Shown: piece by piece, positions 1 through 64,000 of the stretch
Position numbering within the stretch: the first letter of the stretch is position 1
Layout: every line of letters starts with the position of its first letter
Origin: a virus
Reading direction: 5' to 3' (one strand)
IMG/VR virus record: IMGVR_UViG_3300013094_000027
Span: 28,019 to 92,018 of that record
Length of the DNA stretch: 64,000 bases
Notes under the pieces: model-generated
Told to the model about the DNA's origin: nothing
Seen by the model: only the letters and a program-made list of their open reading frames with translations
Databases searched by the model: none
Program-made: the position numbers and the translations under genes

Positions 1-46
1 GCACAAACAATCTCTTCAATAGAGCTTACAAAGCTACAAACAATCT

Positions 47-508
47 CTACGAATAAAACAGAGAAATTTCTTTTTCTCTGCGTTTAGTTAAACCATCAAC
101 TACATTGCCTCCTGCATGATTCCATGCCATCCAGGATTGTTTTATTACATCTGGTGTAGCTTCATCGTTTATGTTTCTTGCAAGAGAAGATTTTGCAAAT
201 GCATTGCAACCAATATTATATACAAAACATCCTAACGCATCTATCATATGTTGATTAATATTTGTTTTGATTGTTTTTTGAATGCAAGGTAAGAAATTTT
301 TATTTAAATTGCAAAGTAATATTTGATTAGCGTAATCTTTTGAAATAGCTTTATCTTCTAATGTTACTTTTGTGCCGTCACAATAATAAGTTGATCCGTA
401 TCCTATAGTTGGGATGCCGACTATATCTTTGTAAGGTGCTGCTTTGTATCCTTCACATGAAGCGATTAAGTTAATACAATCTTGTGAAAATTTTAATGTG
501 TTGTCCAT
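47..508 (-). CDS. Lysozyme/endolysin (GH24, T4-like muramidase)
   Basis: Catalytic E-x8-D-x5-T pattern (CEGYKAAPYKDIVGIPTIGYG), FVYNIG motif and C-terminal GLTKRREKE. Confidence 0.93.
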   Translation of the reverse strand: MDNTLKFSQDCINLIASCEGYKAAPYKDIVGIPTIGYGSTYYCDGTKVTLEDKAISKDYANQILLCNLNKNFLPCIQKTIKTNINQHMIDALGCFVYNIGCNAFAKSSLARNINDEATPDVIKQSWMAWNHAGGNVVDGLTKRREKEISLFYS

Positions 509-520
509 ATAGTTTTAGTT

Positions 521-1771
521 TTACATTTTTTGAATTTTGTATCCTAGTTTTTGAAGTCTTGCAATTTCTTCGTCTGAAATATCATATTCACCACCAACTT
601 CATATTCTCTTAACATCATACCACCTTGTTGTGCCATCATTTGTGGAGCAAAATAACCTGCATTTTGAAAACCATAAGCACCTGTTGGACCTGTTAAATT
701 CATTTGACCATAACCTTGACCACTGATTCCTATTTCTCCTTTGCTGCCTGGTGTTGGATAATACATGTCGTTTGTTTGACCATGTTGCATTAAATAATTT
801 TGATAGTTGCGTGTTTTTTGATTTTGATTCATCATATAACCAATACCACTAAATAATCCTGCTGCAGAAGCAATTGCCGAAAGACCATAATGAGGATTTG
901 ATTGTTGTCCTGTTTCTTGTTCTGAATCATTACTCATTTGTTGTGGATGTGTTACAGGCATATCGTGCATTGCTGCTTGAGGTATATAAGAAATATTTTG
1001 TTTTTGTCGTGTAACTCCTGGTTGATTTTGACCATAATTAATATTAGGATGATGATAAGGATCATTACCTGTATTATAATTTATTGCTACTGGTGGTGCT
1101 TTTTTTACTGATTCTTCTTCAGAAGTTTCACCACCATCTTCTTTTTTATGGAATCCGTGATGTTTTTTAAATGTTTGTGTAAGTCTCCATTGAGGACTTC
1201 CTTTAGGACAATCATAGTTTGGTGATCCTGGAGTACAACGACCAGGATGTTTAATAGCATCTTGAATCCAATGTCCTCCTTTTTTCATTTCTTCACATTC
1301 AGGACATTCACCACCTTCTTGTTTAAGAGGTTTATATTTTGAAGATTTTTTATATAAAGATTTGCCTGTTCCTTCATCAATCATAGTACCACCTTCTTGA
1401 TAATAACCATTTGTTCCAAGATCATATGTACCTGAATATTGACCACCTTTTTTTAAAGTTTGAGGAACATCGGTATAAGCACCTGATTGTATAGGAAAAG
1501 GTACTTGTGAAGGTCTTTTATTACCAGAACCTCTTTTTTCTATTACATTGCGAAATTTATTATCAATACTTCTATCTTCAGGAAGTGCTTGATTTTGTTC
1601 TACATTTAATTGACCCCCTGCTTTATAAGAAGAATTTGTAGAAGTATCCCATGTATAAGAACCTCCTGTTCTCATATGTGGATAATCTTTAAAAAAAGAT
1701 TCTTTATCTGGATATTTGGAATAAAATTCTTTTTTATTTTTTATTCCTGCTTCTTTCATGAATGGATGCAT
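521..1771 (-). CDS. Low-complexity putative internal virion protein with 9 xxxGG motifs
   Basis: 416 aa, Q/G-rich, in late operon; contains WIQDAIKHPG module and C-terminal YEVGGEYDISDEEIARL module. Confidence 0.6.
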   Translation of the reverse strand: MHPFMKEAGIKNKKEFYSKYPDKESFFKDYPHMRTGGSYTWDTSTNSSYKAGGQLNVEQNQALPEDRSIDNKFRNVIEKRGSGNKRPSQVPFPIQSGAYTDVPQTLKKGGQYSGTYDLGTNGYYQEGGTMIDEGTGKSLYKKSSKYKPLKQEGGECPECEEMKKGGHWIQDAIKHPGRCTPGSPNYDCPKGSPQWRLTQTFKKHHGFHKKEDGGETSEEESVKKAPPVAINYNTGNDPYHHPNINYGQNQPGVTRQKQNISYIPQAAMHDMPVTHPQQMSNDSEQETGQQSNPHYGLSAIASAAGLFSGIGYMMNQNQKTRNYQNYLMQHGQTNDMYYPTPGSKGEIGISGQGYGQMNLTGPTGAYGFQNAGYFAPQMMAQQGGMMLREYEVGGEYDISDEEIARLQKLGYKIQKM

Positions 1772-1775
1772 ATTA

Positions 1776-4700
1776 TTAAAATTTATTTATTGCTGGATGT
1801 GGATTATATGTACTACGATCAACTTTTTTTTGAGTTCTTCCTTTATATTGTCTTTTTTTAGTATTGGGTAATGCAACAGGTTGTTCATCTTGATTTAACC
1901 AATCATATTGTTGTGGTTGTTGTTGTTCACCACCTTGTTGCTTTATATCACCACCATACTTCTTAGCCCAACCTCTTTCAGTTGGTAGTTTCTTTTCATA
2001 TACAGGCAAAACAAATTGATCAGTATCTTTAGGGCCTTTAAGAACTTTTTGTTTACCTATTGCATCTATAATGGCTACAGGAACTTGTGGGTTATCTAAT
2101 CCTCTAAAAGTTGTTTGTTGTCCATTTCCTGGGAAGTACATTTCATTTCCCATAGTAGGATCATTTAAGCCTATGTATTTTTGAAAATGAGTTAATGGTA
2201 CTGTTGGTCCACCCATTTGTTTTTTAGGTATAGAACCTCCGTATTTATTTTTATTCATAAAAAACTTATCATTTAAAAGATCAGTCATTTTTATAGGTTT
2301 TAAAAATAAATCTTCTGATTTACTTTTATTATACTGATTTACTCCTGCATCATAATCCTCTTTTTTAATAGGAATTCCATTTCTTTTATAAGTAGGTATT
2401 TGTCTAATTTTACCTGATTTTGTTTTATTTTTATTTATATAATATTCATATTGATCTCCATTTACTTTGAAAGATGGTGTTATTTTTTGTTTGTCTGCTT
2501 GAGTTAATGCTCTATCTGGTTGATTATAAGTTCTTCCAAATTCTCCATTATCAAAAGTAGGCTCATGTCTCTCTGTAATTCCTAAATCTTTTAACATTTG
2601 AGGATTGTCAAATCCTAACATTTTTTGTGCCCTTGTATATCCTTTTAGTTGAATAGGCTTCAACTGTTTATTAAAAATATCAGCATCAGAACTATTTAAT
2701 ATTTCATTATACTTTTGAGCATTCCAATCAGGGTGTCCTTCTAAAGCAGATATAAGATTCTCTGGTATACTCTCATCTCTTAAAGGAACTTCTACTTTAT
2801 TACCCCTATATTCATCAATATAGTATTCTGGTTTAAAAGGTTTATCATTAAACCACGCATTTGCTTGTTCTGATTGTAATCTGTCTCTATCTCCTTTGAT
2901 TATATTAAACCTATTTTTAATTTTATCATTAATTGTTTTTAACTGTTCTGATGCTTTTTGATTAGCTTCTAAATATTTAGCTTTATTAGGATCTTCATAT
3001 GGAATATTATATTGACTACCATACTCGTCTGTAACAGTTCTATAGTTTTTAAAGTTTAATTCATGAGGATTAGTTTTTACATTATCCGAAATAATAGGGT
3101 AACCTCTTTCATCTAATTCTTGTCCTACATTATATATAGGAACTGTTTTAGGATCAATCTCTGTAACAAAAGGCATAGGAGTATTACCCTTTGTTTTCTT
3201 TATAGTAGACATTGGGAATCCTCCTGTATAAGGTATGTGTTCTGCTGTTTGTACTATGGGAGCTTCTTTTGCAGCAGCTTTCATATAGTTATATGGGTTA
3301 AACATTTCTCCAATAGTTCCTGCCGTAACTACTTTATCAGCAAAATCTGCTGCAACATTCCATTTGTTTTTAGGGTCTTGCATTTCAGAAGTTACCTGTG
3401 CTTGTTTCTGGAGTTCATCCCAATCTACCATACCATGTTGTTGGGCATATTGATCTCTTACCCATTGGGGAGTATCTTGTGCTTTTTTTATATATGTTGG
3501 TGCAGGAGCATGATAACTTTGTAACCAATCGTTATAACCTAACTCCTGAAGTTGTTTGGCTGATTGATCGTCTCTACTTGGTTGTTTAAGGTAAGGTGTG
3601 GGTAGTGTGCCTCCTGTTTGATATTTTTGTAACCATCCTCCATTTCTTTTCTCTGGTATCCATTGATTCTCCTGTCCTGGTAAAAACCCTCTTTTATAGA
3701 AACCTTCCGGTCTTTCTAAATCATATGAACCTTTTTCTGGGTTAAATTTTGTTTTAGGGGATAACCATTCAGGACCATTGGGATTAAGACTATTAATATC
3801 TACAGGGGATTGCTTTGTGTTGTAATTTATTGGTAAATCTTGAAAAGGTTGATTAGGTTGTTTATTTATATCTATACCTTTTTTGTATAAAATAGGTTGT
3901 ATAGGCTTTTTATATACAACGTTTCCAGCATTATTCCCTTTATTCCTTTCTTCAAAAATAGGTAATATTTTCCTATGTGCTAAATCAGGTGAGCTTTCTG
4001 CATTATTCCAATAATAATTTTTATCTTTGTTTATTAATGCATTTCCTACTTTTTGTAATATTTGATCCTTTCTGTCACCTTCTAAAACAGAAGTACTGTC
4101 TGCTCCTAGTCTATTGTGGTTATTTCTAATTAAATTAACAAAATTATTATACCTTTCTAAATCCTCTTTACTGTCTGCTTTCCTCCAATCTTCTCTAGGA
4201 TTATTATTTAAAAAAGGTATTCTTGTACCAGGCTCAATGCCTTCTAAAGATTCTTGTAATTTTGTATAATTATAAAGATTTAAACTATCATTATAACTTC
4301 TCAATCTTGGGTCATTAGGATCATGAGTTATAATAGGAGGTAATTGACCTCCTTGTTGCATCTTAGATTGTGTATTCTTAGTACTATACTTATCCAGCCA
4401 TCCCATATCAATTATCTTTAAACTTGTTATCGAATGGGTTGATTGATCATCTCTGCTTGGTTGTTTTAGGTAAGGTGTGGGTAGTGTGCCTCCTAATTGT
4501 TTTTTGGGTAATTCTACTCTACGCATCCAATCAACAGGTATAACTTTATCAATACTATCTTGTCTTATTATAGGAGATTTATAAACAGAATTGCCCTTAC
4601 TATCTATGTGCTCAAATTGAATTTTAGACCAATCTATTTTAGGAGAATCTATTGGAGTTGGTAAATATTGTTGTTTAGAAGGTTCTGATTTTTTAGAATT

Positions 4701-6053
4701 ATTTTGTTTTAATTTTTTAATAGATTGTGCGGTTGTAGGTTGTTGTACAGGAAAAGGTATTGTATCTGATACAGTAGTAGTATCAGAAGGTTGTATTTGA
4801 TCATCTCTTTTATCTGTTTGAGTTGTTAGGTATTGTAATGGATTAGTGGGGTGATTAGGGTTATGAAAATCGAAACCTTTTGCAAATAATTCTAATTGTG
4901 CATCTTGTAAATCTCTAGCTATTTGATCGTGTACCCATGTATGAGGATCCAAACTATAATCACTAGGTAAATGATCAGCATTTACACTATAAGTTTTTCC
5001 ACTTTTTGATGTATATGTAGAATTATTTTTTATACCTCCTTGAGAAGGTTTATCTATAAAATCATCGTTAAATAATTTATGTTCAGGCAAAGTATTATCT
5101 CCTACATATTCACCTTCTTCAAATATTGGTTTTTGAAACTGTTGCTTCCATTGATGTTCTGGTTTTAATACACGTTCCCCTCGTTGAAAAGGTTCATACT
5201 GTTTTGAATCTATTTCATCAAACTGTTTTAAATCATTTTTTGCTGTGTTTATTCTATCTTTTATATTATTTAATGTCTTTTGATCCTCTGTTGAAAATTT
5301 TGCTTTTTTTATTTGTTCTATCTCTGTTTGAGATAATTTTCTTGATTTAGGAGTCCCATATAATTTATTAGGTGTACCATCGCTATTAAATGGCTGATCC
5401 CCGAAAATGCTTCCATGAGTGTATTCATTTACTACAGGATTACCATTTTCATCAAATTCTGAAAAATATGGTTTATCTCTATAAAATTGTGCTCCATATT
5501 GGTTTACATGACTAGGTGTAGCAAATTTACCTTCTAAAGGTTTAGGAAAAAAAGAGTTTTGAAATTCGTTACTAACTCCTTTTATAGCCCCTACATCCAT
5601 AAGGGTATTTATAAACTTATTTGGTAAGTTCTGAGTACTGTCTCTAAAATGCTCTAATGTTGCAGTTCTTTTAGCGGCATCTAAATAGGTCATTGGGTTT
5701 AAAACATCTATAGCAGCATCATATTTATTCCTATCTGCCATTCTATTAAAATAATCAGGCAAATTACCATAATCATTATAAAATTGAATAGCAGTCATAG
5801 GATTACGTACAATATCACCAATTTTGTTTATTAAAGGTCTTTTAGGCTGAGAGGGTTGTACCTGCATATTATCCTGTTTGGTTTTCATATCCATTACATT
5901 CAACCATTGAGAATCTAAAGGAGGTAATTTAGGTGCAATATATTTAGTAGGTACTTCTTCTTTTGTACCTCCTTGTTGAAGACGACTTAACAAACCTCCT
6001 TTTTTGTATTTTCCTTTCCATCCTGTCAGATCGAAATATTCATGGTACTTCAT
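1776..6053 (-). CDS. Large modular putative virion/cargo protein with recurring xxxGG and GWxxKY motifs
   Basis: 1425 aa ORF directly downstream of the muzzle-like gene; internal duplicated linker GGTLPTPYLKQPSRDDQS. Confidence 0.6.
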   Translation of the reverse strand: MKYHEYFDLTGWKGKYKKGGLLSRLQQGGTKEEVPTKYIAPKLPPLDSQWLNVMDMKTKQDNMQVQPSQPKRPLINKIGDIVRNPMTAIQFYNDYGNLPDYFNRMADRNKYDAAIDVLNPMTYLDAAKRTATLEHFRDSTQNLPNKFINTLMDVGAIKGVSNEFQNSFFPKPLEGKFATPSHVNQYGAQFYRDKPYFSEFDENGNPVVNEYTHGSIFGDQPFNSDGTPNKLYGTPKSRKLSQTEIEQIKKAKFSTEDQKTLNNIKDRINTAKNDLKQFDEIDSKQYEPFQRGERVLKPEHQWKQQFQKPIFEEGEYVGDNTLPEHKLFNDDFIDKPSQGGIKNNSTYTSKSGKTYSVNADHLPSDYSLDPHTWVHDQIARDLQDAQLELFAKGFDFHNPNHPTNPLQYLTTQTDKRDDQIQPSDTTTVSDTIPFPVQQPTTAQSIKKLKQNNSKKSEPSKQQYLPTPIDSPKIDWSKIQFEHIDSKGNSVYKSPIIRQDSIDKVIPVDWMRRVELPKKQLGGTLPTPYLKQPSRDDQSTHSITSLKIIDMGWLDKYSTKNTQSKMQQGGQLPPIITHDPNDPRLRSYNDSLNLYNYTKLQESLEGIEPGTRIPFLNNNPREDWRKADSKEDLERYNNFVNLIRNNHNRLGADSTSVLEGDRKDQILQKVGNALINKDKNYYWNNAESSPDLAHRKILPIFEERNKGNNAGNVVYKKPIQPILYKKGIDINKQPNQPFQDLPINYNTKQSPVDINSLNPNGPEWLSPKTKFNPEKGSYDLERPEGFYKRGFLPGQENQWIPEKRNGGWLQKYQTGGTLPTPYLKQPSRDDQSAKQLQELGYNDWLQSYHAPAPTYIKKAQDTPQWVRDQYAQQHGMVDWDELQKQAQVTSEMQDPKNKWNVAADFADKVVTAGTIGEMFNPYNYMKAAAKEAPIVQTAEHIPYTGGFPMSTIKKTKGNTPMPFVTEIDPKTVPIYNVGQELDERGYPIISDNVKTNPHELNFKNYRTVTDEYGSQYNIPYEDPNKAKYLEANQKASEQLKTINDKIKNRFNIIKGDRDRLQSEQANAWFNDKPFKPEYYIDEYRGNKVEVPLRDESIPENLISALEGHPDWNAQKYNEILNSSDADIFNKQLKPIQLKGYTRAQKMLGFDNPQMLKDLGITERHEPTFDNGEFGRTYNQPDRALTQADKQKITPSFKVNGDQYEYYINKNKTKSGKIRQIPTYKRNGIPIKKEDYDAGVNQYNKSKSEDLFLKPIKMTDLLNDKFFMNKNKYGGSIPKKQMGGPTVPLTHFQKYIGLNDPTMGNEMYFPGNGQQTTFRGLDNPQVPVAIIDAIGKQKVLKGPKDTDQFVLPVYEKKLPTERGWAKKYGGDIKQQGGEQQQPQQYDWLNQDEQPVALPNTKKRQYKGRTQKKVDRSTYNPHPAINKF
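3561..3615. repeat. 55-bp direct repeat, copy A (partner at 4440-4494)
   Basis: tgattgatcgtctctacttggttgtttaaggtaaggtgtgggtagtgtgcctcct; 3 mismatches to copy B. Confidence 0.95.
4440..4494. repeat. 55-bp direct repeat, copy B
   Basis: tgattgatcatctctgcttggttgttttaggtaaggtgtgggtagtgtgcctcct; encodes the same peptide as copy A. Confidence 0.95.
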
Positions 6054-9000
6054 TATCTTATACTTTCTTGATTATTAGATTTTGATAAATATAATTGTAA
6101 TCTACTGCCATTAGGGTTATTTTTTTTTAAGAAGATTTTTGCAAATTCTCCTCTGAATTTTTTTCTTTGTATTTGTTCTTTATTATAATTCAAAGCATCA
6201 ATATTTAAAGAAAAATCAACACCGTTATCACTTGTTATAATAGATTGTTGTTGTGCATTTGAATATTCCCCTCTGTCATTAGTAATATCCCAAAATTGTG
6301 ATATTCTGTATTTACGTTCTTTAAATCCATATAGAATATCTATACTTGAAGTATTTACATTTGGATAATTAATTTCTAAATAAGGGTTTGCAGGTTTAGG
6401 ATTTAAATTTAATAATCCACTACATTGCTCATTATTATAAACAATAAGATTATCAAAATTATTATCATATTCTAAAAATCTATCCCATCCATTAGCTTTA
6501 TAAATCCATGTATCTAAATAGTATTCTATGTTTTTTAGAGTTGTAAAATTATTTGGTGCTGTGTTTATAATATATTCAATACTCATTTCATATTGAACAC
6601 CATAATAATTTGCAAATAAATCTGTTCTTTGATTATGTGTCCAAAGTGCATTATTTTTACTTGTTATATTATGATTTCTTGCTGTAATAGAAAAATCAGG
6701 AAACCAACTATGATAACTTAACCAACAATCATTTTTACAATCATAAGAAACTGTCCAAGAGCAATCTTCAAAAAACTGAGTATCTGTAAAAGGAATTGGT
6801 TTTTTAATGCTTTGTTCTGTTCCTAAAGTATCATAAAACAAACCATTACTAAGCTGAATTGCTTTTAAATTAATTGCTTTATAATCTTTTTTAGAAACAT
6901 ATAAAATGTCATTAGTCTCATCATATGAGATCTGCATACCAACACCAGCAATAGGGTTATCATATAAAGGATAATTAGGAAATTGTTGTAATAAATAAGA
7001 AGGCATATATTTTGCAAACCACCATTTAAGACCTTTTGCAGAAATTTCATCTAATGTTTCGCCTTTTCTAAAGACTTTACCCGATGCTTGAGAAACCCAA
7101 AATAAACCATGTGGTGTATTTAAAGCACTATATTTAGACTTAGTATTTCCATAATTAATTCCTTTTTCTGTATTAACTACATTTTGTAAAGGTTGGTTAA
7201 ATAAACCACCGTCACCAATTGTTATTTGCGTTGTAGTTGACTCACCTTGTTCAAGAACTTGAACACCTGTAAATTCTACAGGAGAGGATTCATCCATTAA
7301 AAAGATTGCACCTGTTTTAGAAACAGGTTTTATTGCTCTAACAGGAGTTGTAAAATCATAATAATTATTTGGCAAAAATTGTTTCCAATTATCAATTGTT
7401 AATTCTTCAGTTTGTGGTAAAGAGTATATAACTCGTCTAGGATAATAATTATCACAACTGTAAGCAAGAATAGGATCATAATCATATGATAAAGTTTGAC
7501 CAAATGAAATATATTGAGTATAAAATTTGTTTACAGAAAGCGAATAATCATATTTATAAAAAGGATCTGATTTTATTATGTCTGATCTAAATAATCTACT
7601 TAAATCTGAAAAGCCATAAGGGTCATAAAATTTTTGTGCATCTAAATCACCATAATCTCTAAAGCCTACATTAACATCAGATTCTACATAAAAATCACGT
7701 ACACCATTACAGAACAAATAAAAATTACCTGAATCAACATAAAAAGCAGAACCTAATAAATTATATCCTGTTTGTTCGTTATCTAATCTTCTATAATTAG
7801 AAGCAAAATTTATTAAATGACCCGGCACTTGATAATTATCAATCCAAAAACCAGGATAAGGTACATTTATATAATCACGATAATTATACATGTAATCTTC
7901 AACAACATCAATAAGCCAATCATTAAAAAATAACATTGGATTTTTTTCAGTATATCTGTTTATATATGTATCGCCACCAAAAAGTACTGGTGTAGAAGTT
8001 CCTGTTAAAGGACCATTAGAGATTAATAATTCTTTTACAGAATATATTTGTCCGTATTGTGAAGGCATATTTAATTTCAATCCTGTGTAATAACAAGAAG
8101 TTGAAGTATATGCCTGATTTGTACCACCATTAGGATTTTGTGATATTGTATATCTTGTTACATCTTTTGGTACACCATAATTTGCATCAGGTGCAGGTAA
8201 AGAATTACTAATAGCAAGTGCAACAAAACTATTGCGATACAAATTGTTTATTTCAAAACTGTTAAACATTTGCACCCTACTATCTACATATTGATAATCA
8301 TTTACATTACTAAGAGACCAATTATTATTTCCTAAATATTGATATTCGTTATAATAAGAATGACCGTTAAATTGAGCAGCATATTGTTTTGCCGGTATAA
8401 GACCTTTAATTACTCTATATATTTGTTCTTCTACCATTGCTGTTTGCATAGGCAACATTGCAGCAGCTAATGCTATATTAGCTACTTTATAAGCAACATA
8501 CGCAGCTTCACTAAGAACACCAGTAGCATCTGAAGGATAAGTTATTGGACCACCTATTAATGTTGTCCAAGGCATACTGTCTGTTCCTGTTAATTGAACA
8601 TTATATGAACCTCCTGCAGCAATTCCTGTTATTGTTGAAAAATCTACTAGTAATGCAACAAGTGTAGAAAGAATACTATCAAAATTAGTTGCAACTTTAA
8701 ACATAGGATGTTTATAAGGTGTTTCAAAAATACCTTGTTGCAAACCATAAATTGCCTGATATACTTTTAATTGAGGTGAACCTAAGAAAGGTTTTTCAAA
8801 AACTGTATCTGGTGAATGAAAAGAATAATGTTCAAATAATATATTTTTATTATATGGATAAGCACTTCCGCCACCTAACCAATTATTTGAAGTATTACCG
8901 TTTGTTCCACCTAAAGTTATTTGATTTATATTATATGTTAAATAAGGATCTGGTCGTAAATCATTTGCAGGATAATTTTGAAAAAGTCCAAATTGTTGTG

Positions 9001-10711
9001 ATACACCTGCAACACCTGTACCATATATAGGATATTGGCACATGTTGTTTATTATACCTTTAGCAATAATAGATTTTTGACCTTCTCTAGAGCCTCTAAG
9101 TATTTCATAACCAACAATAGTTGTAATTACATTACCATGATTATCTACTGGAGGTTGTATATTATTAAATTGAACACCAAGTACATTTATATATGCTGAA
9201 TTAGGAGTTCTTGGTGTAAAGTGAGATACTCCTGAAACAGTTTGATCTGGAAATTTATGATGTCTAATAAATTGTCCACATAAATCCCATTCAGGATGTC
9301 CTGCAACATTTGCATTATATACTAAAGGTTGATCTGAAGGATACTGTTCTGTTGATTGCCAATAACCCATTAAACCTGTAACAATCACTACACCACCATC
9401 AGGTAATGTAGAAGTAGCTGTAGATAATATAGAAGCTGTATTTTGTACAGACCAATTTAAATCGGTACTTGCATTATATGCTCTACCGGGTATATGATAA
9501 GAAGCACTTTTATCACCTGTATTATATATCCATCTTATAAAAAAACAATATTGTTCATCTGACATATAACTATAATTATTGCCAGAAAAATATTGTGTTG
9601 TTCCCGGTACTAATGCTGTACCTTGATAATATTTTTCAGGATACTGTACAAGCACCCATTCTGCATTTATTTGATTTGCAAGTGGTTGATAATTAAAATC
9701 AGGTCTTTCACTTATTCCACTACGAATAAGATAATTATTTACAGCCCAAATTGTATCTGATTTTTCAAAATGAGGTGTTTGTAAAGGCAATGTGTTTAAA
9801 CTAACAACAGGTAGCGTTGTATTAATACTATCAATATGAATGGTAGATTCTGTTGTATAATATAATCCTAATTGACGTGCAACTAATTGTCCATTATTAT
9901 AACTTATAATAGCAATGATCATTTCTTCAAAATGAGTAGTGTCTGCATTTTGAATATTTAAAACTAAAGCACCTGCAATATTATTATGGCTAAAAATAGC
10001 TTGAGTATTAGAAAATACTACATAATCAGTAACTTTAATTCCGTTTTGTGCATATGCCAAAGCAACCTGATAAGTACCATTTTCTAAAGTTCCTGCTGTT
10101 TGCGATTTATTTAATGTTATATTAGGAACATTTACTAAAGGAGCTAATTGTATATTATTACAATTTAATACGTCTGTATTTACACAAGTAGTACAAGTTG
10201 TTGGTGGTGTACCTGTAGTAGTACAATTTTGAATCCAAATAAGATTATTTACATTAGAAGTATTTGTATCTACATATCTGTCAGGATTTCTTTTTCCGTC
10301 AGACCAATAAACATTAAAACCACAATCATAATTTCTTCTTGCAGCACCTGTTATAGGATTTGTTGTACTAAAATTAAGGCAAGGACAATTAGAAAATTTT
10401 GTATAAATACAATTATCTGTGTCCACAATACCTATTTCTGAATTACCGCTTATAGTGGGATCTAAAGAAGAGTTATCTGTGCAAAAAACCATCCATAAAG
10501 CTCCATCTAAAGGTATGGCTCCAATTAATTGATATGGTAAATTTACACATAATTGATTAGCACTTTCCGTAGAAAGTGTTAATTGATCACCAGATTGAGT
10601 TGAATTAATAACATTTTTTGCAAAAGTCCACATTTCAGGATTTTGCAAATATGTTACTAAATCTCTATATAAACCTTTAGTGAATTTATTATTTGTTTCT
10701 GGATTAGGCAA
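6053..10711 (-). CDS. Tail stabilization / muzzle protein (crAss-like)
   Basis: 1552 aa; N-terminal FTKGLYRD...AKN, IRHHKFP, FGGDTYI and WLSYHSW motifs recalled from this family; adjacent to ring/tubular genes. Confidence 0.8.
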   Translation of the reverse strand: MPNPETNNKFTKGLYRDLVTYLQNPEMWTFAKNVINSTQSGDQLTLSTESANQLCVNLPYQLIGAIPLDGALWMVFCTDNSSLDPTISGNSEIGIVDTDNCIYTKFSNCPCLNFSTTNPITGAARRNYDCGFNVYWSDGKRNPDRYVDTNTSNVNNLIWIQNCTTTGTPPTTCTTCVNTDVLNCNNIQLAPLVNVPNITLNKSQTAGTLENGTYQVALAYAQNGIKVTDYVVFSNTQAIFSHNNIAGALVLNIQNADTTHFEEMIIAIISYNNGQLVARQLGLYYTTESTIHIDSINTTLPVVSLNTLPLQTPHFEKSDTIWAVNNYLIRSGISERPDFNYQPLANQINAEWVLVQYPEKYYQGTALVPGTTQYFSGNNYSYMSDEQYCFFIRWIYNTGDKSASYHIPGRAYNASTDLNWSVQNTASILSTATSTLPDGGVVIVTGLMGYWQSTEQYPSDQPLVYNANVAGHPEWDLCGQFIRHHKFPDQTVSGVSHFTPRTPNSAYINVLGVQFNNIQPPVDNHGNVITTIVGYEILRGSREGQKSIIAKGIINNMCQYPIYGTGVAGVSQQFGLFQNYPANDLRPDPYLTYNINQITLGGTNGNTSNNWLGGGSAYPYNKNILFEHYSFHSPDTVFEKPFLGSPQLKVYQAIYGLQQGIFETPYKHPMFKVATNFDSILSTLVALLVDFSTITGIAAGGSYNVQLTGTDSMPWTTLIGGPITYPSDATGVLSEAAYVAYKVANIALAAAMLPMQTAMVEEQIYRVIKGLIPAKQYAAQFNGHSYYNEYQYLGNNNWSLSNVNDYQYVDSRVQMFNSFEINNLYRNSFVALAISNSLPAPDANYGVPKDVTRYTISQNPNGGTNQAYTSTSCYYTGLKLNMPSQYGQIYSVKELLISNGPLTGTSTPVLFGGDTYINRYTEKNPMLFFNDWLIDVVEDYMYNYRDYINVPYPGFWIDNYQVPGHLINFASNYRRLDNEQTGYNLLGSAFYVDSGNFYLFCNGVRDFYVESDVNVGFRDYGDLDAQKFYDPYGFSDLSRLFRSDIIKSDPFYKYDYSLSVNKFYTQYISFGQTLSYDYDPILAYSCDNYYPRRVIYSLPQTEELTIDNWKQFLPNNYYDFTTPVRAIKPVSKTGAIFLMDESSPVEFTGVQVLEQGESTTTQITIGDGGLFNQPLQNVVNTEKGINYGNTKSKYSALNTPHGLFWVSQASGKVFRKGETLDEISAKGLKWWFAKYMPSYLLQQFPNYPLYDNPIAGVGMQISYDETNDILYVSKKDYKAINLKAIQLSNGLFYDTLGTEQSIKKPIPFTDTQFFEDCSWTVSYDCKNDCWLSYHSWFPDFSITARNHNITSKNNALWTHNQRTDLFANYYGVQYEMSIEYIINTAPNNFTTLKNIEYYLDTWIYKANGWDRFLEYDNNFDNLIVYNNEQCSGLLNLNPKPANPYLEINYPNVNTSSIDILYGFKERKYRISQFWDITNDRGEYSNAQQQSIITSDNGVDFSLNIDALNYNKEQIQRKKFRGEFAKIFLKKNNPNGSRLQLYLSKSNNQESIR

Positions 10712-11060
10712 TTTTTATATTTTTTGAAATTAAAAAATTGTATATTTTTTCTGTTATATAACCTACTATATAAGCTTTTGTTTCTTCATCTTTTATAGAT
10801 GAATCATTTAAAATGTGTTCTGTAACATGTAATATCTCATGTGAAATATAATAATTGGTTATATATTTATCTTTTATGATGATAAAATAATCTGCATTTT
10901 TTAAACAAAAAGTTACAGCAGCAGCATCTCCATCATAATCGTGCATTTGTTCATTACGTTTTTTAAGTAATGTTTTTATTTTCTTTTTTATATCTGACAC
11001 TATATAAAAATAAATATCACTTTTTAAAAAGTCTATTTTTATTTTTGTTTGTAGATACAT
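10704..11060 (-). CDS. Small HExxH (zincin-like) protein
   Basis: SHEILH followed by DEETKAYIVGYITEKIY; similar to 48456-48821. Confidence 0.65.
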   Translation of the reverse strand: MYLQTKIKIDFLKSDIYFYIVSDIKKKIKTLLKKRNEQMHDYDGDAAAVTFCLKNADYFIIIKDKYITNYYISHEILHVTEHILNDSSIKDEETKAYIVGYITEKIYNFLISKNIKIA

Positions 11061-11069
11061 AAAAAATAT

Positions 11070-12071
11070 TTAAAAAGGAAGACTATGATAGTATTGACGA
11101 AAAGCGTCTGTCTGAAATGTTCTATAATATTTTTGATATTGTGCTTCTCTATTTTTTCTAAATACTTGTTGCATTTCTTCAAAATTAGGAGTATTTACAA
11201 TAGATAGTGCTTTTGCTCTTGCTTCTCTTGCTTCAAGTTTTGCTGCTTGATATTTTTGTGCAACTTCTTCACCAAGACTATAATACATTATTTTAAATAC
11301 GTATTCCATCATGGCAGCAATATAATAAAAATTTATTTCAGGATGATCTAAAACAAGTAAATTTCCATCTTCATCTTCTAAAGATCCCTGATAAGAAATA
11401 TATACTTTTCCATGTTTTACTGAAGTATATAGAAATCCGTTTTTTATTTGTGCTGTATGCCTTGCTGTACATTTAGAATTCATTGAATTAGGATCTAAGT
11501 ATGTTTGAGGCAAAATATATAATCTTTCAAAAGAACTATATTCGTATGTATGATGATTCTTTTTAAGAATTACTTTTACATTATTTGTGCCATTTTCACA
11601 TACAGAATAGCAACTTCTTTGAAACCAAGGATCTTGTTCAGGAGTACATGTATTTATAGGATTATCATATGAATCAGAAACACCACATGCATTATCATAT
11701 GTTTTGTTTGGATTCAATTGATTTATATCATAAGTTAACGGTACTTCACAAGAAGTATTTCCTGATAAAAAGACGTTTTCTGTTGTTCTTCCTGCCCAAG
11801 TAATAGGTGTTGTACATCTTTCATGAGTAGTTAACATAGCACCATTAAGAACATAAAAATCTTCAGGCAACTTTGCTATAAAATTATTTATATCTATAAT
11901 AGTTTCTTTGTTTTGATGGATTCTCAAACCCAAATCATAGTTTACTCTTTGAGCAACTTTAATTAATTGAGAAGGTTCAATAAGACCTTCTTCATCTAAA
12001 ACCCTTAGATCAACAAGAACATCATTTAACAAATCATCAAACGTTCTAAATTTTAATTCTAAATTACCCAT
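11070..12071 (-). CDS. Tail tubular / ring protein
   Basis: 333 aa; GKVYISYQG...DEDGNLLVLDHP motif; position before the muzzle gene as in crAss-like tail modules. Confidence 0.7.
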   Translation of the reverse strand: MGNLELKFRTFDDLLNDVLVDLRVLDEEGLIEPSQLIKVAQRVNYDLGLRIHQNKETIIDINNFIAKLPEDFYVLNGAMLTTHERCTTPITWAGRTTENVFLSGNTSCEVPLTYDINQLNPNKTYDNACGVSDSYDNPINTCTPEQDPWFQRSCYSVCENGTNNVKVILKKNHHTYEYSSFERLYILPQTYLDPNSMNSKCTARHTAQIKNGFLYTSVKHGKVYISYQGSLEDEDGNLLVLDHPEINFYYIAAMMEYVFKIMYYSLGEEVAQKYQAAKLEAREARAKALSIVNTPNFEEMQQVFRKNREAQYQKYYRTFQTDAFRQYYHSLPF

Positions 12072-12072
12072 T

Positions 12073-12753
12073 TTACTTTAAGTTAGATTTGTTATCGTTA
12101 TCTTGATCTGATTGAATTTGAAGTGTCATTCCCAAACTTTGAAACAAAAGCGACTCAGCTCTGGCTAAAATATAATCTGGAACATTAAATGATATTTGTT
12201 GTCTTGGTAAACATTCTTCTTCAGAGTTACATTTGTATTTAGAAATGTTACCTTCTGTAATTGCTTCTATTCTAACTGCTTTCCAAGAAATATTTGGAAA
12301 ATATAAATAGTCATTCAAATACCAATAATATAATGTTTTATTATATTTAAATGAAGATGATTTAGATATTTTTAAATATCCTGCCGGTGTTATAGGTTGA
12401 AACTCTTCATATCCATCTAAAGATGTAACTGAACGAATCATCCCTCCCCAATAAGCTTCCATAAACAATTCTCCAACAGGATCTTTAGTTCTCATAAAAG
12501 TATATCCTGTTTTTAGTCCTATACAACCCGCTTCTATTCTGTCTACTTCTATTAAAGGAACAACATCTAATGATTGAAAAAGAGCATTAAAAGACATAAG
12601 TCGATTCTTACTATCAAGTTCTTTCATAGTTTGATTAATCCAAGGCTTTAATAAAGCCCAGATTTCCCTGTCAGTAAGAAAAGGATCTTGTTTTACAGCT
12701 TTTAATTTAAAGCGTGTTCTCGACAAAACGTCAGAATACGTTAATTGGCTCAT
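12073..12753 (-). CDS. Tail ring-type structural protein
   Basis: 226 aa; YYWYLNDYLYF motif and C-terminal DQDND; synteny. Confidence 0.6.
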   Translation of the reverse strand: MSQLTYSDVLSRTRFKLKAVKQDPFLTDREIWALLKPWINQTMKELDSKNRLMSFNALFQSLDVVPLIEVDRIEAGCIGLKTGYTFMRTKDPVGELFMEAYWGGMIRSVTSLDGYEEFQPITPAGYLKISKSSSFKYNKTLYYWYLNDYLYFPNISWKAVRIEAITEGNISKYKCNSEEECLPRQQISFNVPDYILARAESLLFQSLGMTLQIQSDQDNDNKSNLK

Positions 12754-13316
12754 AAATCAGAATTTAATTTTTGTTGTTTTATTATTTCACGAAGTTTTCT
12801 ATTATGATCTCTAAACAATCGTGATATTCTGCTGTAGTGATCTGCATATAAATACATGTATGGATTTTTTGTAAATGCTTTGGAAGTTTTTTTTGTCATA
12901 GGTCTTCCTGGTTGAAAAGCCCATAATTTAGCATTTTTAAATCTGTACTTAGAAGCATAGTTAGAATAAAATATTTTACACACCCATTCATTAGACTCCC
13001 AATTTTTATAATAAACTTTTCGATTATATTTTTTAGATGTCTGCTCATCAATAGGTTCAAAATCAGCAGATTTGAATTTTCCCAACAATATATAACCTAA
13101 TTGTTCTGGAAGTTCTAAACCATCTCTGGTATTGGCTATTATATCGAGACAAAGAAGGTGAAATATTTTTAAAATATTTTTAACATCTCTAAATGAAAAA
13201 AATAAATCAGGATTATCCTTCTTAAATTTTAAGAAGAAGTCCTGATTTATTGATTTAAAAGTACTATATCTAAATCTGGGTGCTTTTCGATCTGGTTCTC
13301 TATATTGGTTATTCAT
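12750..13316 (-). CDS. IHF/HU-like DNA-binding protein
   Basis: Basic 188 aa; two helices then GLELPEQLGYI; occupies the crAss IHF-like position before the tail ring genes. Confidence 0.6.
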   Translation of the reverse strand: MNNQYREPDRKAPRFRYSTFKSINQDFFLKFKKDNPDLFFSFRDVKNILKIFHLLCLDIIANTRDGLELPEQLGYILLGKFKSADFEPIDEQTSKKYNRKVYYKNWESNEWVCKIFYSNYASKYRFKNAKLWAFQPGRPMTKKTSKAFTKNPYMYLYADHYSRISRLFRDHNRKLREIIKQQKLNSDL

Positions 13317-13323
13317 ATACTAA

Positions 13324-13353
13324 AATATACGAAAAACCATTTACATTTGCAAA
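13324..13353 (-). promoter_or_regulatory. Candidate promoter TTTG-N19-GTATATT
   Basis: Minus strand ttttgcaaatgtaaatggtttttcGTATATTttagtatATG; same spacing recurs before other late genes. Confidence 0.55.
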
Positions 13354-13368
13354 ATAAACCTGTTGTGT

Positions 13369-14601
13369 TTAGATTCTTTCTTCAAATTCACAAACCTTGC
13401 CTTTTTCATGATCATATATTGTTGCAACAGCACATCTAATCGAACAAACATAGTTATTATCTTGATGCCATCTATCAGCACCTGTTAAAGAAGGAAGTTG
13501 TTTTACTCTTACACCTTTAATATCTTTTTCCATATAAAAATGCTTATCACCAGTATGTACTTCTTTGTATTTACATTTACCCCAATATTCCCAAAACTCA
13601 GTAGCTAATAGTAAAGGTAATTCATCTATCTTACAATTTCCATGATGATAACCTATTAGAGTATTTCCGTAGATTTTTATTTTTCTGTTTGCAGCAGATC
13701 TATCAAAACAAATGTCAGCGTTTTTTCTAAAATATGCTTCTAAAGCGTGACCTAAGAAAAACTCTTTCATTTTTGCATGATTTCCTTGAACACAAATAAC
13801 ATTTAATTTGTTGCAATGCAATTTCAAAATTTCAATAGCATGTACCAAAACATTAAATCCTACTTCATAAGATTTATCCCATAAACAAATATTATCTTGA
13901 GTATGATTACTTATACTTGTTCCATTTTGGTAATTATCTGAATTAAAAAAGTCATTACCTATAACAAAAGTTATTTCTTCCAAATAATAAGAAGCCACTG
14001 CTTTTTCTAAAAGAGAAAATAATATTTTTATATATTGATCAGCTCTTTGTTGAATTGTTATATTTTCTCCATCCATTTTATCTATATGATAGTCTGCAAT
14101 AGATAATTCTAACATTGTCTTTCTTTTGGAAACATGCTTTTCAACTATATTGAAAAGTGGTTTTTCACTTGGTTTAAATGTTTTAAGAAATTCTTGAAAT
14201 TCTTGAAGTACGTTTTGTTCTTTTGAAATAGCAACTACTTTTGCAGCAGTTAACCATGTATCAGGTTTTCCTGAATTCCATACAGAATATCTGGCAAGTT
14301 TCCATTTTGATTTATCTAACTGAATCAGAGATTCTATTTCTTCTGCTGTTTTTGGTTGAAAAGAACTTTCTATTTTAAATTCAGCAGTACCTTTTTCAAG
14401 ATCTTCTATATAACCTGTTGCAAAACCATTTTTTTGTAATTCAAAATAATTGTCTTCAGCATCAGATTCTTCTTTTTGAAGATTTAAAACTTCTTGTTTT
14501 AAAGAAAGAAATTCTTCTAAACTCATGTTTAATTTTTGTGCAGTTTCAATGTTACTTTTTTTCCATGAAATTGCTTTTGCAACCGTTTCTAATTTAGTCA
14601 T
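13369..14601 (-). CDS. Calcineurin-like metallophosphoesterase with N-terminal HTH-like region
   Basis: IADYH, GNDFFN, QGNH, HHG and GDKH metal-binding motifs. Confidence 0.8.
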   Translation of the reverse strand: MTKLETVAKAISWKKSNIETAQKLNMSLEEFLSLKQEVLNLQKEESDAEDNYFELQKNGFATGYIEDLEKGTAEFKIESSFQPKTAEEIESLIQLDKSKWKLARYSVWNSGKPDTWLTAAKVVAISKEQNVLQEFQEFLKTFKPSEKPLFNIVEKHVSKRKTMLELSIADYHIDKMDGENITIQQRADQYIKILFSLLEKAVASYYLEEITFVIGNDFFNSDNYQNGTSISNHTQDNICLWDKSYEVGFNVLVHAIEILKLHCNKLNVICVQGNHAKMKEFFLGHALEAYFRKNADICFDRSAANRKIKIYGNTLIGYHHGNCKIDELPLLLATEFWEYWGKCKYKEVHTGDKHFYMEKDIKGVRVKQLPSLTGADRWHQDNNYVCSIRCAVATIYDHEKGKVCEFEERI

Positions 14602-14626
14602 TAGTTTTTAGTTTTAAAAATTTTTA

Positions 14627-14657
14627 CAAAACTACATTGATTTTTTATTATAGCAAA
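14627..14657 (-). promoter_or_regulatory. Bacteroidota housekeeping-sigma-type promoter (TTTG ... TAGTTTTG)
   Basis: Matches -33 TTTG / -7 TAnnTTTG upstream of 14601. Confidence 0.55.
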
Positions 14658-14678
14658 ATAAATTTTAAAAATTTATTA

Positions 14679-14714
14679 AAAAATAAAGGGAGCCTAAGAA
14701 TAAGCCCCCTTATA
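14679..14714 (-). terminator. Intrinsic terminator
   Basis: Minus strand aagggggcttattcttaggctcccttt followed by a T run, after 14753. Confidence 0.7.
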
Positions 14715-14752
14715 GTTGTACTTAAACCAATAAACGATACAACATTAATATT

Positions 14753-16225
14753 TTAAACAATTTCAACAACATTACCATTTCTCCATAAAGATCCTGAAAC
14801 AAGACCTACAGAAGAAGTAGGTAAGTTGTATATTGTGGGCAAACCATTTATTATGTTATAACTACCTACAGTTCCACTTTGATCACTATAACCTATAGCA
14901 AAACTTGAATTTTGAATACTACATCCAGAATATAAAACACAATTTTGCATGTTCAAATAATTAAACACATTGCTTGATCCTGTATATCTTATTACAGTAT
15001 TGTTGCTAAAACAATTTTGATTTAAATATACATTTTTTAAAACAAAATCATAAGGTATTGGTTGTCCAAAATGCAATGAATCTGTTGTTATTACATTTGA
15101 ATTGGGTATAGCAATATTTAAAAAACAAAGAGGTTGTGTTATTGTAGAACCAAAACTAATACTATGAACATTTTCTATTATAAAAGTATTTAATTTTCCT
15201 GAAACAACGATTACATCGTTATTATAAGCAGAAGCATAAAAACCATTTCTTATGATAACAAAAGAACTTCCAGGATTAACTGTTTCAGTAACATTATGAT
15301 TAAATACATGACCCGATGTATTACCATTATATTTACCGGCAATTAAATCTACACCATAATAAATATAACCTCCATTAAGATCTATTGAAAAAGAACTTCC
15401 TGAATAGTATACACAATCGTTTTGTGAAGAAGAAATTACAGAATTGTTTCCAGATAATTTTATGTGTGTTGAAGGTCTTGCATAACCACTACCTGAAGAA
15501 TTAACAGTATGATTTATTAAAGGAGTACTATTATTATTAGTATTACCATAAATTTGATATGCTTCTATATACATTGATTTGTTGTAAGAAGCAGAAGAAT
15601 AACCTCCGTTATTTCTTAAAAATCCTCCTGTAGAAGTTTGAAAATTTAAATAACCTGTTACTATAAATCCTGCAGCACCATCTGATACACTAGAAGAATC
15701 TATAAAATAGCCTGATCCTGTAAAAGTTACATTTGCTCCATTATAAAATGTCCAATAAGTAGTAGGAATGTAAATGTTGGCTGCTGTACTATATGACCCT
15801 GCCATTACATAAATTCCTGCATTAGCGTGTTGCGGTGAAGAAGTTGTTCCTGATCCAAGAACAGCATTGTATGCCAAATCAATTGTTTTAAAAGGATTTG
15901 CTACAGAACCATCTCCATTGTTAGAATTATTGGAATCAACATAAAATAAATATAGAGGATTATATGTAGCCCCCGAACAAGATCCGCATTGACATATTTT
16001 AGCATCCATTGTGCTAAGAATGGTTTGTAAATCGGTATTTGCAGGTAGCTTTGTGCAACTTAAATATGCTGTTGAAAAAACACAAGGTGTTTGAATCGCA
16101 TCTTCACATATTGTACCTTGACAAGGAATTGTTGCTGGATTTACACAATAATTTGGAGGACAACTGCAATTTGCATTTGCACAACCATTATTATAGTTAT
16201 AATTATTATTTTGACAATTACACAT
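14753..16225 (-). CDS. Tail spike/fibre with Cys-rich N-terminus and beta-helix-like body
   Basis: YVDS...GDGSVANPFKTI (DUF1565-like) start; C-terminal NLPTSSVGLVSGSLWRNG motif. Confidence 0.7.
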   Translation of the reverse strand: MCNCQNNNYNYNNGCANANCSCPPNYCVNPATIPCQGTICEDAIQTPCVFSTAYLSCTKLPANTDLQTILSTMDAKICQCGSCSGATYNPLYLFYVDSNNSNNGDGSVANPFKTIDLAYNAVLGSGTTSSPQHANAGIYVMAGSYSTAANIYIPTTYWTFYNGANVTFTGSGYFIDSSSVSDGAAGFIVTGYLNFQTSTGGFLRNNGGYSSASYNKSMYIEAYQIYGNTNNNSTPLINHTVNSSGSGYARPSTHIKLSGNNSVISSSQNDCVYYSGSSFSIDLNGGYIYYGVDLIAGKYNGNTSGHVFNHNVTETVNPGSSFVIIRNGFYASAYNNDVIVVSGKLNTFIIENVHSISFGSTITQPLCFLNIAIPNSNVITTDSLHFGQPIPYDFVLKNVYLNQNCFSNNTVIRYTGSSNVFNYLNMQNCVLYSGCSIQNSSFAIGYSDQSGTVGSYNIINGLPTIYNLPTSSVGLVSGSLWRNGNVVEIV

Positions 16226-16236
16226 ATTTATTATTT

Positions 16237-17418
16237 TTAGCTAGATGTTGTTGTAAAAGGAACTGAAGCACATATATAAGGTGCAATACCTGTTACTGTT
16301 GTTGTAACAACAATATTATAAGAAGTAGATCCTGTCAAATTAGTAAATGTTCCTGTGACAGGTAATGAAGGATTGGTATATGTTGCTGTTGCTATACTTG
16401 TTCCACCACTTGCTGCATATAAATTAAGTACATAAGTTACATTAGAAGTTATGTAAGGTGTCAAAGTATACGATACTGACGTATGTGCCGGTGTAGTATT
16501 TAATGCAGGACAATATCCAATATTATTTGTTACAGTAGATAATGTTGTTTTATTACAAGTAAGACCTAGTGTAGAGTTTGTTAAAACAGAAATTACTTTT
16601 ATTGTGTAATTAGATGTTGGTAACAAAGCTGTTCCGGAAATAGGAACATTTAATGGTGAAGTACTATTTGATAAAGTAACCAAATTAATACTTGTAGTAT
16701 ATGAATTTCCTGCAGAATCTGTTACAACAACAGAAGAACCTGTGTCAGAAAATCCTGAAGGAATAAAAGTGTATCCGTCAAAAAACAAATTAATACCTGA
16801 AGTATAACTTATTACTTGAGCAGCAAAATTTATAATTACTTGTGAACAAGTAGGTGTTACAGCATTTAAAGCATTTGTTATTCCTGATCTTGCGTCACAC
16901 AATGTTAACCAAAGATTAGTTAAAGTGTCTGCTACAGTAGCGGGAGAATTTACCCATCCAGGAATTGCACTCATTGAAGATCTTGGATTAGCAAAAGAAC
17001 TTGAACTATTTAAATTAGCACATTCTTTAGTAATAGCTGTAGCTAATGCTGATTGAGAACCTGTTACTCCGACATATGCACACCATACTGATACCATTTC
17101 TGCTAAAACAACATCTATTGTTTGTGTTGTTCCACTATTACCTAAACATAAAGGATTAATTTTAGGAGTAGTATATGGAGCAGTAATACCTGATGTTATA
17201 TTAAAAAGAGTATTTATATTAGTAGTGTTTGTGGCAACTTCGCTACTCAATGTTGTATAGTTAGTAAGTATAGTATTTACTTGTTGCCCAACTAATACTA
17301 AATAACTGTATGGATATAAAGTTTCAACAGGATTTCCATTACTATCATCATAAATTAAATTAGATGGTAATGTTATTAAATTATTAGGAACCCATATAGG
17401 TATAATAGGCTGTGCCAT
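16237..17418 (-). CDS. Tail hub/fibre-associated protein with C-terminal FN3/Ig-like strands
   Basis: Thr/Ser-rich; FTNLTGSTSYNI FN3-like motif. Confidence 0.55.
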   Translation of the reverse strand: MAQPIIPIWVPNNLITLPSNLIYDDSNGNPVETLYPYSYLVLVGQQVNTILTNYTTLSSEVATNTTNINTLFNITSGITAPYTTPKINPLCLGNSGTTQTIDVVLAEMVSVWCAYVGVTGSQSALATAITKECANLNSSSSFANPRSSMSAIPGWVNSPATVADTLTNLWLTLCDARSGITNALNAVTPTCSQVIINFAAQVISYTSGINLFFDGYTFIPSGFSDTGSSVVVTDSAGNSYTTSINLVTLSNSTSPLNVPISGTALLPTSNYTIKVISVLTNSTLGLTCNKTTLSTVTNNIGYCPALNTTPAHTSVSYTLTPYITSNVTYVLNLYAASGGTSIATATYTNPSLPVTGTFTNLTGSTSYNIVVTTTVTGIAPYICASVPFTTTSS

Positions 17419-17431
17419 AATTATTATTTAT

Positions 17432-17785
17432 TTAATTTGTTTCTAAAGAAGTACCTGCAACTAATTGATTTACAGTATTTTGTAATGCTGTGATATTTTG
17501 ATTTGCCGTGCAAATAGCATTTACAATTATTTGTAAAACATCATTTAAATTTGTAGGATTTTGACAAGAAGGACATGGTGTATAAATACAAGAAAGATTC
17601 AAAGTACTTAAATTCAATAATCCTTGAATATAACACGTTTCTTGTCCTATTTTTAATAAAACATCACTTACTGTATCTCCATTGCATATATTAATGCATG
17701 GTATGGAATTACCATTATAAGTAACACAATTTGATCCTTCAACAGATCCACAACGAGTTGATTTATTAGGAATTATCGGTTCCAT
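17432..17785 (-). CDS. Cys-rich structural protein (likely start MEPIIP)
   Basis: SNCVTYNG...CINICNGD motif, C-terminal coiled coil. Confidence 0.6.
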   Translation of the reverse strand: MEPIIPNKSTRCGSVEGSNCVTYNGNSIPCINICNGDTVSDVLLKIGQETCYIQGLLNLSTLNLSCIYTPCPSCQNPTNLNDVLQIIVNAICTANQNITALQNTVNQLVAGTSLETN

Positions 17786-18026
17786 CTGTAGTTTGTTTTT
17801 GCCAATGAAAAAATTGACAAATAAAATAAATTCCACCATTTGCAGAACCTATAATATTTGCTATTAATAATCTTAAATGTTCTGATATGTATTCAGAAAG
17901 ATTTGGTGATACAACCATCAACCATATTCCACTTATTGCCATAATTATACGATAAATAAGTTTAATTGATGATGGTGTTTCGGCATTAAATGCTTCTTTT
18001 GAAAAGTCTAATTTAATATTAGCCAT
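17766..18026 (-). CDS. Holin-like membrane protein
   Basis: 86 aa with two hydrophobic segments. Confidence 0.5.
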   Translation of the reverse strand: MANIKLDFSKEAFNAETPSSIKLIYRIIMAISGIWLMVVSPNLSEYISEHLRLLIANIIGSANGGIYFICQFFHWQKQTTDGTDNS

Positions 18027-18300
18027 GTTTGTAAGTTTCTATTGAAGTTACTCTTTTATCTATATGTTTGACAAATTCTTCAAGATCGTTTACTTTATCT
18101 AATACATTAAGTAATTTTTCATCATTTTTACCCATATGTATTAAAAGATCCCGAATATCTTTGTTCATTTCTTTTATTTCTTTGTTTGTGTTATCTTGGC
18201 TTTTTTTAATTCCGTTTAAAATAAAAATAGCCCATGTTCCAAGAAATGATAGTGTTATTCCAATTATAGCAATAATGCTTTCAGAACTTAAATTTGTCAT
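18019..18300 (-). CDS. Membrane protein with coiled coil (XhlA/holin-like)
   Basis: N-terminal TM helix then heptad-like C-terminus ending DKRVTSIE. Confidence 0.5.
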   Translation of the reverse strand: MTNLSSESIIAIIGITLSFLGTWAIFILNGIKKSQDNTNKEIKEMNKDIRDLLIHMGKNDEKLLNVLDKVNDLEEFVKHIDKRVTSIETYKHG

Positions 18301-18341
18301 TTTAATATTGTTTGTATTTTATAAATTTGTTGTGTTTATTA

Positions 18342-19973
18342 TTATAAAATAAAAGCTTTAGCTGATTGCATTGCAGAAGAACTTAAATTATTCCAATTCA
18401 AAGTATTAGAAAGTGTAGGATTTCCAAAATCCCATATAGTTTGTCCTACTGATGAATTTATATCTGTTGCATTAACATAGCAAACTAATTGTGTAGCACC
18501 TTGAGAAAGAACAAGATTTGCTTGTGTTCCTGGGGTTGATGCATTTAATGTTATACTTTTTAAATTTGTACCATTTAAGGTTAAATTTGTATTAACTGTA
18601 TAAGTAACACTCGATTGTAAGGTTACTGTCATCATGCCTGATGGTACTATTGTTGGAATGTAAGTAAATGTACCTACATTAAATCCTGCCGTTCCAGAAA
18701 AAGTTACTGACCAATTACCACCTGATGTAGGAACTACTGTTGTTAATGTTGTTGCAGTTAATGTGCTATTTATTGTGACACCTATAGTTCCACCAGAAGC
18801 TAAATATACAGCATTCCATGAAATACCTGATGTATTTAAAACTACTGGGTATGTTGGTGTTGTTGTCAAAGATAAAGTTGAACCTGTTGTAACAACAGTA
18901 CCAGCAGTATAAGTAATATATTGAGTTATTGAATTGTATGTACTATTAAATATGAATGTTTGACCACTTTGAAATGTAACTGTTCCAGTTGTATTTATAG
19001 TAAATGAAGCAGCACCAAACCCTCCAGAATTTGAAGTTCCCATAGAAATAGTACCTGTACCACAATAAACCCATGCTGTAGTTCCTATTATACAAGGATT
19101 ACCAAGATTTGTACCCAAAGCAATATTACCATTCAAATACATGGTGTAGCCATTTAAAGTAGTAGTAACACTTGCAGCAAATGTGCAGTTTGTTACTGCA
19201 CAAAGATTACTTGATAAAGTTATTGTACCACCACCAAATGTTACAGTTCCTGGATTGCAACCAGATGTATTTGTTGTTGAGTTTGAATTAGAAGAGTTTA
19301 AATTAAGAGTGCATGTACCAGATATGTTTAAAGTATTTGTAAATACAACTGTTCCAGAAACATAAGTGAAAGTGCAAGAAGACAAATTAATCCCAAAAGA
19401 AGAACATGTAAAAGTGCCAGAACCTGCTGCTATTTGAACAGTCATAGAAGTAAACTTATTAGTAAAACTACTTACTGATGACCCAGAACCATAAATATAT
19501 GTTGATGATCCTGTTATTACAACTTGTGATAATCCTTGTGATGTTAATGTACCACCATTTACTGTTATAGATGTTGCACTTAAAAATAAAGTTCCTGATA
19601 CTGTTAAACTATCGGAAATTGTAATCGTAATACCTGTTGTATTGCAATAAATTTGGTTTGTCCAAACTTTTCCATTTGATGTTATCGTTGAGTTTGTGTT
19701 GATAGCAAGATAACCACTACCTGAACTTGTCATACTTGTCCCTAATGTGATATTACCTGAAACAGTTAAGTTGTTAGTAAAAGTTATGTTGTGTGTATAG
19801 TTTGTAAAATCAACATTGTTACATACGGATGCTACGTTAACTGTACATGCTGGACTAGATGATGTAAACGTAGCGGTATTACCATCTGTTGCAGTAGGGA
19901 CTACTCCTAAAGACCAATTAGTAGACACATTCCAGTTAGAATTGGTTGTTCCTGTAAAATTGTTGGCAGCCAT
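18342..19973 (-). CDS. Ser/Thr-rich beta-helical fibre/adhesin
   Basis: NSNWNVSTNWS...VP start typical of G8/autotransporter-like passenger repeats; very T/S/G-rich. Confidence 0.65.
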   Translation of the reverse strand: MAANNFTGTTNSNWNVSTNWSLGVVPTATDGNTATFTSSSPACTVNVASVCNNVDFTNYTHNITFTNNLTVSGNITLGTSMTSSGSGYLAINTNSTITSNGKVWTNQIYCNTTGITITISDSLTVSGTLFLSATSITVNGGTLTSQGLSQVVITGSSTYIYGSGSSVSSFTNKFTSMTVQIAAGSGTFTCSSFGINLSSCTFTYVSGTVVFTNTLNISGTCTLNLNSSNSNSTTNTSGCNPGTVTFGGGTITLSSNLCAVTNCTFAASVTTTLNGYTMYLNGNIALGTNLGNPCIIGTTAWVYCGTGTISMGTSNSGGFGAASFTINTTGTVTFQSGQTFIFNSTYNSITQYITYTAGTVVTTGSTLSLTTTPTYPVVLNTSGISWNAVYLASGGTIGVTINSTLTATTLTTVVPTSGGNWSVTFSGTAGFNVGTFTYIPTIVPSGMMTVTLQSSVTYTVNTNLTLNGTNLKSITLNASTPGTQANLVLSQGATQLVCYVNATDINSSVGQTIWDFGNPTLSNTLNWNNLSSSAMQSAKAFIL

Positions 19974-19977
19974 TTAA

Positions 19978-20229
19978 TTAAATTGTTCCTGTTTGCCCTA
20001 TAAATGTAGTTGTATTTAAAAGATTAGTTAAAGCAGCAACAGTATTAAGTTCATTTTGAATAGATTGTCCTCTTGCAATAACAGCGTTTATTACATCATT
20101 TTGAGTTTGTGGACTAAAAATAGCAACCACTACACCACTTTGTAAAGTACCATCATTTAATGTATAGTCTACTGTTACATTTAAACTATTTGAACTAACT
20201 TGTTGTTGTCCTGTGATTGTATATGTCAT
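19978..20229 (-). CDS. Small fibre-associated protein
   Basis: 83 aa, tightly packed between two fibre genes. Confidence 0.5.
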   Translation of the reverse strand: MTYTITGQQQVSSNSLNVTVDYTLNDGTLQSGVVVAIFSPQTQNDVINAVIARGQSIQNELNTVAALTNLLNTTTFIGQTGTI

Positions 20230-20232
20230 ATA

Positions 20233-22491
20233 TTATGATTTAGTTCCTGTAATTTCTACTGTTACATTTTGTACGGTTGTAGCAGATGTAACATAAAATA
20301 AAATAATAGTTCCTGATGATATGGCTGTTGTAGTCCATCCTGAAACAGAAGCATTAGCTGACGAAGCTGATGATAATGTTGGAGCATTACCTGATCCAAC
20401 TAAAGATGTTCCTGAACTATTTCTAACGTCTACTACTATAGATCCTGATAATAAACCCGATGATCCTATAGACACAATATTCCACCCTGTAATTGTCATT
20501 GCATATGGAACAGTTATTGCAACAGCATATCCTGTATTTATAACACCTCCTGATCCTAATAATGATGCACCAAAACCACCAATGGCATTAGATGTATTCA
20601 TGTAAGCAATATCCCAAGCAGATGATGTATTACCAGAAGTGGATAAACAAGTAGCAACAACTTGTGAATTATATGCAATAGATTGTAAAGCAACTCCTGT
20701 ATAGGATTGTAAATAAATAGTTGTACCAGATGTACAATTACTCATTACTAAAAATGATTGCCCTACTGTTAGAGTAGAAGTATCTGGTAATTGTACAATT
20801 TGATTTGTACTACCAGAAAATACTGTAAAATATGGAGAAGCAGATGTTAATAGTGTTGTACCTGAAGTTACTGCTATTTGTTGTATACCTGATATAAAGT
20901 TGTTGGCAAAATGATTTTTGTTAGTGTCCCAGGTAGTTAATGTATTGGCTGCAGGAGTGTAAGAATACCCTAATGCCTGATAAGGAGATGCCGTACTTCC
21001 TGATGTATTAGCAAGCACACTATTGGCTGATATAGGAGTAAGCCCTATAGTACCTGTAGAAGTTATTGGGCCTCCTGTAATACCATTATTAGTGGCAATA
21101 TTAGTAACACCTACATTAAGTGTAGCCCATTGAGGAGTAACACCATTTGATATAAGAGTTTGCCCTGATGTGCCTATAGCAAGATTAGTGAATAAACCTC
21201 CGCTATTATAGTATATATCTCCATTAGCATCTCCACCTAAAGCAAGTCCTATTTTAGGACCAAAATAAGCTCCTGTTGCCCACGTACCTGTATTAATAGT
21301 ACCAACAGTATTTATAGAGGTTTGTCCTACATAACCAGAATCTATTGAAATAACTTTAGTGGTTCCTGAAGTTGTTACATCTATCTGTAAGGTTGTTCCT
21401 GATATAGAGGATATATAATCTGTTCCAGGAGTTGCTGCAACTAATTGACCAGAACCATTTGCTTTTATAAGAGAAGATAAAACAGAATTTTGAGCTAAAT
21501 ATCCATTTACTGTTAATCCTGCTGTTCCCCAGGTAGAAGAAGACGTTCCTGAAATAAAACTATCCCATTGACCGGCAGAAAAAGAGGCTGATTGTAAAAT
21601 TACAGTAGCATATCCTCCAGAAGGAATTGTAATTAATATCCCTCCTCCATATTGTTGTATTACAAGATTTCCTGTAGCGTTATTATTAAAAATATATGTC
21701 GCTCCTACAAGAATAGTAGTTGCATTAGGAAGTACTATAGTAGTGGTTGTAGGAGCACCACTTTGTGCAACCCATATTTGACCACTATAAGAATTTAAAT
21801 TTGTTGTTGATCCTCCGGCAACTCCTGTAATAGTGGGTGCAAATAAATTAGCAGACATTATTCCAGAAAATGAACCACCAGTACCGTATAATTCTCCTGT
21901 AAGTGTTCCTCCTGATAAAGGTAAATAGTTACCTAAAGCTGAAGAATAATTTGGGATATTTAAAACATTACTTATTAAAGTTGAAGGTCCTGTTGTACCA
22001 GATGTAGTAAGTGTCAAAGTACTTCCACTTCCAAAAACATCTGAAAGACCTATTAAATATTGTATAGGTACTTGCATCCATTTACCTAAAGAAGTATATA
22101 TTACAGACGCACCTTGATTAAAATTAGTTAATCCACTACCGAGATCTTGTGATCCTGAAACAGATATTCTATAAACAGAATTTAAAGTACCTGTAGAATT
22201 TGAAAGATGTGGTATATTTAAATTTGCATTCCAATCTCCTAAAAAATTATAAGGACTTGTTCCTAAATATAAACTAACAAGATCTAAAGTATAGAGTATT
22301 GGTTCTGCTTGCCAAGTACCACCTGAAGTATATATTATACTTTGATTTTGTAAATAACTAGTTAAACCAGAACCTAAATCTCTTGAATAAGAGTTTATAA
22401 TATTATAAGTATCTCCTACCGTCCCTACACCATTTATAAGGACAGGATTATTTGCAATAGGGTCCCAATTTCCTTTATAGTTTAAAGACAT
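20233..22491 (-). CDS. Tail fibre protein
   Basis: Duplicated N-terminal G-x-W-[DN] domain, YLPLSGGTLTG motif, S/T/G-rich repeats. Confidence 0.75.
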   Translation of the reverse strand: MSLNYKGNWDPIANNPVLINGVGTVGDTYNIINSYSRDLGSGLTSYLQNQSIIYTSGGTWQAEPILYTLDLVSLYLGTSPYNFLGDWNANLNIPHLSNSTGTLNSVYRISVSGSQDLGSGLTNFNQGASVIYTSLGKWMQVPIQYLIGLSDVFGSGSTLTLTTSGTTGPSTLISNVLNIPNYSSALGNYLPLSGGTLTGELYGTGGSFSGIMSANLFAPTITGVAGGSTTNLNSYSGQIWVAQSGAPTTTTIVLPNATTILVGATYIFNNNATGNLVIQQYGGGILITIPSGGYATVILQSASFSAGQWDSFISGTSSSTWGTAGLTVNGYLAQNSVLSSLIKANGSGQLVAATPGTDYISSISGTTLQIDVTTSGTTKVISIDSGYVGQTSINTVGTINTGTWATGAYFGPKIGLALGGDANGDIYYNSGGLFTNLAIGTSGQTLISNGVTPQWATLNVGVTNIATNNGITGGPITSTGTIGLTPISANSVLANTSGSTASPYQALGYSYTPAANTLTTWDTNKNHFANNFISGIQQIAVTSGTTLLTSASPYFTVFSGSTNQIVQLPDTSTLTVGQSFLVMSNCTSGTTIYLQSYTGVALQSIAYNSQVVATCLSTSGNTSSAWDIAYMNTSNAIGGFGASLLGSGGVINTGYAVAITVPYAMTITGWNIVSIGSSGLLSGSIVVDVRNSSGTSLVGSGNAPTLSSASSANASVSGWTTTAISSGTIILFYVTSATTVQNVTVEITGTKS

Positions 22492-22493
22492 TA

Positions 22494-22832
22494 TTATAAA
22501 TAAATATAAGAAAGATTTGTGCTTCCTGAAACAGAAGTTGTATTATTGTAATTAACTGTTATTCCACTTGAACTTGGTATAGAAGCCGTTACCTCAATAC
22601 CATACTTTTGAGATTGCACAATACTTATCATTGGTTGATAAGACAAAGGTATTGTTGTTACACCTGTAGTACCTGATGCATATACTAAAGAATATAATCC
22701 TATATTTGGTACAAATTGTGCAATGCCATTTAAAGCTGTATTTAAAGATGCTCCTGTAATACTATTTGTTCCATTAGTATTAACATACGCATTTAAATAA
22801 GCAACAACAGCAGATAAGTTAGAAAAAGTCAT
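22494..22832 (-). CDS. Fibre-associated protein
   Basis: NGTNSITGASLNTAL motif resembling N-termini of Bacteroidota phage fibres. Confidence 0.5.
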   Translation of the reverse strand: MTFSNLSAVVAYLNAYVNTNGTNSITGASLNTALNGIAQFVPNIGLYSLVYASGTTGVTTIPLSYQPMISIVQSQKYGIEVTASIPSSSGITVNYNNTTSVSGSTNLSYIYL

Positions 22833-22835
22833 AAG

Positions 22836-23183
22836 TTATTTAAAAAAATCGTTATTAAAATCATTGTTAAAATCTCCCGATAAAGTATATGTGCAAATAG
22901 TAGGTTGTAAACAAACATGCAATTGTATAAAAGGATATGTAGGAATACTATTTGTACCAGATTGTATTTTTATACAATTTTTTGGTTGATATGATAAAGT
23001 ACATTCGTTACAACAGTCACTTTCTTGTTGATATTCCAATAATTTTTTTTGAAACCAAACTATTTCTGGATCTTTTATATTACAGTTAAGTTCAATACCC
23101 CATATTGATTTATAGGCTATTTTTTTAAATGTATTACAAAAACTACTTATAATTTCATCTTTATGTTGTAAAAAATTTACCAC
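22836..23183 (-). CDS. Cys-rich structural protein ending DFNNDFNNDFFK
   Basis: 115 aa, GTG start overlapping the upstream stop codon. Confidence 0.55.
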   Translation of the reverse strand: MVNFLQHKDEIISSFCNTFKKIAYKSIWGIELNCNIKDPEIVWFQKKLLEYQQESDCCNECTLSYQPKNCIKIQSGTNSIPTYPFIQLHVCLQPTICTYTLSGDFNNDFNNDFFK

Positions 23184-23335
23184 TATTGTTTGTTTTGCTG
23201 TTGAATCATTTTTTCTTGTTGAATTTTTGCTTCATATTCTTGAAGACAAGTATTACAACAACGTTGACCATTTGATGCAACCCTTTCTTGACATCCACAA
23301 GAAAGAGGTCTTTGACAATTGTTACATTTTTTCAT
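23183..23335 (-). CDS. 50-aa Cys-rich protein (not in ORF track)
   Basis: MKKCNNCQRPLSCGCQERVASNGQRCCNTCLQEYEAKIQQEKMIQQQNKQ; fills the gap, and its TAG overlaps the next start. Confidence 0.8.
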   Translation of the reverse strand: MKKCNNCQRPLSCGCQERVASNGQRCCNTCLQEYEAKIQQEKMIQQQNKQ

Positions 23336-23357
23336 ATTATTGGTTTTAAATTTAATC

Positions 23358-23753
23358 TTATACTTGTGCTACTAAAAGGTAAATATCTACAGAACCTTGT
23401 GTTGCAGCATTTAAATTTGCAGAAGTAGAAGTTGCTGTAGCATATATTGTTGTTGCAACACTCATACTTTCAATACCTGTGTTTGTAGCAGGTGTTAAAG
23501 TAGCTCCTGTAAAAACGGTTTGTGCTGAAAGATACTTACTATAATTTCCAACAGTACCTATAGAAATAGTATAATTACTAATACTACCTCCTGAAAAAGT
23601 TGTTGTTGGATTTAACAAACAACCCATTATTACAGATCCTGCCGGTAAAGTATATCCTGTACTAACATTATTTGTTAAAGAAGCAGCAGAAAAATTACTA
23701 TACTTTAAAGTAGCTATTTTTTGCCATTGTGGAACTGTAGGTAAATGAGACAT
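23358..23753 (-). CDS. Small beta-rich virion (decoration/cement-like) protein
   Basis: 131 aa; TLPAGSVI motif, S/T/A-rich. Confidence 0.55.
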   Translation of the reverse strand: MSHLPTVPQWQKIATLKYSNFSAASLTNNVSTGYTLPAGSVIMGCLLNPTTTFSGGSISNYTISIGTVGNYSKYLSAQTVFTGATLTPATNTGIESMSVATTIYATATSTSANLNAATQGSVDIYLLVAQV

Positions 23754-23762
23754 ATTTATATT

Positions 23763-24200
23763 TTATAATATCCAATAATTAGAGCCATCACTTTGAAAAC
23801 TATAAGCAGCATAAGTAGTATTTGTTGTTATTGAGCTACTACCATCTATATTTCCACTTACAGTATTTATTATTAAATTATTTGTTCCTGCAATAAGTTT
23901 TATATCAAACATCAAACCTGTTGCAGAAGAAGCTGAAGGTAATGTTATTGTTACAGCACCAGAAGTAGTGTTTACAAGAATAGTTCCATCTGAAAGTTGT
24001 ACATTATAATTACTTGTTTTTGTACTTATATTGTATTCAATAGCTCCTTGAAAATATTGTGTTCCAGTCCAAACATTATTATTTGAAGTTAAAAGATTTA
24101 AATTACCACGTAATTGATTTATGTTAAACACACACCAATTTACTTGATTTCCTAAATCAAGATACCCTACTGCACCTGCTGGTAAAAAATTATTAGGCAT
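23763..24200 (-). CDS. Head/tail fibre-like protein
   Basis: GAVTITLPSA...SDGSNYWIL trimeric fibre tip pattern. Confidence 0.6.
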   Translation of the reverse strand: MPNNFLPAGAVGYLDLGNQVNWCVFNINQLRGNLNLLTSNNNVWTGTQYFQGAIEYNISTKTSNYNVQLSDGTILVNTTSGAVTITLPSASSATGLMFDIKLIAGTNNLIINTVSGNIDGSSSITTNTTYAAYSFQSDGSNYWIL

Positions 24201-24210
24201 TATTTATAAT

Positions 24211-24759
24211 TTAACAAAAGTGACAACCTTGACTTAATTCTTCAACTTTTTTTTGAGCGTATCTATATATTTCAACTCCTTCTTCATATTGATGTTTGTC
24301 TTCAACAAGATGTTTTGCTGTTTCAATATGATTTTCAAGTAATTGCAATTGTCTTAAAACAGTCAATGTTTCATTAGTAGGATCACACGGTTTATTGTTT
24401 ACCCAACAAAGGACTTTATACCATGCGTTTTTAAGTTGTGTAATACGCAATTGTTTGTATTCAACAAATACTTGACTATTTGGACTAACAGAATATCTAT
24501 AGTTATAGATACCATCAGGCAATGTCGGACATGTAAAATTACAGTTACCTACAAATCCTAAATCACATGCATTTAAAAATAATCTAAATCCAGAAGATAG
24601 ATTTGTAAATACTGTAGCAGTACTAAACCCAGGAGGTGTTATTTCCAAAGTATTGCAACTTACAGGAATAAAAGTACTATAGATAGAACTATCTTCTACC
24701 TTTAATATTCCTTCATTAGTTGAATAAGGAAATTCTAAAAATAATTTATGTCGCTCCAC
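24211..24759 (-). CDS. Conserved structural protein (tail hub-like)
   Basis: LEITPPGF and LPDGIYNYRYSVSPN motifs; GTG start. Confidence 0.55.
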   Translation of the reverse strand: MERHKLFLEFPYSTNEGILKVEDSSIYSTFIPVSCNTLEITPPGFSTATVFTNLSSGFRLFLNACDLGFVGNCNFTCPTLPDGIYNYRYSVSPNSQVFVEYKQLRITQLKNAWYKVLCWVNNKPCDPTNETLTVLRQLQLLENHIETAKHLVEDKHQYEEGVEIYRYAQKKVEELSQGCHFC

Positions 24760-24764
24760 AATAA

Positions 24765-24794
24765 AATATATGAAATTTTTTCAACAAAACCAAA
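24765..24794 (-). promoter_or_regulatory. Candidate promoter TTTG-N19-ATATATT
   Basis: Same spacing as 13324-13353; immediately before the 24759 start. Confidence 0.5.
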
Positions 24795-24799
24795 TTAAG

Positions 24800-24838
24800 A
24801 AAAAAAGCCCCAAATCCTTTTGGAATTCAGGGCTCTTT
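24800..24838 (-). terminator. Intrinsic terminator
   Basis: Minus strand agccctgaattccaaaaggatttggggct followed by T7. Confidence 0.75.
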
Positions 24839-24854
24839 TAAGAAAAATTATAAA

Positions 24855-26240
24855 TTAGAAACTTTCTAAGATTACAGTGTTACCTGCAGAAGAAAGTGAG
24901 TTTGCAATAATATTGGTAAAGTTTGTAGTTGATGTTCCTGTTGGTACATAAAATACTGCTTCCCATACACGAGCATTATCAGCAGGTTTAGGATTGAAGT
25001 CATCAGTGTTTAGATAACGAATGTGGATTTCATCATATGCTCCAGAAAGATTCACATTTGCAAGAACCACATCGTCTTCTATTTGACGCATCCTGAACAT
25101 GTCAATTTCATAACCATCAGGGAAGTTTTCCATCAAATACCTACGATATAAAACCCAATCCCTTGCTACAAATTGTCCCAAACCAGATGCTTGTTGAACT
25201 GTTTGAGTTGTAACAACCATGTTTGGTACTGATGTATTAATAGTAGTTGTTACTTGACAAGGATCTGATTGTAAACCATCATCCATACGAAGAGATGCAT
25301 AAATCAAAAGAGCATCTACATAGTAGTAATCTGAAGGAGTGAAAGTACAAGTATTAAATACTGTATCAACATAAGCTGTTTGCAATTGTAAACCAACAGT
25401 GATTGTTGGAATAGTTGTTGCATTTGTACTTGGTACATATGCACCTACTGTTGCAGCACCACTACCAGCAGCTACTGAACCATAAGTTGCACCACCTGCA
25501 ACACCAGGAGCACTAATAGAAACATCATATGCTGAGAATACTTGTGCAACGTTTCCTGTATTATAAGTATAAGTTCCAGAACCTGTAGTACCTGTAGTAG
25601 ATCCATTGATAAATACAGCAGGATAGAACATTGTTGACAAGATAGGATCTTGTTTGATATAATCAGACCATTGCAACATTACTGTTACAGGATCTACCAA
25701 TTGACCTGTACAACCTGATTGACAGTTACCACCGCAACAGCCAGTCCAAGCTTCAGCATCACGATAAACTTCATGACCAAAAACCCTCAATGCTGCTTCA
25801 CCCTTTGCTTCAAGCAACAACCTATAATAAGTACCACACTGGAAAGTAGGTCCTACTAAAGCTGTAGATCCGCTAGTTGTTTGATTCCAACCAACAGAAA
25901 TTACCATCGGTGCAGCAGATACTGCTGATTTTTTCCAAAAACGTTTGATACCACTAATCGGAATACGATGTGTTTTATCAGACATTTTCATACCACCTAT
26001 ACCAGGGGCAATAGCATCTTTAGTATGATACGATCCTTCGACAATTATAATATCACTTGTAGTGCTTTGACCAACACCTACAGAAGAACCTATAATACTA
26101 TTACGAACAGTAAATACACCAAGTTGACCTGGGGTTGTAATTGAAGTAGTACTAGTAAGACCTGAAGAAGCCATTAAAATAGTACCACCTGAAGTTGCAG
26201 GAAGAAATACTTCCCGAAAAGCACGAGTTCCGTAAGACAT
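24855..26240 (-). CDS. Abundant structural protein (auxiliary capsid-like)
   Basis: 461 aa, three conserved genes downstream of MCP, followed by a terminator; S/T/G-rich insertions. Confidence 0.6.
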   Translation of the reverse strand: MSYGTRAFREVFLPATSGGTILMASSGLTSTTSITTPGQLGVFTVRNSIIGSSVGVGQSTTSDIIIVEGSYHTKDAIAPGIGGMKMSDKTHRIPISGIKRFWKKSAVSAAPMVISVGWNQTTSGSTALVGPTFQCGTYYRLLLEAKGEAALRVFGHEVYRDAEAWTGCCGGNCQSGCTGQLVDPVTVMLQWSDYIKQDPILSTMFYPAVFINGSTTGTTGSGTYTYNTGNVAQVFSAYDVSISAPGVAGGATYGSVAAGSGAATVGAYVPSTNATTIPTITVGLQLQTAYVDTVFNTCTFTPSDYYYVDALLIYASLRMDDGLQSDPCQVTTTINTSVPNMVVTTQTVQQASGLGQFVARDWVLYRRYLMENFPDGYEIDMFRMRQIEDDVVLANVNLSGAYDEIHIRYLNTDDFNPKPADNARVWEAVFYVPTGTSTTNFTNIIANSLSSAGNTVILESF

Positions 26241-26258
26241 GTTTATTTAATTTTTAAT

Positions 26259-26960
26259 TTAAGTATTTGTATTTTCGTTTTGTGTTAAACGCTGTTGTGT
26301 ATTTTGCATTTCTAGATCTCCAGAAATGATAGAGGCAGCTTCCTCTACAAGAAGTTCAATAACAGAATCTCTAAATTCACATTCAACGTCTGTTAAAGAT
26401 ATTAAACCTGTTTCAGTATCAGTACAACCTTGAAATTGCACACTTATAGGTTTTCTATAGTAAATTACTTCAGGATCAACTATTTCAAACTGATTGTTTG
26501 TATAAATCCTAACCTTGTTTCCAAAAAAAGTGACTATTGTTTCAGCCCATTCAAAATTTGGATTTTTGTTAGGATCTTTTAAAATTATATCTATATCTGA
26601 TTCTTCAGCTATATAAGTAACTAATTTTCTTGGGGGACAGCAATCATTTTTTGCAAATGCTGAAATTCGTGCAAAAACAATATAATCATTTGGAAAATCA
26701 CAAGATTCATAATATAAACCTTTATTGGTATAAGTGTCTTTCCAAGTAACAAGTAAATTTTGTAAATCAGCTATTACTTGTGAATCAGATTCTCGACCAG
26801 CCCTTTTTTGATTTATTCCATTTATTTGTCTTCTAACAAATTGTCTTTGAGCTTTATTAAAAGCTTCTTGAATTTGCCAACACTGAATGTTATCGTAGTC
26901 TTCACTATCAAGTTTATTCAGTCTTTGTTTGACTTTGAGTTGAAGTAAAGTATTATTCAC
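26259..26960 (-). CDS. Head-tail connector / ring protein
   Basis: RLNKLDS...FNKAQ and YYRKP motifs; conserved crAss-like capsid module position. Confidence 0.65.
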   Translation of the reverse strand: MNNTLLQLKVKQRLNKLDSEDYDNIQCWQIQEAFNKAQRQFVRRQINGINQKRAGRESDSQVIADLQNLLVTWKDTYTNKGLYYESCDFPNDYIVFARISAFAKNDCCPPRKLVTYIAEESDIDIILKDPNKNPNFEWAETIVTFFGNKVRIYTNNQFEIVDPEVIYYRKPISVQFQGCTDTETGLISLTDVECEFRDSVIELLVEEAASIISGDLEMQNTQQRLTQNENTNT

Positions 26961-26971
26961 AATCAGTTATA

Positions 26972-28039
26972 TTAGTTATTCATTTCTTGATCAACTTTCT
27001 TTTGCAGTCTTTTTAAAATATCTGCATTAAGAGGATTTTTAAGATAAGAAGCAACCTCTTCATTTGTACGTCCTACAGGAATAGAATCTTCCATAAAATA
27101 AATAGTTCCTGTACGAGTGGCTTTATCTTCCATTTTATAATCTAAGAAGCGGTATTTAGTTGCGCATTTGATAATTGCATTAATACTCAAATCTTCCATT
27201 GGCATATTACAAAGATCTAAAAACCTTTGAGCAGCCATTCTTTTATTTTTTTCCCAAAGTTCGCCATCAATACCTCTATCCATATTAAGATATACAATAT
27301 CTGCTGGTGTAGACCTTTTGTATTGTGTTGGATCAGGATCAAAATTGCGTGCTACAATAAACAACTTTTCAAGATTTTCATCACGCAAAGCATCCAATTT
27401 AGATTTTGCTTTATTTACTATTTTACGATATTCTGTATTAATAGCAGCAGTATTTTCTAATTTATCTAAATAAAACTTGGGAGGATTCATATAAGGCCAG
27501 TTATAAGCATCTTCTAAAGATGAAGCCACAAGAGCCCTATAACCACCTGCACGAATCGCACGTTCAATTAGAATATCCATTGGATTGTTCATATCTAAAA
27601 ACATTCCTGATTTAGATAATTGCAATGTAAAACCTTGAGGATATTCTTTATCATTACCCCAAAAAGCTATGTTAGTAGGAGCTAGTTCTTTGCATTGTTC
27701 CCAAAAACTTTTGTTCTTAAAAGAAGGGTCTATTTCATCACCTCCAAAAAGCAGATAATGTACATGTGCAACAGTCTCACGAATATCTTTCCTTGCTGCT
27801 TCCCTTTCTTTTTCAGAAAGTTTTAAAATTTCCGGTGCTGTTTCATCTAATCCATTTACTGCTTTAAATGTAGCAGGTGTTGTTAATGTTCCAGGAGTAA
27901 CTTCTTTAATAAAAAGTGTATCTTTTTGTACGGCTTCATCAAAAATAGAAATACCATAATTTTCAAGTCCTGAATTACTAATGTTTGGATTTACAAAACA
28001 TTTAATTGCTACGTTAGAACGTACTTTTTCTTTTAACAT
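26972..28039 (-). CDS. Conserved capsid-module protein downstream of MCP
   Basis: 355 aa; C-terminal YLKNPLN motif; synteny. Confidence 0.6.
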   Translation of the reverse strand: MLKEKVRSNVAIKCFVNPNISNSGLENYGISIFDEAVQKDTLFIKEVTPGTLTTPATFKAVNGLDETAPEILKLSEKEREAARKDIRETVAHVHYLLFGGDEIDPSFKNKSFWEQCKELAPTNIAFWGNDKEYPQGFTLQLSKSGMFLDMNNPMDILIERAIRAGGYRALVASSLEDAYNWPYMNPPKFYLDKLENTAAINTEYRKIVNKAKSKLDALRDENLEKLFIVARNFDPDPTQYKRSTPADIVYLNMDRGIDGELWEKNKRMAAQRFLDLCNMPMEDLSINAIIKCATKYRFLDYKMEDKATRTGTIYFMEDSIPVGRTNEEVASYLKNPLNADILKRLQKKVDQEMNN

Positions 28040-28079
28040 ATTTTATTGGTTTTAAGTAGATATTTAAGAAAATGTGATG

Positions 28080-28307
28080 TTATATTTTATTCACATCATT
28101 TTTTATTTCTTTTGCAACAGATTCTACATTAGAGACATCTGATTTAATAGTACTAATAGTAGAATTGTATGTGTTAGATATTTTTGATTCTGTATTTTCA
28201 ACATCTTCAATATACTCACCGGCAACTGCTTTTGCATGAACATTGCCAAGAATTATGAGTATAATAATAGAAGCTATTAAAATAAAACCTACAATGTATG
28301 CTATCAT
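28080..28307 (-). CDS. Small membrane-anchored protein
   Basis: N-terminal TM helix and amphipathic tail. Confidence 0.6.
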   Translation of the reverse strand: MIAYIVGFILIASIIILIILGNVHAKAVAGEYIEDVENTESKISNTYNSTISTIKSDVSNVESVAKEIKNDVNKI

Positions 28308-28348
28308 AATGTGATTTTTTTTAATTGTGATTGATTTAGTACACTAAT

Positions 28349-28378
28349 AAGATACGATTTATTTCTGAAAATACCTAA
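28349..28378 (-). promoter_or_regulatory. Candidate promoter TTAG-N19-GTATCTT
   Basis: Variant of the recurring late motif upstream of 28307. Confidence 0.45.
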
Positions 28379-28430
28379 TTAGAAAACTATTTATTAAAAT
28401 ATTGTTAATAATCCGATGAATATTTTTGGA

Positions 28431-30116
28431 TTATAAGCTGAACCCGGTGATTGGATTTTTCATAACTATTTTCAACACTTTCGTTGGATCTTTAACCCAA
28501 ATTGCTTTGTGTGGTTGACGCATAAATACTTTATAACCAAAGTCACCACCGTTTGATTGGAAACCAGTAGTACGTCCCATATAGTCCATATTACCGTTTT
28601 CATACCACCAACGCAAGTTGCTATCCCAAGCTTTTTCAAGCAAGAAAATGTTATCGTTAGTATTATCTGTAATATCGAAAATCAAGAATGAATAAGAAGA
28701 AAGATTAAAACCATTGATCTTTGGATTTTCAATATCGTTATTGTTTACATTATCAAATGCAGGGTTCAAAACAAAATTTACATTTGCCAAGAAAGGAATA
28801 ACGAAACCTGTAAATGCATAACCAAAGTTAAGATTCATTGCTTCGATACGACCACCACCAGCAGCATTGCTTGTTACAGCACCAAGCTCGTGAGCATTCA
28901 ATACAAGACCTGAGTTAACTGTTGATTTTTGAATTGCTTCGTTAATCAACTTCATACCACCCATACCTGTTTGTACTATGATCTTACGTTGTGGATCTGG
29001 ACCTTTAAATTCAATTTTACCATTGTAAAAATTGAACAATTCGGCTTTAAACATATCAAGAGTAAAGTTACCAAAATTGTAAATTCTCTTATAGTTATTA
29101 TCAAGTTGTTTCCACAAACCTGTAGAAAGACGAACTGAATCAGCACCATCACGTTGAGAAAGGATACCACCTTTACCCCACATCAATTGATATTCAATAT
29201 CATGAGATATTTGTGCAAGACATTTAGCTTCGATTGAAGTTACAAATGTACGAGACAAACGGCCTTCTTCCATTTGTTTTTTAGCCCAACCTGTACCATT
29301 ACGTTTAATGGCTTCTTGAATATTTGGAATTGAAGGATCAGCACCCCAATCAAGCCATTTCCATATTTCTGTAACCAGTGATTCACCTTTAGCATTCATA
29401 CCACCTTTCATCATCAAATCTAACTTACCGTCAATTTGAAAAGAAGCATGAGCATCTGATTGACCTACATAGTTATAAAATTCACGATAACCACCACGCA
29501 ATTCACCAAGATCATTGTATTGTGTACCATATTCACCAATAGTAGAACCTGCTGAGAATATCTTAGTACCAGGTGTAACATATTGATTATTCAAATAATA
29601 TGTACCATTGGTTGTGGTAGGACCTGTACCAAGTGTAGAACCTGCGTTGTTTACAAGTTTTACTGTGTACAACCAACCTTCACCTTGTTGAATAATAGGT
29701 TCTGAAGTAACGTACATTTCAAGACCGTTGTACTTATCATAAGTGATAAGAGAACCATGACCAAATGCACGTTTGTTTAACAAAATTTGAAATGCCTGAC
29801 CATCAGCACCTTTAGTAGTATTTGAAGGCTGAACATCATACAAAATGTATGGAAGTTCTTGTACAATAGGTAATTGCCATTTGTAACGACCTTGATAGTC
29901 TTCTACTTTCTTTACATTTTTGCCTCCAAAACTAGACATTTGATAAATAGGCATTTCTACCTTTTGTGTCATAGCCCAAAGATCTACAGGACCCATATCA
30001 TCTGGTCCGGCATCTTTCATAAAATTACGAAGGTGAAAAGAATCAATGTTTGATCCATCTAAACGATATTGGGTGTCACGTAAAAACACGCCATTATTCA
30101 AGCTCGGTGTTGCCAT
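28431..30116 (-). CDS. Major capsid protein (crAss-like, HK97 fold)
   Basis: 561 aa; LMWGKGG, GLWKQL, TGMGG and WVKDPTK motifs; order portal-scaffold-MCP. Confidence 0.88.
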   Translation of the reverse strand: MATPSLNNGVFLRDTQYRLDGSNIDSFHLRNFMKDAGPDDMGPVDLWAMTQKVEMPIYQMSSFGGKNVKKVEDYQGRYKWQLPIVQELPYILYDVQPSNTTKGADGQAFQILLNKRAFGHGSLITYDKYNGLEMYVTSEPIIQQGEGWLYTVKLVNNAGSTLGTGPTTTNGTYYLNNQYVTPGTKIFSAGSTIGEYGTQYNDLGELRGGYREFYNYVGQSDAHASFQIDGKLDLMMKGGMNAKGESLVTEIWKWLDWGADPSIPNIQEAIKRNGTGWAKKQMEEGRLSRTFVTSIEAKCLAQISHDIEYQLMWGKGGILSQRDGADSVRLSTGLWKQLDNNYKRIYNFGNFTLDMFKAELFNFYNGKIEFKGPDPQRKIIVQTGMGGMKLINEAIQKSTVNSGLVLNAHELGAVTSNAAGGGRIEAMNLNFGYAFTGFVIPFLANVNFVLNPAFDNVNNNDIENPKINGFNLSSYSFLIFDITDNTNDNIFLLEKAWDSNLRWWYENGNMDYMGRTTGFQSNGGDFGYKVFMRQPHKAIWVKDPTKVLKIVMKNPITGFSL

Positions 30117-30153
30117 ATTTTATTTTTTATTTACTTATTTGTTTATTTAATTA

Positions 30154-31416
30154 TTATCTTGAGAAAGGGTTTACAGGACGTGTTATTTTTGTGGCTCGTG
30201 ATGCATTTCCTCCATCATCAAATGATACAGATGATGACCTGTCACCTTGAGTTGTTTTCAACTTGCGTGCTGTTTCTTCTGCTTTAGCATTTGCACCTTT
30301 TTTAATTAAAGCTGCCTCATAACTTTCTTCATCTTGAAGAAGCCATAATACTTTAGCAATTTTTTGATAATTAGGTTCTTGATATTGATATTTTTCTAAC
30401 AAATGACCTAACATATTGGTGTTTCCACCAGAAATAGATTTGTAATTTGCATTTACAAGTCCATTATAAAGATTAGATTGTGTCTTAGAATCTATTTTAA
30501 TTCCTCCAATTTCTGAAGGTTTTAAAGCTTCGTATACATTTTGAACATATTGTTCAGCAGCTTTTCTGCGTTGTTCTGCAAATTGTTTTTGTTCTTCAAT
30601 TTGAGATTGAACATATTGTTCTTTTATTTTGTCCAATTTAGGTTTAAATTGAACAGCTTTTTTATCTATTAAATTAAGATCTTCCCACTCTTCGACTTGA
30701 TTCCGCACTTCTTCTTCAGTCCAATCAGCATAAGCATTTCTTAAATATTCAGAAACAATTTCTTTTTGATCTGATTCTTTAGAAGGATCTAGATCTTTTA
30801 TTTCTTGTACTTCGCCAAGTGCTTTGTATAAACCTTTTAAATCAGTACCACCGTTTGCAATATATTCGTAAGCAAGTTTAAAATCTTCAGGAAGCATATT
30901 ATAGAATTGAGTCGGAACTTCTTTCTTAATATTATCTTCTTTTAGTTTTAAATTTTCGTCTATTAATACATTAAGATCTTTGTTACTTAATTTTGAAAGA
31001 TATTCATCAATTGGTAACTTTTCATCATAATCATCAAAAGTTACAAAATCTTTAGATTCTATTTTATCTTTGATGTATTCAACAAGAGCCGACTTATCAG
31101 TTTTAGGTTTTCCTGTTGTGACTGGACGATCATCTACTGGTGCAGATCCATTATGTTCTGTTACAATAGAATTTAAAAGATCATCTTGTTGAGATTTTGC
31201 AGAATTACTAGTGTCTGGAGTTTTTACATCTTCAGGATTTTTTGCATCAGGAGTTTTTGTTGTGTCTTCTGTAGCATCAGGATCAAAATTAAAATCATCT
31301 GTTTGTCGTTTAAAAACAGATGATTGTGGTGGTGTTACCACATTTCCTCCACCAATTATCGGAAATCCATCAACATCAACTTCGATTTCTTGAAGATTTG
31401 TTTTATTTTCAGCCAT
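30154..31416 (-). CDS. Scaffold-like acidic protein (likely start MAENKT)
   Basis: Acidic disordered N-terminus, coiled coil; between portal and MCP. Confidence 0.7.
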   Translation of the reverse strand: MAENKTNLQEIEVDVDGFPIIGGGNVVTPPQSSVFKRQTDDFNFDPDATEDTTKTPDAKNPEDVKTPDTSNSAKSQQDDLLNSIVTEHNGSAPVDDRPVTTGKPKTDKSALVEYIKDKIESKDFVTFDDYDEKLPIDEYLSKLSNKDLNVLIDENLKLKEDNIKKEVPTQFYNMLPEDFKLAYEYIANGGTDLKGLYKALGEVQEIKDLDPSKESDQKEIVSEYLRNAYADWTEEEVRNQVEEWEDLNLIDKKAVQFKPKLDKIKEQYVQSQIEEQKQFAEQRRKAAEQYVQNVYEALKPSEIGGIKIDSKTQSNLYNGLVNANYKSISGGNTNMLGHLLEKYQYQEPNYQKIAKVLWLLQDEESYEAALIKKGANAKAEETARKLKTTQGDRSSSVSFDDGGNASRATKITRPVNPFSR

Positions 31417-31558
31417 AAAATATTGGTTTGTTACTAGTTTTTGGTAGGAATCAGTTATACTTACTGACAATTATAATATACTAAAAAAACTTGTCAAATG
31501 TATTTTTTAAATAAAAAATTATAATTTCTTTTACAGATATAACTAATACTTGATCTTT

Positions 31559-34303
31559 TTATTTATTTTTTGATTGTTTACTTGCTGCTGTACGTTTAAT
31601 ATGAAGTTCTTCTCTTGTACGCATGTTTTCAGCATCAATCTTTTTTTGTTGTAATTCACGATCTTTTTGACGATCTTGTATTTCGTTGTAATGCTTTTCA
31701 CGATCAAAATTCATTTGATCTGTCCATTGTTGTTGTTGTTGTAAATTCTTTTGTGCGTCTTGATAAGCACTTTCACTTACATCAGGAGACATTGTTGTTG
31801 CAGCACGACCAGAAGATACTATTTCGGCAATTAATATTTTAGCTTGTCGTTCCTTTTCATTTTGAATATCTTGATGATCCCACTCCATTTGTTTTAATTT
31901 TTCTTCTTGAGCAAGTTCTTCTTGATGTTGTTGTTGTTGCTGTTGCAATTCTTGTTCTTTTTCTTTTTGTAATCTTGCTTCAATTTCACTGATTTTATCA
32001 TTTAATTCTGCAAGATCTTCTACTTGACGAATTTTTGTAATATCAGGAAGAGTTGCTCCCATAGTATTATTTACTAAAAGAACTTGTTGTATATCTTTTA
32101 AGATTTGACGAGCATTAACATTTACCATAGGAAATATGTTAAGATCTCGTAATAAAAGTTTTGTGCCGTCTATATTAAATTGAATTTTTTGATTACTTGT
32201 TGTAGTATATTGTAAAGATACGCTTGGGTTTTTAGATTGATAATATTGAGCCAGTTCTGTTCTCATTTGATGCACTCTAGGCATTAAATAATCACAATGT
32301 TCAATAAATTGCATTTCTGTTTGATCATAACTCCTTCTAATAGATTCTTCATATTCTTTAGCAGAAGTTTCTTGACCTATAGGTTGTCCCATTCTATTTG
32401 CATTAAATCCTATAGAAGCTAAACCTTGCTGTTGAAAAAATGAAAATAGTTGCATTCGTGATTCAAGTCGTTTATATTGACTTAAATCTATTTGTTGATA
32501 ATGTTGAAAATTAATATTTCCACCTCTTTCAGACAAGTTTTGCAAAGAAGTATCCATTGGTAAAAAACCAAATTGTTTCATTGCTGTGTAAGCTTGTTGA
32601 TAAGGATTCATACCCCAATCTTCTCCCAACGAATGTTTTGGTAAAGCGTTTTGGTCAAATAATACTACAGGCCCTATTTCATCAACAAGAATATCTAATA
32701 TACCATTACCTACAGTATTCATACCTATTTGATAAGGCATTAATTTTGCAATCATTGGTACAGAAACAGTATTTCTATCACCAAAAACAGCACCCTCAAC
32801 AGGTAGTTTTACACCATAAAAATTATTATCACCTTTAAATTGAAAAGGTAATCTGCCAGGTTTATTTTTTGTAACACCTATGTACATAGGTTGCATACCT
32901 CCAGGGTTATTCATACCCCACCATGCCGGTCTATTAGGTCCTATTTTTATACCGCCATATACGTCATTGATCCAAAACCAATCTATGTGTTCACCATATG
33001 TTAGATTGTATTTTGTTTTTTCTTTATATACAGATGTGTCATAAACAGGTTTATCTGTTATTTTATAAAATTCATCTACAATATCTTCATTTGGTATGCC
33101 GTCAGGACCTATTTTTATAAGATGTCCAATTTTCCTAGCTGATTTCCAATAAATTGTAGAAACTCGCATTAGATTTGAATTACCAAAATCTTGCAAATCT
33201 TCAGAACCTAATAAAATAGTTTGTACAATATCTCCATTATTATATGCAATATCGTATTTAGAAATAAATTGTCTGTATGCTAAACCAGGCATTTGTACAT
33301 TCCATTCATGATCTCTTGACGCATCATAATATGAACCATCAGGATTTACGTTTCCTAAAAGATACCCTGCAGCACGTATTGGATAAATAGCTTCAACATT
33401 ACGAATTTGTTCTTCAGTCATTATCCAACCATACTTATCTATAATATCTGAAGCAGACATCAGATCTATATAACCTATCCAATTAGATTGTGATAACCAA
33501 CGTCTATCAGGTGATTTATGATAAAATGCTTGTAAAGGATTCCAAAGCTCTATTTCATAATCATCCTCTTTCATTTTAAAATGCCAGAATTCACAATCAA
33601 AAATAAGTTTGTCTCGAAACGCCCTTTCTTCTAGTTCATCAAAATGAAACCTCCTCATATCCACTTCCATTTGATGTTGAGCCCATTCCACATAAATATT
33701 TCTGTATCCTGTTCTATACCATTGTTGTAAATTAGGAAGTTGTTTTAAAGCGTCTGGTTGTAATTGTTGTTGTACTTGAGGATCATTTAAATTTTGACCA
33801 AGTTCTTGCAATTTTTGCATTGTTTTAAACTCAGCATCAGCAAGTAATATTTGTTCTAATTTATTTTGTTTATCTTCTTCCATTTCAGAAGTAGACTCAT
33901 CATCTATAGCAGTAAACATCAATTTTGTTTGACGCTTGCTAAATTCTGTTCTAAAAGAATCTATAATAGAAGGTATCCAAGGAAAAAATCGCAACTCTAA
34001 TAGATTTTGAGAATTATCCATTAAAGATTCGACCATATCTGAATTTATATTCTGTGGTCCTACAATATAATCTTGTCTATCAATAATACCTTTTGCAGCT
34101 TTTTCCCAACGCAATAACTTAGGAGCTCTCCTTTGAAGTTGTTTGATACCTTGCCATTCAAAAAAATCCATGCACCAACCAAGCCATTGTTCATCCTTTT
34201 CATTTTCAGGAATCATCTGCAGGGGTTGCACGAGGACGCCCATTCGATTATAAGAAGCCTTGGTCCCTTTTTTCAAATCTAAAGCATTGAGAATGCGTGC
34301 CAT
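31559..34303 (-). CDS. Portal protein
   Basis: 914 aa, between TerL and scaffold; long Q/E coiled-coil C-terminus; motifs recalled from crAss-like portals. Confidence 0.85.
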   Translation of the reverse strand: MARILNALDLKKGTKASYNRMGVLVQPLQMIPENEKDEQWLGWCMDFFEWQGIKQLQRRAPKLLRWEKAAKGIIDRQDYIVGPQNINSDMVESLMDNSQNLLELRFFPWIPSIIDSFRTEFSKRQTKLMFTAIDDESTSEMEEDKQNKLEQILLADAEFKTMQKLQELGQNLNDPQVQQQLQPDALKQLPNLQQWYRTGYRNIYVEWAQHQMEVDMRRFHFDELEERAFRDKLIFDCEFWHFKMKEDDYEIELWNPLQAFYHKSPDRRWLSQSNWIGYIDLMSASDIIDKYGWIMTEEQIRNVEAIYPIRAAGYLLGNVNPDGSYYDASRDHEWNVQMPGLAYRQFISKYDIAYNNGDIVQTILLGSEDLQDFGNSNLMRVSTIYWKSARKIGHLIKIGPDGIPNEDIVDEFYKITDKPVYDTSVYKEKTKYNLTYGEHIDWFWINDVYGGIKIGPNRPAWWGMNNPGGMQPMYIGVTKNKPGRLPFQFKGDNNFYGVKLPVEGAVFGDRNTVSVPMIAKLMPYQIGMNTVGNGILDILVDEIGPVVLFDQNALPKHSLGEDWGMNPYQQAYTAMKQFGFLPMDTSLQNLSERGGNINFQHYQQIDLSQYKRLESRMQLFSFFQQQGLASIGFNANRMGQPIGQETSAKEYEESIRRSYDQTEMQFIEHCDYLMPRVHQMRTELAQYYQSKNPSVSLQYTTTSNQKIQFNIDGTKLLLRDLNIFPMVNVNARQILKDIQQVLLVNNTMGATLPDITKIRQVEDLAELNDKISEIEARLQKEKEQELQQQQQQHQEELAQEEKLKQMEWDHQDIQNEKERQAKILIAEIVSSGRAATTMSPDVSESAYQDAQKNLQQQQQWTDQMNFDREKHYNEIQDRQKDRELQQKKIDAENMRTREELHIKRTAASKQSKNK

Positions 34304-34325
34304 ATATATGATATATTTTTATTAA

Positions 34326-35189
34326 TTAAATTAATTTTAAATTTGTTTTATTTTTATTTAAACCTTTCAATTGTTTATATAAACACATATATTTATATCC
34401 AAGTTTATTACTTGCATCTTGAATTGATTCAAATATTTCTTGCGTATCTATATTAATAACTTTATCACCATTTTTATTTAGTGAATTTTTAATACCCTCT
34501 TTTATTTTATTTCTAATTTCTTCGGTAAATATTTTGTTTTTACCCGCAACCCTCATTTTTTCTATAGTTTCAAGAGATCGTTTTTTACCTAACCAATTTC
34601 CAGGTTTTCCTAATTTAGCCTTTGAGAGTTTTTCTTTATGTTCTTTAGATAGTTGTTTGCCTTTAAGTTTTTCTGCAATTTTATTTTTGGTTTCTTCAGA
34701 TTTTGTCTTACCAAATTGTGGATGATTTTCACCAGAATTGATTTTAGATAAATATTTCTTAAATTCTTCTGTATTTTTAGGTTTTCCCAATTGTGACTTC
34801 CTACTTTTTTCTCTTGATTCGAGTGTTACAATATGTCCTTTAAGAGCTTTAGATTGTTTTTCACGAGTTTCTTTTGTAGGTTTGTATCCAAGACTGCCTT
34901 CGCCACCATCTGTTAAATTTGCTAAAGTTCCTATACCTAAATCTATTCTTTCATAAAGTTTTATAAATTCAATTTCTTTAAGTTTTGCTTCCTCAAAAGA
35001 TAAATCTTCTAACATTATTTCTACTTCGTAGTTTCCATTATTTTTAGCAACTATCTTTTTCCAAATATCATTTCTACCTACTTTACAATAGGCACGAGAT
35101 TTCTTCTTTCCTAATCCCACATAAAACACTTCATCCTTATCAGGTCTGATGTGTCTGTAGAGTATGTATTTATTTTCTTCTTTATTCAT
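34326..35189 (-). mobile_element. Free-standing GIY-YIG homing endonuclease with NUMOD3 repeats
   Basis: YILYRH...FYVGLG...RA, E helix, NLTDGGEG; repeated [HKS]xxETKxK[IL]S units; NUMOD1-like FESIQDAS. Confidence 0.88.
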
Positions 35190-35565
35190 TGATTTCTCCT
35201 AAATTATGTACATCTATTATCATACCGTTTTTAACAGCATTTTCCAAATCTTCTTTTGACATAAATGAATTTCCCCCAATAACTGTTATTTGTTCTAATT
35301 CTGATTCTGTCAATTTATGCATTCCATACAAAAAATTTGAAGGACAATATTCAAATTCAGAAACAGATCCGTCTGATGATTGTGATACAATAGGCGTACA
35401 TGTTTTTGGTCTTTCTAAAGGAAAAGCACTTTCTCCATCTTCATTACGAATTCTTTCTTCAGAATAGATAATGCGCTGTATTTCAAAAATTTTTTTAGAA
35501 AATGAATGATTTATTTCTTCAAGGTCTGTTAACAGTTTTTTAACGTATTCTTTGTTATTAATCAT
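35182..35565 (-). CDS. Hypothetical protein
   Basis: 127 aa, packed between TerL and the endonuclease. Confidence 0.55.
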   Translation of the reverse strand: MINNKEYVKKLLTDLEEINHSFSKKIFEIQRIIYSEERIRNEDGESAFPLERPKTCTPIVSQSSDGSVSEFEYCPSNFLYGMHKLTESELEQITVIGGNSFMSKEDLENAVKNGMIIDVHNLGEINE

Positions 35566-35576
35566 AATTATTAATT

Positions 35577-37862
35577 TTAACGAAAGTTTTTAAATCCAAA
35601 AGCAGGTTTTGACCAAGGATTCACCTTTTTAGTTTGTTCAGGTCCCATTATAAATGTACGTAATTTATTTGGTTTGTCCAAATCTTTTATTTTTTCTACT
35701 GTTTTTCTAAAACCTCTGTTTGCATTTTCTATTGTTACAAAAGCAACTAATGCTGCAAAAGCAACTAATCTGTCATAGTTTCCTTTTTCATCGTCATATT
35801 CTTGCATTTCACGTAAAAGCATTATATCAGGAATACGCTCTACTCCATAAATTGTTTTAACTACTTCACCATTTTCTTTAGTAATAGTGTCTAATTCTTC
35901 TTTTAAATAGTTTATAACATATGAAAGCAAATGTAAAAAAACAGGAGTTGAATTTTTCCAGCCATATTCTTGAAAAGTTTCAGATACTCCTTTCATATCT
36001 TTGTTAAAAGACAAAAGCCTTTCTCTTGAAACCAATCTATGTTGTTTTCTTCTATGTTGCATATATGTAATAAACTCAGATACGTTTGCTTCACATATAA
36101 TTTGTGCGTTGTAAAGATCACTCATCATTTCTAACAACTCATGAGTTTTCTTTAAATCATCATATCTTCCACACCACGAGGCAACAATTTTACCACGTTC
36201 TAAAAAAGTTTCAACATTATTTCCTTCTATTTTAGTTAGTTCAGAATCTGTTTTATAAACATATGTTGAACATAAAGATTCTGAACTAACAGAGCGACCT
36301 TCTTTAACAGGATCGACAGACATATAATAAGTACCCCAATCAGCATTTGCTTTTATAGGACGTTCGTAAATACAAACAACACTTGTTTTGTCTTCTAAAG
36401 ATCTTATTTTGTTTCCTAATATACTTATAGGAGATTTATGTGTTGATTTTATTTCAACATTACCATCTTTATCTCTTACAAGATTTACAGTTTCTATTGG
36501 GTAATTATGTTCTTCTATTCTTAGAATTTGTGCATTTATTAAATTTAATGGAAATTTTGATTCTTTTCTATAAGCAAATGCTTCATGTATATTTATAGGT
36601 TTTTGTGAAATACGTAATTGATATTTTTCTGGAGACAATCCTTTTTTCCATTCTTTTCTTTCTTTAAGAATAGCTTCTAAAGAGCCTATATTATAATCAA
36701 AATTTTCAATTCCTCTTTTAATACAGTTTTCTTTTATATCTTCTATTTGTTGTTTTGTCGGAGTGTCTATAATAGAATTTCCATAACGATCTATATATGG
36801 AAACATAGACCATTGTTCAGGAATAAATAATCCAGCATATCCTACAGTACCTTTATCGTCTAATAAATCTGTTTCTACAGCATAAATTGAATTTGGTATA
36901 GGATTTAAAATCATTTCTTTTAATGGTTTACATTGATCCAAATCACCAACAGATCCTGCAGCAATAAACAATCCTGTAGTTATCATACCACTTGATAATG
37001 CTGGACGAATAAATTCGTATGTTGTATCCATTTTTGGGGCAATTCCTGCCTCTTCATGATAAAATATAGATATATTACCACCCACACCTGCTGTAGGATC
37101 CTTTTCAAAAGAATGTCCTATTATAGTAGATTGATTTCCTTGATATACATCTTTATCTCCAATACGAATTTTTTGACGTTGTTGCCATGTTAAAACTTTA
37201 TCAGGATCTGATTCTCGATACCAACCTGTATTTTTATTTAAAAAGTTTTTATATTCATTTAAAAATTTCCATGCTCCTTTTTCATTTATATAATCTTTAA
37301 GAGAAGCACCCATTTTTAAAGTTTGTCCTTTTTCAAACCAATATCTATTTATTAGTTTTGCTGCTTTCATATAAGTATTGCCCCATTGTCTCTTCTTAAG
37401 CTCTGCAGCATGTTTGTAATGTAACTCAGCTAAAAGTTCATATAAATGTGCATGATATTGACTATCCCATATTTCAGGAAAATCATATGCTTTTTTTTCT
37501 TTATCGTATATTGGCAAAAAGTTTATCCAAAAATAATAATCTCTTGTTAGATACCATTTTTTGCCATACTTATTAATAAATATTACACCATTTCTACATT
37601 TTGATTTTTCTGAAAGAATAAATTCATTTTCTAAAGCACCCCAATAATTTATCCAATCTTTTGAATTTTCGGGAGAAATAGTATATATTTTTTCTTTATT
37701 AAATTTTTTTGCCTGTTCATTAAAATAAAAAGTAGTTTCATCAAATTCATATTCACCTGGCTTTTTAAAAACAGATAATACAAAAGTTTTAAATTCTTCT
37801 CTTGTTTGAAATACCGTAGTATCCCATTTACCATTATTCCAAGTAGGTACTTCTATAAACAT
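35577..37862 (-). CDS. terL: Terminase large subunit
   Basis: LKKRQWG Walker A-like, FYHEEAG Walker B, nuclease SVDPV and NYDRLVA. Confidence 0.92.
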   Translation of the reverse strand: MFIEVPTWNNGKWDTTVFQTREEFKTFVLSVFKKPGEYEFDETTFYFNEQAKKFNKEKIYTISPENSKDWINYWGALENEFILSEKSKCRNGVIFINKYGKKWYLTRDYYFWINFLPIYDKEKKAYDFPEIWDSQYHAHLYELLAELHYKHAAELKKRQWGNTYMKAAKLINRYWFEKGQTLKMGASLKDYINEKGAWKFLNEYKNFLNKNTGWYRESDPDKVLTWQQRQKIRIGDKDVYQGNQSTIIGHSFEKDPTAGVGGNISIFYHEEAGIAPKMDTTYEFIRPALSSGMITTGLFIAAGSVGDLDQCKPLKEMILNPIPNSIYAVETDLLDDKGTVGYAGLFIPEQWSMFPYIDRYGNSIIDTPTKQQIEDIKENCIKRGIENFDYNIGSLEAILKERKEWKKGLSPEKYQLRISQKPINIHEAFAYRKESKFPLNLINAQILRIEEHNYPIETVNLVRDKDGNVEIKSTHKSPISILGNKIRSLEDKTSVVCIYERPIKANADWGTYYMSVDPVKEGRSVSSESLCSTYVYKTDSELTKIEGNNVETFLERGKIVASWCGRYDDLKKTHELLEMMSDLYNAQIICEANVSEFITYMQHRRKQHRLVSRERLLSFNKDMKGVSETFQEYGWKNSTPVFLHLLSYVINYLKEELDTITKENGEVVKTIYGVERIPDIMLLREMQEYDDEKGNYDRLVAFAALVAFVTIENANRGFRKTVEKIKDLDKPNKLRTFIMGPEQTKKVNPWSKPAFGFKNFR

Positions 37863-37873
37863 GTTTATTTATT

Positions 37874-38491
37874 TTAAGGTATAAAATTTTCAGTATGCCG
37901 ATTGTATCCTATATGGTAGCAACTAGTATTTAAAGAAGAAACTACTTTATAATTAAATTTTTTACTATGTTGCATACAATCAAACTCTTCTCCAAATTCT
38001 TGCAATCCGTTTGGAAACATTTTTAAATAATCTGATTTATATCTTAAACCAGGATTCCAAGAATATCCATTCCATTCTTGCCAAATCGGTAAAGAACCGT
38101 CCTCATTACATTTATGAGGTGTATCCCATGAATGTCTTACCCATACCTGATTAATAGTTTTATCTTTCATTATAGACAAAGAATCTTCTATAAATCCTGG
38201 TCTATCAAATTCCCAATCGTCTTCTAAGTGAAAAATATATTCATTAGAAGCATTTGTAAAAAGAATATCTAGTGATTTAGATAATCCAATATGATTGTTG
38301 TGAAAAATTTTAAATTTATCACCGTATAAATCATATAGTTCTTTTGCTATAGCACTATTTCCTGAATCATCAGTCATTAAAAATTCAGCAATCGGATATG
38401 TATTATATTTAAAAAAACTATCTAATGTTCTTTTAAGTAAATCCAATCTTGCACATGTTGTTATTGTTACTGTTATTGGTATGTTATTCAT
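37874..38491 (-). CDS. Glycosyltransferase, GT-A/GT2-like (likely start MNNIPI)
   Basis: TITTCAR, TDDS, FHLEDDW, terminal HIG. Confidence 0.85.
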   Translation of the reverse strand: MNNIPITVTITTCARLDLLKRTLDSFFKYNTYPIAEFLMTDDSGNSAIAKELYDLYGDKFKIFHNNHIGLSKSLDILFTNASNEYIFHLEDDWEFDRPGFIEDSLSIMKDKTINQVWVRHSWDTPHKCNEDGSLPIWQEWNGYSWNPGLRYKSDYLKMFPNGLQEFGEEFDCMQHSKKFNYKVVSSLNTSCYHIGYNRHTENFIP

Positions 38492-39191
38492 GTAAAATAA
38501 ATTTTGGATTAACAAATTCTCTTATTCCGTCTAAATTTGTATCTATTGGTGTTCTATTATATATGTGAATTTTTGTTGCTTTGATAGGTAATGTTTCAAT
38601 CATAAATAAATTAGATGTAGAAACAGTATGAATTTCTTCAGCATTTTCTATAATTTTACTCCAATCAAGCAATGTATATCCCGGAATATTTGTCATATAA
38701 ACTTTATTTGCAAAATCATTTTCAAGATTAATATCTATTTTACCACCACTAAAATATTCATTAATTAAAATATAAGGTTCTTGTAAATTTAACAAGTTAT
38801 ATAATAAATTTTCTTTTTGAAAATTCCTATTCCATTTTAATGTTTTCCAAAGATCTGTTGATAAATTTAATAATCTGTATTTATCTAACATTGTGTGTAA
38901 TTGATCACTACAATCATATTTACTTGAAAGATTTCTAACTATTGGATTTGCAAATCTTAAAGGTAAAAACTGCATACCATCATACTCTCCAAAAGAATCT
39001 TTTTCAAAATCAATAGGATATTGACTAGTTTTTTTAAATTGTATATAAGGAATATATTCTTGTATCCAATAAAATTCGTCATGAATTACCCAAATTACTT
39101 CAGAATTATCTTTTTCAATAAGGTGTCTTGCTAACGGTTCACAAAAAAGAATGTCACCTAAACCTCTTGGTTGATTTATCAAATATCTCAT
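38484..39191 (-). CDS. Glycosyltransferase, GT-B (GT9-like)
   Basis: RGLGDIL start and IIENAEEIHTVSTS motif. Confidence 0.7.
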   Translation of the reverse strand: MRYLINQPRGLGDILFCEPLARHLIEKDNSEVIWVIHDEFYWIQEYIPYIQFKKTSQYPIDFEKDSFGEYDGMQFLPLRFANPIVRNLSSKYDCSDQLHTMLDKYRLLNLSTDLWKTLKWNRNFQKENLLYNLLNLQEPYILINEYFSGGKIDINLENDFANKVYMTNIPGYTLLDWSKIIENAEEIHTVSTSNLFMIETLPIKATKIHIYNRTPIDTNLDGIREFVNPKFILHE

Positions 39192-39193
39192 AT

Positions 39194-39682
39194 TTAAAAT
39201 TTTTCAGCAACAATCATAAAAGAATTATTCAAATCTTCTCCAGAAAAAAATATATTTGTATAATTATTATCTTTTAAATAATCGTTTAAAATTTCTGGAG
39301 TCAATATATTAACATGTTTTCTGTTATACCAAGGTCGCCAATATGTTTGACTATATGCCGGAAGATACAAAAATAATATACCGCCTGATTTAAGTTTTTG
39401 TCCCCAATAATTTAAATGAGAAACCCAATCTGGCAGATGTTCTAAACAATGTGAACTAAATATGTAATCTAAATTTTCATACGGAAAATTCAAAGAATCA
39501 TATTCTGTAAAAGCAGGATCTACAGGGTTTGCTCCCGGAAACATCCATTCTTTTTTTGCACATCCAATATCAACACCATAACCTTTACAAAAATGTAAAG
39601 CATATGGTATCGCAAATTGTGATGCATTTCCTTTAGATTGAAATAAAGGATAATTTTTTTCTTTGTGTTTTATTAGTTCCAT
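39194..39682 (-). CDS. Class I SAM-dependent methyltransferase
   Basis: VDIGCA, DYIFSSHCLEH, LKSGGILFLYLP. Confidence 0.9.
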   Translation of the reverse strand: MELIKHKEKNYPLFQSKGNASQFAIPYALHFCKGYGVDIGCAKKEWMFPGANPVDPAFTEYDSLNFPYENLDYIFSSHCLEHLPDWVSHLNYWGQKLKSGGILFLYLPAYSQTYWRPWYNRKHVNILTPEILNDYLKDNNYTNIFFSGEDLNNSFMIVAEKF

Positions 39683-40378
39683 TTATCTTATAATTTTATA
39701 ATTTTCATCAGTTAAACTCCTTCTATAACCTTCTCTAATGTCATTTTCTTCTGCTAAATAATGATTTCCCCAACCTTGTTTTTTATTTAATTCACTTAAT
39801 CTTGATTTACTATTTCTATATTTTTGAACTAAATATTCTTCATTAATTGCTTTCATATGATAAAGTTTAAAAAAAGAATTACATTTTTTAATATTTCCTA
39901 TAGGGTTACAAAAATGAGCACCGACAGTATAATTAATTTCTTTAATATCTTTTGGAGAAAAGATGCAATATTTATCTTCAGAAACAAGTCTATGCCCTCT
40001 ATTTATTTGTAAAGGATTTTGTGTTCCATCACCTACCATATTCCAACCTTCACATTGAACAATAGTATTTCCTTTTAATTCATCTAAATTGATTTCTATA
40101 AATTCATCACAATCAATTACTATTACAAAATCAGATTTAGAATTTTTCCAAATATTGTTTTTAAATTCTAATAACAAGTCGTCTCTTATTTCACCACCTG
40201 TTTCATATACTCCTAAATTACATTTTAATTTTTTAATAACATTTATGGTATCGTCTGTTGAACCATTGTCATAAAAATTAAATATAATATTATTATTTGT
40301 TTTTTGTTTGTAAAACTCAACCAAATAAGGTATTAAATATTCTTCATTATAAACTGGACAAAATAGTTCAAAAGTCAT
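39683..40378 (-). CDS. GT2-like glycosyltransferase (type A, copy 1)
   Basis: PVYNEE, YDNGSTD, VIDCDEF. Confidence 0.88.
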   Translation of the reverse strand: MTFELFCPVYNEEYLIPYLVEFYKQKTNNNIIFNFYDNGSTDDTINVIKKLKCNLGVYETGGEIRDDLLLEFKNNIWKNSKSDFVIVIDCDEFIEINLDELKGNTIVQCEGWNMVGDGTQNPLQINRGHRLVSEDKYCIFSPKDIKEINYTVGAHFCNPIGNIKKCNSFFKLYHMKAINEEYLVQKYRNSKSRLSELNKKQGWGNHYLAEENDIREGYRRSLTDENYKIIR

Positions 40379-40953
40379 TAGTTATGAATTGTTAAAATGT
40401 TAGCGATTTTTGTTTGATTTTTAAACAAATCAAGTTGAATTCCTTTTTGTAACGTCAACCAATCTGCACAATATTCTTGAGGATGTGGTATAGAAATTTG
40501 TTTTGCTATAGAAGTTTTTAAACAAAAGTTTCCCCAATCAATATAATTTTGTTGTAATTTAACATCCAATGGTTCGTATCCTGAAAGATGGTTGATGGAA
40601 TCCCACATGCAAATATCTGCGTTTGTTTCTTGTAATCTTTCAATTATAAGTTTTGTTGCCCAAGATAAAAAATAATCTTGAATAGATGTTTGTATGACAA
40701 AATCTGTATTTACGTATTCTAATGCTGCAACTCGATTATATGTACCATAACATCCTGTATCTATATCTGAATATAAATACATAATTCTGGGATCTTTATA
40801 TAACTTTACCCAATTTTCTATATCTAAATTAGGTCCGTTATGAATAACAATAAGTTTCCAGTTTGGATTTTCTTGCATAATAAGTGAATCCACAAGAACT
40901 CTGTTTGATAATATTTCATTAAATGCCGGGGCTATGAAAGTAACACCTATCAT
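40378..40953 (-). CDS. GT2-like glycosyltransferase (type B, copy 1; atypical DxD)
   Basis: QENPNWKLIVIHNGP, QTSIQDY, IDWGNF, ADW. Confidence 0.8.
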   Translation of the reverse strand: MIGVTFIAPAFNEILSNRVLVDSLIMQENPNWKLIVIHNGPNLDIENWVKLYKDPRIMYLYSDIDTGCYGTYNRVAALEYVNTDFVIQTSIQDYFLSWATKLIIERLQETNADICMWDSINHLSGYEPLDVKLQQNYIDWGNFCLKTSIAKQISIPHPQEYCADWLTLQKGIQLDLFKNQTKIANILTIHN

Positions 40954-41636
40954 AAAATTTCTTGTCTTTGAGTTATTCTAAGATTATGAAAATCAGTTAT
41001 TTCTTGAATAGTCATGTTATAATGATTTCCCCAACCGTTTTCTTTATTAATAGAACTTAATCTTTTTTTAGATTCTTCAAATTTTTTAATCATGTAATCT
41101 AAAGAATAAGGTTTTACATGAAATAGTCTGAAATCTTTTTCAGGATACATTAATAATCCTTCAGGATTGCAATCGTGTGAACCTATAGTATAGTTAATCT
41201 CTTTAATATACTTTGGTGAAAACACACAGGTTTTATCTTCAGGTATATGTCTTACTCCGTATTTTAAATTTGCAAGATCATTATTTTCAATCATATCCCA
41301 ACCTTCACTTTTAACAATAGTTACGTTTGACAAAACATTAGGGTTTATTTCCACCCATTCATCGCAATCTATTATTATTACAAAGTCTGCTTTTGAACCT
41401 TTCCAAACGTTATTTTTAAATTTAATTAAATAATCATCTCTTATTTCATTATTTGTATTAAATGTTCCTACATTACAATCATTTCTTTTTAAAATATCGA
41501 CAGTATTGTCTGTAGAACCGTTATCATAAAAATTAAATATAATACCATGCTCTCTTAATACTTTTTTGTAAAAATCTATTGTGTGTTGTATAATAATTTC
41601 TTCATTATATACAGGGCAAAATAATTCAAATACCAT
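40950..41636 (-). CDS. GT2-like glycosyltransferase (type A, copy 2)
   Basis: FELFCPVYNEE, YDNGSTD, IIDCDEW; clear paralog of 39683-40378. Confidence 0.88.
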   Translation of the reverse strand: MVFELFCPVYNEEIIIQHTIDFYKKVLREHGIIFNFYDNGSTDNTVDILKRNDCNVGTFNTNNEIRDDYLIKFKNNVWKGSKADFVIIIDCDEWVEINPNVLSNVTIVKSEGWDMIENNDLANLKYGVRHIPEDKTCVFSPKYIKEINYTIGSHDCNPEGLLMYPEKDFRLFHVKPYSLDYMIKKFEESKKRLSSINKENGWGNHYNMTIQEITDFHNLRITQRQEIL

Positions 41637-42217
41637 TAGTTTTTTATATTTAATATTATTGGTAATTTATATTGTGTTGTTATCAATCCTGATTTAAAAC
41701 AGTCTTCTACAAACATACCATCCCCACAGTATTCTTCAGGATGATTTATATTTACTTTTCTGGCAATTTCTGTTTTAATAACAAAATTAGACCAGTCTAT
41801 AAAATTAACTTTAGGATACGAATTTAATACAAAATAATTTGCAGAATGATGAATTACATTCCAATATATAAAGTCAATATCATGTTGTAATATAGTATCT
41901 ACTGTAATTGGTACATAATATTCTTGAATAGTTGTTTGGATCACATATTTGGTATCCACTATTTCTAAAGCTTTTTTTCTATTATATGCACCCCATGCAC
42001 CTAAATTGGTATCGTTTTCTATATACTTAATTCTGTCGTCTACAAAACTTTCTACAACCTTTTTTAATTCTGGATTTGGGCCGTCATGCCATATAATTAT
42101 TTTCCAATTAGGATTTGTTTGACAAAGCATCATACCTATAAACATATAGGCTTCCCAATATTCTTTATAACAAATAACAATAAAAGTAACACCGTCTTTT
42201 AATTTTTGTGCATCCAT
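41636..42217 (-). CDS. GT2-like glycosyltransferase (type B, copy 2)
   Basis: QTNPNWKIIIWHDGP, QTTIQEY, IDWSNF; paralog of 40378-40953. Confidence 0.8.
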   Translation of the reverse strand: MDAQKLKDGVTFIVICYKEYWEAYMFIGMMLCQTNPNWKIIIWHDGPNPELKKVVESFVDDRIKYIENDTNLGAWGAYNRKKALEIVDTKYVIQTTIQEYYVPITVDTILQHDIDFIYWNVIHHSANYFVLNSYPKVNFIDWSNFVIKTEIARKVNINHPEEYCGDGMFVEDCFKSGLITTQYKLPIILNIKN

Positions 42218-42888
42218 TTTAAATAATTTTGTTTATATATAGAAAATTCTTCAGTAGCATTTTCTAAAAAATAAAGTTCTTCTTTAGAAAGAGAATTAAA
42301 GTTCGTATACCAAGGAATGTGATTTGATGTAAAATTTCCGGCAACCCTTAAAGCATTATAATTAAAAGGAATGTTGGGATCAAAAACAGCTAACGAAGAA
42401 TCAATCATTCCTTGATATATTTCGTATTTTCTATGTGGTATTTTTTTTATCCAGTATACCTCTTCTATTTGTTTGATAGAAGAAGTCATTTCATTTTTAG
42501 GTAAATCTTTTATATTTATAGATAATCCTACTTTATCAAATTTAAATTCTTTTGAAAGTTTTATTAATGTTTCTACAAATGTTTTTGGAATATTAGGATT
42601 TAATTCTATATCAGATTCAGTATAAACAACATAAGAATGATTTTTTAATTTGTTGATATAACCGCTTTTCCACAAACATTTGTTGCCATAATTTGTATCA
42701 AACATTTCTATTTTAAGATTTGGCTTAGATTTTAAACTCATATACCAATCTAATAGAGGAAGATAAGTGCTTGCATTATCTAATATAATTATATTGTTAT
42801 ATCCAAGATTTGTTAAATCTTTATATAATTTTCTTGTTGTAGATAATCTATTATAATTATTTATTATGATAGGTATGTCTGTAAACAT
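42199..42888 (-). CDS. GT2-like glycosyltransferase
   Basis: IIINNYNR, LDNASTY, YTESD, HIPWY. Confidence 0.8.
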   Translation of the reverse strand: MFTDIPIIINNYNRLSTTRKLYKDLTNLGYNNIIILDNASTYLPLLDWYMSLKSKPNLKIEMFDTNYGNKCLWKSGYINKLKNHSYVVYTESDIELNPNIPKTFVETLIKLSKEFKFDKVGLSINIKDLPKNEMTSSIKQIEEVYWIKKIPHRKYEIYQGMIDSSLAVFDPNIPFNYNALRVAGNFTSNHIPWYTNFNSLSKEELYFLENATEEFSIYKQNYLKWMHKN

Positions 42889-43571
42889 TAATTTGAATTA
42901 TGATTTCTATAAGTTTCTATAATCATTTTAACAAGTTCGTCACGATGGTTGTTTTTTAATTCCACCAGTTTAACTCCAGGTAATTTACTTATTTCTTTAC
43001 AAACAAAATCAAATCCTGATTCACGTTCATGTTTTAAATCACATTGTTCAATATCACCACAAAAAATGATTTTAGCTCCTTTACACAATCTTGTAAGAAT
43101 AAGTTTCATTTGATTGTGTTTTATATTTTGTGCCTCATCTACAACAACAATTGTGCTTTCATAAAAATTATGACCTCTTAAAAAGCCAATAGGTTTTATG
43201 TCTATGCTTCCTTTTTCAAGAAGATTTTTAATGGTTGTATCGTGCTTATATATGTGTTCCATACATTCTGTTAAAGGTGCAATGTATGGTTCTAATTTAG
43301 AATCAATATTTCCCGGTAAAAATCCAAGTTCTTCTTCTGCGGTAATAGTAGCTCTGGTAAGAATTATTTTTTCTATTTCATTATTGAACAACATATCTAA
43401 AGCAGTATTTACTGCAACAGATGTTTTTCCAGAACCAGGCTCTCCTTTTAAAATTGTAATTTTGCTTTCACGAATAACTCTTTTTGCTTCTTTTTGCTCG
43501 TCATCCAATTGAATTTGAAACTTCACTGGATTTTTAAGTTTTCTTTTTGATGAACTTTGATTTTCTTCCAT
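42888..43571 (-). CDS. phoH: PhoH-family ATPase
   Basis: GEPGSGKT, LGFLPG, FLRG, DEAQN, LTRL, GDIEQCD. Confidence 0.95.
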   Translation of the reverse strand: MEENQSSSKRKLKNPVKFQIQLDDEQKEAKRVIRESKITILKGEPGSGKTSVAVNTALDMLFNNEIEKIILTRATITAEEELGFLPGNIDSKLEPYIAPLTECMEHIYKHDTTIKNLLEKGSIDIKPIGFLRGHNFYESTIVVVDEAQNIKHNQMKLILTRLCKGAKIIFCGDIEQCDLKHERESGFDFVCKEISKLPGVKLVELKNNHRDELVKMIIETYRNHNSN

Positions 43572-43572
43572 T

Positions 43573-44076
43573 TTAGTTTTTATTAGTTAAATGATATAAT
43601 ATTGGGTATTTTGTTCCTAATCTTATAAATCCTTTTGGATAAAAATTATCTCCTTCATAATTCATTTCTTTAATTACATGAGGATCAAAAATACAAAATT
43701 TATCTTTATTGTGATTTCTTTTTTCTAAATTTAAATTCTGTATACTATCTATATCGTATCCTTTTGTACACACAATAGAACAGTTAACAAAGATTTTAAA
43801 ATCAACATCTATAAATTCATTTACATCACAAAGTATTACACAATCACATCCTGTATTTTTCCAACATTCGTTTTTCCATTGATCTTTAGTAAGATATAAA
43901 TCATTAAAATTCTTAATATTACAATTATTTTTAATAGCAATATCTTTTGTTTGATCTGTAGAGTTTATATCCCATATATAAAACCTTACATCAGGAATTC
44001 TTTTTTTATAAAATTCTATAAAAAAAGGAAGTATTGCTTCGTCATTACAAGTTGTTGTAAATACAGATATGTTCAT
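43573..44076 (-). CDS. Divergent, shortened GT2-like protein (type A, copy 3)
   Basis: NDEAILPFFIEFY, WDINSTD, LCDVNEF. Confidence 0.7.
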   Translation of the reverse strand: MNISVFTTTCNDEAILPFFIEFYKKRIPDVRFYIWDINSTDQTKDIAIKNNCNIKNFNDLYLTKDQWKNECWKNTGCDCVILCDVNEFIDVDFKIFVNCSIVCTKGYDIDSIQNLNLEKRNHNKDKFCIFDPHVIKEMNYEGDNFYPKGFIRLGTKYPILYHLTNKN

Positions 44077-44450
44077 TAAGAAATAATATAATCAGTTATT
44101 TTTGTTAAAAACGAATTTGCTTCAGAAATTTTTTCAAAATAAACTACTATTGAAATATTAGTTCCACTAATAGGAATTATTACAGAATATACTTGTTTTT
44201 TAGAATCTTCTCCTATCATATATTCTGAAGAAAGAGATGCACCAACTAAAGATTCTTTTTTATAAATATCTTTATCTGCAGCACGGTATTGAATATGCTC
44301 TGGTTCACCATCATTAATCACAATGATTTGTTCTACGTCATAATCATGACAATATACTAATTTGTGATCATGCAATTCTATGTAACATTTTTTTATGTTC
44401 TTTGCATTTTCTCCCGGAATCTCAATTATTTTAATATCTATTTTTTCCAT
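44076..44450 (-). CDS. Hypothetical protein
   Basis: 124 aa, operonic packing. Confidence 0.6.
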   Translation of the reverse strand: MEKIDIKIIEIPGENAKNIKKCYIELHDHKLVYCHDYDVEQIIVINDGEPEHIQYRAADKDIYKKESLVGASLSSEYMIGEDSKKQVYSVIIPISGTNISIVVYFEKISEANSFLTKITDYIIS

Positions 44451-44461
44451 ATATTTTTTGT

Positions 44462-44974
44462 TTAAACTATTGTGTTATGTCTTCCACCTCTTACTTGTAA
44501 GTTTATTTCTTCCATAAAGGCTTTATATCCTTCATTATATGCTTTTTCAAGGTTAGGCAGATCTTTTAAAGTATCTCTGTAATCTTTATTATTACCGTCT
44601 TTACCAGAGTAAACTTTATTGTTATCTAAGTAATCTTTAATGTTATCTAATGCTTTTTTTCCACTTAACCATAATCTGTAAGCAGGTAATTCAAACAACT
44701 TTTTACATTTAGTTAATGCTTCCTGAATTAAATCATCTTCTGTTGAAAAGTCTGAATTAATGTCATTTAAAATTGTATCTTCACGATCTGCTTCTTTTAT
44801 TGCTAAATACGGATTATCATCAGGATTCCAAGAACACATGTATTGTAAATAAGCAAATATTTTACAATAGTTATCTGGATAATTATCTATAATTGTTTTT
44901 AACCACTCAATTGTATAACAATGAGGTGTTGGTGTTACAGTATCGTTTTGAATGTCAAATAACTTTATATACAT
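44462..44974 (-). CDS. Conserved crAss-like protein, candidate terminase small subunit
   Basis: KLFDI start, helical body, C-terminal VRGG; upstream of TerL. Function is inference. Confidence 0.5.
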   Translation of the reverse strand: MYIKLFDIQNDTVTPTPHCYTIEWLKTIIDNYPDNYCKIFAYLQYMCSWNPDDNPYLAIKEADREDTILNDINSDFSTEDDLIQEALTKCKKLFELPAYRLWLSGKKALDNIKDYLDNNKVYSGKDGNNKDYRDTLKDLPNLEKAYNEGYKAFMEEINLQVRGGRHNTIV

Positions 44975-44975
44975 A

Positions 44976-45194
44976 TTATTCTTTTATTGTTTTTAAAACA
45001 ATTTTGTCTTTTACATAAGTATAGAAAATTACTTCATCAATTTTAAAAAGTAATCCTTGATGAATTGTTTTCTTTCCTAAGAAATGTTCTTTTAATTTTT
45101 GCGGATTATAGTCAAGCATGTTTTCTTTAAGATCTATTGTCCAATAGTCAAAACTATCTTGAATTGCCACTTGTTCTACGTTAATGTCCAACAT
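44976..45194 (-). CDS. Hypothetical protein
   Basis: 72 aa, operonic packing. Confidence 0.55.
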   Translation of the reverse strand: MLDINVEQVAIQDSFDYWTIDLKENMLDYNPQKLKEHFLGKKTIHQGLLFKIDEVIFYTYVKDKIVLKTIKE

Positions 45195-45195
45195 T

Positions 45196-46269
45196 TTAAT
45201 TTGTTATTAAGTGTTTAAAAATTTGATACCTACTTAAAGCCCATGTTCTTAATTCATATTTTTCACGAACTTTTTCTGCTAATTGTTTGCCCAAAGTTAC
45301 ACATTCTTTTGGATTTTTTATACAAAATTTTATATTTTCTATCCAATTTTCCCACATAATTCCGGGATAATCTTTTAGTTCTGAATACGGCAATACGTTT
45401 GAAACAATACAAGGTAATTCTCTTGTAGCTGCTTCAATAATTTTTAATTCAGATTTATATTGATTGAATTCGTTTTTAACAAGCGGGATTAATACAACAT
45501 CTGCAACATCATAGAAAGTCATATGTTGTTGTAAAGGTCTTGTATTTAGTATTTCAAAAGATTTTGTTTTTGCAAAAATAGAAGCCATTTTATCCCATTC
45601 ACAATGTTTGTTTGGTAAAGGATCAAATCCTGCTAAAACAAAAGTGGCGTTATTTGTTATTGATTGATCACCGCCAATACGTTGAAATTTATTAGCAAGT
45701 AGTCTTACATCAGGAAAATGGGTTGATCCACACGCATAAAGAAAACGCATTTTTCTATTTGGATCTGGAAGCATTATGTGTTCTTTTCTAAAGTATTGTT
45801 CTTCAAAAGGAACTGCATTAGGGATTACAATACAGTTTTTATTTATAGTTAAAACTTTTTTTCTTAAAATTTCTGTTGTGACTAAAACAAGGTCTGCTAT
45901 TTTAATATTATCCTCTATTTTTTTAGCAAAGTCTCCTAAAGCCCATATTTTACTCATTGGATGCAAAGTATTTAATTCCCAATAGTCATCCAAATCAATT
46001 ACGATTTTAGTTCCTTTTTCTTTTTGTTCTTTGATCCATTGTGCATCTTTATTAGGAACATCTCTATTAAAGAAAATTATATCAGGTTCAAATTCAGGTA
46101 TTTCTGAAACAAACCCTGTTAAGTTATTTGATTGTGCCAGTTTCATGTCATCAGGAAAAAACAATTTAAATTTATCTTTGTTTTGTTCCCAAGGCATATA
46201 TTCAACAGGAAGAACACATCTGTAATAACAACATCCGTTATTTGGTTTAACTATTACTGCTACTTTCAT
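45196..46269 (-). CDS. Glycosyltransferase, GT-B (GT4-like)
   Basis: GCCYYR, IDLDDYW, PNAV, FNQYKSELKIIEA...PCIVS. Confidence 0.88.
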   Translation of the reverse strand: MKVAVIVKPNNGCCYYRCVLPVEYMPWEQNKDKFKLFFPDDMKLAQSNNLTGFVSEIPEFEPDIIFFNRDVPNKDAQWIKEQKEKGTKIVIDLDDYWELNTLHPMSKIWALGDFAKKIEDNIKIADLVLVTTEILRKKVLTINKNCIVIPNAVPFEEQYFRKEHIMLPDPNRKMRFLYACGSTHFPDVRLLANKFQRIGGDQSITNNATFVLAGFDPLPNKHCEWDKMASIFAKTKSFEILNTRPLQQHMTFYDVADVVLIPLVKNEFNQYKSELKIIEAATRELPCIVSNVLPYSELKDYPGIMWENWIENIKFCIKNPKECVTLGKQLAEKVREKYELRTWALSRYQIFKHLITN

Positions 46270-47072
46270 TTAATGGTTTTAAGATATTTTAATATTGCTA
46301 TTACTTCGTCTTTTAAATAAGGTAATTCATAAAGATCTATTTTTTCTACAATAGGTTCATTATTTGAATCTCTATCATAAATAGGGTATCCATTTTGATC
46401 ATAATCTATAATCTTAAAAATAACATGTTGAATTGTTAATCCACCAAATTTTAAATTAGGATTATGTTTTAAAATAATATACATGTATATACTTAGCTGT
46501 ATATTATAATGATTCAATTTATGATCATCCATGTGATTTAAAGGGGCGAGTAATTTTTTTGTTATTCCTTGCCAATTAGTATATGCTTCTGTTGTAAGAT
46601 TAGCATTCGTTTTAAAATCTAAAATAAATACTTTATTCTTACGTACTTCTACTAAATCTGATTGACCACAAATACCAGCACTTTTTAAATAAACAAGATG
46701 CTCAGGATAAATAGTATTGTTTTGTAATTTTTGATCAGGAGCATGTTTTTCAAAATCTTTAATTATAGGTCGTACTATATTACAAATATCTCCTTCTCTT
46801 TCTATTGAGTTTAAATTACAAATTTGATCTTCTCTTTGTTTATGATACCAATTACCTAAAGTAATAGAATCCTTATTTACTTGTTGCCAAATGGTTTTTA
46901 TTTCTTCAGGTGTTTTACCATACCATTTAGATTTTTTATTTTTTGAAGCTTTTAAAGCAGCACTTTCTGCATCGAAAGGTTCTTCAAATAATTTGCAAAC
47001 AGACGTTACGGAAATCCATTTTGTGTTATCTTCTGAAGAATATTTATGATCTTCTTCTGTAAATTTTACCAT
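46266..47072 (-). CDS. PD-(D/E)XK nuclease (likely start MVKFTE)
   Basis: SVTS, GQSD, ILDFKT, YNIQLSIY motifs. Confidence 0.85.
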   Translation of the reverse strand: MVKFTEEDHKYSSEDNTKWISVTSVCKLFEEPFDAESAALKASKNKKSKWYGKTPEEIKTIWQQVNKDSITLGNWYHKQREDQICNLNSIEREGDICNIVRPIIKDFEKHAPDQKLQNNTIYPEHLVYLKSAGICGQSDLVEVRKNKVFILDFKTNANLTTEAYTNWQGITKKLLAPLNHMDDHKLNHYNIQLSIYMYIILKHNPNLKFGGLTIQHVIFKIIDYDQNGYPIYDRDSNNEPIVEKIDLYELPYLKDEVIAILKYLKTIK

Positions 47073-47347
47073 AAAGGTTGTTTGTTTAAAGTAATTAAAG
47101 AACATTTGCAATCTTTACAAGAAGTCATTGTTTTACTTAAACACCCACAAACACCACAAGATTCTTTTCCAGGTATAAAGGCATTTATTGACTCTCCTTT
47201 AGGATCATAATAACCACATTTGTTTGTTCTACAAATAGCAAGCCTTTCTTTAGACAACTTTTTTATTTCTTTAGAACCAAAAAAGTAATTATAAACACCT
47301 TCTGCAATTTCTTTACGATTGTTCCAAAGTTCCGTTATTCTCTTCAT
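47066..47347 (-). CDS. Small Cys-rich (Zn-binding) protein
   Basis: RLAICRTNKC, CGVCGC, CKDCKC. Confidence 0.7.
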   Translation of the reverse strand: MKRITELWNNRKEIAEGVYNYFFGSKEIKKLSKERLAICRTNKCGYYDPKGESINAFIPGKESCGVCGCLSKTMTSCKDCKCSLITLNKQPLW

Positions 47348-47717
47348 AATATCCTCGTTTTTTAATATAAAATTCTTTTCTTCGTTCTCTATCTTTTTTA
47401 TAGAGATCTTGTATTTTGTTAACTCTTTCTAATTCTGAACTAACACCGTCAATAATCCTTTCTTTTCTATAACTATCTTCTTTCTTTTCCAGATGCCTTA
47501 GAATTTGTTCATACGTAGTTTTTTGATCTTTTAAAGTACGTTCTTTTACATAGAATGAACCAAAATTATCAATCTCTATTTTCTTATGCCGAAGATTTGA
47601 AAGATTTTCTCTAATATACTTATAAAAGTAAGTAATCACTTTATCACAATCTTTTTCAGAAAATTGTGTTTCTTTTGCAACTTCTTTTATAAGAGTCTTT
47701 GCTTTAATTGGGGTCAA
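47313..47717 (-). CDS. IHF/HU-like DNA-binding protein
   Basis: LIKEVAKET...KIEIDNFGSFYVK. Confidence 0.75.
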   Translation of the reverse strand: MTPIKAKTLIKEVAKETQFSEKDCDKVITYFYKYIRENLSNLRHKKIEIDNFGSFYVKERTLKDQKTTYEQILRHLEKKEDSYRKERIIDGVSSELERVNKIQDLYKKDRERRKEFYIKKRGYYEENNGTLEQS

Positions 47718-48135
47718 TGCACAAAAATTGATAGTTAATTAAAACATTATTATCAGGGTAAATTTCTATTTCAGGATTAATTAAAACACTAAGATTACTT
47801 TTGTTTTTACCTTCTCTTTTAATAAGTTGTAATTCATACAATTTATCTACAGCATTTCTTGCACTTTGTAAAGAGTTAAAAATATGTTCAAAAGCTTTAG
47901 TTTCTCCTTTGTGTTTTTTTATTTTTACTCCGGCACTGGAATTTGTATTAACAAGAAGTTCACAAAATTTAGTAAGTTTTGTTTTACCAACAATAGACAA
48001 CAAAACCAATAAATCTAAATCAGCATTGGTGATTTGAATATTTCTTAAAAAGCACCAAGTAATCATTTGGAATTTAACTGAATTCCATCTAGATATTCTT
48101 TGACGTAAAGGTATTTGTTTAACTACTGCTTTCAT
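47704..48135 (-). CDS. Putative winged-helix protein
   Basis: SARNAVDKLYELQLI...INP pattern. Confidence 0.5.
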   Translation of the reverse strand: MKAVVKQIPLRQRISRWNSVKFQMITWCFLRNIQITNADLDLLVLLSIVGKTKLTKFCELLVNTNSSAGVKIKKHKGETKAFEHIFNSLQSARNAVDKLYELQLIKREGKNKSNLSVLINPEIEIYPDNNVLINYQFLCIDPN

Positions 48136-48350
48136 TAATCTTGGTTTTTTAAATTTTCTTTAGAATCAGATTGTTCTTTAGAATACATTTCTTCTAATTT
48201 AGAAATTGCCATTGCTTCATTGGCTTTGGCAAGAAACATTTTTGTTCTAAGTTCTTGCAATTCTGTTTGCAAACTTTGTAACTCAATAGCCTCCTTTAAA
48301 TTAGCTATAATTTCTTGACGAGTAAAAGTCTTTTGTTCTGTTTGTTCCAT
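48135..48350 (-). CDS. Small coiled-coil protein
   Basis: 71 aa, heptad-like. Confidence 0.6.
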   Translation of the reverse strand: MEQTEQKTFTRQEIIANLKEAIELQSLQTELQELRTKMFLAKANEAMAISKLEEMYSKEQSDSKENLKNQD

Positions 48351-48394
48351 TTTACAAATATTGGTTTTTAAAACTTTCTTTAATCTTATAATAC

Positions 48395-48424
48395 AATATA
48401 CTAAATTAGTTTAAACAATCCAAG
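48395..48424 (-). promoter_or_regulatory. Candidate promoter CTTG-N19-GTATATT
   Basis: Recurring late motif upstream of 48350. Confidence 0.5.
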
Positions 48425-48455
48425 AAAAATGTTATTGTTAACATAAACATAACAT

Positions 48456-48821
48456 TTATAATTGTGCATAAATTTTCTCAGTAATAAAAGAAGTAAGATA
48501 ACAATATGCTTCATCAGATCCACAATTATTAGAAATCTTCATTCCTACTTCTCTAAGAACAGAAATAACAATATGGCAAATTTCATGAGAAAGTGCCGAA
48601 ATATGTCGTGCATCTTTTTTCCAACTTCGCATTCTTATAAGTCCTACATTATTATTCCATAATACATATTTTGCATAAGCTTTTTCGCAAAGCACGGCAT
48701 GTTGTAAATTAGCAACCCTAAACTTTTTAAGATACCTAAAAAGACATTCATCAGTTTCATTAACAGAAACAACTATAGTAAAAGGATAAATACCAAGATC
48801 AAAATAAAAGTGTTTAGACAT
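48456..48821 (-). CDS. Small HExxH (zincin-like) protein
   Basis: SHEICH and DEAYCYLTSFITEKIY. Confidence 0.65.
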   Translation of the reverse strand: MSKHFYFDLGIYPFTIVVSVNETDECLFRYLKKFRVANLQHAVLCEKAYAKYVLWNNNVGLIRMRSWKKDARHISALSHEICHIVISVLREVGMKISNNCGSDEAYCYLTSFITEKIYAQL

Positions 48822-48836
48822 AAATAATATTTTTTA

Positions 48837-48868
48837 CAAAGATACAGAAAATTTTTATTTTTTGTAAA
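48837..48868 (-). promoter_or_regulatory. Bacteroidota-type promoter (-7 TATCTTTG)
   Basis: TTTA ... GTATCTTTG upstream of 48821. Confidence 0.55.
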
Positions 48869-48970
48869 TTTTTTTTGATGTGATTGAGGGTGGTGAGTGT
48901 AGCCATCAGTTCTACGCCCCATCGAAATTATTGGGGAATAACCCCCTATAACAAATTAAATCCAAAAAAA

Positions 48971-49246
48971 ATGGAATTGAAATTAACAGAAACCGCAAAT
49001 GGCGGTTGTACTTGCATCGCTGAATTGGACGGTGTAAAAACTCGTTGCTTCTTCAGGACATCCGACCCAGCAAAGGTTAAGGCGGCAATCATGTCGGGAC
49101 AATACACTGTCTCTCCATGTACGTATGAACCAGACCTCAACAACGATGTTGAGGAAGTACGCAACTATTCTCGTGTCATCAACGTTAACGTTGACGAAAC
49201 GAAGGTCAAGGCTACACGCATTGAGCGTGAAATTGCTGCAATGTAA
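48971..49246 (+). CDS. First plus-strand gene, hypothetical (likely start MELKLT)
   Basis: A-rich leader before ATG, visibly GC-richer codons than the rest of the window, strong terminator after it. Confidence 0.7.
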   Translation: MELKLTETANGGCTCIAELDGVKTRCFFRTSDPAKVKAAIMSGQYTVSPCTYEPDLNNDVEEVRNYSRVINVNVDETKVKATRIEREIAAM

Positions 49247-49254
49247 TTATGATG

Positions 49255-49289
49255 ACAAGGGGCTGCTACGGCAGCCCTCTTGTTATTTT
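49255..49289 (+). terminator. Intrinsic terminator
   Basis: acaaggggctgc-tacg-gcagccctcttgt followed by tatttt. Confidence 0.85.
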
Positions 49290-49290
49290 A

Positions 49291-49306
49291 GGGTGGGTGG
49301 GTAGGG
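49291..49306 (+). other. G-quadruplex-forming motif
   Basis: GGGTGGGTGGGTAGGG. Confidence 0.7.
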
Positions 49307-49448
49307 TGTACAATACACAAACCATTCTTGTTTCTCTTATGTTCTCTTATGTTCTTAAGAAGATATTAGTTGCCTTTGAGTAATAAAAAAATCTTCTTTT
49401 GGATGTTGTTATATAATATATAGGTGTAGATCTTTAAAAAGAAATTAT

Positions 49449-49622
49449 ATGATTAATCTTGTTTGCATCCTATTTATTGCAATCTTTGCAATAATAGTTT
49501 TAAATGTCAATATAAACAAAAAGAACATTATTTTTATCTTTTTGTTTGTCTTATTTATGATTGTGTTCATTCTGTTCTTAAGTAACAGATTTGAATGCGA
49601 TGATCTTATTTGTGTTATATAA
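49449..49622 (+). CDS. 57-aa two-TM membrane protein (not in ORF track)
   Basis: MINLVCILFIAIFAIIVLNVNINKKNIIFIFLFVLFMIVFILFLSNRFECDDLICVI. Confidence 0.45.
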   Translation: MINLVCILFIAIFAIIVLNVNINKKNIIFIFLFVLFMIVFILFLSNRFECDDLICVI

Positions 49623-49638
49623 CAATTTTAACACAAAT

Positions 49639-49740
49639 GTTAAAGGTTTTAACAGTATTTGCATGATTTTGTAAATTTCCCTCTTAGGAGATTTTAAATT
49701 TTACAAGGCAAAACACATAAAAACTGTTAAATTCTTTAAC
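49639..49740. repeat. Long imperfect inverted repeat
   Basis: gttaaaggttttaacagt ... actgttaaattctttaac with inner ttgtaaa/tttacaa. Confidence 0.6.
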
Positions 49741-49989
49741 AAATAGAGAATTCATTTTAACATTTGGCATTAGATTAGAGTTATTTTTAAATCTAATTTG
49801 TATCCACACAGATGCAAAATAGTTTCTAACTCTTCTAAAGAGATTGATTTGGTATTACTCAACATATAACAGATCTTTCTTCTGCTGCAATGCATTTTGT
49901 TTGCTAACTCTTCTTGAGTAAAATGTTCTTTAATAAGATCTTTTAAACAGAATGTGCAAATTTTCTCGGAAAAAAATGAAATTTGTGCT

Positions 49990-49997
49990 ATATTTGT
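49990..49997 (+). promoter_or_regulatory. Bacteroidota -7 element TATATTTG
   Basis: TAnnTTTG in the non-coding region ahead of the plus-strand genes; no clear -33 element. Confidence 0.45.
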
Positions 49998-50058
49998 GAA
50001 CTATTAGTTCACATACAATATCCAAACAATCTTTTAAACAACAAAAAAACTGTATTTT

Positions 50059-50133
50059 ATGTATACATTACTTGCGATAATCTTTTTGATAGTCTGGTAT
50101 TTCTATAATGAGGTGCATGATGTTCATAACTAA
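50059..50133 (+). CDS. 24-aa hydrophobic peptide
   Basis: MYTLLAIIFLIVWYFYNEVHDVHN after an A-rich leader. Confidence 0.4.
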   Translation: MYTLLAIIFLIVWYFYNEVHDVHN

Positions 50134-50570
50134 TTGTTAATCAATTGTAATAAAGAGGGTGAAAATGGTGTATTTAACCACTCTTACCTTATTTTTCTCT
50201 TTTTTTTTCGCTCAATCTCCAAAATTTTTTTGGGCGAATATAACTAATTAGACATTTGTCTAATTATCTAACTATCTAAATCATATTGTTTCTTTTATAT
50301 CTTATATGATATAGATTGATGCTAAAAAGATATAGTTGCCGGAATTTTAAAAAAAACTAATGAATCCGCTTTATATTAGGTTTGTACAAATCTATTGTAA
50401 ATTTGTTTGCATAATACATCATAAGGTTATAATTGTTTTACTATTTAGTTTGTTTGCATAATACACTGTTCTTGTAGTGCTATTAGGTCTATAGTTCATT
50501 ATACTATAGGTTTAGGTCCTTTGCGATGCTCAAAAACAAATCCCACATATAGGTACAGTTAGTACTGTGG

Positions 50571-50954
50571 GTGAATACAGTGACAACGACAACATTTTGT
50601 TTGTTTGATGGCAGGCATGAACTACCATCTAATTCAGGAGCTATATTTAGCTCCTTTGACTTCTCTTCTAATAGAGGAGTAAGGACTATTAACTTTGAGA
50701 AGTTGATAGGATTACTGGATAATAATAGTCCAGTAAATTTGATAGTGACAGGTCTCACTCCTGCACTTGTAGAAGTCCTAACAGAAGTAACTCAGCGAGT
50801 TACTCTAGGAACATATGAGGGGGGAATGCCTTTGGCGGAATTCAATTTACTTCATTTTAATCCTAATACCAAGGATTATTGGAAGCAAAGAATTCCATTG
50901 AGAATTTCTGATGGAGATTACTATGCTGGGTTTTATCCAGAATGGAATGATTGA
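50571..50954 (+). CDS. Small phage protein with possible CARF/SAVED-like Rossmannoid fold
   Basis: GRHELP, LIVTGLTPALV, LLHFNPNTKDY pattern; start uncertain. Confidence 0.55.
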   Translation: MNTVTTTTFCLFDGRHELPSNSGAIFSSFDFSSNRGVRTINFEKLIGLLDNNSPVNLIVTGLTPALVEVLTEVTQRVTLGTYEGGMPLAEFNLLHFNPNTKDYWKQRIPLRISDGDYYAGFYPEWND

Positions 50955-50959
50955 GTATT

Positions 50960-50991
50960 AGAGAGTGTTATTCATTTAGCACTCTCTTTTT
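50960..50991 (+). terminator. Intrinsic terminator-like hairpin
   Basis: agagagtgtta-ttcatt-tagcactctct followed by T run. Confidence 0.65.
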
Positions 50992-51014
50992 AATTAATTG
51001 CGTGAATTCAAAAT

Positions 51015-51600
51015 TTACCCTAGCTTTTATGGGTAGTTTGTAAAAGTGGTGTGTCAAGATCCATGCTAAGAGGTGACTAGTCCTCTTACTTTTTATCTTT
51101 GCTCTCATATTGCCAAGTAATAGTAGTTTGCTATTACTTCTTATCTCTTAAGGAGTAAGGTATTATACTTATTCCTTATATCTCACATGTTTTGTCTTCG
51201 ATATTATGTTACTACAACGAAAGAGAAGAAGTTCCATACCACAGGGTAGATTAATATATCCTAGTGAAGCTCTAATAATAGGCTTTTGAGTAAATCTAGC
51301 AATTAGTAAGACTAGATTGAAAGTTGTGCTGTATATTGTAAGGAGTGAAAAAAAGATGAGGGGCGGCAATCCCAAAACTCTGAATTATATGATGTTCTCC
51401 TTAAGAAGAACTATTCACATATAACTTGTATGGTAAGACTTATTATAACTTATACAATGTATGTATTTGGAAAGATAGTCTGGAGTTAAATCGTTCTCCA
51501 CAACTACAACGATTCTTAGGTTTTGATAGTTAAACTGGTGTTACCTGGAAACTATTATAATGGGATGATGTTTGAGAGCAATCATCCCATTATTTTTATT
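51015..51600 (+). ncRNA. Candidate large structured ncRNA
   Basis: No plausible ORF; many hairpins, two H-type pseudoknots and long-range complementarities; strand inferred from context. Confidence 0.45.
51556..51597 (+). terminator. Intrinsic terminator-like hairpin
   Basis: ataatgggatgat ... atcatcccattat followed by T run. Confidence 0.65.
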
Positions 51601-51720
51601 AACTCTTTTATGTTCCTTCAATAGAGTATAAAGAATTGTAAATAAAAGCTCTTATATAGAGTGTATGTGAGGCATGGTAGCGCAACTTATATTGTTTAAC
51701 TTTTTTAAAATCAATTTTTT

Positions 51721-52074
51721 ATGCGTAATTTATTAATGTTATTGGCTTCTATTAATGTAGCTCATAATTCCTCTATTACTATAGGTTTATTAGGTAATGG
51801 AGAAGTTCAAGTTGAAGAATTGGGCAATATGCCTACAAATTATCAATTTGAAGAGGAAGATATTTCAAACCTTAAAGCCTGTTTACAAAGAATTGTAGAC
51901 TACATGGAGAAAGATGAGAGATTATCCTATGTTGAATGGATGGGCAATTCTGGTGTGTTTATTGAAGGATTGGGCAGTGATATTTCTCCTGTTAAATCTG
52001 AAGCATTAAATACAGGACATATTTATTATGCTGTCATTCGTTTGAAAGAATTATTAGCTGAATTACCTGCGTAA
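51721..52074 (+). CDS. Hypothetical protein
   Basis: 117 aa, ATG start with AT-rich leader. Confidence 0.7.
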   Translation: MRNLLMLLASINVAHNSSITIGLLGNGEVQVEELGNMPTNYQFEEEDISNLKACLQRIVDYMEKDERLSYVEWMGNSGVFIEGLGSDISPVKSEALNTGHIYYAVIRLKELLAELPA

Positions 52075-52204
52075 GTAATACATTTAGTTAACCATACTAT
52101 ATTATATGCTTATACTTTACTATATTTAATATCTATAGTAATAGCTGGAGGTATAAAAAACTATATTCGCTCAATATAAAGGCTATTACTATAGATATAT
52201 TAAA

Positions 52205-52258
52205 GAGTTTCTGATGAATCTTTGAAAATTAAGACGAAATATAATATATATCAAACTC
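52205..52258 (+). ncRNA. Hammerhead ribozyme, type I (HHR-1)
   Basis: Stem I gagttt/aaactc; CTGATGA; stem II tctt/aaga (A-C at its base); GAAA; stem III tata/tata; cleavage triplet ATC, cut after 52252. Confidence 0.8.
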
Positions 52259-52271
52259 AAAAAAAAGTTTT

Positions 52272-52565
52272 ATGAAATACATTTATGTTGCTTGGACAGA
52301 TAATGTTCAAATGTTTATGGAATATCCTTGGTTTGAAGAAGAGGCAATTCTTAATATAGATTCTGATTCGGATTACCTTATTCCTGAAGATCGTTATAAT
52401 GAAGTAATGGACGACCTAAAACAACAAGAAGGACTTCAATTACTTATTAAAGCTGCTAATTTGATAGCAACTATTAAATCTGAAGAAGGTAAAGAAAACT
52501 TTGACGACAACTTGGAAAATGAAATTGCTACTTATATAGCAAAACATAAAGTTTTAGATTTTTAG
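52272..52565 (+). CDS. Hypothetical acidic protein
   Basis: 97 aa, starts 19 nt after the HHR-1 cut site. Confidence 0.75.
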   Translation: MKYIYVAWTDNVQMFMEYPWFEEEAILNIDSDSDYLIPEDRYNEVMDDLKQQEGLQLLIKAANLIATIKSEEGKENFDDNLENEIATYIAKHKVLDF

Positions 52566-52880
52566 TTTCTTTATATAGCTTGAATGTTACTTAGAACATT
52601 ACTATTTTTCATCTTGGGTTCTGTGAAGATAATATCAATGCAAATCTTTAAATAATTTTAACCCAAAAAGAATCTTCTGTAGCAGAAAAATAACAATTGA
52701 TTAAAGAGTCAAAAAACAGAATGATAAACTATGCTTGGACTCATAGTAAACATTTTTGTACCTATTCCAAGATAGGTTTGAGTAGATTATCCATTGAGAG
52801 ATAATTCTCGGAGTATATTTTTTGTAATAATCTTACTTCCCAGGTGAGGGAAACATAAATATACTCTTAAATAAATTATT

Positions 52881-53030
52881 TAATGAATAAAACTGTCTGT
52901 AGTAATAACAATAGATGCAACCGAACAATGATCTTCTTTGGGATACGGAATTAGAATAACCTGAGTTAACGAGTGAAGCGACCACATTAAAAGCCGAAAG
53001 TTATTTTTACTACAGCAGTTTTATTTATTA
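52881..53030 (+). ncRNA. Candidate structured RNA closed by a long stem
   Basis: taatgaataaaactg-t-ctgtagtaa-taac pairs with gtta-ttt-ttactacag-cagttttatttatta around about 90 nt. Confidence 0.5.
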
Positions 53031-53033
53031 TTA

Positions 53034-53099
53034 AAGTCATTCCAGGAGACTTAAAAATCGAGTTCTGAAGAGACTGGAACGAAATATCATTATCAACTC
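53034..53099 (+). ncRNA. Hammerhead ribozyme, type I with pseudoknot (HHR-2)
   Basis: Stem I gagtt/aactc; CTGAAGA; G-actggaa-C; GAAA; ta/ta; ATC cut after 53094; loop II CTGGAA complements TTCCAG in the loop of upstream hairpin aagtc/gactt. Confidence 0.85.
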
Positions 53100-53111
53100 A
53101 AACAAATAATT

Positions 53112-53324
53112 ATGCGTACTTATTACATTACTGAACAGTTTGTCTATGCTTCTTTAGAAGATAGTACAGCTATAATGTTACCTGGTAACATGCTTCGTTT
53201 TAATGCTGATGTGTTTGCAAATGCACATTATAGAAATCCTGGTGTTGACAACTTATTAGGTATGAAGGTTAAAGACAATGTTATAACTGTTATACATTGT
53301 GAAACACCTTCTATTGCCTTTTAA
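53112..53324 (+). CDS. Hypothetical protein
   Basis: 70 aa, starts 17 nt after the HHR-2 cut site. Confidence 0.75.
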   Translation: MRTYYITEQFVYASLEDSTAIMLPGNMLRFNADVFANAHYRNPGVDNLLGMKVKDNVITVIHCETPSIAF

Positions 53325-53432
53325 TGTTCTTTTGAGTTACTCTGAACAGATAGAAATATCTTAGTAGGAGTAATTTATATTCTTGGTATTAACCTTTTGG
53401 TGCTTTAAGTTAACCATTATTAATTTATTCTT

Positions 53433-53633
53433 ATGAAAAAAAAAGCTTTAATATTACTAATAGATCTTTACAGACAAGATGCTTACATACAGGAGAGAGA
53501 AAATTATGATTCAAATATTGTTAAGTATCTTTTAAGTAAAAAACTAATAATTGATAAAAAAATTACCAATTGTGGTGTCTTATTCGGTTTAACTGAAAAA
53601 GGCACAAAATTATACGAAAGTATAGATATTTAA
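53433..53633 (+). CDS. Small winged-helix-like protein
   Basis: YLLSKKLI...FGLTEKG wing motif. Confidence 0.55.
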   Translation: MKKKALILLIDLYRQDAYIQERENYDSNIVKYLLSKKLIIDKKITNCGVLFGLTEKGTKLYESIDI

Positions 53634-53806
53634 GTTACTAATGTTTAGCAGAGTTCAAATAACTTTAATCTATAAGGATAATAGAATTATAGTATTATGA
53701 TATAAAGTAACTACCATAGAAAAAGTGTGTGGTGTAACAAAATTGCACTATGGTCATACACGCTATGGTAGTTATTTTATTTTTAAAACAATTTAAAAAC
53801 ACAAAT

Positions 53807-53998
53807 ATGAAACATGTTTACATTGTAAGAGTAGAAATGCTCACAGCAAATGGTTTGCAACCTTTTATGCAAACAAAAGTTTTTGAAACTATTTCGGATG
53901 CACAACAATACCAAGAATCAGTAAATGCAGATGAATATTATAAAAAGCTAAATGCATTTGCTTTTTTGGAAATTGGGGCTTTTATTGAAGAAAATTAA
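53807..53998 (+). CDS. Hypothetical protein (likely start MKHVYI)
   Basis: A-rich leader; KVFETISDAQQY motif. Confidence 0.65.
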   Translation: MKHVYIVRVEMLTANGLQPFMQTKVFETISDAQQYQESVNADEYYKKLNAFAFLEIGAFIEEN

Positions 53999-54035
53999 AA
54001 CTATAGGAGTTATATTAATTAAAACATTAAATGAA

Positions 54036-54461
54036 ATGGGATACATAGAAAGTCTTAAAGCAGCAGGTGCTAAAATTATTAGCTCTAAATTTACAGGTTC
54101 TTACCAAGGATCTTGGGGTGCTATTGTTGAATACAATGGTGAAAAAATATTAATTACAAGCAGTTATGGTAGCTGCAGTTTTTGTGATACTTTTGAAAGT
54201 GAATTTGATTATATATCACAACCTTATATTCAAGAAGGTAAGTATATGTCGAGTAATAGTTATGAAGAAATTACAAAAGAAGAATACGAAAAAGAAGAAG
54301 CCTATTATAATGAAAAATTGGCTAATTTTGGTAGAAATTATTTAAGAAATCCTGCTACTAAAACCGATATTGAAAATTATTTAAAAGCTCTAAATAAAGA
54401 TGATTGGTTTGATTCTGAAGAAGCAGAGCTTTATGAATGGGCTATGAGTTATTTTGAATAA
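54036..54461 (+). CDS. Conserved phage protein (likely start MGYIES)
   Basis: GSYQGSW...YGSCSFCD motif. Confidence 0.7.
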   Translation: MGYIESLKAAGAKIISSKFTGSYQGSWGAIVEYNGEKILITSSYGSCSFCDTFESEFDYISQPYIQEGKYMSSNSYEEITKEEYEKEEAYYNEKLANFGRNYLRNPATKTDIENYLKALNKDDWFDSEEAELYEWAMSYFE

Positions 54462-54477
54462 ATCAAATCGTTGTAAT

Positions 54478-54636
54478 ATGAAAAAGATAGGTATTTCATT
54501 AAACATTGCATTTCTTTTGTGCATTGTTATAATGGCAAAAAGAAATGATTGGACAGTTATTATTTGTTCAGGAATAAGTGCAGCAATAGTAAAATTATGT
54601 GATTTTGCTTTGTATTATAAATTGTATAACGATTAA
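54478..54636 (+). CDS. Small membrane protein
   Basis: Two hydrophobic segments. Confidence 0.5.
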   Translation: MKKIGISLNIAFLLCIVIMAKRNDWTVIICSGISAAIVKLCDFALYYKLYND

Positions 54637-54649
54637 AAACAAAAAACAT

Positions 54650-54916
54650 ATGACAAAGTGTATTGTATTAGGAGCAACTCCTAAAGATGTAAAAAAGAAA
54701 CCTATTGAATTACTGAAGATAGTAGATTCAATTTCTGAAAACGGTGAAATTCAAATAAATCAATTCCGTAATGATGTTTCTATATGGGATAATGTAGAAT
54801 TGGTTTGCCGTAAAAAAGGTAATTATAGTCTTGACATAATATTTGCCTACGATGATCATAATCGTGATATGGGACGTCTTTATTTAGGGCATTGGAATGA
54901 TGGTGTAGTGGAATAA
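54650..54916 (+). CDS. Hypothetical protein (likely start MTKCIV)
   Basis: A-rich leader, 88 aa. Confidence 0.65.
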   Translation: MTKCIVLGATPKDVKKKPIELLKIVDSISENGEIQINQFRNDVSIWDNVELVCRKKGNYSLDIIFAYDDHNRDMGRLYLGHWNDGVVE

Positions 54917-55096
54917 ATGTCTTTTGGTTGTGAGTGACTGTTAAACTATTAAATGCGTTTGTTACATATGCAAAGTTTAAAGACTTAGCATATGCTTTAG
55001 CTTGGTTTATATGTGGAACTCTCATTTTTGATAATAACACTCTATAAGAGTGATGTGAATATAATTTATCTTTTAACACATAAAAAAACACAAATC

Positions 55097-56404
55097 ATGT
55101 TTAAAAACAATATTGTAGTGCCGGGTGGCATTAAAAAACCTAAATTTACTCCCAAAAACATAATTTCTCTTAAAGATAATGAAGTTTTTGTTTTTGGATC
55201 AAATCTTGCAGGAATGCATGGTGCAGGTGCTGCAAAAACAGCATTACAATGGGGTGCACAAATGAAAAAAGGTATTGGTCATTTTGGTCAAACATATGCA
55301 CTCCCTACTAAAGATAAAAATATTAAAACATTATCTTTAAATGAAATTAAAGTTTATGTTGATCAATTTATACAGTATGTAAAAGAAAATCAATACAAAC
55401 ATTTTCTTTTAACAGAAATTGGTTGTGGTTTAGCTGGTCTTACTTATGAACAAGTCGCACCTTTGTTTGTAAACATTCTTACATGTTCTAATATTTCTAT
55501 TCCAGAACCTTTTTGGGATATTATTAAACCTGTAATAAAAGGATATAAAGTTACAGCCCCTGATGGAAGTTGTCGTAACTATTTGTTTGAAGTAGGAAAA
55601 GAATATCAATATGACGGTCAAATAAAAATATGCAATAGTGGGTTTCATTTTTGTATAAAACCTTCTCATTGTTTTTTTTATTATAATTTTGATTCAAATA
55701 ATAAAGTATTTGAAGTTGAAAGTATAGGTGAGTATCAAACACATGATAAAGATAGCAAAATTTGTACAGGAAATCTTCGTATTGTTAGACAGATAGAGTG
55801 GTATGAAGTGTTGTCTATTTCAAATGAAGGAAATAATAATACTGGATATTCTAACACAGGTGATAATAACATAGGTAACTGGAACACAGGTTACAGTAAC
55901 ACAGGTAACTGCAACACAGGTAACAGGAACACAGGTGACAGTAACACAGGTAACAGGAACACAGGTAACAGTAACACAGGTAACAGTAACACAGGTGACA
56001 GTAACACAGGTGACAGTAACACAGGTTACAGTAACAACGGAAATAGACAATCTGGAGCTTTTTGTACTGGTGAACCTGCTTTTACATTATTTAATAAACC
56101 TGCTAAAACTACTTGTAATGATTTTTTAAATAGCAAAGTTTGGAATATTATTTGTAATCATGTTGATACTAAATTATGGGTTTCTGAAAGTTTAATGACT
56201 GATGAAGAAAAAAAGATTCATTATGGTTATAAAACTTGTGGAGGGTTTTATAGAGATATACCTTATAAACAAGCTTTTACAAATATGTGGCACAATCTTT
56301 CTAAACAAGACAAAAAAGAATTTACTTCTTTAGAAAATTTTGATGCAAAAATATTTGAAGAAATAACAGGTGTAGATGTTACAAAAGAAAAAGATCTTTT
56401 GTAA
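55097..56404 (+). CDS. Fusion: macrodomain-like + DUF7666-like + NTG pentapeptide repeat
   Basis: VFVFGSNLAGMHGAGAA/TYALPT/IGCGLAG; GYK...CRNYLFEVG...GFHFC; (NTGxx)n; FDAKIFEEITG tail. Confidence 0.8.
   Translation: MFKNNIVVPGGIKKPKFTPKNIISLKDNEVFVFGSNLAGMHGAGAAKTALQWGAQMKKGIGHFGQTYALPTKDKNIKTLSLNEIKVYVDQFIQYVKENQYKHFLLTEIGCGLAGLTYEQVAPLFVNILTCSNISIPEPFWDIIKPVIKGYKVTAPDGSCRNYLFEVGKEYQYDGQIKICNSGFHFCIKPSHCFFYYNFDSNNKVFEVESIGEYQTHDKDSKICTGNLRIVRQIEWYEVLSISNEGNNNTGYSNTGDNNIGNWNTGYSNTGNCNTGNRNTGDSNTGNRNTGNSNTGNSNTGDSNTGDSNTGYSNNGNRQSGAFCTGEPAFTLFNKPAKTTCNDFLNSKVWNIICNHVDTKLWVSESLMTDEEKKIHYGYKTCGGFYRDIPYKQAFTNMWHNLSKQDKKEFTSLENFDAKIFEEITGVDVTKEKDLL
55838..56040 (+). repeat. 15-bp coding tandem repeat (aacacaggt-Nac-agN)
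   Basis: About 13 units encoding NTG[DNY][SRCW]. Confidence 0.9.
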
Positions 56405-56437
56405 AAAATATTGAGTGTTTTATACATTCAATTGGTA

Positions 56438-56510
56438 AACCAAGTAGCTTTAATTGGTAGAGCCTCGGATTGTATCGGAGAGGTTAGAAGTTCGAGTCTT
56501 CTCTTGGTTT
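56438..56510 (+). tRNA. Degenerate tRNA-Thr(UGU)-like gene
   Basis: Acceptor AACCAAG/CTTGGTT, D arm GCTT/GAGC, anticodon arm CTCGG-ATTGTAT-CGGAG (G-G mismatch, no nt 26), T arm AGAAG-TTCGAGT-CTTCT; no encoded CCA. Confidence 0.75.
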
Positions 56511-56564
56511 CTCTTTAAAATGGTTAATTAATTTGTTTTTGTAAACTTTAAAATTTAAAAATTT

Positions 56565-56708
56565 ATGGAATCAAACGCTTATGAAAGAGGTTATGAAGCT
56601 TATAAAGCTGGAGCCTCTATTGATGACAATCCTTACCGTTACTCCACTGAAGAATATCAAGAGTGGATGTGGGGATATTGTGATGCCTTAACTGAATCAG
56701 ATAATTAA
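56565..56708 (+). CDS. 47-aa RMF-like (ribosome modulation factor-like) protein (not in ORF track)
   Basis: MESNAYERGYEAYKAGASIDDNPYRYSTEEYQEWMWGYCDALTESDN matches the A[YF]xxG...PY...WxxG[WY] pattern. Confidence 0.7.
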   Translation: MESNAYERGYEAYKAGASIDDNPYRYSTEEYQEWMWGYCDALTESDN

Positions 56709-56736
56709 AATTTTACATGTTTGTGTTTTTTGAGTT

Positions 56737-56766
56737 AACCCTGCGATAGCATCAAAGGGTTTTTTA
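56737..56766 (+). terminator. Intrinsic terminator
   Basis: aaccct ... agggtt followed by T run. Confidence 0.65.
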
Positions 56767-56890
56767 TTTTAAACACATATGTGGTTGTTCTGTTTTTGAT
56801 AAAAATGATCAACCTCTAACTGATAATAATGAAAGTTGGAAAACTCCAAAAAAAGATGGTTTAAACTGTTTAAAATTTAAGTGCATAATA

Positions 56891-56972
56891 AATGTAATAG
56901 GAAAGGTCACCCGCAAAGAGATAGCAGACGGCAGGGGAGGTATTACTGCTTATACCACTTTCTCATTACATT
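56891..56972 (+). ncRNA. Candidate compact pseudoknotted RNA
   Basis: Closing stem aatgtaat-a-ggaaag / ctttct-c-attacatt; GC-rich core with gtc/gac, ggtat/atacc and gcag/ctgc. Confidence 0.4.
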
Positions 56973-57039
56973 CTATTAGATCTCTAAAAAGAGGTTTAGA
57001 TTCTTTAGCAAAGCTCAAACTTAAAAAAAACCAATAATT

Positions 57040-57234
57040 ATGGTACACAAAACAGTTTTTATGCAAGACAGGCCTGTTATTACTTCAATAACAGAAGATC
57101 AAACAAGAGACAAGAGAAATGAAGCTGTCAGACTTTCTTATCTCAAAAAATCTTTGAGTCCTCAAAGAAACATAGTATTAAATGGACAAAATTGCAAAAA
57201 TCCATTTGAAATGCTAGGGGTAATTATGAAGTAA
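57040..57234 (+). CDS. Hypothetical protein
   Basis: 64 aa, A-rich leader. Confidence 0.65.
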   Translation: MVHKTVFMQDRPVITSITEDQTRDKRNEAVRLSYLKKSLSPQRNIVLNGQNCKNPFEMLGVIMK

Positions 57235-57297
57235 TGCATTTAATGCCTGAAATACATATGTAAAGTAGGGCATTTTAACAATTTTAAAAACTAAAAC

Positions 57298-57432
57298 ATG
57301 AAAAAAGTAGTTCCAATTTACACGTTTGATGAAGACAACAATTTTGTACAAATAGGAGAAAAAGAAATTACTCCTGAAGAAAATGTAAAATTAATAACAA
57401 CACTTCCTTCATGGGATTTTATTGAAGATTAA
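57298..57432 (+). CDS. 44-aa acidic protein (not in ORF track)
   Basis: MKKVVPIYTFDEDNNFVQIGEKEITPEENVKLITTLPSWDFIED after an A-rich leader. Confidence 0.6.
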   Translation: MKKVVPIYTFDEDNNFVQIGEKEITPEENVKLITTLPSWDFIED

Positions 57433-57493
57433 AATTATTTGATTTACATATACCTATAAACCTTATCTTTTTTGTTAATTAAAAAAAATAATT

Positions 57494-57781
57494 ATGAAAC
57501 ATGCAATAGTAGCCGGATTAAGTTATAAGGCAATGAATAACCTCCGATGGAAATTGATAGATGATGGGTACACTACAACTCTTGCGCCCTGTAAAGATTT
57601 CTTTGAACTCAATGAGCTTACAGTACATCAATGTCAACTATTAGACATACAAAGACTATGTGCTATCATGGATGAAGGAGTAATGGAATTACATCTCATA
57701 TCAGATTGGCAACAATCAAAAGAAGCCACTCTTTTAAGAGATATTGCTATTAGAGTTGGAATATTAGTTGTTTATTATTAA
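57494..57781 (+). CDS. Divergent DUF4406-like (nucleoside deoxyribosyltransferase fold) protein
   Basis: LHLISDWQQSKEATLLRDIAIRVGILVVY resembles the family's LxxWxxSxGAxxExxxA motif. Confidence 0.5.
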   Translation: MKHAIVAGLSYKAMNNLRWKLIDDGYTTTLAPCKDFFELNELTVHQCQLLDIQRLCAIMDEGVMELHLISDWQQSKEATLLRDIAIRVGILVVYY

Positions 57782-57796
57782 TTTTGCAAAAAACAA

Positions 57797-58160
57797 GGGC
57801 CCATAAGGTTTTGACGGCAAAATGTAAGTATGATTGGCGTGTAAGGACAAGGATATCGTCCTTTAAATAAAGGTATTCAACAATAAATGTAGCTAAAACA
57901 GCAACACAAAGACAAGAAGAAGGTGCACGTATTATCAATATGTGCTTTGCTAATGCACCAATTGCTATAGCAGCCTAATTTCAAAAGACATATTCAAGTC
58001 TTTAAAAGTGAATAGTGGATAATACAGAACAGCTATACACAATGGCCGATAAGCAGTTCAAAACGCATACCTGAAGACAGCAGGAATAAAATTAGTCATG
58101 GTAGTAACTCCCAAGTTAGACATAATTGAGACCTGAGTTCGACTCTCAGCAGGTCCACTA
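57797..58160 (+). ncRNA. ssrA: tmRNA
   Basis: 5' GGGCCCATAAGGTTTTGACGG; 3' T arm CTGAG-TTCGACT-CTCAG then CAGGTCC-A-CTA; G3.U70 pair; pk1 aggac/gtcct; AATAAAT resume signal; tag ORF 57889-57978 ending IAIAA-stop; 364 nt. Confidence 0.92.
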
Positions 58161-58192
58161 CTACAGCCAATTGGTTGGAGTATTCACCAAAT

Positions 58193-58229
58193 ATACCCTA
58201 CATTGAGTAAGAACAGTGTAGGGTATTTT
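58193..58229 (+). terminator. Hairpin/terminator after tmRNA
   Basis: ataccctacattg-agtaagaa-cagtgtagggtat followed by T run. Confidence 0.7.
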
Positions 58230-58299
58230 CATTTCACACACATCTGCTATATCTTTGTTTCTCTTTATTTCTTTAACAATTAAAAACAAATCAAAAATT

Positions 58300-58890
58300 A
58301 TGGTAACACAATATAACAAAGAATACTTCCTTACTCATAGAGGTTGTTATTCAGCAGAAAAAATGGCAGGATTATGTGATAATAATCCACATTCCAATAT
58401 TCAGGAATTTCTGAATTGGGACATATCAATAAAAGATAAGTTCTATTTTGTAAGAAATTATACAGAACTAACAATAAAACAAAAACAGTTATTTGCACTA
58501 ATGTGTGCTAAAGTATCATTGGAGATATATGAAAATAAATATCCTAATGATAAAAGAGTACGTGAATGTATAGAAGCAACTGAGCAGTTTTTGGATGGAA
58601 AAATAACAAAAGAAGATTTATTAATAAAAAGAAATGCTGCTGCTGATGCTGCTGCTGCTGCTTATGCTGCTGCTTATGCTGCTGCTGCTGATGCTGCTGC
58701 TGCTTATGCTGCTGCTGATGCTGCTGTTTATGCTGCTGCTTATGCTGCTGATGCTGATGCTGCTGTTTATGCTGCTGCTTATGCTGCTGATGCTGCTGCT
58801 TATGCTGCTGATGCTGCTACTTATGCTCCTAAATATATAAATAACCTTCTCAATGCATTAAAAGAATTTTGTAAAGTTCATAAAAATTAA
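58300..58890 (+). CDS. Imm5-like protein with Ala-rich repeat (likely start MVTQYN)
   Basis: FALMCA...YPNDKRVRECIEA followed by (A/Y/D) repeat. Confidence 0.7.
   Translation: MVTQYNKEYFLTHRGCYSAEKMAGLCDNNPHSNIQEFLNWDISIKDKFYFVRNYTELTIKQKQLFALMCAKVSLEIYENKYPNDKRVRECIEATEQFLDGKITKEDLLIKRNAAADAAAAAYAAAYAAAADAAAAYAAADAAVYAAAYAADADAAVYAAAYAADAAAYAADAATYAPKYINNLLNALKEFCKVHKN
58636..58827 (+). repeat. GCT-based coding microsatellite (AAY/AAD repeat)
   Basis: Runs of gct interrupted by tat, gat and gtt. Confidence 0.9.
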
Positions 58891-58917
58891 ATTCATTAAT
58901 TAAAACAAATCAAAACT

Positions 58918-59184
58918 ATGGCATACTCAGTAAAAATGCAATCAGGTACTATATTTACCTGACATATAGGACAAACATTACCACTAAGGGTAATAGAATC
59001 TATAGATAGTGTTACTTTTCTACAGGCTGATGGGCATGAATTAGAGCATATAGTGGACCAGTATCAATGTGGTGGGCAAAGAGCTAATACAGCTACATAC
59101 TGTTATTCTATACCAATACCAATGGATAAACGTGTAGTAACTCGGTATGGTGATATAGCTAAAACAATTATTGCAAATCTTTAA
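58918..59184 (+). pseudogene. Small phage gene interrupted by in-frame TGA
   Basis: MAYSVKMQSGTIFT*HIGQ...QADGHEL...YGDIAKTIIANL; TGA at 58960-58962. Confidence 0.7.
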
Positions 59185-59320
59185 TCAATTCACACAAACT
59201 AAATCTCAACAATAATGAACGAATCAACTACAGAACAAATAGAAGAGTTACCTAATCGGGACTTCATGGAAGAATTATAGGCACACAAATATTATTCATT
59301 AATTAAAATCTCAACACAAG

Positions 59321-59595
59321 ATGCAAGCAACCTTCACTGTAGAAGAAATAAGAACATATCTGCAATCACAAGGTAGTTTTGGTGATGCAGTATACAATCT
59401 CTCAGCGCCTGCAATTATACAAGCCAATATGCCAATTTATAAGGACTTTATAAGGAAAATGAGGCGTATAAAGAAGGTGTAGAAGAATTCAGACCGGGCA
59501 CAAAATGCCGAAATCCATATTATGAGTATTGTCATGAATTTAAAGAATACAAAGCAGGTTGGTTATGGGCTCAGGAAAAAGCTGGTGATCTGTAA
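59321..59595 (+). pseudogene. Frameshifted gene with RMF-like C-terminal module
   Basis: tttataagga-c-tttataagga duplication (59436-59456); removing 11 nt restores AYKEG...NPY...YKAGW to TAA 59595. Confidence 0.7.
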
Positions 59596-59627
59596 TATTA
59601 AATTCACAAAATAATAAATTGTAAAAT

Positions 59628-59843
59628 ATGAAACACACAAAATTAACAAGATTTATTATCATACTAATTGTTATTGCAGGAATAGTACTTGATATACTAG
59701 GGTATGTTGTATGTAAAAGTATTGTGCTCAACATCTCAGATGTTTTGAGAGGAGTAGTAACATTGGGCTGCAGCATAATAACAGTAATAGTGGTATATAT
59801 TGTACTAAGGTATTTTGATCTCATCAGGTTAAATCAAATGTAA
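59628..59843 (+). CDS. Two-TM membrane protein
   Basis: 71 aa hydrophobic. Confidence 0.65.
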   Translation: MKHTKLTRFIIILIVIAGIVLDILGYVVCKSIVLNISDVLRGVVTLGCSIITVIVVYIVLRYFDLIRLNQM

Positions 59844-59877
59844 ATAATTATTCATCAAATCAAAAAACATCTCAACA

Positions 59878-60720
59878 ATGAAAAAGACAGTAACAATAGT
59901 AACTATACCTTTGGGTAAAGAAAGCATACCTAAAAACAGTATTGTAAAATGCGTTTCGGAATTTAGTAATGTAATAAAAGTAGGAGATATATTCATTGTG
60001 GATTGTTCTATTGATAAACAAGACGATGAATATAAATCTTTAGAAGCACAACAATTACTTGTACTTAGTGATGATGAGATACTGGAAGGAGATTTTTGTA
60101 CTCTATTAGATGGTTTTGGTAATGTAATTCTTGGTAATCCTCAAAAGTATAATCCCGATGAAGGACATGTACTTAATAAAGGATTGAAAAAAACTATTGC
60201 AGCATATCCTACCATAGATGGAGTATTACCAATATCAAGAGAAACAATACAGGAATGGATAGATAGTGGTACACCCAAAGAAGGTGTTGTTGAATTTGAA
60301 TTAGTAAGACCCTGTGATTTAAGGGACGATCAGCCTGAAAAAGAAGATAAATTATTTACATCTTTTAAAATTAACCCTAAAGGTAATGTACTATTAGAGT
60401 TTAGTGAACCTATTAAACCAGAAAAAAAAGCAGATATTCTAATACAATCTTCTAAAGGAGAAAGTATCGAAGAAGTCGCTGAAGAGTATGGTCATTCTAA
60501 AAGTTATTATCCAGATGTAATAAAAGAATATTATGATGCTTTCAAAGCAGGTGCAAAATGGAAAGAAAAACAATTAGCAGACGAAGCTATTGAATTTGCT
60601 AATTGGTTAATAAATAAAAAATATATTATTCATAAAGATCATTGGATGAGAATTGAGGATGGTGAAATAAAATATTATTCAAGTGAACAATTATACGAAA
60701 TATGGAACTCAAGAAAATAG
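59878..60720 (+). CDS. Hypothetical protein, paralog of 62795-63493
   Basis: SDDEI motif and FKAGAKWKE module. Confidence 0.75.
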   Translation: MKKTVTIVTIPLGKESIPKNSIVKCVSEFSNVIKVGDIFIVDCSIDKQDDEYKSLEAQQLLVLSDDEILEGDFCTLLDGFGNVILGNPQKYNPDEGHVLNKGLKKTIAAYPTIDGVLPISRETIQEWIDSGTPKEGVVEFELVRPCDLRDDQPEKEDKLFTSFKINPKGNVLLEFSEPIKPEKKADILIQSSKGESIEEVAEEYGHSKSYYPDVIKEYYDAFKAGAKWKEKQLADEAIEFANWLINKKYIIHKDHWMRIEDGEIKYYSSEQLYEIWNSRK

Positions 60721-61010
60721 AGGATGCATCTGCAAAATGGATTACTGAGTATCATTCCAGTGAAAATGATAAGGATTTAACTAATTTATGCGTAGCTCAG
60801 TTTACTCCTTATTTTAAAGCAGGTGTTGAATGGATCAATTCAATAAACTCAGAGGAGAAATCAACAGTTAAATGGATTCTTAAATTAGAAATAAGGTATG
60901 ATATCTCAAGTAACTATGTATGTAGTTTATATAAAACAAGTTATTATACTTCCTCAGTTTATTCTATAAGATTTGATGAATCTGATGATATGTTCTCAGT
61001 TATTAGATGA
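60702..61010 (+). CDS. Hypothetical protein with FKAG module
   Basis: KWITEYH...QFTPYFKAG shared with 62795-63493. Confidence 0.6.
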   Translation: MELKKIEDASAKWITEYHSSENDKDLTNLCVAQFTPYFKAGVEWINSINSEEKSTVKWILKLEIRYDISSNYVCSLYKTSYYTSSVYSIRFDESDDMFSVIR

Positions 61011-61060
61011 ATTAAATCCGTATTAGATATTTATAAATCAATTAAAACAACTTTAAATTT

Positions 61061-61309
61061 ATGACTGACTTTTATATATTAACTACTCTTGCAATGACAA
61101 TGAATTCTGAAGAATTAGTTGATGACTTATCTAATGAAAAGCATTTATCATGGTACAAATCCCTTAGATTGAATCAGAAGATAAATATGAGGTCCTTAGC
61201 TAAAGAAATAACTGGATTCGATTTTAATAGTCTTATAAGAATCTTCGGATTCAGACAATCCATCGGACTTATACATCAAAAATTAATTATTGAAGGATTT
61301 AACGTTTAA
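61061..61309 (+). CDS. Hypothetical protein
   Basis: 82 aa, operonic packing. Confidence 0.6.
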   Translation: MTDFYILTTLAMTMNSEELVDDLSNEKHLSWYKSLRLNQKINMRSLAKEITGFDFNSLIRIFGFRQSIGLIHQKLIIEGFNV

Positions 61310-61321
61310 AATCTATATATT

Positions 61322-62200
61322 ATGTTTGACATATTCAAGACTAAGATAACTAAAGAAAGAACTGAGCAGGTTATTCCAGTCAATAAAGAAACTAAGATAA
61401 CTAAGAAGGTTATTATGAATAAGGTACCTGAAAAAGTAATATCTATTGCAGAAATGCATGAAGATTTTTATTCTAAAATAAATGAAGATATTGCATTAAT
61501 TGAATCTTACATACCTAGTAAAATAGAAGTTACGAATAAAGAAAAAGAGAAATATAATGTCTTAAGAAATCTTGGATTTAGAAATGAAGATGTAGTAATT
61601 CATGAACAAAAACTTCAATTATATTATACTAATAAATATGAGGAGTTAAAAAGATCGTCAATTAAAACTTTGATGTTATCTATGAAACAGAAATATCCTC
61701 ATTATAAGTTTATTACTATAGAATCCTTATTTTCATTATGTAATAAATATAAGTTAGTGATAGGAAGACCTGATAATTTCCTAGGTACTATCCCTGATAA
61801 GTCTGTTAAAGATTTATCTAATTTTAAAGTAGATAATGAGGATAAAGCTGTTGAAGATAATAAGGGGCTGCTATGTAGAGAATTTAATAATATATACCCT
61901 TCTTTAGCTTCTAACTTAAGAATAGCTGCTCATGATTCTTTATTTAGGGAAGATTCTCGTAATATATTAATGCATCCTATAAATGTTGAGGATGTGTTAC
62001 GAGTTTCAAATATAGAAAAAGATCCTATAGTATTTCAACCCGTAGAAATGAAATTTAAAACTGATTTTATGATAGATTCAAAAGGTTCATATATTGATCG
62101 TAACCCTCCTTATTCATTTACTCAGGTAGGATTTTTGATAATAACTGCGTGGGGTGATGAAGCTCATGACTCAAATGCTATAAATGAAAAAATGAATTAA
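61322..62200 (+). CDS. Conserved hypothetical phage protein
   Basis: 292 aa; KDPIVF and LIITAWGDEA motifs. Confidence 0.75.
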   Translation: MFDIFKTKITKERTEQVIPVNKETKITKKVIMNKVPEKVISIAEMHEDFYSKINEDIALIESYIPSKIEVTNKEKEKYNVLRNLGFRNEDVVIHEQKLQLYYTNKYEELKRSSIKTLMLSMKQKYPHYKFITIESLFSLCNKYKLVIGRPDNFLGTIPDKSVKDLSNFKVDNEDKAVEDNKGLLCREFNNIYPSLASNLRIAAHDSLFREDSRNILMHPINVEDVLRVSNIEKDPIVFQPVEMKFKTDFMIDSKGSYIDRNPPYSFTQVGFLIITAWGDEAHDSNAINEKMN

Positions 62201-62203
62201 CCT

Positions 62204-62593
62204 ATGTTAAAAGTAAATAAATCATCTAGAATGATTCCAGCATTTATAACTAATAAATCCAAGACAGTTGCATCTAATATCGATTTTATGACGTCTGTAT
62301 TTTCAAATACTTATAAAGTTTATAGTAATAGTTTATTAGATGCAGCACTTCAAATAAATAAGAAATCACAACAAAAATAACAAGAAGAACAAGAAGGACA
62401 AGATATGTCCAATATTGAAGGATTGAAAAAATCATTTATTGGATTTCTCTCTGCTAAAAATTCTAAATTAAATAAATCATTATATATTGAATATAATAAC
62501 TTACTTAATAATACTAACTTCGTACCATTTATACCAGCTAAAAGTAGAAAATTACGTACTCGATTTATTTATAGATTTAATAAAAACTTATGA
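62204..62593 (+). pseudogene. Gene split by in-frame TAA
   Basis: ATG 62204 is in frame with ORF 62405-62593; a single TAA at 62378-62380 lies inside a Q/E run. Confidence 0.6.
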
Positions 62594-62793
62594 CTAACGA
62601 TGAAATAATTAAAGAAAGAACAAAAAATAACCTTTCTATTCCTACTGATGAAGAAATAGAAGAGAAAGCAGAACAAGATTGGAATAATAATAATTATCCT
62701 GAAATCCAGTATAAGGGTCAGGATAAAATAAGGCATCATAGAATATTTTCTAAAGGATACAATCAGGCATTAAAAGATCTAAATTTAAAATGA
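62590..62793 (+). CDS. Hypothetical protein
   Basis: 67 aa; EEIEEKAE...FSKGY resembles the FKAG module. Confidence 0.6.
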   Translation: MTNDEIIKERTKNNLSIPTDEEIEEKAEQDWNNNNYPEIQYKGQDKIRHHRIFSKGYNQALKDLNLK

Positions 62794-62794
62794 T

Positions 62795-63493
62795 ATGGAA
62801 TCAAAAAAAGTTAAAGTAATTTTATTACCTACTGGTAAAGATGGTTGGAATAAAGGTGATATATTAAAATGTACAGGAGAATCACCTGCTAAACATCGTA
62901 AAGAACATATAAGTTTATCAATTGAAGGATGTGAAGTTTATTCTAATCTTACTATTATGTATAAAGCTCATTATATGTATCTTATCAGTGATGATGAGAT
63001 AACAAAAAATAATTGGTGTTATGATCCTGAATCAGATAATGGACTTGTGAAATGTATGATGAATGGTATAGATTCCTATTATAATAAATATGGGAAACTC
63101 ATTATTGCTACAAACAATCCTGACCTTGTAGCAGATGGTGTACCACGCATTAATGCATTAGATCTTAAATGGTGGGTAGATAATAGCTGTCTTGAAGAAG
63201 TGTCTCTTATGATGGAAGAATATGATCATTATAGCGGTCCTTTTGGAACAGATTGTAGTTTAAGGTTACGTCTTAATCTCTTAAATGAGGTGAAGTTTGT
63301 TAAGCCTAAAGTGCCTTTAAAAATTGATTCTGATGTAAGTATTAATCATCAAAAAGAAACTGTTGAGGAAGCTGCTAAAAAATGGATTACTGATTATCAT
63401 GGGTATGATGATGAAGATAAATTACTTGGCTTATGTATAAGTCAATTTACTCCATATTTCAAAGCAGGTGCAAAATGGAAAGAAAACAATTAG
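62795..63493 (+). CDS. Hypothetical protein, paralog of 59878-60720, C-terminus frameshifted
   Basis: YLISDDEI and FKAGAKWKE; A run one base shorter than in the paralog. Confidence 0.7.
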   Translation: MESKKVKVILLPTGKDGWNKGDILKCTGESPAKHRKEHISLSIEGCEVYSNLTIMYKAHYMYLISDDEITKNNWCYDPESDNGLVKCMMNGIDSYYNKYGKLIIATNNPDLVADGVPRINALDLKWWVDNSCLEEVSLMMEEYDHYSGPFGTDCSLRLRLNLLNEVKFVKPKVPLKIDSDVSINHQKETVEEAAKKWITDYHGYDDEDKLLGLCISQFTPYFKAGAKWKENN

Positions 63494-63684
63494 CAGACGA
63501 AGCTATATTGTTTGCTGAATGGGTAAATTGTAATAATTAGCTGTGGATTAGCAGGATATGAGCCTAAAGATATTGCGCCAATAACCTTTATGCCAGACTT
63601 CACATACGCATGAACTACATAACCGTTCGTTTCAAAACAATGAACTAATAAAAAATTTTTCAAAATCAAAATAAACTGCAAAAA

Positions 63685-64000
63685 ATGAACACAGAAAAAA
63701 TTAATATCGAAGAAGTAATCGGCTACAAAGGATTCGATGTTAACCTAAAGTGCAGAGACATGCAATATGTCATAGGGGAAACACACGAAATGCCCAAAGA
63801 TAAGATACTTAGTGTATGCCCAGAAAATGAAAATGAAGGTGGTCTTCATTTTTGTGAAAACCCACTTGATGTATTTTGGTACTATGAACCGGCAATAAGC
63901 AGGTTTGCGGAAGTTAAAAGCGTAGGAGATGTAAAAAGAAAATCAGACGATTCAGATACAAAGATAGCAACAACAAAGTTGCATGTATCGGTTGAATTGA
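63685..64000 (+). CDS. DUF7666-like protein, 3' partial (not in ORF track)
   Basis: GYKGFDVNLKCRDMQYVIG...GLHFCENPLDVFWYY; similar to the middle domain of 55097-56404. Confidence 0.8.
   Translation, partial: MNTEKINIEEVIGYKGFDVNLKCRDMQYVIGETHEMPKDKILSVCPENENEGGLHFCENPLDVFWYYEPAISRFAEVKSVGDVKRKSDDSDTKIATTKLHVSVEL

Follow-up and report, generated by a model that had tools for sequence, protein, structure and literature searches.

Two predicted hammerhead ribozymes of different architecture, with a common stem I and leader, just before consecutive small genes of an uncultured tailed phage

Hammerhead ribozymes of phages have been described from several settings. In prophages, clustered hammerheads flank single genes and cleave constructs of native polycistronic RNA of about 2 kb in vitro (PMC3088659). 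In the haloviruses HF1/HF2, a hammerhead lies 13 nt before the start codon of an early gene, and a mapped 5′ end falls within 3 nt of the cut site (PMC3088659). In the same survey, a mismatch at 10.1/11.1 was a reason for rejecting a candidate unless activity was shown, with U.U being the best tolerated (Perreault et al. 2011, PMC3088659). The pseudoknot hammerhead is a discovery of the Breaker laboratory (Weinberg et al. 2015, as cited in PMC11300833). Its crystal structure (PDB 8YDC; Zhan et al. 2024, PMC11300833) has a pseudoknot in place of helix II and an A-rich linker that binds helix IV, and it cleaves faster than extended hammerheads (PMC11300833). In addition, self-cleavage in the 5′ leader enables cap-independent translation in fungal and plant RNA viruses (Lopez-Galiano et al. 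2026, PMC13725137). What hammerheads do for bacteria and phages has yet to be proven, and the locus described here provides a compact test case.

The locus was analyzed in a window of 64,000 nucleotides, which corresponds to bases 28019-92018 of the 92-kb IMG/VR virus record IMGVR_UViG_3300013094_000027. The record had a completeness of 76% (CheckV), the G+C content of the window was 29.8%, and the source is an uncultured 92-kb tailed phage. The minus-strand genes at 47-48821 encode the terminase, the portal, the major capsid protein and very large virion proteins. From 48884 on, the plus strand carries small ORFs, which are mostly orphans separated by long non-coding gaps. This small-gene arm, opposite in strand to the structural genes, is presumably early, as judged from gene position alone. 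The nearest named capsid proteins were only 22-26% identical and came from a Leptolyngbya phage and a crAss-like phage. A blastn search against 50,697 phage records gave no match to the locus, and a search for related loci with the 97-aa and 463-aa proteins returned nothing. At gathering thresholds, Rfam reported a single tRNA in the whole window.

It is rather probable that the locus holds two genuine self-cleaving hammerheads, which split one operon RNA into separate messages. The parts of the putative operon are as follows.

52131-52146 with 52182-52197, plus strand: perfect inverted repeat of 16 bp with a 35-nt loop, ending 7 nt before HHR-1
52205-52258, plus strand: HHR-1, putative type I hammerhead (descriptor match and metagenome homologues)
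52253-52271, plus strand: A-rich leader of 19 nt, AAACUCAAAAAAAAGUUUU, which would be left on the downstream product (sequence reading)
52272-52565, plus strand: ORF of 97 aa, no homologue found, gene-like codon usage
52566-53033, plus strand: structured ORF-free spacer of 468 nt, codon score negative in all three frames
53034-53099, plus strand: HHR-2, predicted pseudoknot (RAGATH-1) hammerhead (RF03152 match)
53095-53111, plus strand: leader of 17 nt, AACUCAAACAAAUAAUU, which would be left on the downstream product (sequence reading)
53112-53324, plus strand: ORF of 70 aa, no family match, gene-like codon usage

The original prediction of two co-oriented type I hammerheads with intact cores at these positions agreed with our reading of the sequence. 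The same was true of their near-identical stem I, and of cut sites 19 and 17 nt before the ATGs at 52272 and 53112 that leave A-rich leaders. Both ORFs resembled real genes in their codon usage. The 97-aa ORF scored 0.51 bits/codon in frame, compared with 0.49 +/- 0.09 for the long genes of the phage, and its off-frame scores were about -1.1 to -1.4; the 70-aa ORF scored 0.33 bits/codon in frame and -1.1 and -1.4 off frame. A homologue search with the 97-aa protein returned only the protein itself, with no PHROG match. The plus strand was free of terminator-like sites from 51088 to 53853, which makes one transcript for the genes plausible. A promoter scan gave 39 matches against 49 in shuffles, i.e., fewer than in shuffled sequence, and the single transcript is an assumption. 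The spacer would form the 3′ part of the RNA between both cuts.

As read from its sequence, HHR-2 is a pseudoknot (RAGATH-1) hammerhead, which is a catalogued type. Helix IV pairs 53034-53038 with 53048-53052 and is followed by the A-rich linker AAAAAUC, which leads to stem I (GAGUU at 53060-53064 with AACUC at 53095-53099). The core CUGAAGA occupies 53065-53071. Stem II is the single pair G53072-C53080, closing the loop ACUGGAA, and CUGGAA in this loop (53074-53079) pairs with UUCCAG (53040-53045) to form a pseudoknot of 6 bp. GAA is located at 53081-53083 (GAAA at 53081-53084), and U53093 is kept, which gives the A15.1-U16.1 pair. Stem III has 3 bp, all A-U (53084-53086 with 53091-53093); it was the shortest in the comparison set and the sole real oddity of HHR-2. 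C17 is base 53094, and the transcript would very likely be cut between C53094 and A53095. The 3′ product would then begin at 53095 and have 17 nt ahead of the ATG at 53112.

With Rfam searched by E-value, HHR-2 matched the family RF03152 with 49.3 bits over all 77 model positions, and the E-value was 7.7e-7 locally and 3.3e-5 for the whole window with both strands. The score was below the gathering threshold of 56.3. The shortfall of 7 bits arose because 12 stem III positions were deleted, and not from the core. HHR-2, with its stem II of 1 bp, was detected by a relaxed form of the descriptor. The features that had been flagged as odd in HHR-2 are the defining traits of this catalogued family. 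MFE folding recovered neither hammerhead, which was not counted against HHR-2 because such a failure is expected for a pseudoknotted or junction fold.

For the comparison within the family, IMG/VR was scanned for the family core. The scan gave 40 loci, from which about 21 distinct true examples were extracted, and 16 phage sequences, including that of the window, were aligned. In this alignment, 90% of the cells in helix IV and the pseudoknot were paired and five pairs changed on both sides. None of 500 shuffles reached the observed pairing or covariation, and slid partners paired in 14-48%. For instance, the pair 12-52 was C-G in 15 sequences and U-A in the window; the pair 14-50 was UA in eight, AU in three, CG in two and GC in two; and the helix IV pair 7-24 covaried as well (CG in ten, GC in four, AU and UA in one each). 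Compared with the consensus CCNAG/CUNGG, the pseudoknot of HHR-2 (UUCCAG/CUGGAA) differed on both sides at two pairs and kept the pairing. The one-pair stem II and the 6-bp kissing pseudoknot of the original prediction were borne out, and the pseudoknot covaries in the family. A G3:C8 core swap was also seen in the pseudoknot hammerheads of L112 and of G002, a relative of this phage described below.

HHR-1 has a different architecture. The type I descriptor that detected it comprised stem I and the core, a hairpin stem II with 10.1/11.1 left free, GAAA, a hairpin stem III with an A-U closing pair, and any base but G at position 17. Stem I has 6 bp (GAGUUU at 52205-52210 with AAACUC at 52253-52258) and is followed by the core CUGAUGA (52211-52217). 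Stem II begins with the mismatch A52218.C52235 at 10.1/11.1, as the original prediction had stated for the base of this stem, and continues with 4 bp (52219-52222 with 52231-52234). GAA is at 52236-52238, GAAA and UC are present, and stem III consists of five A-U pairs (52239-52243 with 52247-52251). The fixed core letters are all intact, and the base pair at 10.1-11.1 is absent. C17 is base 52252, and the cut would fall between C52252 and A52253, giving a 3′ product that starts at 52253, 19 nt before the ATG at 52272. With the loose stem-II descriptor, the real window contained HHR-1 and one weak site at 61107 only. At the grade of HHR-1, the descriptor gave no match in 300 dinucleotide shuffles of the window, nor in 4000 shuffles of the local 5.1 kb (40.8 Mb).

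The original prediction had proposed a search with covariance models, and this check succeeded for HHR-2 (RF03152, below the gathering score, as given above) and failed for HHR-1, which had no useful Rfam match. Hammerhead_1 (RF00163) gave no match at E <= 10 on G000, G001 or G002. Hammerhead_3 gave 22.4 bits for HHR-1 (cut-off 48.5) in the type III register. The assignment of HHR-1 to Hammerhead_3 was rejected, as this alignment needs a stem I hairpin of 3 bp in the type III register and the homologues share the type I fold.

The homologues of HHR-1 were searched for with a pattern made of its stem I and leader, with a long stem II required. They were found in JGI metagenome contigs from lake and peat, namely L179/L181, L176/L177 and L180. 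In IMG/VR, this tighter pattern gave only a false match, and a loose pattern of the shared stem I gave mostly noise among the matches listed. Stem-loop II of L179/L181 is identical to that of HHR-1 in 17 of 18 letters and starts with G10.1. G10.1-C11.1 is present in the aligned columns of L179/L181 and L176/L177, compared with A.C in the window, which is one transition away; L180 also pairs G-C at 10.1-11.1 once an extra U after A9 is allowed for. Compensatory changes occur at two stem III pairs in L176/L177 and L180, and L180 has another at the second stem II pair. Among the four sequences, which are a small sample, three pairs changed on both sides and 89% of the cells paired, compared with 19-48% for slid partners. 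Outside the hammerhead, the homologue contigs had no match to this phage. The hammerhead is the sole matching stretch of these contigs, which indicates a conserved island. As judged from letters and pairing, HHR-1 belongs with conventional type I hammerheads that form an uncatalogued group, sister to the type of HHR-2 and sharing its stem I.

The mismatch raises the question of whether HHR-1 still works. Because G10.1 is replaced by A, HHR-1 probably cuts more slowly and may not cut at all. A possible, though doubtful, explanation is that only HHR-2 works and that HHR-1 is a recently disabled copy, in which case the RNA would be cut once and not twice. All three homologue lineages carry G at 10.1, and A is found only in the window. 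In addition, the hammerhead fold of HHR-1 has an energy of -2.0 kcal/mol compared with -3.8 for the MFE structure, and a competing hairpin can sequester stem I. The hammerhead fold made up 0.6% of the predicted ensemble. The stems are weak and rich in A-U pairs, and the lack of a useful Rfam score points in the same direction. Moreover, no tertiary contact of loop II with stem I or the flanks was found: by inspection, UGAAAAU had no conserved partner, and the only candidate partner of loop II, GUUUU at 52267-52271, is absent from L179. No stem pair is more conserved than 10.1-11.1, and apart from U.U, mismatches there were reported to be worse (PMC3088659). However, the other fixed positions are intact and the three stems pair, so the decay has not gone beyond one transition. 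An A at 10.1 still carries the N7 of G, which was also counted against a loss of activity. Furthermore, some activity, low but measurable, has been found in variant hammerheads from phage contexts (PMC3088659). In our estimate, useful cleavage by HHR-1 in vivo is evenly balanced.

Both ribozymes have the stem I GAGUU(U)/(A)AACUC followed by CAAA, and both cuts fall at the 5′ edge of the leader AAACUCAAA. Among the matches listed, AAACUCAAA was also found after hammerheads in L025 (two), L046/G002, L112, L179, L176 and L180. In total, stem I and this leader precede at least nine unrelated ORFs in at least seven phage or metagenome lineages. The ORFs after the leader are mutually unrelated, with a best E-value of 0.05 in a comparison of 13 proteins. 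Tandem pairs of hammerheads are not confined to this phage. L025, a 213-kb phage, has two pseudoknot hammerheads 2.5 kb apart, and L004 has a tandem pair as well. Of 21 distinct phage pseudoknot hammerheads from elsewhere, eight have their cut 21-29 nt ahead of a start codon, and distances of 16-29 nt from cut to start codon occur in many phage hammerheads.

Two relatives of this phage, G001 and G002, were found through the terminase. They share its late genes and none of the proteins of its small-gene arm. No hammerhead was found in G001 with Rfam or the descriptor. G002 shares the late-gene order and has one hammerhead, which scored 57.8 bits with RF03152, above the Rfam cut-off. About 2 kb separate it from the last of the syntenic late genes, beyond which it lies on the opposite strand; an ORF follows after 22 nt, and this is the equivalent place. 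In both relatives, AAACTCAAA is found 10-22 nt before the start codons of genes without a ribozyme; 6 of 8 occurrences on the small-gene strand of G001 and 6 of 9 in G002 are near starts. The small-gene strand of the present phage has the full motif (AAACTCAAA, in the form AACTCAAA at HHR-2) at the two ribozymes and nowhere else. The presence of AAACTCAAA before genes without a ribozyme suggests that the cut is set exactly at the edge of a leader element that the phages use anyway. Tentatively, the hammerhead together with the AAACUCAAA leader might be a portable cassette, which phages put before unrelated small genes.

In the mechanism that we favor, the operon RNA of about 51.1-53.85 kb would be split by the two hammerheads into separate messages. 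In a type I hammerhead nearly the whole ribozyme lies 5′ of the cut, so the folded ribozyme would stay on the upstream RNA. After each cleavage, the upstream RNA would keep the ribozyme and a stable hairpin domain and would end in a 2′,3′-cyclic phosphate. The downstream gene would be released with a 5′-OH and a short, unstructured, A-rich leader starting with AAACUCAAA; the first 6 nt of the 19-nt leader are the 3′ strand of stem I of HHR-1. In this way, translation start regions might be freed from upstream structure and the decay of the messages might be uncoupled. What the sequences themselves show are both motifs, the families to which they belong, their relatives and where they lie with respect to the ORFs. 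Cleavage, co-transcription and an effect on translation or stability are plausible steps, all of which we infer. A role in processing polycistronic RNA is likewise plausible, as it fits the comparative data, namely the distances from cut to start codon and the lack of a terminator. This interpretation is the standard one, and the hypothesis was already put forward by Perreault et al. (2011, PMC3088659).

A less likely explanation is that the selected function lies in shaping the upstream RNAs and not the downstream leaders. Each ribozyme would then set and cap the 3′ terminus of the structured RNA that precedes it, which is the 16-bp hairpin in the case of HHR-1 and the 468-nt spacer in that of HHR-2, and yield stable fragments with the folded ribozyme and a cyclic phosphate at their end. 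Strong structure was indeed found directly 5′ of both ribozymes. The fold of 52125-52258 had a z-score of -3.84, and none of 200 shuffles folded as well. Cleavage by HHR-1 would bring the 16-bp hairpin close to the 3′ end of the upstream fragment, where it may have a role. The spacer, for which Rfam gave no credible match, had an MFE z-score of -2.78, its sub-domain 52881-53030 reached -3.49, and a long interrupted stem directly precedes HHR-2. Furthermore, the spacer is non-coding by codon score, and a 10-bp inverted repeat is found just before the hammerhead of G002. However, conservation across phages is seen 3′ of the cut, in the AAACUCAAA leader and in the short distance to the start codon. 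The upstream structures have no common sequence between phages, and L179 has no obvious upstream hairpin by inspection.

It is improbable that the 842-nt RNA between the cuts (52253-53094) is ligated into a translatable circular RNA carrying the 97-aa ORF, in the manner of viroid-like or retrozyme RNAs. Such a circle would consist of the leader, the 97-aa ORF, the structured tail and the body of HHR-2, and a near-identical stem I would help its closure. RtcB-type ligases join 5′-OH and 2′,3′-cyclic phosphate ends. The fragment would carry exactly these two ends, and its stem I strands are near-identical. However, the conserved leader, which is also found after single hammerheads, accounts for the stem I that both ribozymes have. 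In addition, AAACUC of HHR-1 is one A longer than required by GAGUU of HHR-2. This A would shift the stem I strands against each other where the ends are joined, so that a chimeric hammerhead would be bulged at the cleavage site. Moreover, no circular or spliced products were obtained from tandem phage hammerheads (Perreault et al., PMC3088659). Between the two, the data favor a cassette of hammerhead and leader more than a circular RNA. Finally, a chance resemblance of HHR-1 to a hammerhead in AT-rich DNA, for which its nearly all A-U stems, weak Rfam scores and fold z-score of +0.43 could be cited, is extremely improbable given the lack of any equivalent in the shuffled local sequence and the homologues with compensatory changes in unrelated contigs.

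With separate messages released by two hammerheads as the preferred reading, the locus can be compared with the known systems. Like RF03152, HHR-2 has helix IV, the A-rich linker, stem I, CUGANGA and a single G10.1-C11.1 pair; its 7-nt loop pairs with the loop of helix IV, and GAAA, stem III and C at the cut are present. It differs from this family in its stem III, which has 3 bp compared with 9 in the Rfam consensus, and in the unusual letters of the pseudoknot, which has six Watson-Crick pairs instead of the usual five. Like the conventional type I hammerheads (RF00163, clan CL00010), HHR-1 leaves stem I open, closes stems II and III as hairpins, and has a CUGAUGA/GAAA/UC core. Unlike them, it has A.C at 10.1/11.1 and no recognizable loop-loop or pseudoknot contact, and none of the Rfam hammerhead models scored significantly on it; the metagenome sequences L179, L176 and L180, to which it is most closely related, are uncatalogued.

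This locus joins a pseudoknot hammerhead, which is a fast type, with a conventional one that is weakened by nature; both have the same stem I and leader, and each lies at a fixed, short distance ahead of a start codon. Whether phages tune the rate of cleavage could be learned by setting the A10.1 allele against the G10.1 homologues. From the shared AAACUCAAA leader one may suspect that the position of the cut serves to make a particular 5′ end. The knowledge of the ribozyme classes themselves is unchanged by the locus.

A further analogy is offered by the fungal and plant RNA viruses, which also have a type I hammerhead in the 5′ leader, and there cleavage creates the translated 5′ end (PMC13725137). 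Those are eukaryotic RNA viruses, whereas a bacterial DNA phage is concerned here, and the likeness is an analogy and not evidence for phages. The clusters of Perreault et al. (2011) are closer. As in those, co-oriented ribozymes lie between small phage genes and would cut just before start codons; two ribozymes on the plus strand flank the ORF at 52272-52565 in a record with terminase, portal and capsid genes; and the proposed role is the same, namely the conversion of a long phage RNA into gene-length mRNAs. The present locus differs in that two architectures occur with one stem I and leader, and in that it is known from sequence alone. Hence, it is a fresh example of known ribozyme types in a phage layout described since 2011, and its points of interest are the two architectures with one leader, the natural A10.1.C11.1 allele and the cassette-like spread before unrelated genes.

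Structured RNA was predicted 5' of both window ribozymes, the conventional type I hammerhead HHR-1 and the pseudoknot hammerhead HHR-2:

Window 52131-52197: inverted repeat whose arms (TATCTATAGTAATAGC / GCTATTACTATAGATA) pair perfectly over 16 bp around a 35-nt loop; fold z -3.84
Window 52566-53033, + strand: ORF-free spacer separating HHR-1 and HHR-2; folding stronger than shuffles, z -2.78

The 3' end of the inverted repeat lay 7 nt short of HHR-1. Within the spacer lay a hairpin (about 52808-52870) and, at 52881-53030, a 150-nt domain (z -3.49) that a long interrupted stem closes. It had no match in Rfam and no similarity to the related phages G001 and G002. Further along the small-gene arm, a tRNA-Thr (anticodon UGU) was located at 56438-56511, and a very weak tmRNA-like match (16 bits) at 58071-58160. 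A tandem repeat was also present:

Window 58634-58827: (TGCTGCTGA)n, about 20 copies, within ORF 58255-58890

This repeat accounts for a sub-threshold Rfam match to isrG (41.4 bits; cut-off 100).

Tandem and variant hammerheads were also found in other phage loci and in a metagenome contig (L180):

L025:5605-5683 and 8094-8165, + strand: tandem pseudoknot hammerheads, 2.5 kb apart
L004:2917-2988 and 3583-3696, - strand: tandem pair of pseudoknot hammerheads, about 0.6 kb apart
L180:204-270, - strand: homologous type I hammerhead in which an additional U sits between A9 and G10.1
L046:1501-1578 (G002:C1:84603-84679), - strand: pseudoknot hammerhead, swapped core
L112:7728-7797, - strand: pseudoknot hammerhead, swapped core
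L047:8680-8735 (G002), - strand: 10-bp inverted repeat, ATTGAGTTTA / TAAACTCAAT

The L025 pair had an identical stem I and a leader in common. In two different phages, G002 and L112, the core read GUGAUCA or GUGACCA, and the C3:G8 tertiary pair was replaced by G3:C8; the G002 hammerhead nevertheless scored 57.8 bits despite this swap. Immediately 5' of the latter ribozyme, the 10-bp inverted repeat carried the same letters as its stem I, and could compete with its folding.

The leader motif AAACTCAAA was found 10-22 nt 5' of the start codons of many ribozyme-less small genes in both relatives:

G001, about 31.9-40.6 kb, + strand: AAACTCAAA before small genes
G002, about 76.5-84.6 kb, - strand: AAACTCAAA before small genes

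AAACTCAAA is a conserved leader or start-site element in this phage group.
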